DNA of 64,000 nt, from assembly GCA_964016885.1 (NCBI GenBank), contig OZ024742.1, positions 241,676,001 through 241,740,000 on the forward strand, given 5' to 3'. Source of the stretch: Eledone cirrhosa. Lineage: Eukaryota. Made by a program: the position numbers and the translations under genes. This document shows positions 1-64,000 of the stretch, in pieces; the first letter of the stretch is position 1; each line of letters starts with the position of its first letter. Under the pieces are notes generated by a model. It worked only from the letters and a program-made list of their open reading frames with translations, was not told where the DNA came from and searched no databases.

Positions 1-25
1 GTGTGTGTGTGTGTGTGTGCGTGTG

Positions 26-80
<55 letters not shown>
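1..80. repeat. (GT)n microsatellite
   Basis: Direct reading. Confidence 0.95.
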
Positions 81-82
<2 letters not shown>

Positions 83-984
83 AGATAACTGCAAAGTCAA
101 GTAATCTTCTTTGGAATCATTTATAGAAACTTTCGAGGGAATGATTCGAATTATGTTAACTGAGAGAAGAATAACAGCATAATACATTCTCTGGAACCAG
201 TAAGAATGTATTAAAAACAAAAATGTTTCCAGTGACTATTGTTTCAAATTGTATTTCGTATTTTGATTGTCTCTTAGTTATTAAATGAACAACTTTATTT
301 TATGTTTACGAAAGAAGGCTGAACAATTAACAGCAAATAAATTAACAAGCGCTTCCCTATTTTGAAACATAAGAGAAAGGAAATATTGAGTTAGTGAATT
401 TCAGAGTAGAGGAATAGTTTCAAGTAATGAAGTCCTCCTTTACATGCAACCAATGATAATGTACGATGTGAGTAATACTGTTCTTCTCATATGTGAATAG
501 TTCTAAAATGTCGGGGAAAATCCCACTAATATTTCGCTAGATATTTAAGATTCAAGTGAAGTAATTTATAGATCCCGAAACTGAAATTAATGTCAGTAAT
601 TAAGTCTTGATTATGTAAAGTTTTATCGGTGAATCAAATGAATTGTTGAATTTGATTTTAGACAATACTTGCCTTAGGAGTGTGTATGTTTAGAAATGTA
701 TGCAATTGTTTGTTAATATAGGGATCAAAAGAGGTGTAAGGTGTAGCCGTCTGAAAACTAATTTTATAACCCATGGTTATAAAATTAGTATCGTAAAGAA
801 TACACGAAGACAAGATGAAATGGTGAGAAATGATAGTTTAGATAACAAGTGGAATGTTTTAGTTTTATGGGTTTTCTTTTCCTCGAGATTCTTGTGAGAG
901 ATATTCCCAACGGAATATTCAGTACGGAGAGAGTGTGGAAGAAGGGGAGAAAGGGAAGAAGAGAGAGCTGGGGAGGAAGAGAGG

Positions 985-1000
985 GAGAGAGAGAGAGAGA

Positions 1001-1086
<86 letters not shown>
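985..1086. repeat. (GA)n microsatellite
   Basis: Direct reading; explains ORFs 849..1097 and 919..1248. Confidence 0.95.
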
Positions 1087-1089
<3 letters not shown>

Positions 1090-1743
1090 GGAGCTAGAGG
1101 TATAGAAATAGAGTGTTTCGTTTGGATAAGTAGACATTGGAGCTATACGTAAACTAAGCAACATTTGTTCCAGCCTTATAAGCAACATGTAGTTTACAGA
1201 AACATCTTTGTTGAGTAAATTATGTAATAACAATAGGTGAAGTTTCATATTCTAAAGTAATATACCTAAATTTACTAATATAGGGAGTATTACCATAAGT
1301 ATAACATTTGTAATTAAATCTTTTCTGGGACGATCCTTAAAATATCTATCTAATAAGCAAGTTTTAAGAACGGAACTCTTAAACCCTAAGCAAACCCCTT
1401 CTGAGATGAGCCTTCAAATGTTTATCTAATAAGCATGCTTTAAAAACAGAAATCTTAAAACTAAGCAAATATGAGATAATAAGGGACACAACACACTACA
1501 GATGCAATAGGTACCAGTAAATACGCACAAACAAAACATATATTACATGAATCAAATAGTCCCTAGTAAAAGAATGGGAGAATACATCATTAACAAATTT
1601 ATAAAACAGAACACAACATTCGTCACATCTATCCACAGTCTAACAATTAGAAAATATTACACCACCACCAGAATTAGAACTATCTGACTGACATGAAACC
1701 ACAACTTACACATCATAGATCTTACGTAGTCTACATAACCAAC

Positions 1744-2082
1744 ATATTGCAATATACAAGTTTCAATGAAAGCATGCAAGATGTAAACTTCGGGACTGTA
1801 ACTGTAACACAGAACACACAACAGTGATACCTTCCTGTTGGTTGTTGGTTGAGCATGGATTTACAAGAATAATTCATTACAATAAATTATAATACTGACT
1901 ACAACATGCGTCACATCTAACGTATTGCAATATACAAATTTCAATGAAAGCATGCAAGATGTAAAGTTCGCGACTGAAACTGTAACACAGAACACACAAC
2001 AGCGACACTTTTCTGTTAGTTGTTGGTTGAACATGGATTTACCAGAAGAATTCATTGCAATGAATTATAATACAGACCACAA
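1744..2082. repeat. Diverged tandem duplication, unit ~179 bp
   Basis: ATTGCAATATACAA.TTTCAATGAAAGCATGCAAGATGTAAA...AATTATAATAC occurs at ~1745 and ~1924. Confidence 0.85.
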
Positions 2083-2497
2083 AACAAAACTAAACAGAAA
2101 AACATTAATGGATAATCCTATTATCGTATATAAAATTACAGAAAATCAAGAACATTACACGTAGAAGATTTTTAATAGCAAAATGCAAACTTTAAAATAA
2201 ACAAAATACAGGAAATGTGAACTAAAGCTTAAAAGTAACAAAGAGATATATAATAAACAATTTTAAACCTGGTAATGATGATTTTATCAGTGACAGTATC
2301 ATTCCTCGGCTGCTTATCTACTTATTACAAAACGCGAAAAAGCTCGACCTGATCATTCATTCAGGAGAAGAGGTGAAATGTCTTGAAACTATAGTCTTTG
2401 AAATGTCATTGTTCCAGTCTAAACGTAGATTAAGAGAATGCGTGAATTCTTTATTAAAAACAAACAAACATTATGCACAGGCACATTCACGCACGCA

Positions 2498-2576
<79 letters not shown>

Positions 2577-2593
2577 CCACACACATAAATATA

Positions 2594-2738
2594 CCGTATT
2601 TCTCGGCGCCGAAAAAACACCCTAATTTTGACAACCAAAAATTTGAATAAAATAATAAACCTTCGGCCTCCAGGATGCGTGGTACATTTTTGAGACTTAT
2701 TTTAGGAAAAAAGTAATGTCTTCGACGCTGGAAAATAC

Positions 2739-2740
<2 letters not shown>
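2594..2740. mobile_element. MITE, pogo/Tc2-like (CCGTATTT ends, TA target)
   Basis: TA|CCGTATTTCTCGGCG ... CGCTGGAAAATACGG|TA terminal inverted repeats. Confidence 0.7.
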
Positions 2741-2797
<57 letters not shown>

Positions 2798-3391
2798 TCT
2801 GGAAATGTCACACATCAGAGTGGCTCTCGATACATGGTATGATGCGAAGTGGATATGTCTACATATCTATATCTATAGGTCCACTATCCCATTATTTTTT
2901 TTCTTTGCTTTCTTTTGTCCTTCTAACTATTCTGATTGGCTTATCACACAGACATCATACCATCAGAAAGATTTATTTTTCTGTTGCACATCCACCATTT
3001 TAAAATGATACTCTTAAATCGCGCGAAACAATTTTGCTGGTTTAAGAACTGATAACGGTGAAGATGTGTGTATGTGTAAACTTGTCTTGTACATCGCCTT
3101 TCTTTATTTCCTTCTTACAGTCATTTCTATGAGCCAACACACTTCTCCTTATCCTCCTTCTCTTTCAATCTTTTTTATATTTCTGCTGCCTGTTACCCAC
3201 CTTGTCGATTGTCTCTCTGTTGATCACTGGCCGCTACTCTCTGGTCTCTCAGGCACTTTTACCCATCGTTGTCTTTGACAGCATTTAGCTGTTTTAACGG
3301 CTGTTCTAGCGATGAGTTTTCTCATTTTATATGTATTCAAATACACACTCGATTCGTCTCGATCTAAGCCAACATTATTCTCTCTCATATG

Positions 3392-3456
<65 letters not shown>

Positions 3457-3457
<1 letters not shown>

Positions 3458-3602
3458 GTAATAATAATAAATTTGAAGACTTCCTTCGGTTACAACGTTT
3501 TTTGAAATATTTACTTCTGCGTTCACAGATTGACTTTTTTAGTTTCAGAAGATCTCGTTAAGGGTGAAAGCAGCGATTCTTTGTTTAAACTTTAATCTGT
3601 TA

Positions 3603-3610
<8 letters not shown>
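3457..3610 (+). mobile_element. Short non-autonomous repeat 'family C', internally deleted copy in (TA)n
   Basis: Shares both ends (AGTAATAATAATAAATTTGAAGACT... and ...GGGTGAAAGCAGCGATTCTTTG...TAATCTGTTATTTTAATA) with 16559-16944 and 28292-28469(-). Confidence 0.7.
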
Positions 3611-3651
<41 letters not shown>

Positions 3652-4795
3652 TATATATATACATACACATACACACACGCAGAGAAGTATAAGGATCTTT
3701 TTCTGCTACATCTTGAAGTTCAGTTTTTATTATTAATTTATTTATTTACTCATGTATATGTATTTATGCGCACATATATATATCTGCATACGTACATACA
3801 CACCCACATGCACCCGCGCACCGACACACATGTCTACACATACCGATAGACATATGTATACAAACACATACACGTCAATATATACGATACGTTATCTAGT
3901 ACATTTCTAGATGTGCATCTGAGCATGTATGCACTGAGTCTGCTATTTCAAATATAATCGGCAGAAATCATAAAATTAGCTTTTCGCGGGAGATTATTAT
4001 TTCTCATAAGCCTTGATTGAACTTACTCAATAGTTATTGGTGATAAAGTAAACGAATGAAATACAGAAAATTAGTCATTCGATTTGTGAATAACGTAACC
4101 TATTTTCATATAACTATCTGTATATGTAATAAATATGCCGTGTGAAACAGAAAGAAGAGTATTACATATAAGAACGTGACAGCAACATATTCGGGTAAAT
4201 TTCAGGAACAAGTGTCGTGATGTTGAAAACGTAAACACAGGCGAGAAACACAACAATATCAAATCTATCTGGGAAAAGAATGACTTCAAAGGTTAGAAAA
4301 TTTAATTTTTTTTCAAGGTTTTACTCATGCAGACATTGAAAGTTTTAGGGTTCCATATTATAATGAATGATAATTTGTTGGTGTTTTGCGGGGTGGTTTC
4401 TTTTCTTTTTTTGATGTCATCGAATTTGCCATTAAATTTCGCTGTCTTGTTATATTAGAAATATATTATTTGTTTTCTCTGTGAAATTATATTGCAGTTC
4501 TATGGAAGTTTCTTTCATAAACAAATATTTAAGTAATAAATTTCAAATCGATTTATATATTTTTCTGTAATTTCAAATCACAATTTTCAAGCTATATTTA
4601 TATGAATATATGGAGATTGTGTGTTTTAATGATATCGCAAAAGAATTATAAGAAGCGTTGTTCAAAGAAATATTTTATTATGATACATATAACAAGAGTT
4701 GAATTTGTAGTCCTGTAGACCTTGTAATTCATGTACTTTAAAAGTTATATTTAGAAATTCCTAACAAGAACCAGACATTATAATTTAATACATTT

Positions 4796-5004
4796 ATAAT
4801 TGATTCTACTTTTGGCACAAATAAAAGGCCAACAATTTGAAAGGAACGAAAAGTTGATTAAATCAGTTCTAGGACATTACCGGTACTTTATTCTATCGAC
4901 CCCATAAGGATGAAAGGTAAAGATAATTTCGGCGGGATTTGAACTCAGAACGTAAAGGACCATAACTATATGTCGCAAAGCATTTTGTCCGGCGCTCTAC
5001 CGAT
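4796..5004 (-). mobile_element. tRNA-derived SINE (octopus OR/OK-like, Meta-domain-like core), diverged
   Basis: Reverse strand has B-box GAGTTCAAATCC and core CCTTTCATCCTTATGGGGTCGATAGAATAAAGTACC shared with many other copies here. Confidence 0.75.
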
Positions 5005-5616
5005 AATGGTTTTTCTTGCCTGATGATTATGTTACCCAGAGTAGAACACTTCACACAAAACATTTTATCCAGAATGTTCCCTTAATTTCGGTTGATATTA
5101 GGAATTACGTTATGTTACTGTGAAAATTATATTCCTTTGTGATCGTGAAGTGAATGAATTCAATATATCAGGAGAGAGAGCAGAGAAATAACATTAGAAG
5201 AGTAATGAAATTGAAAGAAATGGATACGATAGCAGAGAAGAAAAAAAACTAAAAGAGGTACAAAAAGGCAAGAGATGGTTAAGATAAAATACAAAACTCC
5301 AACTCTCCTGAGGATTCAATCATTCGGTCTCTTTTGCATCCTGCTGAAAACGCTTTCTTCTGTATTTGTACCGAGAGGAGATAGGATACATAATAGAACG
5401 AGTTCACTTTTAAGTTTTTTATTGTTGTATTTGTTGCTGTTGTTGCATAACTATACTTTATTATAGAAAACCTTGTCATGTAGTGAGATTTTAGAAATCA
5501 TTCACCTTGAAATTGCAATAATAACATTTTCTGTAATAGATTTCCTCGGTTTGTTTTAGAAGGAAGCCATTGTAAAACATATATCAATTATAAATGCTCG
5601 TAGTCATACACACATA

Positions 5617-5721
5617 GTGGAGGCACGTGGCCTAGTGGTAAGTGTGTTGGACTTACGATCATAATGTCGTGGGTTTCGATTCCTGGGTTGTGTTGTTGAG
5701 CAAACACTTCATTTCACGCTG
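5617..5721 (+). mobile_element. Second tRNA-derived SINE family, 5' part
   Basis: A-box TGGCCTAGTGG, B-box-like GGTTTCGATTCC, then TTGAGCAAACACTTCATTTCACG also seen at 49310-49439(-). Confidence 0.7.
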
Positions 5722-6601
5722 CGTACGTGTCTCTATGTATGTGTCTGTATTACATTGCTGTAAATGTGTAAGAATATTATGGTTTTCTAACGGAATGTCA
5801 CATACTTCATTTAATATACACACTGATATATGTTTTATTATTGTTTGAGTGTTTTTGTTTCACAGTTTAAACTACTTTACAAGCCACAATATACCCTATA
5901 CCATACAGCAACATATCCACCTAATATTTAAAAAAAAATTGTCGTAATAAGATAACAATATAGGTATCTTATCATACACTAAAAAGTGCATTAGGTGCAG
6001 CGTTAAAAGCGTGAAAGTTCTAAACATTTGAGAAGAAAGCACAACAACGTAGCTATCACTATATCTATCATAATCTATTTAAAATATCCGAGATTACAGC
6101 TGAAAAACAAAAAATAATGAATGGCCTTTTTTGAAGTTAGACATCATCGTTTTAAATTCATATTTATATATATCTCGCTTCACCTATATATACATTCTGA
6201 ATGAAAGGAAATGATCATTATTTGCAGATTGAGTTCTTTTCTGTCTATTTCTTTTTAAGAATTATCAGATTATAGTACTAATAATTTCTTTGGTTAACTT
6301 TTTTTTAAGTACTTGTTTCTGTGTTTATTGGTGTTTATGTTTTGCTTTTTGCTTGGGTGGGTAGTAGGGAGTAAATTTCCTTTCTGTATGTTAATTTGAT
6401 TATTTTGTCACAACCTACTATTTGTAAATAGATCAGTGACTATATCTAACGACAGATCAAAGATGGCGGTTTTCTTTTAGTCAAGTAGTTGGTAATGTAT
6501 GTATATATGATTATGCAAGGATGTTCTAAAATGTGCATGAGTACATATGCGAGGGAGATATTAGCGTTTATATATATATACATATATATATACACACACA
6601 T

Positions 6602-6697
<96 letters not shown>

Positions 6698-7007
6698 GTA
6701 TAAATATATGTGTGTATGTAAAAATACACATACGAGAATATTTGTGTTGATGTCCGTTTGTTACGTACGTACATAAATACATATAGTTATAATTTCACAT
6801 ATCAGCATAAACATACATATATCTCTCTCTCTCTCACACACTTTCTCTCTTTTCTCTCCCCCATCTCTCTCTTCTTCGTTCACCACCTTCCTCTCTCAAT
6901 CCTTCCCTCTCTGCCACTATCTATCTATCTGTCTGTCTACCTATCTACCTATGCACATTTATATACACGAGTGAGCGTGAATGTCTATATAGGCGGGTTT
7001 GTGTGTG

Positions 7008-7088
<81 letters not shown>

Positions 7089-7091
7089 GTG

Positions 7092-7127
<36 letters not shown>

Positions 7128-7739
7128 TGTGTGTGTGTGTGTATGTGTGTGTGTGTGTGTGTGTGCGTGAATGTGTGTGTGTGTGTTAAGAAGTAATTGC
7201 TTATCTGTACGTATATATGTTTTTATTCAGAAAATTCTTAGATATGCGGAGGCTACGAAGTAGTGAAAATGAATGATGCAGGGGTACTGAGTACGTGTGT
7301 TGTACCGATAGAAGTACCATATGTAGGCCAGATGGTGGTCAAGGAGTAATGAGTTAGCTCTGCTTCAATTACCAACCGTAGTCACGCGTGAAATACAAAA
7401 TAAAGGGCGAAGGAGCTATAGCTTCGCGAAAGTTTGCATTCTACTTACTGAAATGGGGAGGATGGGCTTTACACACACGCTCGCACACGCTCGCACACGC
7501 TTGCACACACACACACACACGCACACACACTCATATATATGTATATATGTATATTTATTCACACATACATACGTGCATGAATACACACACGCACACACAC
7601 ACACACACGCGCGCACTTATATATATATATATATATTCACACATACATACGTACATAAATACACACACGCACGCACACACACACACGCGCGCGCACGCAC
7701 ACACACACACACATCACATATGTATGTATATATATATAT

Positions 7740-8033
7740 ATATTTCGTTTCTCAATTTGTTTAGCAAGATTCTTTATCTGAAATCGTGTGTTGAAACCGA
7801 TATTGTTATACTTTGGGAGGGTCATGTTGCCAATAAGAAACACACGCACCATTGCTTTCACTTCAATTTATTATAATAAATTTATAATAAATTTATAAAT
7901 TTATAAATTTCTGGTTGGTTGGTTGGTTCCACAATCAGATAGTTGTTTATATATAGTCATAGTTCTTTCGTCACACACTCTGTGACCTCTTCAGTGACTG
8001 GGGATTCCTTTCTTTGTTTCTGTGCCTCTCCTT
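7740..8033 (-). repeat. PLE 3' pseudo-LTR
   Basis: Near-identical to 11816-12100. Confidence 0.93.
7955..7999 (-). ncRNA. Minimal type I hammerhead ribozyme in pLTR
   Basis: Reverse strand AGTCA-CTGAAGA-G-GTCACA gagtg TGTGAC-GAAA-GAAC-TA-TGACT; stem I AGTCA/TGACT, very short stem III. Confidence 0.8.
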
Positions 8034-8199
8034 TGTTCTGTCCTACGCCATTTTGTTTCTGTGTGTGTGTTGTGTGCTCAGTCTGCGCATGCGCCACATC
8101 CGGGTGTCTGTGTGTGTTTATGTTCATTTATTTATTTGTTTATTTACATGTTACTGGTTGGTTGTTTGTTCTATGTGTGTGTCTGTTTTCATTTTGTTC

Positions 8200-11100
8200 T
8201 TAATTGTAAGTTGTGATGTTGCTGTTCCACTCATATTTTCTATTTAATTTTGGTTGTAATTCTTTTATGTTTATTGCCTCTGTAATTTGTCTAAACATTG
8301 CGTCTTTTCTGTGTGTAGATTCTATTTTTATTTCTATGTTCTCTAATTTACCCTTGTGTTCTATCTTAGCATGTTGGTATAGTACAGATGATTCTTTATT
8401 ATCTTGAAGGTCTCGCCAGTGTTCATTTATCCGTTCCCCTATACTACGAGCTGTCTCACCTATGTACACTATATTTTTGTTTCTACATTGTCCTTCAGTA
8501 CATCTTATGCTATACACTACATTTCTAGTTTTACAGTTAATATGGGGGCTTATTTTACAGGTTATACATTTCTTATCTATACATGAGGGTCTTTGAAAAG
8601 GGTATGTCTTGCTAATAAGTGTTTTTGCGGAGGTACCTGGTCTTTCTACTATCTTAATATTGAGTTTATGTTTATTTAGGGCCCTTCTAAATTTGTAAGC
8701 TAATTCACCTCTAGGGGTTGTATCGATGAACATTACACTCTGGTATTTATTGCTATCATACCATGAGTTTATTCTATTAGCCTTGTTCCTAGTTCTTTCT
8801 ATTCTATTCCAAAATTTGCTCCTATACAAGGGGCAGGTCCCGTTTATGTCATTATTTATCATTTTTTCCCATTTGGTTCTGGCTCCTCTATACACTCTGA
8901 TTTTATCTCTCTGATTGTAGCCAGAGAACTGCATACGGTGGATGAAGTGTTGTATGTGTCTCTCTAGTTCTTCGGGGTTGCACATGCGGGACACATTTCT
9001 CATCACTCGTACCAAATCCGCAATCAGTATGTTGATTTTGGTATGGTCCGAAACGGCCGAGTTTCGGTGGATCAGATGTTTGGAAAGTCATGGGTTTGGC
9101 ATAATGGGAATGGAGGATTTGTTTTTGGTTGTTAATGGTATCTAACCCGAGCTCTGTGTCTAGTACAGGTAATCGATGGTTGGGGTGTTTACTTGGGTAG
9201 TCTATAGTAACTCTAATGCTCTGGTGGATGGAGTTTGCTATTTGCTGGATGCTTTCCATTGTGTTTTTCTCTAGTTCCTGACTGTTCTCTAGTAGGGGTG
9301 TCTTAACTACGATGTTTATATCATCAAAGTAGCGGGAGTACATTATCAGGGTTAAGGGGTCTTCTAATTGTTCTTTAAGTTTAAGTTTAAGTCTACTGTC
9401 CCACCATACCATGAATAAGTTAGCTATGTCGCCTGCAATGCTGACACCAATGGCTGCTCCTTCCTCTTGGGCATATGTTTTTCCATTAAATTTGAACATA
9501 TGTTCCTTAAGGGTTAGTTTTATTCTGGCCCCTACCACATGTGCAATCATTTTCTTCAGTTCATCGTGGTTTTCAGGTGTCCGTATGGCTCTGGTCCACC
9601 CGTTCCATCTATCTGTGTGGGTTTTCTTGGCCATTGAGGTAATGGTAGGTGGTCTGCCTCTTGTTGGTCTTGTAGGGCACAAGTTGCTAAGGTCATATGT
9701 GTCTAGGTAATTATTACTATAGGTAAGCTTAAGTAGGAGTCCCAGCTCACTGGTATCAATCCCACGGACCTCAACCTTGCTCTCACTGATCATTTCTACG
9801 CATTTCTCCACAGCAAAATCCACGTCAATAGATGGATACAGGGACACAACATCCATACTGCCTATTATGCAGTTTGTTAGGTCCCTAGATCGGTTACTCA
9901 CGCCGATTCTGCTGAGGAGGTCCTCCGTGCTGTCACATACATCTGGGGACATTTCAGTGATGGGGCGTATGATCAGGGAGAGGAAGTAGGACAGTCTGTA
10001 GTTACTTGCAATGTTAGCTCCACAGACTGGCCGTGTTGGTGGTCCCGCGACAGGGTCACTGCCCGTTTTATGGTCTTTTCGAAGCCCATACAACGCCGGC
10101 ACGTCATTGTTCCAGGCCTGGAAGTTGTTGGCAGTCCTTTTGTTGGGATGCATTATATTCGTCCACATCACCATATGGGCATTGAGGGCTTTTTCTCTAT
10201 CCTCATGCTCCTGTGGTGTTACCTCTCTTGTGTTAGTGATGTGGGGTTGCATTGCCTGGATGTAGTTTGGCAGGCTGTCAACCGACATTCTGCCAGACTT
10301 GTCTGTTGGAAAGCATGCTATCTCTCCATTACGTGAGCGCTGCATGAACTTACGCAAGCCATTTGCAGATTTTTCTCCCAGTTGCTGGGCCTCCATTCTA
10401 TTATGCTTCTTGCTATACTGTTCTATAATATTTCTAAGTTCGGATCTAGCTATACTAAATTGTGCTTATGTTTGTTCATCGACCTGCGACGGCAATTGCG
10501 TGCGTTTGTTAAATGGTAAAGTCGTGGCGTGGACTCGTCGCAGGTCGAACGATTTATCGGAGGGATTATAAAACGCAGAGTTCCAGGCTGCTGCTTTATG
10601 TGTACTAGTGCTATTGTTATTGTTAGTTGTGTTGTTTCTATTTCTATTTCCACCAACAGCCTCATGGTTGTTTCTATGTCTCTCATAATTACTCCTGTCT
10701 CTTTCCACTGGCTCATTGTTGTTATCTACCCTATTTTGTGTGTCTGTGTGTTCGTCTTGGTTATTCTCTTTGTCCTTAGTCTCCCTTCTCTTTTTAATCC
10801 TATTACTTTCCCTTATTTCTGTGATTTCTCTGCTACTGTCATTACTTGTTTTCTGTGTCTGTGTGTTTGTTAAGATTGTGGTAGTGGTGAGACGCATTGA
10901 ATGTGTGTGTGTTGTTGTTGTTGATGTGTGCTGTTGTTGATGTGTGTTGTTGTTGTCTCCGTGTGTGTTATTGTTGTTGTGTGTGTTGTTATTGTTGTTT
11001 GTGTCTGCGTGTCTGTTGCTGTTGTTTCTGGGTATGTTGTTATTGTTGTTGTTGTTGGTGTGTGTGTTGTTGTTATTGTTGTTTGTGTCTGTGTGTCTGT

Positions 11101-11926
11101 TGTTGTTGGGATGTGTGTTGTATATGTGTGTGCGTATATTGTTGCTTTTGTTTTTGTTTTTGTTTTTGAGGCTCCAGCGTAGTTTTGTAAATGATTTTTC
11201 TATTTCTGACAGACACCTAATCATATTTACCTTCTTGAATGTCGCAAATTTCGGGGGTAAACACAACACAGATAACTCGTCATTATCTATTATTGTGTTA
11301 CCATATATATTTGTGTTGTTGTTGTTGTTGAACTCATCTGTTAATGAGGTGTCGGCCATATTTATACCGTCAATTTTGTCGGGATATCTATTGGTATTCT
11401 CTATAGTATCCTGATTTAGCTTTATCTGCTTAAGCCACTTTAGTTTCTTGTTAAAGTGCTTATCACATTCTTGAGTAATGTACTGTTCTTCAGGGCGTAT
11501 AAGGCTTATAAATATTAGTTTCTCTCTTGGTGTGGTGATCCTAGCTATTTCTTGTATTAGGTTACGCTTATGTTTTTCTTGATGACTTAATTCTCTATAG
11601 ATCTTCTTTTTTATGTTTAGAATTAATGTTCGTTTTAGCCTATCTGCTTGTTTTTTGGTGAGTTGTAATCTTCTAACGTCGGTGTTGATGGTGTTGGTGT
11701 AAACTCGGGACGAGGCACATTCTTTTATGAAGTGTAGTTGTCGAGATGTTATGGTTTTTCGTAGACAACAGAACATGGTGGTTTTCAGTATCTTGTTAGC
11801 CTGGCTAAGGCTTACGATATTTCGTTTCTGAATTTGTTTAGCAAGATTCTTTATCTGAAATCGTGTGTTGAAACCGATATTGTTATACTTTGGGAGGGTC
11901 ATGTTGCCAATAAGAAACACACGCAC
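8200..11926 (-). pseudogene. PLE polyprotein (N-terminal region + RT + GIY-YIG), one in-frame TAA at 10466-10468 and a frameshift near 9082
   Basis: ORF 10466..11926 is in frame with 8903..10396 across one TAA. RT motifs TDKSG, LYGLRKDHK, RPVC, SMDVVSLYPSID, GAAIG, RYFDD, LPVLD. EN motifs CKTRNVVYSIRC, YIGETARSIGERINEH, LNRKYEW in 8200..9015. Confidence 0.93.
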
Positions 11927-12100
11927 CAGTTGCTTTCACTTCAATTTATTATAATAAATTTATAAATTTATAAATTTCTGGTTGGTTGGTTGGTTCCACA
12001 ACCAGATAGTTGTTTATACATAGTCATAGTTCTTTCGTCACACACTCTGTGACCTCTTCAGTGACTGGGGATTCCTTTCTTTGTTTCTGTGCCTCTCCTT
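11816..12100 (-). repeat. PLE 5' pseudo-LTR (overlaps ORF start)
   Basis: Near-identical to 7740-8033. Confidence 0.93.
12022..12066 (-). ncRNA. Minimal type I hammerhead ribozyme in pLTR
   Basis: Identical to 7955-7999. Confidence 0.8.
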
Positions 12101-12201
12101 ATATATATACAAATACACATTTATTCGAACCTGAAACATCAGTTGTCAGCTTTGAGCTTCTCGTTTTCGTTGTTTGTAACAGTTCTCGTTTGCTAGAATA
12201 A

Positions 12202-12290
<89 letters not shown>

Positions 12291-12584
12291 TTCACCCCCC
12301 TCTCTATCTATCTATCTCTCCGTTTCTCACTCCTTCCTTTTCTCACACACTCATATATGGACATACCCATATAATTTCTTGATTGGGATTTCGATTGGCG
12401 ACTCTTTATACAACCTCTGAGGTGAAGAACACTAAAATGGGCCACCCAATCTTCAGAATCGGGTGAGGTTGAGAATAAAAAACAAATAATAGTTGCAGTT
12501 GAATGGCAGTGGTAAGAATTTAGAGTGGACGAGTCTATGTGTATGTAGTAGGGAACACATATATTGTCATAAATAATTCGAAGT

Positions 12585-12872
12585 TGGAAAGCCACGACAA
12601 TGCAGATTTGGGCGGAGAATAATTAAATCGTAAGAAACAGGGCTTGTTTTTGTTTTTTGTTACCTTACTTTATTCATAAGTCCTGATATTTCGAGATTAA
12701 TATCTCTTCTTCCGAGGTAAATAAAGGAACTATTTCAGTGTCCGATGTGGCTTGCTATACCATATTTTTCTCGAAATATCAGAAGACATGAATAAATTAA
12801 GGTAAAAAAACAAGCCCTGTTTCTTACGATTTAATTATTCTCCTTCCAAACCCGCATTGCCATGTGGCTTTC
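12585..12872. mobile_element. Diverged inverted-repeat PLE-type relic with degenerate hammerhead (12682-12717, -)
   Basis: Arms ~12585-12695 and ~12768-12872; reverse strand CCT-CGGAAGA-A-GAGAT atta ATCTC-GAAA-TA-TC-AGG (core U4 mutated). Confidence 0.65.
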
Positions 12873-12936
12873 ATACTTTTAATTCTTTATACCTTATACA
12901 ATGCTTCAAGTAAACTACAAATTCCTTCAGTTATTG

Positions 12937-13283
12937 TTATATTTAGGGATGATCATCTTGCCGATATAAAACACGCACACTATCCATTTTTCACTTCAGC
13001 TTTATTATTAGTTATTAGTTAGTTCGTCAAAGCACTTTCTTCACACATTCTGTGACCTCCTCAATGACTATTTGTTCTTCTCCATGTACCCTCTTTGTTT
13101 TGGCCTAGATGGAGAAAACGGATTGAGAACAAATAGAAGAGGAGACATGGAGAACAAATATTCATTGATGAGGTCACAGAATACGTATCGAAAGAGCTTT
13201 GACGAACTAACTAATAACTACCAATAAAGCTGAAGTGAAAAAAAGAATAGTGCGTGTTTTTTATGACCTTATCCTAATATAAG
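12937..13283. mobile_element. Inverted pair of old pLTRs related to the 7.7-12.1 kb PLE
   Basis: Arms ~12937-13100 and ~13128-13283 share ACACGCAC..TTTCACTTCA and TCACACA.TCTGTGACCTC.TCA.TGACT with the PLE pLTR; degenerate hammerhead TTGATGAG...CGAAAGAGCTTTGAC at 13161-13203. Confidence 0.75.
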
Positions 13284-13387
13284 AATTTTGGTTGTTAGAA
13301 GTTACATATATTTATATATAGACCTATATGTATAAATACATATATCTATATTTATCTATCTATCTATTTGTCTATCTATATGTATAT

Positions 13388-13519
13388 ATAATAATAATAA
13401 TAGTAGTAGTAGTAGTAGTAGTAGTAGAAGAAGAAGAAGAAGAAGAAGAAGAAGAAGAAGAAGAAGAAGAAGAAGAAGAAGAAGAAGAAGAAGAAGAAGA
13501 AGAAGAAGAAGAAGAAGAA
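13388..13519. repeat. Compound (ATA)n(GTA)n(GAA)n microsatellite
   Basis: Direct reading. Confidence 0.95.
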
Positions 13520-13578
13520 ACAGCAACAATTGTAATAAGAGCAGCAGTAGAAACAGCAGTTGTAACAGTAGTAGCTGC

Positions 13579-13614
<36 letters not shown>

Positions 13615-13806
13615 GAGATGGAAAGAGAGAGAGAGAGAGAGGGAGAGAGGTGGGAGCAGAATCGATCACTGTACATACCTGGTTAAAAAACTTTCCCTTC
13701 ATTCCAGAACTTACGAAAACAATGATTTAATATATCTACTTCTGTACTGAGTGATTTTATTCCTCGCCTTTATAAACTCAAACGTATACACGCAAACAGA
13801 TGATAA

Positions 13807-13925
<119 letters not shown>

Positions 13926-14354
13926 TATATATATATATATATGTGTGTGTGTGCGCGCGCGCGCGTGTGTGTGTCTGTGTGCGTAAGTATGTGTATATAT
14001 ACTATTGACTTTGAATCTTTGTTTCTCCGAAAATCTATTCAATCTTAATTTTTCCTGCGCTCAGTTTGATATCATCCTTTTATAATCTGTGTCTGGCTAT
14101 GATAGTTTTCTTTAGTCGATGTTGAAGTTTATTTACATTTTTTTGAAAAATTTCTTATTTTGACATTTAGAAATAGTTATTTTTCGATATGATTTATAAA
14201 CAAGCAAACACAACAAGAAGTTGTCTTCAGAAGTGTGTTTATTAATTAATTTACTTATTTTCTAGTTTTGTGTGTATGTCATTCTTTTTATAACCTTTTT
14301 ATTTAATGTAAGTGTTATATATATTGCACATTTTTACTTTTCTCTCAACAACTT

Positions 14355-14443
<89 letters not shown>

Positions 14444-14817
14444 CATATATATTCACTTAAATCACTAATTCAGTTACGGAATTCTTTATGGTTAGGGTTT
14501 GACAATATAAAATATATAAATTAACAAAGGATTAATAGAAAAAAAGAATGAAAACTGAGAATTAATATTAGACACGCTAGAAATCTGTGAATAGAAGAGA
14601 AAGACATCCACAAAAGGAAACTGAAAAACCCAAGAAGTGTCTGTACTGCGAGTTTCATTCCAAATGAATGGCTTATTGACTTTACAATAAACTAATTTTA
14701 AATGAAATAACATATTTGCGGCTCGACTCTAAATTGTATTCTTCTCTAAATTTCACAATGAGTGTGTATTTCATCTTTGACAAATGTGGTCTGCTAGGTA
14801 TGTTGCAGCTATGCGAA

Positions 14818-14993
14818 TACTTTGGGCACAAGGCCAGCAATTATCCCAGTGTATTACTGGTGCTTTATTTTATCGACCCCGTAAGGATGAAAGGCAAAGT
14901 TAACCTCGGTGGGATTTGAACTCAGATCATAAAGGGACATAACTCTATGCTGCAAAGCATGGCGCCCGACCCTCTACCGATACTGCCAATCCA
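14818..14993 (-). mobile_element. tRNA-derived SINE (main family)
   Basis: Matches family consensus TTGGCAGTATCGGTAGAGGGTCGG...GAGTTCAAATCCC...CCTTTCATCCTTACGGGGTCGATAAAATAAAG on reverse strand. Confidence 0.85.
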
Positions 14994-15124
14994 AGATATA
15001 GGATATAGAATACTGCTGTATTCTATATCTTGGATTGGATTGTTGAAGTTAACTCAGTACCTCTGAAATATGTATAATAAAATATACTTGATCAGAAGAA
15101 TATCTATTTTGTTAATATTTTGAA

Positions 15125-15171
<47 letters not shown>

Positions 15172-15314
15172 CTCTACACACAGCTGGCACCGCGAGAGAG
15201 TCTCCACCACAGCTGTCGATGTTTAGTTCTTCCGACAGTATCACTCTTTTCATTGTTGCGTCCAGAGAGAATCAGGGTTATTTTGGGCCACACTGTAGCA
15301 TATTGTACTTTCAT

Positions 15315-15498
15315 TGGATTAGCAGTATCGGTAGAGGGTCGGACGCCATGCTTTCCAGCATAGTTACGTCCCTTTACGATCTGAGTTCAAATCCCGCCGA
15401 GGTTGACTTTGCCTTTCATCCTTACGGGGTCGATAAAATAAAGTACCAGTAATGCACTGGGTAATTGCTGGCCTTGTGCCTAAAGTAGAAACAATTAT
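15315..15498 (+). mobile_element. tRNA-derived SINE (main family)
   Basis: Full head, core and tail GGCCTTGTGCCTAAAGTAGAAACAATTAT. Confidence 0.9.
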
Positions 15499-15499
15499 C

Positions 15500-16230
15500 T
15501 AAACATATCAAGCTGGGTATGACTGTAACCACTCCATTCCTCTACCAACATTTTGTTTATCATCTGCGGAGGTTTGGTTCTTTATCTCAGCTTTGGTCTT
15601 TCACTCAAGTGCCATATCCATAATAAAATATTTTGTGCTTACCTCTCCAGCTAGAATATAGCCTTCATGTAGAATACTAACCGGTCAGTACATAGTGGAT
15701 CAAGATATAAATACCCTAGATCCCATCATTACTTAGAAGATTGCACACTACTATTTTCGTGTCTTATACTCTTACACGATTCCTTAGGTGTCTTATATTT
15801 TAAGATCTTTCTTTCCTACATGCACTCTATTTCCTCTCCAAAGCCGTTAACAAAACAATCCGAGTCTTTTCTCAAATCAAACCATGCCATAAGGTCAAGA
15901 CATTTTATCGTTACATCAACAGGTTTGGGGATTACGAGTGTTTTCTTCAGTCCCACCTGTACCTTCTTAGTTATAATTATAAGCATCATACATTGTTTAT
16001 GTTCTCGCATTTGTGTTGATTTATCTTGCATTAATGCAGCTGTATTGGTGTTTAGTACATTAACGAGGGCATTCATATTTGGTTATACCACCAAATATAC
16101 TGCGCAAGCTATGTCTTATATGCTCTACGAACGGTAAATAATCTTTATATCAAAGTCAACTAGCAGTGACATCCAAACAAGCCGTCTAATAGTGGTAGGG
16201 GATTGGAGGGCACCAAATATCAATTTCAGG
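15500..16230 (-). pseudogene. Possible highly degraded non-LTR retrotransposon RT C-terminal remnant
   Basis: Non-repetitive coding-like tract; 'MLIIITKKVQVGLKK' loosely recalls the RLY..RK.GG.GL motif. Weak. Confidence 0.2.
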
Positions 16231-16277
16231 AAAAATTGTATGGATAAATATATATACATACATACGTATATATATAT

Positions 16278-16350
<73 letters not shown>

Positions 16351-16358
16351 TACATACA

Positions 16359-16416
<58 letters not shown>

Positions 16417-16462
16417 CCTGTCGAAAGTTATTTTATTATATATATATATATATATATATATA

Positions 16463-16552
16463 GTAATTGTTTCTACTTTAGGCCCAAGGCCAGCAATTTC
16501 CCAGTACATTACTGGTACTTTATTTTATCGACCCCGTAAGGATGAAAGGCAT
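16463..16552 (-). mobile_element. SINE 3' half (main family)
   Basis: AATTGTTTCTACTTTAGGC...TATCGACCCCGTAAGGATGAAAGGCA. Confidence 0.85.
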
Positions 16553-16558
16553 TTTAAC

Positions 16559-16944
16559 TAGTAATAATAATAAATTTGAAGACTAAAATCCAAAGAGGAT
16601 ATGACGTATTATCTTCGTTTTTTCCGTTCATTGCCAGAGAACGTCTCTATGAACCACCTAATAGAACATTAGTCTACGACTTCTTTTGTACCATAAACGT
16701 GGTTCTGTCTTTGCGTGTAATTGTTTTTCACCGCTCCTATTAATTACGTATTATATTCGTTTTTCCCTGCTTTGCCAGAGAACGTTTCCACGAACCAAAG
16801 TATCGTCTTCTTGTCTTCCTCCGGTTGCAACGTTTTTTTAAATATCCACTTCTGCGTTTACAGATTGACTTTGTTAGTTTCAGAAGATCCCGTTAAGGGT
16901 GAAAGCAGCGATTCTTTGCTTAAAATTTAATCTGTTATTTTAAT
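16559..16944 (+). mobile_element. 'Family C' repeat, longest copy
   Basis: Same termini as 3457-3610 and 28292-28469; internal diverged duplication of ACGTATTAT.TTCGTTTTT...TTGCCAGAGAACGT. Confidence 0.7.
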
Positions 16945-17000
16945 ATATATATATATATATATATAGTTAAAAGAATAGAGGTGTAACACACAAGTTATTA

Positions 17001-17667
17001 TATATTAGTAAACGGAATAGAAAATGCTGACAAATTGTTGACAGTTGAAAAATGGTTTAATTAGGAATAAAAGAGTATTAGTGATTGTATGAGTTAGTAT
17101 TCAGTTGTGGTTTTAAGTTTTTAAGTTTTTACCGGTTGCGCATTTCTAAATGCTTTTCAAAAATAATTTTGAGATAGAGTGTCCGTGTTGTTTGCTCTAA
17201 TCTGATTAGTTTTGGGAATTCTACCTGTTTTTATGTTAAAAAAGTGGCTCCAGCGCTATTTGATGTTTGCAAAAATTCTTTGCAAACACCAAATAGCGCT
17301 GGAGCCACTTTTTTAACATAAAAACAGTCTTGGCGCAAAATCAATTTTTTACATTCACATGACCTCTACCGACCAATCAAAATTGTTTTGACCACAAGAA
17401 TTTTTGCAACACCAAAGTAACGCTGGAGCCACTTTTTTAACATAAAAACAGGTAGAATTCCCAAAACTAATCAGATCAGAGCAAACAACACGGACACTCT
17501 ATCTCAAAATTATTTTTGAAAAGCATTTAGAAATGCGCAACCGGTAAAAACTTAAAAACTTAAAACCACAACTGAATACTAACCCATACAATCACTAATA
17601 CTCTTTTATTCCTAATTAAACCATTTTTCAACTGTCAACAATTTGTCAGCATTTTCTATTCCGTTTA

Positions 17668-17675
<8 letters not shown>
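17001..17675. repeat. Long inverted repeat (~280-bp arms) with a nested inner hairpin
   Basis: 17001-17281 is the reverse complement of ~17395-17675; ~17225-17328 is an additional fold-back. Confidence 0.95.
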
Positions 17676-17708
<33 letters not shown>

Positions 17709-18809
17709 AAATAACTTTCGACAGGATAAATACGCTGAAATAAAAACAGTGATAAACCCCTATATTCCTGCAGCAAATTGCATTTGCACGGAGGCCTTGA
17801 ACAGAAGCCCCTTCACTTCACCAGATAACAAATCTTTATATGGATAAATTGACAATCACGTTAACCACGTATACCCTCATTTCCATGCTCCTATATGTAT
17901 CTCATTTTGCATCTATGTATTTTTTTGCGTATTTCATATTTTGTATTTTGTTCCATCTGATAGAGATATTAACTATCTATTCGCCTAATTACTACGTTCC
18001 ATACTGTAATCTACCCTCCGTTCTACTGTACGGTACTATCGTTCAATATGTGGATAATATATCTCTAATATTGATCCCCCTTTCAAAATTTCTTAAAATA
18101 ATTTAAACATATCCCTATTTATTAGTTAGTATATGTACATATATTTCTTTACTTACTTCAATCTAGATTCTAACTTGTAATTTTTTTAATTTTTTAATTT
18201 TTAATTTTTAATTTTTGATTTTTAATTTTTAATTTTTAATTTTTAGTTTTAATTTCCAACTCTCATTCATAATCTTCACTGTGAAACCATAATACCTAGA
18301 AATAAGTATATTTTTTCTTAGCGGGCGATGGTCAATTCTACTGTCCATGCTTAATTTAGAGGTAGTATTGAGACCTATTGATACTCATACTCCCCCCCCC
18401 CCCCACTGGCTTTCAGCCAGCTAGCAGTAAATTATAACCGTGTCATATTCCAGGTTGGATGGGGTCATTGTTTGGGTGAGGGGGGGGGGGGACCAGCCTA
18501 GGCGAGTTTCGTAGAACTCTGCGGTAGTTGATGGTCAACTTCCTTCGGACCTACGCCTGCGCAGACCGGTGGGGGTGAATTGGGACTCACAAGGGAACGG
18601 CCGAAGAACCCAAGAGCACACGCTTTGTCCGTTCCCATGTCGGTTCAATTTGGATTGCTTCGGAAACATAACCTTAATATGTAACAAGCTGTCTGGTGAT
18701 GTCACGGCACTGGCACACCGTACCGTGTGGCCACTGTCGTCATTGAAATATGTATCACATTATCATTAAAGGGCTTTAACGTCTGAAACTACTTCGCTTT
18801 TTCTTATTA

Positions 18810-18854
<45 letters not shown>

Positions 18855-18864
<10 letters not shown>

Positions 18865-19379
18865 GAATAGCTTTCACCGTATTTTTGACTAAAGGAATTT
18901 TAGCCTGATAATGGGGTTTAGAACCCTCAGATAAATGGAAAAAGATGAGTATTGACGTACATGTACATGTACGTCAATACTCATCTTTTTCCATTTATCT
19001 GAGGGTTCTAAACCCCATTATCAGGCTAAAATTCCTTTAGTCAAAAATGCGGGGAAAGCTATTCTATTTTCTAATTTCTAATTTCAAACCTGCTCACTGT
19101 TTCAAAACATACTTACTTGCCATTTAAACTCGCTAAGAATGTAGCTTCTAATTTGAAAGGAAAGAGATGGGTCATGTGTTGGTGTAATGGTAGCACAGTG
19201 GTCGCGATAACCAAAGATGTGGGTTCGTCTCCCATGTACGTCAATACTCATCTTTTTCCATTTATCTGAGGGTTCTAAACCTCATTATCAGGCTAAAATT
19301 CCTTTAGTAAAAAATACGGTGAAAGTTATTCTATTTTCTAATTTCAAACCTGCTCACTGTTTCAAAACATACTTACTTG
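18855..19379 (+). mobile_element. (TA)n-flanked insert: 220-bp palindrome plus 267-bp partial tandem containing a tRNA-like gene
   Basis: Palindrome 18855-19074 centred at 18964/5; 18966-19119 repeated at 19233-19379. Confidence 0.85.
19173..19243 (+). tRNA. tRNA-like sequence/pseudogene, anticodon not assignable
   Basis: D-arm GTGT-AATGGTA-GCAC, anticodon arm TGGT-CGCGATA-ACCA, T-arm GTGGG-TTCGTCT-CCCAT, GU-rich acceptor stem, T5 run ~10 nt downstream. Confidence 0.6.
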
Positions 19380-19633
19380 ATATATATATATATATATATA
19401 TATGTCTAAAATCTTTTCCTGAGTCCAACCATTTTCGTTGCTGTGGTAATGCGGCTGGACTGCCGATCGATATATTTGATTTGCTAAGCTGTCTAAGCGT
19501 ATTGTTATTACTCTGGGATACTATTCCCATTCGAGTGCTAAAGCTACATACCGAATTTGCATTCTTTAGCTTGGCCGCAAACTAAAGGTTCGTTAATGCT
19601 GTACTAACATTTGTATATATATATATATATGAA

Positions 19634-19711
19634 TAAAGTTAGTCCTTCATGAGTGATCTTCCAACCATCATTGGTATTTCATCGCTTTAAAGACCATATA
19701 CCTCCGGTTGG
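19634..19711 (-). ncRNA. Permuted hammerhead-like motif, core mutated (CUCAUGA)
   Basis: Same motif as 59181-59258 with a G>C change in CUGAUGA. Confidence 0.65.
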
Positions 19712-20272
19712 TGCGAGCAACGGCTAAAAAAAGTGGTTGGGACACGTAAATAAAGGGGACACAAGAGTGTAAACAAATAAAGATGGTGAAGCAACGAAAA
19801 GTGAAGAAGAAGGAGTCAAGTCCCAAAATTTCCATGAATATAAGTTCGGTGAAATCGTGAACGATAGAGAATAAAAACCATCAAACCTGGCTGGAATGTG
19901 AGCAAGGAAGGAATTCCGTACAGGTCTAACGGGAGGAAGAAGGGATCTAGTCTGTGAATTCGGTGAACGTAAGTTCTGTGAAATCGTAGACGAGAGAGAG
20001 AAAAAAAGCGACCTGCCTGACCAAGGGTGCGAAAGAAAAGAATTACGCACAGGTCAAACGGGAAGAAGGAGGAGGAGGAGGAGAGGTAGTAACAGAGAGT
20101 GAGTGAGTGAAGGGTGAGGAAGCGGCTAACAGAGAGAGTGACTGTTAGAGAGGGTAAAGATACAGAGAAAGAGGAAGCAGTAAGAACGAAATAGACGGGT
20201 CACAGCGGGGGAAAAATATGTGTAAATATGAGAATAAACGTGCTGCGTGGTTGCTAATGGGTTACATATGAA

Positions 20273-20349
20273 TAAAGTTAGTCCTTCATCAGTGATCTTC
20301 CAACCATCATTGGTATTTCATCGCTTTAAAGACCATATACCTCCGGTTG
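20273..20349 (-). ncRNA. Permuted hammerhead-like motif, intact core
   Basis: Reverse strand CAACCG-GA-GGTAT-A-TGGTCTT-TAAAG-CGAT-GAA-ATACC-AAT-GA-TGGTTGG-AAGATCA-CTGATGA-AGGACTAA-CTTTA. Confidence 0.75.
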
Positions 20350-20356
20350 ATATATA

Positions 20357-20665
20357 TGGGTAATATGAAAAGATTCAGGCTCCTGACTGTTGAGCTCCCC
20401 CCGTTTCGACAGCACGATTCCAACTAACTGTCGAAACGGCTTTTTCTTATCGCATATATATTTATATATATATGTATAAATGAAAAGATTCAGGATCCCG
20501 ACAGCTGAGTTCTGGCCGTTTCGACAGTTAGTTGGAATCTAGCTGTCGAAACGGCGGGAGCTCAACAGTCAGGAGCCTGAATCTTTTCATATTACCCACT
20601 CTACTACCCCAAATATAGAGTACTCTGGTGGGTTATGGTCTAGCTGGTTTTTACCACACCCTATC
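20357..20665. mobile_element. 'Family B' fold-back inserts with hammerhead 3' half
   Basis: Palindromic CCGTTTCGACAG...CTGTCGAAACGG twice; tail ATTACCCACTCTACTACCCC...GAGTACTCTGGTG.GTTATGGTC shared with 21472, 41925, 42175, 43253 and 58666. Confidence 0.8.
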
Positions 20666-21257
20666 TGAAAATTTGAAATGACCGATGACCAAGCGTATTC
20701 CAGTTGTAATATTTCCGTTTTCTCACAAATACATCATCACATACTATAACATCTAATACGATAAATTTGGTTGCTATTTCTAGCAGAGCGAATGACCACG
20801 TAAAAGTTTTCTAACAAATATGTCTGAACTAAAATCTAATTCTAATGATACAAACAAAAATAAAACAACTTTATATGATAGACTGTTAAATATTATATCA
20901 TCTTTTTATATTCAATGCGTTCTAATTTCCACAAAACACATTATGTACCATAACGATGTATGAATTATAGTGAACTGTCTGCATTTTGTGTCGAAACATT
21001 TATCATCATAACTAATTCAATGTGCTTTCTTAATATACTACTGTTGGTTCCCAAAGGGAAAGAAATATTGGGACTTAAGATGTTTGTGCCTTTCTTGTAA
21101 GTAATAGTGGCGTCACGGAAGAAAGATAATATTTACAGCTGAGTATTAGATCCGATAGCGTATACTTACTTACTCAATAGCATTCAGTGTAGAGCAGTGA
21201 TGTACAAATATACTTATAAACATAATACACTCACTCACTCTTATATATATATATATA

Positions 21258-21406
21258 AGAAAAGATGATCAAACTTCGTTTAGATGTATCTATGCTTTTA
21301 TTGAGTATCAACCTGTTACGAGCGTTTCGCAGAATCACTCGTCTGAAGAGCAGATCCATGCTGGAGTCGGGTCCATAGCTTCCATAGGTGACTTTGAGCC
21401 AATCAT

Positions 21407-21410
<4 letters not shown>
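21258..21410. mobile_element. (TA)n-flanked insert with hammerhead halves on opposite strands
   Basis: (-) CTGC-GAAA-CGCTCG-TA-ACAG followed by AATAAA; (+) CTGAAGA-GCAG at ~21344. Confidence 0.55.
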
Positions 21411-21471
<61 letters not shown>

Positions 21472-21473
<2 letters not shown>

Positions 21474-21612
21474 CTAAGAGGGTGTGGTGGACCATAATGC
21501 ACCAGAGTACTCGATACTTGGGGTTGTAGAGTGGGTAATATGAAAAGATTCAGGACCCCGACAGCTGTCGAAACAGCCGGAGCTCAGCTGTCGGGGTCCT
21601 GAATCTTTTCAT
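21472..21612. mobile_element. 'Family B' fold-back insert
   Basis: ATGAAAAGATTCAGGACCCCGACAGCTG...CAGCTGTCGGGGTCCTGAATCTTTTCAT palindrome; TA flanks. Confidence 0.8.
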
Positions 21613-21628
21613 TATATATATATATGAG

Positions 21629-21671
<43 letters not shown>

Positions 21672-22194
21672 GAGGAGGAGAGGGAGAGCGAGTTGACATC
21701 GTGCAACATACTTTCCTTTATTTGAGATTGTTGCAAGATCACGAGCTTAAAGATACCTGCTGCCTTCCATCGAACGAGCCTTAGACCCGTTAAAAAGGCT
21801 CATGGGCACTGTCATACCATTTTTGACTAAACAGCTTCCCCCACCCTCTTAAAAACCCTGTAGCGTTTGATTAACAGGTATTGGCCTCTTCATAAGCATA
21901 CCAGCTGTTATTTTTGGTGTTTCTAATTTTTTTTTTGGGGGGGGGGGCTTAATCCCTGGTTAGTCTTTGAATTATGCTCCAAGACGTACCAGATTTGTCT
22001 GCCGACTGCGTTTTCTATATTTAGGCTATATTGTCATTTCAGGGTTATTTAGCTGCTATCTATAAGAGTGGTTCCTTGAAGTGTTTCAAATATATTATAC
22101 CGTCTGAAGGATAACAAATGTAATTCAATTGAGAAATATCCTTATTAGTTTGAATAAGATTTAACATTTTATGTAAATTTCTGCATGGCAATTC

Positions 22195-22261
<67 letters not shown>

Positions 22262-22279
22262 TTTCTCTACCCCTCCGAC

Positions 22280-22372
22280 CTCCCTACCTACCTACTTACC
22301 TACCTACCTACCTACCTACCTACCTACCTACCTACCTACCTACCTACCTACCTACCTACCTACTTACTTACC
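22280..22372. repeat. (CTAC)n microsatellite
   Basis: Direct reading. Confidence 0.9.
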
Positions 22373-22618
22373 AATCTACGTTTCTGCCTAACCACCCACC
22401 CCATCTATCTATCTATCTATCACCTCTATCTTTACACACTTAAATTATTTATATATTCTATTTGACAGACTTGTTAAATGCTTCTGAGAGTTGATTTATA
22501 TTTATAAATAATGTCGTATGTATATGGGCGTGTATATTCGTATGTTTGTCTGTTTGTATAAGATAGACGGCTATACATTTAAGTTACATGGTTATTGTAT
22601 ATGGTTACTGAAGTAGAA

Positions 22619-23350
<732 letters not shown>

Positions 23351-25154
23351 ACAAAATATACACACACTACAATATATACATACACCTACACACATATACG
23401 GAAACATACTCACACAAATGTATGTATATATATATATAAATATACCCATATATAGTGTTCCCCCCGTTAAATCGAACTGATAGGGGAAGCGTAGCCGTTG
23501 TAACCTCTCGTCCGAATCAACAGACGGTTGGAATTAATATCGTAAACGTATAATATATTGGGATTACATACATTGTAGTGTCAACATCACAAACAATTAC
23601 AAAATTACAAAGCTTACAGCAAACATCCTACAGCTACACAAAACATAACAACATATATACGATAACATAATTTAACATTACAGTTTGTAAAGATTTACAA
23701 AATGTGTTATTTTCATATTCTTACCTTCTTTTATGTGTCGTAGATGACAGACGTGGGGTAGAGTTAAGTGTTATAACATGTTAGTAAAGTTAGTAAAATT
23801 GTGATGCTCCTCTTAACTTTTACCTCCATTGATTCATATCTGATGTGTTTAAGAATTGACGCGTTCAACTGGAGGTGAGTCATTCATTTCACGAGCAGGC
23901 TTAACAGTCACAGTAGTACAGCAGGGCCGGGACGAATTAACTTGAAGAATGATGCTTCTTCAGAATAGTGGGTACCCTTAAAGCTCTAACATGTCAATAA
24001 TATTGCTGGAGCTCAGTCTCTGTTGATAAATCAATGTAAGAAATGACTCCACACAAGGTTTGGTGAGCAATGGTGGATCTTCATCATCCACACTCTCTCT
24101 GATGAAAACCAACTAAAAAGTCATCCGTCTTTTCTAGTAAAGGCTTGGTGTTCAGGATAAGTGTGTGTGTCCTTTAGTCAGATACTAACGTCATGATATC
24201 AGTTGTTCCTATTCTTTGAAATTAACGGTGAAAATCTCTTCCATCTAATACTTTAAAATCGTATTCTACCTCCACATTTTACCAAGTTTTTTCTTTCTCC
24301 GAGAATCAGCGGGAGTGGTAGTCTCTAATGCCTTCCATGAAGCTGGAAAAATAAATATTGCTGACTAAGATGGTAGTTAGGGAGAAGCTGGTATTGTTAG
24401 AAAGAAAAAAAATATTTTACTTAGAAAGGAGTGTACCAATAACTAGTATATGAACTAAGGCTCGCCTTCATCTTTATTTTTGTTGCTCTCTCACTATCCC
24501 GCGCTTCGTCCAATACATATGCTACAACTAGAGGTGCTATCAAAGAACAAATGTCAAAATATTTCATAAAAGGGGATATAATAACCATTTTCCTCCTATG
24601 ATTGCTGATTATATGATTGAGTGAACCTAATATTTATAATGAATTTTCCATCTTTGGTGAATGTGAAAACCCTCTACCTACCTAACAGGCTTCTACAATA
24701 GAGATATTTAAGGATGGTGGTGAAGCCAACACTGATAGCAATTCTTGCGCAGTTTATTCGGTCTAACATGGTAGATTCAAAACCATACATTGCGCTCATA
24801 CACAAAAACCTCACAAACACAAACACACACTAACATTCCCTCTATATATAAATGCAGACTCATACACATCCGAAAAGTCATACCCGCATACATACACATA
24901 TAAAGGGACACATACTCACTGGATCAATAAATATAGCATCCGTCCACTGGGTGTGTAATGGTGGAATTGTATGAGCTTCGGTTGGTGATATATGTGTTGG
25001 TAGTAAGGATGTAAGGAGAAGAGAAGAAGAACGATAGTCATTAATATAAAGTAGAATATTAAGTATTTGAGAACGTATATTTAGAAAGTGGTAAGCGGAG
25101 TTTAAAAATTGAATTAGAAGTCTTCATCGTAATATTTGACTAAATGAAATAGTG

Positions 25155-25483
25155 TAATAATTGTTTCTACTTTTGGCACAAGGCCAGCAATTACCCAGTA
25201 CACTACTGGTACTTTATTTTATCGACCCCGTAAGGATGAAATGCAAAATTAACTTCGGCGGGATTAACTTGAAAGCATCCTTACGGGGTCGATATAATAA
25301 TTGTTTCTACTTTAGGCACAAGGCCAGCAATTACCCAGTGCATTACTGGTACTTTATTTTATCGACCCCGTAAGGATGAAAGGCAAAGTCAACCTCGGCG
25401 GGATTTGAACTCAGATCGTAAAGGGACGTAACTATGCTGGAAAGCATGGCGTCCGACCCTCTACCGATACTGCCAATCCACCG
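25155..25483 (-). mobile_element. Two main-family SINE copies (partial + full) joined by a short inverted piece
   Basis: 25155-25265 partial, 25276-25293 inverted CATCCTTACGGGGTCGAT, 25296-25483 full. Confidence 0.85.
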
Positions 25484-25600
25484 GGTCAATATAATAATAA
25501 CGGGGCGTATAAACTCACTGTACAGAAAAAGATGGGCATCAGTTATTTGGTATGGATGGGATCGTTGATGTCTTGGTAGAAATTTGATATGGTTAGTAGC

Positions 25601-25893
25601 CAGGGGCCTCGTTTGCCTTAAAAATGTGATGGGGACAAACCAACATTTATTAATTCTTAAAGGAGCATGAATTGCTTATGGTGCCTTTCCCGGACCCTAT
25701 CACATATGTAAAATTATACGCTAATTAAATATTATATATTCAAATGAATTTCAGATATAAAAAAAAATAAGCTTAAAACGAATTTATTATATCAAATAAA
25801 CAAAAAAATAAATATAGACGTTTGAAAAAGTAGTGGGGCGGGGGTGGGAGGGACTTGTCCCATGGTACGTAACCCCCTGAAACAAGGCCCTTG
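25601..25893. mobile_element. Putative hAT-type MITE
   Basis: Ends CAGGGGCCTCGTTT / AAACAAGGCCCTTG; imperfect 8-bp flanks TTAGTAGC / TCAGTAGT. Confidence 0.5.
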
Positions 25894-26290
25894 TCAGTAG
25901 TAATCTTCTTTTTATCGTTGTATAGATTACAGATTATTATATTTATGAGACCTACTAAAACGGTACGTAGATAATTGAAATATATATTTGAGAGTGGATG
26001 GTAATTTAATTTTATAAATCATATCGAATAAAATTTAATTATTCATTTATATTTGTATCAGTAGGGATAATATATCATAATTTAAACATATTTATCCTAG
26101 TAATTATTTTGTGGAATAATATTTATAATAATATTTATGTGATGTTGACCTAATTGTCTTCTTGTAGTTGTACATACTTATGTAGGGAGGAATATTTGAA
26201 TATATATATATACACTTCCAGTTTTATTAATTTATTATTTTTAGTTATAAGTCTTCTAATTAGAAAAAAGTTACATCAACCTTAAGTTTA

Positions 26291-26404
<114 letters not shown>

Positions 26405-26785
26405 CGTCGGTTCATTTCAATGACCCTGGATTTCTGTGTATTTCGTTGTCTGTGGTTTTATTTTCAAAATCTAATTTTTAAAGATTTTCCTTTAAAAAAA
26501 TGTTTTTCGCTTTGGCTTATTTTCGTTCGTTCAGGACTAGGGTCAATTCGTCCTCTATAGTAAAAGAATCGGCTGGAGTAAGTTGGGCTTTACCATGTTT
26601 AAAAGTGCCCTAGAGACGCCGTATGACGGTGCCTCTAAGACTCCACAAGGAGCTATGGGATCTTTATTCTTATTCTTGTATATATATGCTTAGGAAATTC
26701 AACAAAGAGAGGACAAGATAACGGACGAAAACAAGTCAAAACGAAAATATTTTTTTAAAGAGAAACCTTAAAACATTATTTATGA

Positions 26786-26941
26786 CAGTATCGGTAGAGG
26801 GTCGGACACCATGCTTTGCAGCATAGAGTTCAAATCCCGCCGAGGTTAACTTTTCCTTTCATCCTTACAGGGTCGATAAAATAAAGCACCAGTAATACAC
26901 TGGTAATTGCTGGCCTTGTGCCAAAAGTAGAAACAATTATT
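26786..26941 (+). mobile_element. tRNA-derived SINE (main family, internal deletion)
   Basis: CAGTATCGGTAGAGGGTCGGAC...AAAAGTAGAAACAATTAT. Confidence 0.85.
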
Positions 26942-27279
26942 TATTCCTTAAATTATGTTGTTTGGTATATTATTTCCGTTTACTTTTTGCGCACAAACAC
27001 ACATATTGCCATTGAAACCGCAGGAGCTCAGTCATCGTGCCCGAATAACTTACAATATCTATACTCTATCTACCCACCTTTCAAGTATTTAGCTGAACAA
27101 TGGCCAAACTAGTCTAAATTGGTAACTCCAATCTCTCTCTCCCTCACTCTGTATATATATATATATATATATAAGTATTGAAATTTCCGTTGAAAACAGA
27201 AAAGGTCATAGAAGTGAAGAGTGCTCTATGTAAGTATCAGAGCAAAATTTAATGTATAAAAATCAATACAATATAATTA

Positions 27280-27349
27280 CCTCATTACCAGAGGTTTCCC
27301 GAATGAGGCGAATACGAAAGAAACGTCTTCATTCGTTCGTCAGACGAGG
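27280..27349 (-). ncRNA. Type I hammerhead ribozyme
   Basis: Reverse strand CCTCGT-CTGACGA-A-CGAATGA...TCATTCG-G-GAAA-CC tct GG-TA-ATGAGG. Confidence 0.75.
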
Positions 27350-27390
<41 letters not shown>

Positions 27391-27983
27391 TTGTAAAAGA
27401 AAAACAAATTTCTATAAATTTCATACTTGACGACCCAATATATATATATATAGATAGATAGATAGATATGTATATATATAAATGAGTGCACGTGAGTGTG
27501 CGTATTTGAGGGTGTGCTATGTCTGTGTGTGCGTGCCTTTCTCCTCTTGCTCCTAATGTCTTTAGAGACACCTCTCATTGGCGGAGACCCGTATTACGTG
27601 CACTCGGACAGGTTTCAAGCCTTGCGTTGCGCGGTTTCATCATATTACAGAGCAACGAAACATTCGCATTTCCTCCCTGCCTTCTTTCTTCTTTAATGTT
27701 CCACCGAAACGGTTTTGGACGATGCCTTGAATAAATATAAAATGACTTCAACAAAAAAAACAACAACAACAAAAACAAATCAAAACAAGACAAAAAGAAA
27801 AAGACTAACCACTGTGAAGCATTTAATCCGACATCTAATCTTTCGGATCAACTATTCGACATGTTCACGTCGAAGTGAGCTTCGTATGAGGGAATAATTC
27901 GCTTAAAGGTATTTTGCTGTCTATGCGAGTGTATATATATACACACACACACATACAAATATATAGATATATACACACACAAG

Positions 27984-28069
<86 letters not shown>

Positions 28070-28070
<1 letters not shown>

Positions 28071-28155
28071 GTGCAGAAATATATAAAGGAAAACAAACCG
28101 TTAAAACATGTTTATTTAAAATAGCACCTACGTACGTTTCGCCTATTTCTTCTTC
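28070..28155 (-). mobile_element. PLE-type 3' fragment with hammerhead 3' half
   Basis: Reverse strand GGC-GAAA-CGTACG-TA-GGTGC then AATAAA, ending in (TA)n. Confidence 0.5.
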
Positions 28156-28198
28156 TCTCTCTCGATACATAATTACTCTCTCTCTCTCTCTCTCTCTC

Positions 28199-28234
<36 letters not shown>

Positions 28235-28238
<4 letters not shown>

Positions 28239-28289
28239 CCAGCATGGCCTCAGCCGGATGGCTGAAACAGGTAAAAGAGTAAAAGAATA
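28235..28289 (+). mobile_element. SINE/LINE 3' tail fragment
   Basis: CCCAGCATGGCC-TCAGCC ggat GGCTGA-AACAGG-(TAAAAGA)2: hairpin plus short tandem tail. Confidence 0.5.
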
Positions 28290-28291
28290 TA

Positions 28292-28469
28292 TTTATTAAA
28301 ATAACAGATTAAAGTTTAAGCAAAGAATCGCTGCTTTCACCCTTAACAGGATCCCTTAACGGGATCTTCTTTAATAAATATTTGCTCTACGGTTCATATA
28401 TATTTTATATATATTTATCCTTATCGAACCCTCTTTGGATTTTAGTCTTCAAATTTATTATTATTACTA
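28292..28469 (-). mobile_element. 'Family C' repeat
   Basis: Reverse complement of both family C termini. Confidence 0.7.
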
Positions 28470-28504
28470 CACACACACATATATATATAAATATATAAAA
28501 ATTT

Positions 28505-28845
28505 CCTCCCCCCCCCTTTTTAAAAAATGTTTTTCCACCACTCTCGCTCACATCTTTGGAACTCTCTTCCTGCCCACTTTTCTCCCCATGAAGTGATTAT
28601 GCCCGAAACGTCGTCCCCCATTTCCCACTGTCAAGCGTGAAACTTATAATAATTGTTTCTACTCTAGGCACAAGGCCAGCAATTAACCAGTGTATTACTG
28701 GTACTTTATTTTATCGACCCCGTAAGGATGAAAGGCAAAGTCAACCTCGGTGGTATTTGAACTCAGATCGTAAAGGGACGTAACTAACATTTGTACTGCC
28801 TCTTCGTTTTTCAGCTTTTTGTTCTGTTTCGTTAAAAATAAAAAA

Positions 28846-28848
<3 letters not shown>
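28505..28848 (+). mobile_element. PLE pLTR fragment (degenerate hammerhead TTATGCCCGAAACGTCGTC) interrupted by a SINE
   Basis: Homologous to 45238-45365(-); sequence resumes after the SINE at 28785 (ACATTTGTACTGCCTCT). Confidence 0.65.
28647..28783 (-). mobile_element. Main-family SINE, 5' truncated
   Basis: Family consensus on reverse strand. Confidence 0.85.
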
Positions 28849-28904
<56 letters not shown>

Positions 28905-28905
28905 T

Positions 28906-28966
<61 letters not shown>

Positions 28967-29058
28967 TATGCAGAGGTTATATTTAATCTGTTGGGATACA
29001 ACAAGCTAAACATATTTTTATAATTGATATAAAGCACTCAACAAATTATTGGAGTAAA

Positions 29059-29233
29059 TATACAATATATTAACAAATGGAAACTATATTTATAAAACCA
29101 TATTTATTTCATTATACATATTCCAAGGGCCACCAGAGGAAACTATGGTGCGCTTTCATCAGATAAAATAATATGTATAATGAAATAAATATGGTTTTAT
29201 AAATATAGTTTCCATTTGTTAATATATTGTATA
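29059..29233. mobile_element. Inverted repeat with degenerate hammerhead (29107-29168, -)
   Basis: Arms 29059-29122 and 29171-29233; reverse strand TTTTAT-CTGATGA-AAGCGCACCA...TGGTGGCCCTT-GGAA-TATGTA-TA-ATGAAA. Confidence 0.65.
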
Positions 29234-29237
29234 ATAT

Positions 29238-29305
<68 letters not shown>

Positions 29306-29409
29306 TATACATATATACATATATATATACAATATATTATACAATATATTAATATATATATATATATATATATTAATATATATTATATATATATATATAT
29401 TAATATATA

Positions 29410-29462
<53 letters not shown>

Positions 29463-29813
29463 TATGGTGCGTGTGGGTGTGTTCGTTGGACTGTAAATAT
29501 GTGATCGCTTATGTTAAAAATGATAGAGTAAACAAAAAGAAAGAGGCAGTTTGAGAGAAATAGTGAGAGGTGGTGAGAGATAGAGTCAGAGAGATGGAAC
29601 GTGGGAATAAAAAAATATGTCCATGATTAATACACACATTAGCATATCCATAATACAACCGGTAGTTCACCGACTTCTTTCTATATGGTTTCTAACCGAT
29701 TTTTTTACCCGATTTAAGACGTTCAATTCATAGAAACACCTTCAAGTTTGCTTGAAAATCTTATTGCTTATCTATCTATAGTGTCTGTGTATGGATCAGC
29801 GCGTCTCACTCTC

Positions 29814-29888
<75 letters not shown>

Positions 29889-29912
29889 CCGCCCGCACGC
29901 ATACACACACGC

Positions 29913-29950
<38 letters not shown>

Positions 29951-30207
29951 ATATACATACATATAGATGCGTGGGTGTATCTATCTATCTCTGGAATGGA
30001 CACATGTGTTAAACTTGCTCGGTAAGTTTTGTTTAAATTTCTTTAGAAATTCGTCATTGGGAACTTTTATTTTATACCAATTTGTAGAGAGACTGACAGA
30101 TCATATTTTGATCTGGTCAGCCTCCCAAAATATCGTGCCCCTCAGGGCAAAAACATCCAAAATATTTTCGAAAAAATGTTTTTGCAAAACACTCCAATTT
30201 TTAAAAA

Positions 30208-32070
30208 ATGGCTGAAGCAAAGGCATCTACTTCCTTGTCAAAACAAGAAGATGGGAAGGGAAAGCCATGCCTACTTGACCAGCAGATAGGAGCAGGCATG
30301 GACAAAGGAATGCCAATATTATCGCCTCAACATTTAGAAGAGGAACAAGCTTCAGCTGCTTGTAAGCAACTGAATACGCCTGACGTCACAAACGTCACAT
30401 CTATCCACACACAGAAGGAAGTATGTGTAGCAAATACTAACACCACCACAAGCAACAACAACCACAATAAATGAGAACAACAACACAACAAAAAGAATCA
30501 GTGGCAACACAACGAATGAGACAATCATCACCACCAACAACAACTATAACAAAATTTCATTTGCGGCAACAGTTGCTAAGCAACAGGATTTTAAATACTA
30601 CTCCATTGACATTTCCCAAAAGTCCCAATATTTGGAAGAAGCTTCCAACTATGTGACGTTTGAGGGAGACACCCCACACATACCCCCACAAGTAAGAGAA
30701 ATGACAGAAAAAGAAGCTAATTTATAGAACAGTTGACATCCCTACAAAAAAAACCCATAACGCTCCCAACAAGCACTATCGAAGCTGCACTAAAAGACAT
30801 CAAGCCAGACGTGGCATACCTCCAAAGAGGTAAAAAGTATGGAAGTGTGTCAGTGCTCTTTAAGAGCGAAACTCTGGCAAAAAAACACTCGGTTCAACCA
30901 ATAAAAACGGATCAACACATTTTCTTCCCCACATACATGGGAAGCAGATCATACAAAATAAAAATAACCAGGATCCCAGCAGAGGTCAACATATGGTGGA
31001 TCCTACGCTGCATCCTGAAGAAGGATGAGGACACCCTCCTATCTGTAGACAGGACAGACCGGCATAACTGGTTTGGAACCTGCATCGAGGTTCTGGTACA
31101 AATGAGGCCAGAGAGAGTTGAGAAAATACCGGACAGGATCGTCCTTGAGGAAGATATCATCTCCATTTTAGTGGGGGTGGGGGGGAAGACCTCACTGCCA
31201 TAAGTGTGGGAAAACCACACGCTTAAAGGCCTTTTGCCCTCTCTTAAACAAACCGAGGACAAATAAGGTGTTATTACCAACACTAAAACCCCAACATCAA
31301 CACTCCAAACCAAACACAACACAAACACCTGCAACATCCACTCACACACCACCAGAGACAAACACACACACAAAATCCCACTGAAAAAACCTCCATTGCC
31401 TCCCCTCCCTATCAAATACGTCCACCTGCACAAACACTCCACCACACAACATACCCCTCCCATCTACCCCTGATTCAGAAGTCTCAGACACGGGAACCTC
31501 TACATCTCCAAGTGAGAATGAAGAGGAACCCCCAAAATCCCCAAAACAAAAAAGATACAAAAAAGACACAAAAACATCTATAGAAAACACGCACACACCC
31601 AACCCCACCATAAATACACCGCCACAAACGACAAACACACCAACAGCACAATCACCACCACCACAACCAAACACTTCACCAACAAAACAAACACCCACAC
31701 CACCACAATCACAAACCCCAACCACAAAAAGAAAACTACAAACAGAAACAGTACACAGAAAAAACAAAACACACTACACATACATAAAAACAAGAAACAA
31801 AGAACTGGTGGAAACTGTCCGAAAGGACCCCACAATACAAACGGAAGGGAAAACCTTCCCCACCAACGACCCACCCCCAAACCTCAAACTTATCAGGGTA
31901 ACAACCCTACAGTATGAAACTTTAAAAGAACTTCCCACATGATTTGGGCCCCCCTTGCCAAAAGCCCCTTATCCGTGTCCTGCTAAAAGGATTCCCTCCC
32001 TCCATCTCCAAACACCACCAATCTGGACATGGAGATCTAACAACCCGACCTCCAGGAAACGAAAACGTAA
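30208..32070 (+). pseudogene. LINE ORF1 remnant (RRM-like region, CCHC-knuckle relic, Thr/Pro-rich tail)
   Basis: ORFs 30208.. and 30733..31203; TGCCATAAGTGTGGGAAA = CHKCGK near 31196, matching CYLCGNRGH in the second copy. Confidence 0.65.
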
Positions 32071-32110
32071 GTGTTCCTGCCTTTTCTCTCCTTAACTCTT
32101 CTTCACCAAC

Positions 32111-35100
32111 ATGGCGACTTTACAAGCTGGATGTTTGAATGTACGTGGCCTGGGCATGTCCTGGAAACAGGGCCAGCTTTTAAATGATCTCAGGTCACAT
32201 TGTATAGATGTGATAGCCACCACTGAGTCCAGGATTCACGACAAGCAGCAGCTAACCCCCATATTCGATGATTTTGAGATCTACGCATCTCTGTTAGCCA
32301 AGAGGTGGAGGGGGAGTTGCTGTTCTGTTTCGAAAAAAACTTGGATCTCAAAATATAGACGATTCACTTGGACCCGGAGGGCAGCCTGGTGATCCTGGAC
32401 GTGAATGGTAGTGAAGGTGGAGCTTTCAGACTGGTGGCCGTATATGCCCCGACTGGGACATCGCGACCAGAGTTCTTCAAGCGTCTGAAGCCATTTCTGG
32501 GAACGTCTCGCTCCTTAATGTTAGCGGGGGACTGGAATGGCATCTTAGATGCTCGTTGGGACTATGTAGGAGCTTGTGATAATAGAGGGGGGTGTAAGAG
32601 CCTCAAAAATCTCACCAGCCAATTCCAACTGGCTGATAGATATCGACTAGACTTCCCAAGTGCACCACTGTGGACGTGGAGCAACCGCACTCGGTCTTCT
32701 AGATCGTATTTAGATATATTTTTAATTAGAGAGAATGATAAGGAAACATTAAACTGTCCACAAATGCACATGGTTGCCTATTCAGACCACAAATTAGTCA
32801 CCTGCGTAGTCAACCTTGATAGACAGGGACCCGGATACTGGAAGCTAAACATGTCGCTCCCGGCGCGTAAGGCCTACAGTAAACGGATTAGCACCTTAGT
32901 TAAGTGCCAGTTGACAGGGGCGATCGTCAACAACAGATGGTGGAGCTCTCTCAAGAGAGCAATTAGAATAGAATAGATAGCATTTAGCAAGGAAGTAGCT
33001 TTAGAAAAAAACAAAACTGAAAAGGAACTGGTAGCTAAAATAGAAGAGGCACTTAGGAATGGCAGTACAGCTGACGTGCTAGCGGCGATAACGGCACTAG
33101 ACTAGTTCTTCAACGTGAAACACGAAGGTTGTATTGTCAGAAGTAGAACACGTGCTCTAAGAAACGAGGGAGCCAAAGCTGTTAGCTGGGACCGAGTGGC
33201 AGAGGCGAAAAGTGGCAACAAATCCACAATTCGGTCTTTGCAAGACAAAGATGGAGGCATTATGCTTGAATCCAAGCAGATGTGCGCGGCCTTCCAGCAG
33301 CATTTTGCACAACTGTTCGGGCAAAGCGGTACATCGAGCGAGGTGATGGACTGCAGCTCCTACCTCGACGGCGTACCACGACTCTTGAGCACGGATGCGG
33401 AGAGCTGCGAAAGGCCGATCACAGCGGGCGAAATAGAAGATGCCCTAGGCCACTGCGGGAAACGCAAATCACCCGGTTTAGATGGTCTACCCTATGAGTT
33501 TTACATAGGCATGCAAGACTTGTTCTCTGGCGTCCTCGAAGCGGTCTACTGCATTGGCAGCAGAACGGGAGGATTCCCAGTTCTGTAGGCAGAGGCGTAG
33601 TAACGCTGATCAGGAAAGATGAGAACAAGGGGGGTGAGATAAGCAATTTCAGGCCCATAACTCTGCTCAACACAGAGTTAAAGATTTTGGCCAAGGTGTT
33701 AGCAGCAACACTGGCGCTTGTCGTCCAGAGCCTGGTAGGGAAGCCCAAACGTGTGTGCAATCCCGACCATACACGACAACCTACACCTCATGCGATACAT
33801 CAAAGAGAGGGTAGGGTGTAAACCTGGCTTTGGTGGGGCTCTGATCAATTTAGATCAGTCTAAGACATTTGATAGGGTCGACCATCAATACTTGGAAGCA
33901 GTTCTCAAGGCGGCCGGCTTCGGTCCCGTCTTCAGAGGCTGGATCGCTGCCATGCACACCAGCATCTGTTCGGCAGTCAAGGTGAATGGCTACCTATCAG
34001 AGCCATTCCAAATCATGCGTTCCATCCGTCAGGGATGCCCTCCCTCCATTCTGTATGTACTGACTCTCGAGCCGTTACTGCGGAAATTGGAGCTGTTGCA
34101 GGGCATCCCGATCGAACCAGGACTGCGGAGCGCAGCGTCAGCCTATGCCGACGACATAACTGTAATGGTGTCGAAAACCTCCGAAATCAGGGTAATCGGC
34201 AACCTATTACAGGAATACGAAACGTTGACAAGAACAAGACTAAACCCAAACAAGTCTGTCGATTTGCAACTCGGCACATGGAGAGGCAAACCCATGCCTT
34301 CCGACAGTGTGGTTGGACGCTGGACGGAAGGACCGGTGAAATTGCTCGGGGTCTGGTTCGGTCCAGACCTCCAGGTGGACAAGAACTGCAACGAAGTCAC
34401 GGCGAAGGGGTTTGCATTCACCAAGAAGTGGGCTTAGTGCAAACTCTCCTTGAAAGGTCGAGCGGAGGTGGCGAACACTTACATAGCGTCCGTCATCTAC
34501 TACCGCTTGACAGTCGTGCTTTTCCCCCGCGAATACCTTACCAAAATGGTACGCCTACTCTTCAAGTTCCTCTGGTAGAAACAGGTTCCATTGGTGAGGA
34601 GTTCCATCTGCTGTCAACACCCTTCTAACGGAGGGCTGGGTATGCCGTGGCTGATGATGCGCAAACACGCGCTGAGGCTCCGCCATCTCCAGGTATTCCT
34701 GACCGGTAAACCGGTGTGGCTGTCGTTTGTGAGACAAGCTCTTCTACAACTCGTCTCACTAACAGAGCTGCAGTCCTGGGACAAGTGAAGATCGAAAATG
34801 GGTGCCTGACACCTCGAGTACCTACAGGCGCTCACAGCCCTCTACCAAGCGGACACGGCAATCAGCGGCGACCCCACTTCGACATTCTATAGGGGATTAG
34901 TGGAGGATAAGTGCGACGATGTTCTCGGGAAAACTCTAGGCATCGAGGAGGACGAACTGACCAATATGTTCGGGAGGACTTCCGTCCAGGGCCTATGGAT
35001 AACTTCCAGAGGTCTCTGGCCTGGCAGTGCTACCGAGGAACTCTACCCGTTCGAGACAAAATCTACAGGCACGGACGCCTTGGCAGAGATCCTGCCAAGA

Positions 35101-35508
35101 TGCGAGCAGGACATCGAAACCGTTTTGCACGCAATTGTTCAGTGCCCAGGGGTGACCGACCTGTGGAATTATGTGGAACGGCTGCTGTTACGTGTGGGAT
35201 GTATCCAGTTGTCAGCCGAGTCCATCGTGAGGATCACCCCGCCGCCTTCATTTAAGAACGAAGGAGAGGCGGTTTTCCTCTGTCTGGTGCCTATGGCGAA
35301 AGAGGTAATATGGTGGACGAGGTTAAAAGGACTGAGGGCAAGCACCTTTCTCTCCGGACAACAACTTATCCCCTTCTTTAAGTATCACTTCAGAAGGAAG
35401 GTGAGAGTGGAGAGAGAGGTGCTACACCCCAGTAAATTTGCTGAAAAGTGGGTGAATGTGACAAAAATGGCCCGAGTGAATGGGCCTTCTCTGTATATAA
35501 ACCTGTAG
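32111..35508 (+). pseudogene. LINE ORF2 (APE + RT + Zn finger), multiple frameshifts/stops
   Basis: LNVRGL, VYAP, GDWN, SYLD, SDHK, YWKLN, KSPGLDGLPYEFY, LDQSKTFDRVDH, IRQGCP, YADD, KLLGVWF, HAIVQC. Confidence 0.93.
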
Positions 35509-35938
35509 GTTGAGGAAGATAAACAGAGGGAAGACAGGAACACCTACAAAACTTGTTCCTGGTGTTGAGGGTTGTTCTATCCACGGGGTGTAAAACAACT
35601 CAGCAGTAACGCCCCCCCCCCTCTGGGGATTTGAATTGTTATTTTATTATATATAGTTTATTGTTATTTATTAATGTTAAAGTTATTTTTATGTAAAACC
35701 CTCGCCGTCACGTCTTGTAATGTCATATTTTTCTACGCCCGTGTGGCAAATAAAGAAAGATATCTATCTATCTATCTATCTATTTATTTATTTATTTATC
35801 AATCTATCTATGTAAATAATCTCTCTATCTCTCTATCCACCTATCCATCCAACAATCTCTCTATCTATCTATATATCTATTAATAAAGTTCTGACACAAA
35901 TAAGGCCAGAACGCATCGCCCAAATCCCTGAGCGCGTC

Positions 35939-36652
35939 ATGCTGGATGACCGTACCCACCTCAACATTATTGTGGAGGGTACGCGTCCCTCCTGTTACCT
36001 CTGTGGCAATAGAGGTCACCTGAGGGCTGCCTGTCCGCAGCTCACACAGAAAAAAACACTGCTACCAACACCAACACCACCCCAACAACAACAAAAACAA
36101 CCACAACAACAACAACAACATAAACCAAAAACACCACCACCACCACCACCACCACAACAACAACAACAACAACAACAAACACGTGAAAAAACAACACAGA
36201 ATACTGTCCCACCCAACCCCTCCCCACTCAAAATAAATACAAAAACACACACACCGCAAACACTACGAGAAACATACCCCTCCCACCCAACAAGAAAGAC
36301 GAACCCCTTTCGTCGCAAGACGAAAAAGATCCCTTCCAAACAGTAAAAAGAAAGAAGAGGAGGCGCACCACATACACACTTGTTAACATTAACCCTCCCC
36401 AACAGAAAACAAACTATATACAAACCACCCCTCCCCGTCACACAACACTACCTGTTACGCAAAAAAAGACTTTACAATATACATACATGAACACAGACAA
36501 CAAAGAACTACTGAAAACAATTTCATCAAACCCTTCGGTCCAAACTGAAGGGCCTAACTTTATAACTGCTGTGGGACTACCTCATTTAAAAATGATTAAA
36601 GTCCCAATGAACTTTTATAAAACATTGAAAATAAATTTCACGGAGGACGTGC

Positions 36653-36683
<31 letters not shown>

Positions 36684-36888
36684 CCCACACCCCTGCGCCA
36701 AACCAATCAACCGCGTCCTCCTAAAAATGTTCACCCCTCCCCACCCAGACACCCACTCAACCACAAACGCCCCAACCCCACAACACACTGATGCCCCTTC
36801 ACTTCCACAAACCACCACCCCACCCAACAACCTATCCCCAACCAACATGGAAATTGAGCGGCCCGCTTCCCGGGACGCAGAGAGGTAA
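35939..36888 (+). pseudogene. LINE ORF1 C-terminal remnant with CCHC zinc knuckle
   Basis: CYLCGNRGHLRAAC; PCAKPINRVLLK matches PCQKPLIRVLLK in the first copy. Confidence 0.8.
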
Positions 36889-36912
36889 GTGCCTTTTCTC
36901 CTTACCACCAAC

Positions 36913-39900
36913 ATGGCTGCGCTAAGAGTAGGGTGTCTAAATGCGCGTGGCCTGTGCTCATCTTGGAAGCAAGCAATGCTTCTAAATGATCTCAGGTCAC
37001 GATCTATAAATGTGATGGTTATCTGCGAGACCCGGATCAGCAGCATGCGACAGCTAGCCCCCACCTTTGACGACTTTGAGATGCACGCATCTCTCTGTCA
37101 GCCCGGAGGTGGGGGTGGGGTTGTCGTTCTGCTGCAAAAACATCTGGGTCTTGCCACACAGATAGTTCACTTGGACCCAGGGGGTCGACTGGTGATGCTG
37201 GACCTTGGCAGTGGTGAAGGGGGAGCCTTTAGGCTGGTAGCCGCATATGCCCCTTTTGGGACAGAGCGGCCCGACTTTTTCCAGCGTCTGGAGTCTTTGC
37301 TTTTAGTGGGGGATTGGAATGGTATCCTAGATGCACGTTGGGACTATGCAGGGGCATGTCCCGATAGAGAGGGGCGCAACAGTCTCAAGGGGTTACTCGG
37401 CCGATTTGACCTGGCCGATAGATTTCGACTAGATTTTCCGACGGTGCCAACCTGGTCTTGGTCAAATCGCAGCGGATCATCTAGGTCGTACCTAGATAGG
37501 TTTTTAGTTAGAAATAAGGACAGGGACTTTTTAAGTTGTCCAGAAATGCTCATGGTTGGCTATTCAGACCACAAGTTGCTGACCTGCATGGTCAACCTTG
37601 ATAGAACGCATAGACAGGGCTCCGGTTACTGGAAGCTCAACTTGTCCTTGCCGGCAAGTAGAGCTTACAGGGATCGGATTAGTACGTTAATTAAGGAACG
37701 GTTGACTGGAGCGATCGTCAACAGCAGGTCGTGGGTATCTCTAAAGAGAGAGATTAGAGTAGTCTCGATAGAATTTAGTAAGGTTCTAGCTGCGGATAGG
37801 AATAGGAAGGAAAGGGAGCTAATAGATAGAGTAGAAGAGGCAATTAGAAGCGGCGACGTGGCCAGAGTGCTAGCGTCGAGAACGGCTTTGAGCCAGTTTT
37901 TCGACGCGAAGCACGAAGGCTGCGTTGTCCGAAGTAAAATACGTGCTCTATGGAACGAGGGGACCAAAGCTGTTAGCTGGGCCCGCGTGACAGAGGCCAA
38001 GAGTGGAACTAAATCCACCATCCGGTCTTTGCGAGACCAGGATGGACGGGCGATCCTTGAGCCTAAGCAGATGTGTGAGGCCTTTCAAAGGCACTTGCCC
38101 GACTGTTCGGAGGGGGCGGGGAGCCGGTTGGGGATGTGGACTTCGGTCCATACCTCGACGGCTTGCCGCGTCTCTCGGACAGGGAGGCGAAGTCCTGCGA
38201 GAAGCCGATTTCGGCCGCTGAGATAGAGGACGTGCTGAGCCAATGCGGCAAACGCAAATCCCCGGGTCTCGATGGTCTTCCATACGAATTATATCTAGCT
38301 ATGCCGGACTTGTTCCCCGATCTTCTCGAGGCGGTCTACTGCAACTGGCAACAGAACGGGAGAATTCCCTGTACTGTGACCAAGGGCGTAGTCACGCTAG
38401 TGAGGAAGGACGAGAACAAGGGAGACGAAATAAGTAACTTCAGGCCCATAACTCTGCTAAATACAGAGTTACAGATTTTAGCCAAGGTGCTAGCAAAGAG
38501 GTTGGCGCTTGTCGTGGGCAACCTGGTGGGAGATGCGCAGACATGTGCTATCCCGTCCAGGTCCATCCATGACAACCTCCACCTCATGCGATACATCATA
38601 GAGAGGGTTGGGAACGAACCCGGCTTTGGTGGGGCTCTGATCAACTTGGATCAATCTAAGGCGTTCGATAGGGTCGACCATGGTTACCTGGATGCGGTGC
38701 TAGCGGCGGCAGGCTTCGGACCCGTTTTCAGGGGCTGGATCACTGCTATGCACAGCAGCCGCATCTGCTCTAGGGTCAAGGTGAACGGCTACCTCTGGAG
38801 CCGTTCAAAATCGCGCGGTCCATCCGACAAGGGTGCCCTCTCTCCTCCCTTCTGTATGTGTTGACTCTCGAGCCACTACTGCGGAAGTTGGAGTTGTTGC
38901 AGGGCATCCCTTTGGAACCGGGATTGCGGAAAGCGGTGTCAGCCTACGCCGATCACGTGACAGTAATGGTGTCAACGGCCTCCGAAATCGGGGCGATCGG
39001 TACCTTACTGGAGGAGTACGAAAGGTTCACAGGGGCTAAGCTGAACCGGGACAAGTCGATCGGTTTGCAACTCGGCACGTGGAGGCGCAAACCGATGCCC
39101 TCCGATGGCGTCGTCGGACGCTGGACGGAGGGCCCGGTGAAGTTGCTCGGGGTCTGGTTCGGACCAGACCTCCAGGTGGAGAAGAACTGGGGTGAGGTTA
39201 CGAACAGGGTGTTTATACTGACCCAGAAGTGGGCCAGTTGCAAACTATCCCTGAAAGGTCGGGCGGAGGTGGCGAACACCTATATAGCGTCCGTCATCTA
39301 CTACCGCCTGACCGCCGTGCCTTGCCCAAGGGAAACCCTCGCCAAGATGGAGCGCGCGCTCTTCCAATTCCTTTGGAAGAGGCGGCTCCCTTGGTGAGGA
39401 GATCCATCTACTGTCAACACCCTTCGAAAGGAGGGCTGGGGATGCCGTGGCTAGTAATGCGTAAACACGCATTAAGGCTACGGCACCTCCACGTATTCCT
39501 CACCGGTCAACCGGGGTGGGCCTCGTTTGTGAGACGAACCTTCCCAGACTCGTCTCACTCACCGAGTTGCAATCCTGGGTCAAGTAAAGACCGAGAAAAC
39601 TGGGCGCCTGGCACACTCAGTGTGCTCAGGCGCTCACCGCCCTCTGGCAGGCGGATCCGGTTATCAGTGGACACTCCACCGCAACATTCTATAGAGGGCT
39701 GGTATACAACAGGTGCGACGATGCCCTCGGAGAAGCCCTAGACATGGAGGAAGACGATCTGGCCAGCCTGTTCGGTAGGACATTCAGCACGGGACCTATG
39801 GACAACTTCCAGAAGTCCCTGGCCTGGCAGTGCTACCGAGGGGCTCTACCCGTTCAAGAAAAGCTCTACAGACACGGGCGCCCGGGTAGGGACCCCGCCA

Positions 39901-40324
39901 AAAAGATCTGTCCCAGATGCGTGTGCGACGAGGAAACCGTTGCACACGCATTGGTACACTGCTCGGGCGTAGCCGATCTGTGGGGCTATGTCGAACAACT
40001 GCTGTCAAGGGTGGGACCGATCCGGTTGACCACCGAGTTTATTGTAATGATCAAGCCGCCTCCCCCCTTCAAAAATGAAGGAGAGGCGGTGTTTCTGTGC
40101 GTAATAGCCATGGTGAAAGAGGTTTATGGTGGACGCGTCTGAAAGGACTGAGGTCAGGCACCTTTCTCTCTGGCCAACAACTGGTCCGTTTCTTCCGATA
40201 TCATTTCGGAAGAAGGATCAGGATGGAGAGAGAGGTGCTCCACCCCAGTCGTTCTTATGAAAGATGGGTGAAAGTGGCGAGAATGGCCCGTGCAAATGGG
40301 CCTTCTCTTTACATCAGCCTGTAG
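36913..40324 (+). pseudogene. LINE ORF2 (APE + RT + Zn finger), frameshifted; catalytic YADD reads YADH
   Basis: ORFs 36889..38226, 38136..38864, 38858..39397, 39744..40142 and 40097..40324; motifs FRPITLLN, DQSKAFDRVDH, CPRC...HALVHC. Confidence 0.93.
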
Positions 40325-41554
40325 GTGGAAAAGAGGAAGGAACGAGGGAGCACCCTTCTCTGTGCTCCTGAGGAGAAGGGTTGCACACTTTTTTCGGGGG
40401 TGTGTGCGACCCCCCAAGGCGCCTCCTCTCTATTGAGGATTTTGTTATAAATTTTATTTTGTTATATTTTATTTTATTTTTATATTTTGTTATTGCCTCC
40501 TCCTTATTGATGACGCCTTGTTTTGTAAACTCCCCCCCATTGTACTTGTCCCACTTTTTGATGCCCTGGTGGCAAATAAAAAGAAACATATCTATCTATT
40601 AATAAAGTATAATTATCAGAAGTAATTAAACCCTGTTTATCACTTAGATAAAAAATATATAATGATAAAACAATGTTTATGATTTGAATCTTGTTCTGTC
40701 ATCTTTTCCGAGACTTTGCACGTTATAAATTTTGTAGGCATTAAAAGAGTGGTTAACCCGAAAGCTCCCTATGTGTATTTTTGCATTTCTTTAAGTTATG
40801 GTTTTAGTCTCTAAGTGAATTTTTTAGTTTAAATATTTTTCCGTTTTCATTCCGTAAAATTGTGTTCCTTAAAATTTCTAAATATTCGCTTAGAGCGATT
40901 TTCTTGATTTCCCGTTTTCATATCAACAGCGGCACATGGAATATCCGTTCTTTTTTTTTTTTTTTATTATTAGCATAGAATCCAATAGACACAGATGTCG
41001 CTGCTACATGTCTCACGTCTGCTATCTTTACAGACTTTTACCGTATTTTTAGAAGTTTCTGTTATAAATTTGGTCCTTGTGATGTGATTTTTGAGACTCT
41101 TTGGTTGGCGTTTGCTGTTGACGATTGGCTTTTTTTAAATTAGATTTTCGCTTTTGTGCTTTGGTATAGTATTGGCAGTTTTGCATCAAACGTGGAAAAT
41201 AGGTGTTAATAAATTGGATATATAATATATGATATCTTCCGCAAAGTTTTATTTAGGTGTCCCAATTTAGATATATCTAGTTCCGTTGACTTTCTTAATA
41301 CAATCATCAATTACATTCAAGGCATGTAATTATTCTTTAAGAAAACATCTAAGTTCATCTAAATGAATTTGCCGTACTCCAGGGCCAGCCTATACTGCGC
41401 ATATTCATCTTATCATGCAATATGGAATGTTCCGTTTCATGTAAGATGGGTGGCATGCATGAAAGTTCAAATATTGGTGGTGTTTGTTAAATTCTCATTT
41501 TACATAATTTCATAACAACGTCAGTAGTTTGAAATTAAGGATAAAACACAAAGC

Positions 41555-41647
41555 TAGCCTCGATGGGATTTGAACTCAGAGCGTAAAGTGCCATAACTGT
41601 ATGCTGCAAAGCATGGTGTCTAACGCTCTACCGATACTGCCAATCCA
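41555..41647 (-). mobile_element. SINE head (main family)
   Basis: GGGATTTGAACTCAG...CTCTACCGATACTGCCAATCCA. Confidence 0.75.
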
Positions 41648-41731
41648 GATACCTATATATATACACACACACTAACACATGTATATATGCATATGTGTAT
41701 ATATATATATATACATATATATATCTATATA

Positions 41732-41788
<57 letters not shown>

Positions 41789-41924
41789 ATATATATACAT
41801 ATATATATATACATATATACATATATATATATATATACATATATACATATATACATATATACATATATACATATACATACATATATATATACATATATAT
41901 ATATATATACACATATATATATAT

Positions 41925-42021
41925 AACGAAGGAAATGTGGTAAGGAACCAGATGGACCATAACGCACCAAAGTACTCAATATGAACGAGTAGGACCCCAA
42001 TACATTAGGGTCCTACTCGTT

Positions 42022-42024
<3 letters not shown>
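41925..42024. mobile_element. 'Family B' fragment ending in a hairpin
   Basis: GTGGTAAGGAACCAGATGGACCATAACGCACC...; GAACGAGTAGGACCC/GGGTCCTACTCGTTC. Confidence 0.7.
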
Positions 42025-42071
<47 letters not shown>

Positions 42072-42172
42072 TAAAAATTAGCAAGAATCGAATTTCAGCC
42101 CATGAAATAACGAGAAAACACTTTCGAATATATATATATATACATGTATATATATACATATATATATATACA

Positions 42173-42434
<262 letters not shown>

Positions 42435-42618
42435 TCGGATTCATCGCGAAAGGTCTATTTCTTACTCGCTCATATATTCATCCAGATTATACTGATAGAA
42501 TAACTATGTAGCTTGTGTTTCTTCCTATCTTCGGTTAGCTTTCCCCTGTGTTGTTTACTTGTCTCACTCGCTTTACGCGTTTTAATTGTCCTAATAACTT
42601 ATTTTAGTTATTATTGCA

Positions 42619-42695
42619 CCAACGTGAGGTATATGATTTTTAATGCAATGAAATACCAATGACCGTTGGCAAATCGCTGATGAGGGACTCATTTT
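42619..42695 (+). ncRNA. Permuted hammerhead-like motif, subfamily 2
   Basis: CCAACGT-GA-GGTAT-A-TGATTT-TTAATG-CAAT-GAA-ATACC-AAT-GA-CCGTTGG-C-AAATCG-CTGATGA-GGGACT-CATT. Confidence 0.75.
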
Positions 42696-42892
42696 ATAAC
42701 ATGTTATCGATGTGCAACCATGCAGTATTCTTCTCCCCATATTTTTCACATATATATATATATATACATATATATAAACACACACATATATATATATATG
42801 TATAGAGGGGTAGACTTTGGGTGAGTGTGCAACTGAGTTGAATGTATATGAATGCACGTTCTTGTGATTTACTCAACTTATTTGCTTATATA

Positions 42893-43073
42893 TATTATTT
42901 GTTTCTACTTTAGGCACAAGGCCATCAATCACCCAGTACATTACTGGTACTTTATTTTATCGATCCCGTAAGGATGAAAGGTTAAGTTAACCTCGGCGGG
43001 ATTTGAACTCAGACCGCAAAGGGACGTAACTATGCTGGAAAGCATGGCGTCCGACCCTCTACCGATACTGCCA
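42893..43073 (-). mobile_element. tRNA-derived SINE (main family)
   Basis: Family consensus. Confidence 0.88.
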
Positions 43074-43177
43074 TATATATATTATCTATAGAAATTATAC
43101 ATCGTGCAGGGAAACGCGTAGATAGTAAGATTTCCAGTCAACATCTTAGCCTGTGTGACAACAATACGGCCCCCCCC

Positions 43178-43252
<75 letters not shown>

Positions 43253-43254
<2 letters not shown>

Positions 43255-43437
43255 CGAGGGAAAAGTGGTAAGGAACCAGGTGGACCATAACGCACCAAAG
43301 TACTCAATACTTAGGGTAGTAGAGTGGGTAATAGGAGTAAGTAAGACCCCGACGGCTGAGCTCAAGCCGTTTCGACGGCTAATTCTTTAGCCGTCGAAAC
43401 GGCTTGAGCTCAGCCGTCGGGGTCTTACTTACTCCTA
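43253..43437. mobile_element. 'Family B' insert; 107-bp palindrome centred on hammerhead stem II
   Basis: GACGGCTAA ttc TTTAGCCGTC-GAAA-CGGCT tgagctc AGCCG-TC-GGGGTC; arms 43331-43437. Confidence 0.85.
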
Positions 43438-43461
43438 TATATATATATATATATACCTTTC

Positions 43462-43584
<123 letters not shown>

Positions 43585-43736
43585 GGGGCGTATTGTTGAA
43601 TATATATATATATATTCACAAATATATACATATCCATATGTATAAGCACTTATTTTGATCTGCTTTTATGATATATAAATGTATGCTTATAACACATATA
43701 TATAAATATATAATTATATAAATACATACATATATG

Positions 43737-43802
<66 letters not shown>

Positions 43803-44703
43803 AATATATATGAATATATATAAATATTGTAGATTTATTATCTTTCCCTTCTTTTTTTCTTTGCATTCTTTCAACCCTTTTACTTGTTTTCATTTTCTTT
43901 CCATCTTCTTTCCTTCTTTCCGTATATTTCAATGACTTGATTTAATCACATTCAGACTTATTAAGCAGATTCATTAGATGCCAACTCTTTTAACATACCT
44001 ACATATCACCATACTCTCTGTACCTGACTCTCTCTTGCTCCCCCCCTCTCTGTCTCTCTATCCTTCTCTCTCTCAGTCACAACTCACACACACCCTCTCT
44101 TTGTATATGTGTGTTTCTGTGTCAGTGTAATTTTGTCATGACTATATATGTATATGTATGTGTGTAGTATGTGTATATAATCGTATTTATATGTATGAAT
44201 ATGTATATATATATGTATACACATTCATATATATATATATATATATATATGCTTGTGTATATACCTGTGTATATGTGTCTGTGTGTATGTGTACGTGCGT
44301 ATAATACATTATTCACTCGTGTACTTCTTCCTACACTTGCACCAGAGGCGAGAATGCTCTAATGTGTTCTTTGGAAGATCCGTTAATTGCACACCGACAA
44401 TGCTCGTTAGCCTGACTCTGTCTATTTACAACTATTCCATGGATCATTTACCAATTTAACGACAATAATGCTATCGTATATATTTTACTTCCTACATATT
44501 TCACTATAGCTTTTATGTTATGTGAAACGTCATATAAACTTTGCTGTTTGAGAGCCACATGCAATGTATCCAGAGCTACGTATTGCTACACGTGAAATAG
44601 TTATTCCTTTCTAAACTTGCATCTATTTTCACATTGTTATATCTGTGAACGGCACTGTCCCTGACTGCTTCTATGTCTCACGTTCTTTCTTTCTTTCTTT
44701 TCT

Positions 44704-44739
<36 letters not shown>

Positions 44740-44742
44740 TAT

Positions 44743-44802
<60 letters not shown>

Positions 44803-44805
<3 letters not shown>

Positions 44806-44940
44806 ATTACAACAGGAGTGGTTCGACGAGCTTTGGTTTCCAGAGTCGGGCCAGATCGATATAGCTGATCAATAGCTGATCAATAGCGAAACATGCGTCA
44901 CCAATCAATAAACGCAATGAAGGCTTAACAAAGCGTCTTT
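44803..44940 (+). mobile_element. 'Family D' insert with degenerate long-stem-II hammerhead
   Basis: GGT-TCGACGA-GCT...AGC-GAAA-CATGCG-TC-ACC, AATAAA; homologous to 53223-53365 and 58820-58952(-). Confidence 0.65.
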
Positions 44941-45116
44941 GTGGATTGGCAGTATCGGTAGAGGGTCGGACGCCATGCTTTGACACATAGAGTAACGGCC
45001 CTTGCTATTCTAAGTTCAAATCCCGCCGAGGGATCCTTACGGGGTCGATAAAATATAGTACCAGTAATGCACTGGGTAATTGCTGGTCTTGTGCCAAAAG
45101 TAGAAACAATTATTAT
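44941..45116 (+). mobile_element. Main-family SINE with internal deletion
   Basis: Family consensus. Confidence 0.85.
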
Positions 45117-45204
45117 AGTGTTTAGCTCTACACCTCTTCACTGACGTGAACCTAAACATCGAGTGCTCACCTGGACCTACAGTAACTTCACGTTTCACTC
45201 CCTG

Positions 45205-45237
<33 letters not shown>

Positions 45238-45240
<3 letters not shown>

Positions 45241-45650
45241 GGAAAAATTTGAACAGGGACAAAACAGAGAGGCAGTACAACGAATGTTTATTAATTTCAC
45301 GCTCTGGAGAGTGGGGTGTTGGTGGGGGACGACGTTTCGGGCATAAATCCTTCCTCAGGTGAGAAGTGTGTGGGAACAGAGTTCAAAGGGTGTGTAGGGG
45401 AGTGGTGGAGAGACATATAGCGAAGGGAAACGGTGCGAATGAAAAAAATAAAAATAAAAATAAAAATAAAGCATGATCAAAATACAAGGAATGAAATAAA
45501 TTTAAATATAAAAGCATGATCAAAATAAACTGAAATTAAAAGGGGGGTAAAACAGGTGGTGGAAGGGTGTGGGGTGTGTAGGGGTGGTGGCGGGTGGAGT
45601 GGGGAGAGGGAGACGGGGTGTCCGAGCGGGGAGGGCTGAAGGTGGTGTGT
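45238..45650 (-). mobile_element. PLE 3' UTR/pLTR fragment with minimal hammerhead-like motif (45329-45362)
   Basis: Reverse strand CTGAGGA-AGGATTTATGCCC-GAAA-CGTCG-TC followed by AATAAA; C-rich upstream; ends in (TA)n. Confidence 0.65.
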
Positions 45651-45664
45651 GTGTGTAGGTGTAC

Positions 45665-45730
<66 letters not shown>

Positions 45731-46349
45731 TGTGAGGGGGAGGGGTCTTGGTTGAACAGACGGGAGAGAGACTAAATATGACATACATAGTACATAGACA
45801 CAAGAAAACAAGACTGATTGCGATGACAATTGCTTTACTGGTAAATCACTTGTGATATCAAAGATGTGATACCTAGCCGTCTAGAGATTTATGTGTGTTA
45901 CATATCCGCACAGTATTGTCAAATATCTCTTTTAGAGAACTGTGTATGTGTCTTTATGCACACTTGTTTATGTGGATATCTAGGAGTATGTGGTTGTGAG
46001 TGTATGGTTATGTGGATATCTAGGAGTATGTGGTTGTGAGTGTGTGGTTATGTTGCGATCTGTAACAAGCTATTGATTTACAAAAATATCTTTAGATTTT
46101 CCAATGAGGTGCAACAGCTACGGCAGACTTGCATATCTTTCAGTATTTCATGATCTAATAGATACGTTATTTCTCTAAGGCTTCAAGAAATGTTAGTATA
46201 CACTATTCCACTATTCTCTATAGAATGTGTCTGAGTGTTTTATACAGCAGACACACACCCGTACACGTATACCCCTCCACACATACACGAAAATATAAAT
46301 ATGTGTGCAGGTTCACACAAACATACATACGTTAATACACACACACGCA

Positions 46350-46433
<84 letters not shown>

Positions 46434-46552
46434 GTGTTGAGCAAACTTTAAAGTTCGCTAGCTTACTGTAAGCTACTTCTACGCAGATTTAACTATAAAA
46501 TAGTTAATCAACTTGAACATATAAATTCCTGGAGACATAAAACAATGGAAAC

Positions 46553-46616
46553 AGTCACCTGCGTGAATCGAACTCCATGCTGCCGTTTGCCTGCCTTACC
46601 ATTACACCAAGTGATT
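46553..46616 (-). tRNA. Degenerate tRNA-like sequence
   Basis: Reverse strand A-box TGGTGTAATGGTA, B-box GAGTTCGATTC, flanks AATCACT/GGTGACT; anticodon arm shortened. Confidence 0.35.
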
Positions 46617-48067
46617 TTAAGCCTTACCTTTTAGCCAGGAAATGTAAACAAAGAAACAGCCGTTTCACGAAGCATCAGGCAAGCTGCAACAATATTGGTT
46701 TAGCTATAAATTAGCCGAATCAGTTTTTAGAGGTAATTTTAGTATACAATATATTATTTTCTTATTTAAGACAGTCAAGTATAATTTAAAGGAGATTTAC
46801 TGAGAAATGGTTAGGATTCGCTTTTTAAAAGGTTTTGATATATATTTTCGACAGAGTTATATGTTGCTGTCTTTCTATTGTCTTTTTCTCATATCACATA
46901 CAAGAATTGTTCTCACTAATCTTTACTATTTCAAAGAATTAAAATATTTGCTGTATTTGAAGGCAATCATTTTCTTGAATAGGGTCCGTATTATAGAGAT
47001 TTTAATCAGAATTTATGTAGGGTGAATACTATATATGTTAAGATTATCAAAGGTTTAAAAGGAATTATAGATGTAAGACGTAACATTAACATTAACACTA
47101 GAAAATAAATAGCTAACCCAGCAATTATAAAGTCCCAGCAGGTCGTCATAATAATTACGCTGTCACGAATTTTTATTCATGGACACAGTAGTAATAATGT
47201 TAAACGAATCTCTCTTGAGCACAGTTAAGAGTGCTGAAATCTATTTTGTAAATACATTAATTTTTCTGTCCTCATTTCATAGATTGTCTCCAGATCAAAC
47301 TGGCACAGATTGAAGTTGATTCTATTTACTAATTTTAATGCTTTTATCCATTTTTATATATTTTCTTATTTTATTGTCCATTTGTACTAATACCTTTCAA
47401 ATGTTAGGAAGCTGTCCATTTTTGTTTTGTAAATAAGTCAGTGTATTTTCCCCTAATTTGGTTGTGGTGATTATCCAGTTTTTGTATGCTGACAACGTGA
47501 TGATGTATTTTCCACCGTAATGTGTACTGTCTTAATTATGATGACGTTAAAGAGAACTTGAAATGTGTATCGATGCCAAGTCGAAAACATAATGTATGAA
47601 TAGTTCGTTTGGAGAAATTCCAAGCTCAATTCCTGACAGATATGTAAAACTTAAAAATCTTCGATTCGAAAACTTTACTGGACGTCCAACGAATATTTAA
47701 TGTTACAAATATTGACTACTTAATGTCATCTTAAAGTTTATTTCAACGTTCGTTCAGATTGGGAGATTGTCTTATTTGATTAGCATTTTAAATCATTGTA
47801 TGAGTACATGAATTTAATATTTAATTAGCATACAATGAATTTGAAATTACTATTTTGATTATTGGTTTGATTATAATTAGTCTAATAATGACGATAACTT
47901 GAATATAGAAATAAGTTGTTAGTTAATATAAATAATGCAATAGTTGATGATTTTCTTTGAAATAAGAAACGTAAACTATGTGCTGAAATTAAGCTTTTCA
48001 TAGTTCAACCGCTGGGGACATGAACCCCACCCTCCCTCCAGTCTTACACTGTCAGAATACTGGGACC

Positions 48068-48115
48068 CTTCTTCTTCTTCTTCTTCTTCTTCTTCCCGAA
48101 GAGTTAGTGGGCAGA

Positions 48116-48151
<36 letters not shown>

Positions 48152-48240
48152 GGGGGGGGGGTCAGAGTCCTCAAATACACCTTTCAGCGAGTCCTGACAG
48201 AAGCAACCCTCCAATTGATCCGGCTGGATCCCCAAGTGAG
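48068..48240 (-). mobile_element. RTE-clade LINE 3' end with (GAA)n tail
   Basis: TGATCCGGCTGGATCCCCAAG.GAGA and GTCCTG..AGAAGCAAC shared with 61511-61990. Confidence 0.7.
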
Positions 48241-49309
48241 ATATTATCAATATTTTCTACCAACAATTCTATTCCCACAGAATATATTCCATAACAATGT
48301 GTGCCGTTAATCTATTAATATGCCAAATTTCATAATAAATACTAACTACAATAATTTTTATAAAATATTTAAGGTCACTACTTTTATTGAAATTGAATAA
48401 TAAAACTAATACATTTTGAAAAAAAAGGGATTCATTCATTATTATCTGACATGTTCCTTCTCAGTGTGTTGTTGAGAGCGAGATGTCGGGCGAACCGACT
48501 TGCGCAAAGGCATTTATGTGGCTCAAACACGCAGAGGCGGAGGCATTGGGCTACTCCGATGCGAATGCACTCGTCATATGATGGGTACCGAAATGAGCCA
48601 CGCAACGCTGTTGGGCTGAGAAGCGAATCGGAGGCAAGCGAGGCGGAGTTGGGTCAAGCCAGACTCGATCCGCCTGACAGAAGACCTGCATTTGATGTCG
48701 TAATGTATATAGAAACATTTGAAACGGTTAGTTGATGTATGAAACTTGTTAAAGAAACGTAAAATATTAGTTACTGATTTATTAACTTGAGCGGGTTCTA
48801 TCATCATTCTTATTTTAATTATGACATTATTCACGTTGATATCATTCAAGGTGTATTTTCTGGGGTAATCAGGAAGCCTTGTCGTTCTAGCATATGTGAC
48901 AATTTTAAAATTTAAGCATTTAAATCTAATCCGTTAATCCGTAATGTATTTCTCTTTTGGAACATTTCAAATGTGTGTGCAGCAATCACGTCACGGTTCA
49001 GGAAAATCTACAGTAATAAGTGAATTAAGCAGAACGATAAGAAAATGATTCTCCAAACGAAATGAAATTGTTTAAATTTGACAGACATCCTAATCTTAGG
49101 AACGTGAAAAAGAAAACAAACAAAAATATAAAGAAATCATAATAGTATTTTTCTAGTTGAAAAAAAGAAAAGAAAAGAAGATATATACGCACACGGGCAA
49201 GCATACGGGCAAGCACACGCACATATATGGACAGTCGAATGACTTTCGACAAATCGTAGTTAGGAAACAATGTTTCCGTTGGTCTTTCCAATTGCTAATA
49301 CTATCTATC

Positions 49310-49439
49310 GGTCGCAACTCCAGGTAGAAGGAGCAACGTGAAATAAAGTGTCTTGGTCAAGTACATAACGCATTGCCTGGTCTGGGAATTGAACTCACAA
49401 TCTCCCGAATTCTCTAACCTCTCAGCTACGCGCCTTCAC
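49310..49439 (-). mobile_element. Second SINE family
   Basis: Reverse strand GAAGGCGCGTAGCTGAGAGG...GAGTTCAATTCC...CAAGACACTTTATTTCACGTTGCTCC. Confidence 0.7.
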
Positions 49440-49486
49440 TTATATATACATATACATACCTACATACATACATATATATATATATA

Positions 49487-49704
49487 TTCAGTTAGCTTTC
49501 CCCTGTGTTGTTTACTTGTCTCACTCGCTTTTCGCGTTTCAATTGTCCTAATAACTTATTTTAGTTATTGTCGCACCAACGTGAGGTATATGATTTTTAA
49601 TGCGATGAAATACCAAATAATCGTTGCACATGGATTATATGTTATAAAATGAGTCCCTCATCAGTGATTTGCCAACGATCATTGGTATTTCATCGCATTA
49701 AAAA
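49487..49704. mobile_element. Subfamily-2 permuted-ribozyme element, internally inverted
   Basis: 49487-49616(+) matches 42531-42659; 49620-49704 is the reverse complement of ~42635-42720. Confidence 0.8.
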
Positions 49705-49880
49705 TATAAAGAAATCATAATAGTATTTTTTATTAAATGTCAAATTTTTTATTAAATGTCAAAACTAATGTATGAAGGAAATTCCTTGAACTATTAGACA
49801 AACATTTTCCTCCTATTCATAGATTTTATAAGATTTTTAATAGGAATGTAGTTAAGATCAGCTACTCTTGTTGCCCATCC

Positions 49881-50399
49881 ATGAGGTCCAAAATCACCAG
49901 TTCAAACCGTACGAGGATAAATCCAGGATGCAGTTGCAGGAAGCCGGATGAATGCCCATTGCAGGGTAAATGTAACACAAAATCTGTCGTTTATGAAGCT
50001 AAGATAACGCCAGTTATCAACAACCAGCCAGCCAGAAGTGAGCGATATGTCGGTATGACCCAGGACAGGTTTAAAACCAGATTTTACTCACATGTCGCTT
50101 CTTTTAAACACTCAGATAAACGAACATCAACGGCCCTCGCAAGTAAGGTATGGGATCTCAAGGATAGTAATATCCCGTACTCTATTGATTGGTCTATATT
50201 AGACCATTCGAGGGAGTACCAAAGGGGCACAAAGAATTGTTCTTTGTGTACCACAGAAAAGTATAGGATTTTGCTAAACTTGAGAGCCACTTCCGCTTGC
50301 CTTAACTCAAAGACTGAGATCTTCAGATGCTGTCCTCATCTGAAATCGCATCTGATCTGTAACTGGATTGACACTCCTACGATAAATCAACCGCCTTGA
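49881..50399 (+). CDS. GIY-YIG endonuclease domain of a PLE (fragment)
   Basis: [22 protein letters not shown]...[16 protein letters not shown]...CSLCTTEK...LNSKTEI..CPH. Confidence 0.88.
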
Positions 50400-50704
50400 A
50401 CTCCTTCTCTGCTCTTTACTTTTGCTTCGGTTTTTATTTTGCTGATTCTACCTTCTGTACTCTTGTATATTTAAAATTTTTTTCTCCCTTACCTCCCCTT
50501 ATATTTTTACATCCTCTTAGCCCCCCCCCCATATATTCTTTTTGTTTTGCCCTTCACTTACCTATGTGTATGTATTTTTGTGTGTATATATATATGTATG
50601 TGTATGTATGTATATATGTACGTATATGTTTGTGTATATGTATATATATATGTATATATGTATGTGTATATATATATATGTGTATGTATATATATATATA
50701 TATA

Positions 50705-50824
<120 letters not shown>

Positions 50825-50899
50825 CGTGTCTGTATGTGTGTATATAATTGTATATTTGTGTGTGTATATGTATGTATATGTGGATAAACCAGGCTTTTT

Positions 50900-50959
50900 T
50901 TCATTCTGAAGATTGAAGGAAACCCTTTTTTTGCTTTTAAGAAACCTCTGGTGAATGGA
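50900..50959 (+). ncRNA. Type I hammerhead, cleavage triplet mutated (GUG)
   Basis: TTCATT-CTGAAGA-TTGAAGG...CTTTTAA-GAAA-CC tct GG-TG-AATGGA. Confidence 0.65.
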
Positions 50960-51089
50960 TTAATTGCCTTGTATGGCTTTATTACTTTACTACTATATAT
51001 ACGTTTATGTAAGGTTCATTTGTCTTATCTAATACTGAGCTTTACACATACACACATGTATATGTGTGTGTGTATGTGTATGCATGTGT

Positions 51090-51167
<78 letters not shown>

Positions 51168-51419
51168 ATGTATATATGTGTATATGTATGTATGTGTATG
51201 TGTATGTGTATGTATGTATATGTGTGCGTGTGTATTTATTTATTTTTATGTATGTGTGGGTTTGTGTGTAGGTGTGTGTATGTGTGTGTGTTTGTATTTG
51301 ATTGTGCGTTCTTTTGATATATACGGTTTTGCATGTGTATAATTGTTTAGCTATGTATGTATATGTGTGTTTACGTATTTATATGTGTGTGTGCGTTTAT
51401 ATTTTTATATTTTTGTATG

Positions 51420-51450
<31 letters not shown>

Positions 51451-51840
51451 ATATAATTACATATACATGTGTGTGTTTATATTGTATACGTGTACGTGTT
51501 TGTGTATGTATGTGTATGTACGTGTTTATGTATTTGTATATGTATATTTATGTGTGAGAGTGTGTGTATGTGTTTACTATTTCGTACGTATGTATATGTG
51601 CTTTTGTGTGTATTACTTACCACGCGTGTCTGTCCTGTTAGCTGGGGCATGTATCGCTGTCAAAAATTTGTTAATATATATTTATATATTTTTTTCTTAT
51701 ATTTATTTGCGTGTGTGAATATGTAGCGGAGTGCATTCATGTATGTGTATGTATGTACGTTGTATGTTTGTGTGAATGTATGTATGTGTGTATATATATG
51801 TGTGTGTGTATGTGTATGCTTGTACACACACATGTGTGTG

Positions 51841-51883
<43 letters not shown>

Positions 51884-51890
<7 letters not shown>

Positions 51891-52304
51891 AAGATCAAAA
51901 GATGGTTAAAGGAGTTCCATGTATTTTATTATGCGCATTTCAAAAACAAACATCATCATGCAATAATATTTGTGTTTTCATCAGATAAAACAGGAGAACA
52001 TGATATGAAGGCTAAAAAACACTTGTGGATAGTGCTGTTTTAAATCAACATATGAAAAGTGGTTTTAGATTGATGTGTGATATTGGGAAAAAATATTTTT
52101 CCCAATATCACACATCAATCTAAAACCACTTTTCATATGTTGATTTAAAACAGCACTATCCACAAGTGTTTTTTAGCCTTCATATCATGTTCTCCTGTTT
52201 TATCTGATGAAAACACAAATATTATTGCATGATGATGTTTGTTTTTGAAATGCGCATAATAAAATACATGGAACTCCTTTAACCATCTTTTGATCTTATA
52301 TTAT
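51884..52304. repeat. Near-perfect 420-bp palindrome with a hammerhead in each arm
   Basis: Centre GGGAAAAAATATTTTTCCC ~52094; arms are reverse complements. Confidence 0.95.
52198..52264 (+). ncRNA. Type I hammerhead (mirror copy 51924-51990, -)
   Basis: TTTTAT-CTGATGA-AAACACAAATATT...GATGTTTGTTTTT-GAAA-TGCGCA-TA-ATAAAA; palindromic stem III. Confidence 0.75.
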
Positions 52305-52387
52305 GCATACTCCAGTCCTACAACCTGTAGAGTGCTTCTTATCCGATATCTGCATTGCTTTATTGTACTACAATAAAACTCACCTCC

Positions 52388-52439
<52 letters not shown>

Positions 52440-52460
52440 TGTATATATATGTGTGTGTGT

Positions 52461-52513
<53 letters not shown>

Positions 52514-52804
52514 ATGTATGAATGTATGTATGTGTATATGTGTGTATATATGTGTATGTGTGTGTAGGTGTACGCTCTTTATATATATATATATATGTAT
52601 ATGTGTATATGTATATGTGTATGCGTACATTTATATATGTGTATATATGTATGTGTGTGTAAGTATGCTTTTGTGTTTTTTTGTGTGTGTTTGCATGTGT
52701 AGTTTTATTTTATTTTTCCTTTCCTTCTCCCTTTTCCAGCCTCACTTTCATATAGATTGCATTTTTGTTTTTAGAATCCATATTCAATAAACAAACCAGG
52801 ATTT

Positions 52805-52862
52805 TTCATTCTGAGGATTGAAAGCAAAATCTTTTGCTTTTAAGAAACCACTGGTAAATGGA
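52805..52862 (+). ncRNA. Type I hammerhead
   Basis: TTCATT-CTGAGGA-TTGAAAGCAAAA tc TTTTGCTTTTAA-GAAA-CCA c TGG-TA-AATGGA; relative of 50900-50959. Confidence 0.78.
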
Positions 52863-52983
52863 ATAATTGCCTTATGTTGTTTATTACATAATAATAATAA
52901 TTAAGCTCTGTTGCATACATAGAGCACTCTTTTTTCCTGGACTTTTCCGATGGAATTACTTCATTCACACATATATATATATG

Positions 52984-53093
<110 letters not shown>

Positions 53094-53094
53094 C

Positions 53095-53201
<107 letters not shown>

Positions 53202-53238
53202 AGCCTTCATTACGTTTATTCTGTCATTACTACAACAG

Positions 53239-53325
53239 AGGTCTGACGAGCTTTTGATTCCAGAGTTGGGCCAGATCGATACAGATCGAACCTTGAGCTA
53301 AGCAATAACGAAATGCGCGTCACCT
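53239..53325 (+). ncRNA. Type I hammerhead with ~60-nt stem II insertion ('family D')
   Basis: AGGT-CTGACGA-G...C-GAAA-TGCGCG-TC-ACCT. Confidence 0.65.
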
Positions 53326-53383
53326 ATCAATAAACGTAATGAAGGACTAACAAATCGTGCTTGTATTATTATACTACACTCTA

Positions 53384-53578
53384 GGGCGGTGGATTGGCAG
53401 TATCGGTAAAGGGTCAGACACCATGCCTTGCAGCATAGAGTTATGGCCCTTTATGGTCTGAGTTCAAATCCCGCCGAGGTTAACTTTGCCTTTCATCCTT
53501 ACGGGGTCGATAACATAAAGTACCAGTAATACGCTGGAATAATTGCTGGCCTTGTGCCAATAGTAGAAACAATTATTA
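53384..53578 (+). mobile_element. Full-length main-family SINE with imperfect TSD
   Basis: Starts GGGCGGTGGATTGGCAG; flanks TTATTATACTACACTCT / TTATTATCCTACAATCT. Confidence 0.9.
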
Positions 53579-53707
53579 TCCTACAATCTGTCTGTCTAGC
53601 TCTACACCTCACCACTGACGTGAACCTAAGCATCGAGTGCTCACCTGGGTGAACCTACAGTAACTTCATGTTACACTCCCTGGATATATATATATACATA
53701 TATATAT

Positions 53708-53804
53708 AATGGAAAAATTTGAACAGGGACAAAATAGAGAGGCAGTACAACGAATGTTTATTAATTTCACGCTCTGGAGAGTGGGGTGTTGGTGGGGGAC
53801 GACG
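53708..53804 (-). mobile_element. PLE pLTR end fragment, near-identical to 45238-45334
   Basis: AATGGAAAAATTTGAACAGGGACAAAA...GGGGGACGACGT. Confidence 0.8.
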
Positions 53805-53917
53805 TATACATATATACGTGGGTCAGCTGAAAAGTCCATAGGCTGACAAAGATGCTCCCATGTAATGACCAAATGAGGTTTAAAGAAACAATGCAGTTAT
53901 TAGTAAGAAGAGTTGGA

Positions 53918-54089
53918 AATAATTGTTTCTACTTTTACGCACAAGGCCAGCAAATACCCAGTACATTACTGGTACTTTATTTTATCGCAAAGTTAACCTC
54001 GGCAGAATTTGAACTCAGACTGTAAAGGGACCTAACTATGCTAGAAAGCATGGCGTCCAACCCTCTACCGATACTGCCAATTCACCGCC
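53918..54089 (-). mobile_element. Main-family SINE with internal deletion
   Basis: Family consensus. Confidence 0.85.
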
Positions 54090-54740
54090 ATGCAAGATTT
54101 CACAGCTTTAATATTACTCCTTCATAGACAGCATATGAACCTTTCAGCCGACCCTCTATATATACAAAGATGAAAAACGTACTTAATACAGTCTGTATAG
54201 CTTAGCTTATTTATTCATTTAAAGCTGATGACAAATTCCGTCTATAATCAGAGTTTTTAGGTCCGTCGTGACTCTATATACGATGAAAAGATGATTAATA
54301 TCAAATATCGGGATAACAACATCCTGTGGTAATTCTATACCACTACATACATCAATCTTTCAACGTGCGTGTACACCGCTCTTTCGCCTTTACAACCAAT
54401 ATACTTTCGTATTTTTACGTATCTATATATCGTTTCCTATCTTGGTTATATCATATATAAGTAACTTTACTTGGCTCTCATGCGGCACTATCAATTTTCT
54501 CATATCTACATCAACCTATCTGCAGAAACATAGCAATACCATATATTAAGATCCTTTAATTCTATTTTTTAAATATTCATTAATTTGCGCAAATATTCTT
54601 TTAAGTTAATGAAGTCATTTCTTTGATCTCTCCATTTTGTCTATCATTTTTATTTTTTAAATTTGATGAAATATGTCATCATTGTACTAAATCTCTTTCA
54701 GCTTTCTTCAAACCCACTGCACTCCACATTCCACATCACT

Positions 54741-54779
<39 letters not shown>

Positions 54780-54840
54780 TCCCCCCCTCTCTCTCTCTCT
54801 CTCTCTTTTTCTCTTATATATATATATATATATATATATA

Positions 54841-54937
54841 CAGTGTGTTCCAAAAATGTATACACGCTTCAACAGCCTTCTCATAAATATTGCCTGTACA
54901 GGTAATCAAAGTGTGTATACATTATTTTGGGACACCA

Positions 54938-54941
<4 letters not shown>
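54841..54941. mobile_element. Tc1/mariner-type MITE in (TA)n
   Basis: CAGTGTGTTCCAAAAATGTATACACGCTT ... AAGTGTGTATACATTATTTTGGGACACCATA. Confidence 0.6.
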
Positions 54942-54986
<45 letters not shown>

Positions 54987-55780
54987 CTTTCTAAGTGTTT
55001 ATTTATAAACATACCGTATTTCTTTAGACAAGAACCAGTTGAGTTCGAATTGCATCGACGATTGTCCGCCTGGTGGTGTTAGCTGCCAGTTTGTTATTCA
55101 TAGCTATGTCTTTCTAAATGTTTATTTATAAATATACCGCATTTCTTTATAAATACGAAATTCAAATACATATTTGTATACAGCTCATACCCCCAAAATT
55201 AGAATACGCAGCAAACTCACCAAATGTACATACCAAATTTAACTTGGCGTAAGTAATTGTAATTGAAAAGTTATACATGCAGGTATTTTATTAAAGGAAT
55301 TCTAACCATCCTAAAACTAAAAAGCCCAGCTGAGGGCACAAATAAATTGCTACGGTCGCTGGTGGGGCAAGTGCGTCCTTTCACCCCCCCCCCCCCATTA
55401 AACCCAACCTGCATGAGTGCAAGGGAGTAAAGAAATCAAGAAAGGATGTTTCAAATATATAACAGGTATTCAAATATATAACAGGCGAAGAATTTCTCGG
55501 CGAACATTTCTCAGTTACAAACTGAAAAAAAAGGAGCCGAACGTTATAAAAAAACAATGCTTAATGTGAATTGGATAGAAGTGGTGCTGCAAAACGACGA
55601 TAACAAGCAACAAGACAAGAAGAAACGGAAGCAAGGCTGGAGGAATTAAAAAATAAACAATATGACTGAAAGAATAGATAATGCAAGGCAAGAAAATGGA
55701 ACAAGTCTTGAAGCAAAAACATTAACAATTTTTGAAAGGAGACAGAAATAACACAATTTTTTTGGAGGCTTCTACGCTAG

Positions 55781-55812
<32 letters not shown>

Positions 55813-55858
55813 TGTATGTATGTATGTATGTATGTATGTATGTATGTATGTATGTATG

Positions 55859-55892
<34 letters not shown>

Positions 55893-56102
55893 TGTATGTA
55901 TGTATGTATGTATGTGCATGTTTGTATGTATGTATATATATATGTATGTGCATGCTTGTATGTATGTATGTATGTATATATGTATGCATGTATGTGTGCT
56001 AGCATGCATGCTTGTATGTATGTATCTATGTATGCATGCATGCCTGTATGTATGTATGTATGCATGCCTGTATGTATGTATGTATGTATGTATGTATGTA
56101 TG
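55781..56102. repeat. (TATG)n microsatellite
   Basis: Direct reading. Confidence 0.95.
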
Positions 56103-56930
56103 TTGACTTGTTCTTCTTTTTGGTAAATATCATCTTGGTTAAGAGAGTGGGACTGGCTTTGTGCAGTGCCTTTGCTCACTATAAAAGCTTCACGGCACAG
56201 GCATTGCTTTATATCTGGAGATCTCTCTGCACTTGTCATCACATGGTACCATGGGCCCAGCACTATGTGTCAATAATTGTCACAAGTGTAGTGTTTGTAC
56301 CAGAGTTTTCAAGTCGCTGGCTGGACTAAAAAGTCACACTCGTTCAGCGCATCGGTAGGGGTTCTCCTACATGGATATAAAGTAGTGGCCGTACTCGAAA
56401 ACGAGTTGGCAGCCACCATGTATGTATGTATACACACACACACACACATATATTATATATGAGTGTATGTGTGTCATACATACACACACATATATATTGA
56501 TATATATTTACATAGATATGCGCATGTGTATGTGAGTGGGTGCGTGCATGTAAGTGTGTGTGCGTGTGTGTGTGCGTGTGAACAAATACGCACGCGCGCA
56601 AATCACATCGCTGTGTCACGTCTAGTCTTTTTATTTAAATTGCTTTACTATTTTCTGTCTCTGCCCCCCCCCCCCCCACACACACACACACTCACGCACA
56701 CCCACACACATACATACACACACACTCACTCTCTCCCTCTTTCTCTTTCTTCCCTTGTTGACATTAACTATATATATATATCTACTGTTACGATTTACCC
56801 GTTTCTTATAAATATTTTCACACTCACCATCTTACCGTCACCGACTGACCCCCCACATCAAAAGAAAAAGATAAAGAATACAGAACTTCATCAATAAAAA
56901 CTCGATGATGATATTTACTTAATATATCCA

Positions 56931-57118
56931 GGGGGCGGTGGATTGGCAGTATTGGTAGAGGGTCGGACGCCCTGCTTTCCAGCATAGTTACGTCCCTTTA
57001 CGATTTGAGTTTAAATCCCACCGAGGTTGACTTTGCCTTTCACCCTGACGGGGGTCGATAAAATAAAGTAGCAGTAATGCACTGGGTAATTGCTGGCCTT
57101 GTGCCTAAAGTAGAAACA
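56931..57118 (+). mobile_element. Full-length main-family SINE
   Basis: Family consensus; TTACTTAATAT occurs on both flanks. Confidence 0.9.
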
Positions 57119-57445
57119 GATTACTTAATATTAGTAACAATTTAACTCCCTGTACCAGGTCTACAATCATTTTTTGGCTCCTACATACTCCCTCCCACTT
57201 ACTCCCACCCACATACTCCCTCCCACTTACTCCCACCCACATACGACCGCCACATACTCCCTCTCACATACGACCGTCACATACTCCCTCTCGCTCAAAG
57301 AAGAAAAAGAAAAAGGACGGTCTTTTATCACTATTTATTCTTCTTTATTTTTTTTTTTTTTTACCACCCCGATTTCTTTGCTCATATCTTCCACACCCAT
57401 TCTACCTACTGACCTATACCTCTATCCCTCCTTCTCTTTCTCTCC

Positions 57446-57504
<59 letters not shown>

Positions 57505-57641
57505 TTCTCTCTGTCTCTTTATATATATATATATGTGTGTGTATGTGTGGGTTTGTTTATATGTATATATTTATATATATATTATATATATGTATATATA
57601 TATATATACATGCACACATGAACACACACACACACATAATA

Positions 57642-57681
<40 letters not shown>

Positions 57682-57682
<1 letters not shown>

Positions 57683-57821
57683 AGTTTCAATATAGATGAG
57701 ATTCTACAGGACTAGAACTGTTTCATTCTTTAGAAATCATCAGGAATCATCAGAGATTCCTGATGATTTCTAAAGAATGAAACAGTTCTAGTCCTGAAGA
57801 ATCTCATCTATATTAAAACTT
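57682..57821. repeat. 140-bp palindrome with hammerhead-like core in each arm
   Basis: CTGATGA-TTTC taaa GAAT-GAAA-CAGTTCTAG-TC at 57760-57793; stem I pairing unclear. Confidence 0.7.
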
Positions 57822-58665
57822 TTATACTCTGCTTTGTATTGAGTACCTTACTTACTGTGGTTACCTCCGATTCAACCCGGAATAACGTATATATGTATAT
57901 ATATATATATATATACATATATATACACATATATACATATATTTATATATATATATACATGTGTGTGTGTGTGTATGTTTGTACGTATGTTTCTCTTTCT
58001 CTTAATTTCGAGGACATTTTTGCCCGGCTACCTTCCTGGTGGCAAGGTTGTAAAAAAAAAAGGAATTGTCATCCTCTGAATCGCAAGAATGTTTTGCAAA
58101 TTTTGTATGTATCTATGAATGTATGCATGTACGTATGTGTATATATCTCTAAGTGGTATCGTTTGATGGAAATAATGTGGAATATGAAAGGTGGTTATGC
58201 CTTGGAAGTCGCTACAATGCATGTGATGTGAATATTGAGGAAACAGAATCAGATTATAAATGACAGATGTGAGGTTGAGTGAAGAAGAGGAAGAAAAACA
58301 AGAACCAGAGATCATATTGCGTTGGTAATATTTATTAGTCCCAATACATATCGAATGTTCCCCATACGTTATCAAAGGATTCGTTGGAAACCTTGAAGAG
58401 GAACTTTTTAGGCCTCTGTGATGCCAGTTGGTATTAGTAAACTTGTAAATGTAGCACGATCAGGTGTACCGCCATAGAAATAACAGTCAGTTGGCTAACC
58501 TTTAATTAATTGTTCTCCCGGTCGCTGTTTCTGTTGCTCATGCGCACATGAATTCCTGACGCATAACATTGTTGACAATTGACGGTACTGTTCTACATAT
58601 ATACATACTTACACACACACACAGATATTCTCACATACAGATATATATATATATATATATATATA

Positions 58666-58803
58666 TAGGAGAAAGTATGACCCCGACGGCTTGAGCTCTG
58701 CCGTCGGGGTCATACTTTTTCCTATTTCCCACTCTACCACCCTAAGTATTGAGTACTCTGGTGCGTTATGGTCCATCTGGTTCCTTACCACAATTCCCTT
58801 GTT
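58666..58803. mobile_element. 'Family B' insert; palindrome centred on hammerhead stem III loop
   Basis: AAAGTATGACCCCGACGGC ttgagctct GCCGTCGGGGTCATACTTT; TA flanks. Confidence 0.85.
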
Positions 58804-58819
58804 ATATATATATATATAA

Positions 58820-58952
58820 TAAAAAGGACGATATGTTATGTCTTCATTACGTTTATTGAGTAGTGACGCACGTTTCGATATTAATCGACTCAAGGTTTAA
58901 TCTGTATCGATCTAGCCCGACTCTGGAATCAAAAGCTCGTCGGACATCTGTT
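58820..58952 (-). mobile_element. 'Family D' insert with degenerate hammerhead (CCGACGA)
   Basis: Reverse strand GT-CCGACGA-GCTTTTGATTCCAGAGTCGGG...C-GAAA-CGTGCG-TC-AC, AATAAA. Confidence 0.7.
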
Positions 58953-59065
58953 TAGAACGTTCTAAGTAATTTATAAACACGCTTATTATAGTTTAGCAAT
59001 TCTATTGCAACTTCAGAAATAAGCGTGTTTATAATATACTTTGAACGTTTATAATATACTTTGAA

Positions 59066-59143
59066 TAAATTTAGTCCTTCATCAGTGATCTTCCAACCTT
59101 CATTGGTATTTCATCGCTTTAAAGACCATATACCTCCGGTTGG
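59066..59143 (-). ncRNA. Permuted hammerhead-like motif (mirror copy)
   Basis: Reverse complement of 59181-59258. Confidence 0.75.
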
Positions 59144-59180
59144 TGCGTGCACCAACCGGAGGTATATGGTCTTGCACGCA

Positions 59181-59258
59181 CCAACCGGAGGTATATGGTC
59201 TTTAAAGCGATGAAATACCAATGAAGGTTGGAAGATCACTGATGAAGGACTAAATTTA
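59181..59258 (+). ncRNA. Non-circularly permuted hammerhead-like motif with kink-turn
   Basis: CCAACCG-GA-GGTAT-A-TGGTCTT-TAAAG-CGAT-GAA-ATACC-AAT-GA-AGGTTGG-AAGATCA-CTGATGA-AGGACTAAATTTA. Confidence 0.78.
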
Positions 59259-59303
59259 TTCATATGTAACCCATTTGCAACCACACAGCACGCCATGTTT
59301 TCA

Positions 59304-59358
<55 letters not shown>

Positions 59359-60120
59359 GTGGCTACATAATTCGTAAGCATAACAATTGGTAATATGTGT
59401 TATCTCCATAACTACGCCAAGACTAAAGCTTATTATGTAGGTCAAAAGACTAATATTTTAATCTCTAATTTGATTTTAGTTAATAGCAATGTGTAAATCA
59501 TTTTCTAGGCTACAAGGACTCTTAACATTCTTTTAGAATTTCATAATTTCTAAATTGTATTTAGGTTTAATGGGAAATGTTTTATTCTTTCTGAAGCAAA
59601 AAATCTTAAAGTATCTATATCAGTGTTATAGAATTATCCATGTCCCCTTTTTTCTCACTTGGCTTCATATTTGATGTTTTAATCAAGTGAATGATAAAAA
59701 TGTTAAAGTCAGTGGTAAAGTAGAAATGCGCTATATGATCTTAATTTTAGAGAAAAGGTATTTCTAACGAAGTGAAAAAAACTGAAAATACAATTATAAC
59801 AGAGAAACACAAGTGGTATTGAAATGATATTCTTCTGATACATATGAAACCAAAGATCCTAAAAATGAAAAGGATCACATTGAAAGAGGGAGAGAGGTGG
59901 ATAGAAGAGAGGAGAGAAAAGGAGGCAGACAGAAGGAAAAAGATACGTAGAAAATTCGTTAATTCGTTAGGCAGGGATATATATATATATATATATATAT
60001 ATGTTTATACATGTATATATATATATATGAAATACAAACCGATATATATATATATATATATATAGGTTTTTGTATTTCATACACACAAACATGCATTTAT
60101 ACACTCACACGCACATATGT

Positions 60121-60124
<4 letters not shown>

Positions 60125-60215
<91 letters not shown>

Positions 60216-60245
60216 GGGGGGCGAGAGAGAAAGAGAAAGAGGGAG

Positions 60246-60302
<57 letters not shown>
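60125..60302. repeat. (GA)n and (GATA)n microsatellites
   Basis: Direct reading. Confidence 0.95.
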
Positions 60303-61510
60303 TATCAGTGTTGTGAAAGAGAAAGTCAATTAGAGATAATGTGTCAGAGAATTACAATGACGAAGAAGAACAGAAGATTGGGTAGAAGAAATGGTGTATG
60401 ATGATGTTCGCTATAATTGGATGTTTCGTGTCTTTTTACTCATACGGAAAACTAGTACAGTTGTCTTTGACTTGATATGATCCTTACCCGTAGGGCTATA
60501 CTCAGTATCTTAACGAAGTGATATCTTGCTTCATTTATTAGTAAGTAAAAATAATTCAACAAGGAACTTTCCAGTAAATTAACAAACTGTATTCTTGCAA
60601 ATACACATCTCAGTTGGAGCACATATATAGGAATAAACACGCTTCTATTAAGGAAAGCATAGAGAAAATGCATTATATAGATACATACACACACATACAT
60701 CAGTTCATGTTTCAATAAATGGCTATGCTTTACACACATAACCGACATAAAGATACGTACATATAAACATACAGAGAAAGAAATCTGCATAGAAATATGC
60801 AAGTGGTAAAAAAAGCGTAAAGAACAGACAGAGAAAGCAGTCTGCACAGACACATGTGAATGAAGAAAGAAAAAAAAGGGCGGGGAGGGAATAATCATAG
60901 CAATATGGGAGTAAATGAAACGAAAATAATACTAACTAAATGAAAAAAAAAAACAAATTAAACGTTTAGAAAAATAAGCAAAATAGAAGTAAGCGAAGCT
61001 GAAAGCCGATTGCGCTGATTTTGCTAATTAATATTTATTATATTCTTTGACAAGTAAAAGCGCAACGTACTAAATGTCATGTAGTTCGAATCATTGGAAA
61101 TTTCCTTTCCAAAATTTCTTTTGTCACAATTACAATTTAGACAATAACTTGTTGGAATTGCATTTTATTTGCTCCATATATCGCATAGTTTGTATTTTCT
61201 TTTCTTTTCGTAAGTTCATTTAATTAAACTATGTAAAAATTTGATATTTTAAAACAATGATAAAAGCGGACTGTTATGGTTATATATAGTTATATGGTTT
61301 TATATTTGGTTCATTATTTCACTTTTGGTATTTTGTCTTAATGTGCCAAAGGTCTTTACTTTTACATTAATTTCTCCGTAGAAGTTTATTTTCTTGATTA
61401 AACTTATGAAAATTATTAGAAAGCAATGTAACACGATTAACAATATTCCTTTGATTGGTATTTTGACCAGATCTTGAAATATGAGAGCTGTTTGACATAA
61501 CAAATATCAA

Positions 61511-61990
61511 TTCTTCTTCTTCTTCTTCTTCTTCTTCTTCTTCTTCTTCTTCTTCTTCTTCTTCTTCTTCTTCTTCTTCTTCTTCCCGGGAGGGTCGTGT
61601 CGTAGGGACAGCCGCAAACACTCCTTCCAGAGGGTCCTGTAAGAAGCAACAGTCTTCAACTGATCCGGCTGGATCCCCCAAGCGAGACCAGCCAAGCTAA
61701 TGCATATTATCCAGCCATCTTGCTCGGGGTCTACACCTGAGTCTCCTGCCGGTTGGTTTTGCTAGTAAAATCTGTCTAGCGATTCTTTATTGAGACATTC
61801 TAGCCTCATGAACATAGTATCGGAGATACGATCCCTCAATTCGGAGAAGTAGCGGTTCTACCTGGAATGGCTTTCTGATCTCCATGCTACGATCTCTATT
61901 GAGTAACATTACTCCATAGACCCTTCGGAGGAACCCAATTTCTGGCGCTTGTATTCGTAATCGTATTCTTTCGGTCATTACCCAAGTATC
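61511..61990 (-). mobile_element. RTE-clade (Expander/Rex3-like) LINE 3' fragment with (GAA)n tail
   Basis: MTERIRLRIQAPEIGFLRRVYGV...VEPLLLRIE.S.LR..H..RM, continuing PTGRR.R.RPRARW; long (GAA)n tail. Confidence 0.85.
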
Positions 61991-62340
61991 ATTTCATAAG
62001 AAAATTTAGGCTTCAAAATGTTATGTTCCTATAAACCTATTGATAATTTGCTTGGCCATATACACAGCAAGAATTGCCATTTAATTATTCCTTTCACTTC
62101 TGTGGTGAGTAATTTAATATAGTTGGAAAAATATGAACACATAGCTTTTTATCTCTCATTGGACAGGAAAATATTTCGATCGTAGTTAAGATCTCTGCAG
62201 TGACTACTCATACACAGCTGTCTGTACACGGAGAGGGATATTACTAGCTAATTATAACCACAAAGATACATGTCGAACATTACCGTATTGTATCACTATA
62301 TATATATCACCCTATATGCTCATAAATATAGAATGGCCAA

Positions 62341-62407
<67 letters not shown>

Positions 62408-62499
62408 GGTATTTATGCTCCAGAAAATCTGTCGAGTGCTTCGAATCAGATATAAATATATATATTTGTTGAATTACCAACAAATTAAATATCCCTTTG

Positions 62500-62568
<69 letters not shown>

Positions 62569-62635
62569 AAGGTTTAGCAAATAATGAAAAAGTTTCAAAA
62601 TAAATTTTAAAAAATTGACTTTACCTACTATAGTT

Positions 62636-62718
62636 ACCTTTACCGATCGGTTTCGAATCCCCAAAATAAACGGAGGCCATACGGCCTTCGTTGCAAAGAA
62701 AGATTCTCGTCAGAAGGT
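62636..62718 (-). ncRNA. Type I hammerhead, intact, in a (TA)n-flanked ~310-bp insert
   Basis: Reverse strand ACCTT-CTGACGA-GAATCTTT...GGGGATTC-GAAA-CCG at CGG-TA-AAGGT. Confidence 0.85.
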
Positions 62719-62874
62719 TCTTTTCATTCGAAGAATATAAAATTCTTGAATTTAAATTACGAACTAGCGCTATCCAAAACTGTTCCCGAGATGAGAGTGA
62801 ATGAAGTGGAATCAATTTTTTCAAGGGCCGAAGTAAAGATAGAGGCAGAGGGAGGTAGGTCAACCGGCCGCAAC

Positions 62875-62906
<32 letters not shown>

Positions 62907-62947
62907 TACAAATATTAATAAAATAGATGTTCTTTTGATCAATTACG

Positions 62948-62998
62948 TTTTATTATGCATATTTCGGAAGTACAACAGTACACCCTCATCAGACAAAA
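62948..62998 (-). ncRNA. Type I hammerhead
   Basis: Reverse strand TTTTGT-CTGATGA-GGGTGTAC tgtt GTACTTCC-GAAA-TATGCA-TA-ATAAAA; related to 52198 and 29107. Confidence 0.7.
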
Positions 62999-63519
62999 TA
63001 TAATGATACATGACATACCCTGAGATGTTAAATGGTTAAGATTTAATCAAGGTAGTGATTAACCCAAGAGAAAATTCAACATTTATACCCCAATAATGAG
63101 AAAATGCGAAAACGTAGTAAATTCAATAGAGAATGTGTGAGTAAGAAAAAACGTTGGTTAACGTGACAGCTATAGAGATTTTAAAATGTGGGATACTACA
63201 AGTTATGTTTATCTAGGAAAACTTGTCATGAATTATAACAGTCAATGAGGGCCGCTGAGAGGGGATTTAGAGAGAGGGAGAAAGATAAGGGGGGGGGGAG
63301 TAATATATGCAGAAAGGGATTTTTTCCAAAAGCTAAACGGTTAAGTTTCAAAATATTTAATTTATGTTATTTTAGGGTGAAGAATCAAGATTTAAGGTTT
63401 TTTTTAAAATTAATATTTGTATTTTAATATTAATAACTCTTGAAATTTTTTTTTACCGTAGAGTGCTTCCAATCTACTGTAAAACTAATTCTCTGATATA
63501 CTCATTGAATCTAACGCCC

Positions 63520-64000
63520 TCTGGTGATGTCCAGCAGAAGCAAGAGGGACAACTACAACCGTCTATGCATTTCAGGCTTAACTGGCCATGGTCAGGACGG
63601 TCCCTCTCACGGCTTGCGACTGCTGGACTAGAAGACAGGCGAGAATATATAGTTTTCTCGTCTGTGTAAATGAGGTGATTAATCTCATTGCATATGAAGC
63701 TGCATAAGTTGGCTCAACTTATAATAGAAAAGAAATAGGATTTCGCTTCAAGCATAGCTTTATACAGTATGTATAAATATGTCGTATTTCCAAAGAAATG
63801 CTGTCTTAGGAAGCCCTAGCTATGCAAACACCGTCTGTGTAAATGAGGTGATTAATCCCTTGAGATTAATCACCTCATTTATACAGACGAGAAAAGTATA
63901 TATTCTGTCTTCTAGTCCAGCAGTTGCAAGCGGTGGAAGGCCAGTTAAGCCTGAAATCCATAGACGGTTGTCTCCCTTGCTTCTGCTGGACATCACCAGA
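63520..64000. repeat. Inverted repeat plus partial tandem, cut by the window end
   Basis: 63520-63688 vs reverse complement of 63861-64000; CGTCTGTGTAAATGAGGTGATTAATC repeated at 63659 and 63832. Confidence 0.9.

Follow-up and report, generated by a model that had tools for sequence, protein, structure and literature searches.

The 64-kb window of the Eledone cirrhosa genome analyzed here (the whole stretch of 64,000 nucleotides, to which all coordinates refer) carries, on the + strand at 42619–42688, all the core nucleotides of a hammerhead ribozyme, arranged in the order site – GAAA – CUGAnGA. This block order (S-G-C) differs from any circular permutation of hammerhead types I–III, which raises the question of whether the motif is a working ribozyme and, if so, what kind of element carries it. 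The reading that we favor, with a probability of roughly 0.8 and on the basis of sequence comparison, is that it would be an active, cis-cleaving SGC hammerhead, folded as one pseudoknotted unit and located within a non-coding tandem repeat.

Organization of the motif

Read as RNA, the segment 42619–42688 consists of CCAACG, UGA, GGUAU, A, UGAUUU, a 9-nt linker, U, GAAAUACC, AAU, GA, C, CGUUGG, C, AAAUCG, CUGAUGA, G and GGAC. The words singled out in the first-pass annotation of this DNA were located at 42626 (GAGGUAUAUG), 42648 (AUGAAAUACCAAUGA) and 42677 (CUGAUGAGGGACU). In hammerhead numbering, block S (a stem III strand, H17 and a stem I strand) corresponds to GGUAU-A-UGAUUU, block G to GAAAUACC and block C to AAAUCG-CUGAUGA, and the 5′-to-3′ order S, G, C is that of a type-SGC hammerhead. 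The core (C3 U4 G5 A6 N7 G8 A9 and G12 A13 A14) is complete, the A15.1-U16.1 pair is followed by H17 (not G), and stems I and III, which are 95.1% and 96.5% paired in the 51-copy alignment described below, abut the core. The individual parts are as follows.

42433–42760, + strand: subfamily B repeat, 5′-truncated and bounded by (TA)n runs on both sides; its 3′ end lies 117 nt past the predicted cut, and the full unit is ~533 bp
42619–42624, + strand: 5′ strand (CCAACG) of the NC helix of the predicted k-turn; partner at 42664–42669
42625–42627, + strand: non-bulged strand of the k-turn (3n, 2n, 1n = U, G, A); GA/GA in 151 of 164 clean copies
42628–42633, + strand: block S, stem III strand GGUAU (last letter = U16.1) and H17 (A); assigned from covariation, H17 composition and untemplated inserts
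between 42633 and 42634, + strand: predicted cut site, with untemplated inserts at this bond
42634–42639, + strand: stem I strand UGAUUU; its partner (42671–42676) lies across the hairpin loop, which makes a pseudoknot; double changes in 5 of 6 pairs
42640–42649, + strand: conserved linker UUAAUGCAA followed by position 11.1 (U); 3′ side of stem II, which is very short and has mostly non-canonical pairs
42650–42657, + strand: block G, G12 A13 A14 A15.1 and stem III strand AUACC; assigned from alignment and covariation
42658–42663, + strand: k-turn bulge AAU, then 1b G, 2b A and 3b C, following the standard k-turn definition given in PMC4382518
42664–42669, + strand: 3′ strand (CGUUGG) of the NC helix; covariation, tree-aware test
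42671–42688, + strand: block C, stem I strand AAAUCG, core CUGAUGA (42677–42683), position 10.1 and the conserved GGAC; assigned from alignment and covariation

The triplet formed by 15.1-16.1 and H17 was AUA in 129 of 164 copies, AUC in 28, GUA in 5, and UUA and AUU in one copy each. H17 was A or C in 162 of the 164 copies and never G (the parsing pattern excluded G at position 17), and N7 was U, C or G; the hammerhead rules permit the letters observed at both positions.

A possible enclosing helix would join the sequence upstream of the motif (42604–42619) with 42715–42725, ~30 nt downstream; the candidate pairs are UUGCAC/GUGCAA in subfamily B and GUUGCU/AGCAAC at the matching places in subfamily A.

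Copy number and covariation

The motif is repeated throughout the 3.0-Gb assembly. A search for the whole core at fixed spacing returned 13,478 copies, versus 0 for the control pattern, a pattern restricted to the 3′ half gave 14,091 exact matches, versus 3 for the reversed pattern, and a relaxed genome search gave 149 matches, versus 6 for its control. Most copies recovered with a pattern that made no demand on the S block had one upstream, with U16.1 and H17, and the loci recovered by the exact and relaxed searches fall into at least 10 subfamilies.

For the analysis of base pairing we used 51 copies from ~12 subfamilies, hand-picked from 144 distinct parsed sequences to span the subfamilies; near-duplicates, copies with insertions or truncations and an 81-nt subfamily were left out. 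These copies align over 83 columns with no gaps. Core letters were required for entry, and the invariance of the core in this alignment is therefore by construction, which does not affect the pattern counts obtained against reversed controls.

Covariation in stems I and III and in the k-turn helix exceeds that in slid, shuffled and tree-aware controls. The pseudoknotted structure is paired in 94.6% of 918 cells, with double changes in 15 of 18 pairs; none of 500 shuffles reached its score, and slid registers were 25–51% paired. Because the copies are related, a tree-aware count was also used, in which parsimony changes were placed on a tree built from the flanks and unpaired columns: 32 changes were common to the true partners, versus 16.2 ± 2.9 for permuted partners (maximum 27 in 20,000). 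Nested folding of the 42.6 kb copy, with a program that cannot score the pseudoknot, gave a stability close to that of shuffled sequences (z −0.19); stem III and the NC helix were present in the minimum-energy fold of all 5 main-family single copies tested.

Subfamilies A and B

The window contains three B-type motif pieces and four A-type motifs. Besides the copy at 42.6 kb, these belong to the following elements.

49483–49705, both strands: B-type composite copy, in which a + strand 5′ part (49483–49626) is joined to an inverted 5′-truncated copy (49620–49705, − strand)
19624–20349, − strand: subfamily A element; motifs at 20343 and 19704, a spacing of 639 bp
59050–59316, both strands: inverted pair of subfamily A, with motifs at 59136 (−) and 59188 (+) and a 29-nt local duplication

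The inverted copy at 49620–49705 has its 5′ end just 3′ of the cut site, and in the A copy at 19.6 kb the core G5 of CUGAUGA is changed to C.

The two subfamilies were compared using the best 30 genomic loci of each, taken from 40 and 41 listed matches. The commonest natural A copy is identical over 83 nt in 24 of the 30 loci and the commonest B copy in 18 of 30. These two sequences differ at 14 of 83 positions, of which five are in paired columns, and the pair is kept at all five; the paired-column changes amount to two double swaps and one G·U to A-U change (from A to B: C-G to G-C in the k-turn helix, and C-G to U-A plus G·U to A-U in stem I). Eight copy-specific changes fall in paired columns: four break the pair, four give pairs of the wobble type, and none is double. 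Since the subfamily states keep the pairs and the copy-specific changes do not compensate, the compensation is one between subfamilies.

The first-pass annotation had proposed that the RNA structure is under selection across two element lineages, and had named loss of the pairings in the consensus sequences as the finding that would speak against this. The commonest A and B copies keep every differing pair, and the proposal is supported beyond its original form, since stems I and III and the NC helix covary across at least 10 subfamilies. The change of the k-turn helix from CCAACC/GGUUGG to CCAACG/CGUUGG was rightly described as a C-G to G-C swap and is a subfamily state. For stem I the compensation stands, but the helix has 6 bp and not the 7 bp proposed (the seventh pair is lost in B), and AAAUCG, offered as a state of the subfamily, was found in only 2 of 30 B loci and is near-private, the subfamily B state being AAAUCA. 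The flanks, described as largely different, proved to be diverged homologues (~60–80% identity per aligned block, in units of 630 bp in A and 533 bp in B), and words considered invariant vary in other subfamilies, where the pairs are nonetheless kept. The readings of the motif as a permuted hammerhead and of its outer part as a k-turn hold at the sequence level.

Several other features were recorded in the window. An imperfect inverted repeat of ~240 bp (20357–20598) lies at the 5′ end of the A element, with related pieces at 21412–21625, 42148–42284, 43238–43453 and 58700–58818. Two broken LINE-like copies with endonuclease and reverse transcriptase (RT) frames occupy 30700–40140 on the + strand, a near-perfect 101-bp palindrome is located at 17226–17326 (microRNA model scores are below the cut-offs), and 42890–43073 is a high-copy repeat of ~180 bp, present in at least 12 other places, which we take to be SINE-like.

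The predicted k-turn and the short stem II

The segment separating stem III from the outer helix has the standard k-turn pattern (a 3-nt bulge, G·A, A·G and 3b·3n), and the k-turn is predicted to extend stem III and to link it to stem I. The 3-nt bulge with G·A and A·G between the C and NC helices was found in 151 of 164 clean copies; the pattern is absent in one old subfamily (10 copies examined). Among the 164 copies, the 3b·3n position is U·G in 58, U·U in 51, C·U in 36, A·A in 7 and A·G in 7. By these counts 101 of the 164 copies have 3n = G or 3b = C, states linked to ion-induced k-turn folding in the text of PMC4382518.

Stem II is much reduced. Of the 51 copies, 43 (84.3%) have the Watson-Crick pair 10.1-11.1, for which the tree gives a single shared change, and the positions beyond it are non-canonical (A·G, R·G, C·A). 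The helix is nearly absent in the young subfamilies, and 3–4 pairs are possible in only two old ones; 10 copies of one old subfamily have 2–4 of 4 pairs. The two old subfamilies with 3–4 stem II pairs (L277 and L272–L279, the 81-nt subfamily; L257, L280–L282 and L063) also have C-G at 15.2-16.2, and the 81-nt subfamily has a 3×4 internal loop where the k-turn stands elsewhere.

In a comparison by eye, most copies depart from the published SGC descriptor (CGAAA, CUGAUGAG or CUGAUGAUG, and at least two further stem II pairs) in having UGAAA or AGAAA. Because stem II is short, descriptors that require CGAAA and a longer stem II would miss the motif. Among the hits that the Rfam scans listed (150 of 224 in one scan) there was no model of a hammerhead or of any other ribozyme.

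Traces at the predicted cleavage site

Genome copies with exact flanks and at least 2 extra bases between U16.1 and the linker (S segment, n = 48) were classed by script, as were insertions between stem III and CUGA (control segment, n = 29). The S-segment insertions comprised 25 duplications, 12 short untemplated inserts at the scissile bond and 11 others, namely 5 long imperfect duplications or TA expansions, 1 inverted copy, 3 poorly fitting matches (probably not element copies) and 2 short inserts elsewhere, one of which is a duplication by eye and was left out of the test. Tandem duplications made up 26 of the 29 control insertions; of the other three, one was an inverted copy, one an imperfect duplication and one a copy with a poor fit. 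No control insertion was of the bond type. The position of 12 of 13 short inserts at the predicted bond has a p value of 1.5e-7 (chance 2 in 9); the difference between the S segment and the control has a p value of 0.0026, which rises to 0.067 when two doubtful inserts in the control are included.

The 12 untemplated inserts are 2–8 nt long, and their 58 letters are 46 A, 7 G, 3 C and 2 T (79% A), an A-richness confined to the RNA strand. Both young and older subfamilies have such inserts, and four of the 12 follow C17; their placement is unique for three and ambiguous by one base for the rest. A search anchored further upstream (24 matches, inspected by eye) revealed no untemplated insert 5′ of the bond, and contigs from three sequencing runs of one sample, compared with the tandem unit, contained many subfamily variants and no insert at the bond. 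Three of the 12 copies with bond inserts (L189, L193 and L194) have their 5′ end within ~15 nt upstream of the insert site, as if copying had stopped soon past a rejoined bond.

The 5′ ends of copies were counted by patterns, because (TA)n runs blurred the BLAST-based histogram. On the reverse strand, with each locus counted once (forward counts are inflated by overlapping starts), 401 ends joined to (TA)n lie just 3′ of the bond, versus 94 in a window of the same width upstream; TA microhomology in the segment may explain part of this excess. Only 9 copies end at the bond, which argues that linear cleaved monomers are not the usual template, and most tandem junctions are scar-free.

The A-rich inserts probably mark RNAs that had been cleaved, tailed and rejoined before they were reverse transcribed. 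Since the helices change in matched pairs and A-rich extra letters are found at the predicted cut site, self-cutting of the RNA in living cells is likely.

The repeat unit and its coding neighbours

The unit is non-coding, 496–645 bp long, often tandem and located in (TA)n; its long frames are of low complexity, and an inverted 5′-truncated copy often adjoins it. These are dispersed tandem repeats with one hammerhead per unit, as in non-LTR retrozymes, but the S-G-C order is not that of the type I hammerhead of this class. Copies read on the ribozyme strand share a fixed 3′ end, which in 25 of the 30 entries examined lies 66–131 nt beyond the bond (a sample not chosen by its ends, in which three overlapping locus pairs are counted twice), and the 5′ ends are scattered, which makes this strand the likely template, internally primed. 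Internal priming and AT-rich targets are described for a Penelope-like enzyme in PMC11167929.

The first-pass annotation had predicted, as the partner of the repeat, an autonomous Penelope-like element (PLE) with the motif in its pLTR. No such element was found among the coding families and neighbouring loci that were read, and the two coding families with readable ends have type I cores. In every locus read, the unit is parted from coding fragments by (TA)n or a truncation junction, and no RT plus GIY-YIG frame continuous with a motif-bearing pLTR was seen. Such separation of motif copies and coding fragments, two further fragment types included, is expected for shared targets. In the youngest coding family the motif was present in 0 of 29 other loci (30 of 150 matches examined). 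A rare autonomous carrier may exist elsewhere in the genome.

The window also contains a near full-length PLE, Neptune-like by eye, at 7718–12100 (− strand). A stop and a frameshift interrupt its RT and C-terminal GIY-YIG frames, each of its direct terminal repeats has a type I core (12061 and 7994), and its 3′ end runs into (TA)n. A relative of the Neptune-like window element likewise has a type I core in its pLTR. An endonuclease fragment of a very young Penelope-like family lies at 49706–50396 (+), where it adjoins the 49.6 kb copy, and positions 50906 and 52811 are grouped with it. Copies of this family are 96–99% identical, with open frames of up to ~714 codons; their 3′ region is long and rich in microsatellites, and they have a type I core whose stem II is long and U-rich. 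The one Pfam match, to RVT_1, was weak. The names Neptune-like, Hydra-like and Poseidon-like are presumptive, the motifs having been read by eye, in part against the text of PMC8557442.

At least three further (TA)n-associated repeat families have type I hammerhead-like cores (loci L025, L079, L093, L108, L201 and L270; L023, L069, L262, L285 and L372; L011, L075, L105 and L114). One of them has CUGAUGAAGGACUA in common with subfamily A of the permuted motif, but its flanks have no homology beyond adjacency, and the match is no more than a lead on the origin of the motif.

Alternative explanations

Units are often tandem, the hammerheads of PLEs are thought to cut as dimers (according to the text of PMC4209133 and PMC6765202), and covariation cannot separate pairing within a unit from pairing between units. 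Cleavage only as a domain-swapped dimer, in which block G of one unit would combine with S and C of the next to give G-S-C (type II) while a single unit was inactive, is nevertheless unlikely: stem III has its full 5 bp, closes a 20-nt loop locally and appears with the NC helix in the folds of the five single copies, whereas in the dimer it would span ~530 nt with a second G block looped out; moreover, a circular monomer has only one block set. Quite unlikely, too, is the full structure of the first-pass annotation, in which a distal stem II changes in compensation from UAAAG/CUUUA to AAUG/CAUU. Each pairing can be drawn in its own subfamily, and in 45 of 47 main-family copies G11.5 lies opposite a C or U; the two registers, however, are 2 nt apart, which makes the change a register shift, and neither covaries or is paired above shuffles (70.6% and 46.1% versus 68.8% and 50.4%). 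The tree gives one shared change over 5 pairs, and UAA stays constant while its supposed partner changes freely.

It could also be argued that the motif is hammerhead-derived and no longer cuts, being conserved as a signal for packaging or for protein binding (a k-turn recognised by an L7Ae-family protein or by the reverse transcriptase), with a cellular nuclease or DNA repair at TA steps as the source of the inserts. The near absence of stem II in young subfamilies, U·U at 3b·3n in 51 of the 164 copies, and the report in PMC11167929 of one PLE that inserted in vitro with no need of ribozyme cleavage would agree with this. We consider it very unlikely, since the inserts are located at the one bond predicted by hammerhead chemistry, also after C17, their A-richness is confined to the RNA strand in young and older subfamilies, and most copies retain an S block that the search pattern did not require. 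Membership of another RNA class has a negligible probability. UAAUGC resembles a twister start, and twister rows in the supplement of PMC10085705 begin with it, but no strand covaries with UAAWGC, the twister elements that should follow are missing, and the scars mark the hammerhead bond, which precedes the U-A step by 8 nt. As for a box C/D snoRNA relic, two C/D models gave weak hits (E 0.31 and 0.84), with 19–20 bits against cut-offs of 65–85 and no match at the curated Rfam score.

Proposed mechanism and significance

In the favored reading, that of a cis-cleaving SGC hammerhead, the S-G-C core would fold as one pseudoknotted unit, with the k-turn bending the extended stem III back to stem I and with stem II probably formed by one Watson-Crick pair and non-canonical pairs. 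The ribozyme would cut the repeat RNA in cells, the cut 3′ end may be tailed, and the ends would probably be rejoined, either by ligation into a circle or by a jump of the reverse transcriptase across the cut. The RNA would then be copied into (TA)n DNA by a reverse transcriptase from elsewhere, presumably a Penelope-like one.

We regard as somewhat probable the broader view that this is the first genome-encoded eukaryotic hammerhead with a non-circular permutation, that it has an independent, k-turn-braced architecture with stem II almost absent, possibly gated by a host k-turn-binding protein, and that it drives a retrozyme-like family through >10 subfamilies and >13,000 copies, the genomic copies recording cleavage, tailing and rejoining at single-nucleotide resolution. 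As a second permuted hammerhead, built differently and located in an animal genome, the motif would show that this topology is biologically workable, and its thousands of natural variants would give a rich covariation set. The k-turn would offer a structural answer to how the end of stem III reaches the stem I–II region, a question left open in the text of PMC10085705, and the untemplated inserts would be rare genomic evidence on in vivo cutting by retroelement hammerheads, which is open for PLEs. Since such ribozymes would be invisible to type I–III descriptors, other ‘ribozyme-less’ Penelope-like lineages may hide permuted hammerheads. Naiads are described as lacking canonical hammerheads in PMC8557442.

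Comparison with known systems

The non-circular permutation was named type SGC by Eckert et al. 2023, who showed cleavage in vitro; the rearranged-hammerhead data in the text of that paper come from assembled metatranscriptomes only (PMC10085705). In the literature covered, which was mostly without subscription papers, we found no report of a type-SGC hammerhead outside Eckert 2023, none joining a hammerhead and a k-turn with a retrotransposon or helix III, and none of untemplated inserts at a hammerhead cleavage site; titles and abstracts on kink-turns, octopus and cephalopods gave nothing relevant. The words octopus, k-turn and kink are absent from the main text of Eckert et al., and these together with Eukaryota, Metazoa and Mollusca are absent from the supplement text (PMC10085705), just as ‘hammerhead’ is absent from the text of the k-turn review PMC4316175. 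Viral contigs gave 42 matches to the 3′ half, none with an upstream S block by eye, and metagenome contigs gave 65 matches, none with all helices. Two related metagenome matches with stems I and III paired were taken for chance matches; as read, both lie antisense to a protein-coding gene.

The likeness to HRIMA-1 and its variants, the type-SGC hammerheads described in PMC10085705, lies in the S-G-C order, the intact core, the short stem I–II linker and the pseudoknotted stems. HRIMA-1 types, however, come from metatranscriptomes and likely from virus-like circular RNAs, whereas the Eledone motif belongs to an animal genomic repeat. HRIMA-1 has a multi-pair stem II, in contrast to approximately one Watson-Crick pair (3–4 in two old subfamilies) and a 9-nt linker here, and a further helix that joins stems I and II at their far sides (PMC10085705) and is not seen in the Eledone motif. 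In the latter, the G-to-C linker pairs instead with sequence upstream of block S through the predicted k-turn helix. In its C helix ending in C-G pairs, 3-nt bulge, G·A and A·G pairs, 3b·3n position and NC helix, this k-turn resembles the standard Kt-7, SAM-I, box C/D and U4 k-turns as presented in PMC4382518 and PMC4316175, but unlike them it is built onto stem III of a hammerhead.

With PLEs, as described in PMC4209133, PMC8557442 and PMC11167929, the repeat shares microsatellite or AT-rich targets, partial tandems, an inverted 5′-truncated copy and a defined 3′ end downstream of the ribozyme; unlike them, it has no RT or endonuclease frame of its own, and the coding families read here have type I cores. 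The repeat fits the life cycle of non-LTR retrozymes set out by Cervera and de la Pena 2020 (PMC7229834), and an origin of retrozymes from pLTRs has been proposed on type I descriptors only (bioRxiv 10.64898/2026.07.22.740005). Like metazoan non-LTR retrozymes as these two sources present them, the Eledone repeat forms non-coding tandems with one hammerhead per unit, dispersed in thousands, for which Penelope-like mobilisation is proposed. Retrozymes have type I hammerheads, units of 170–400 nt and demonstrated circular RNA (PMC7229834), whereas the Eledone repeat is of type SGC and has units of 496–645 bp. The motif would work like the hammerhead in a retrozyme: it has the block order that defines type SGC, though not the HRIMA-1 form, and the repeat that carries it is not a type I retrozyme.
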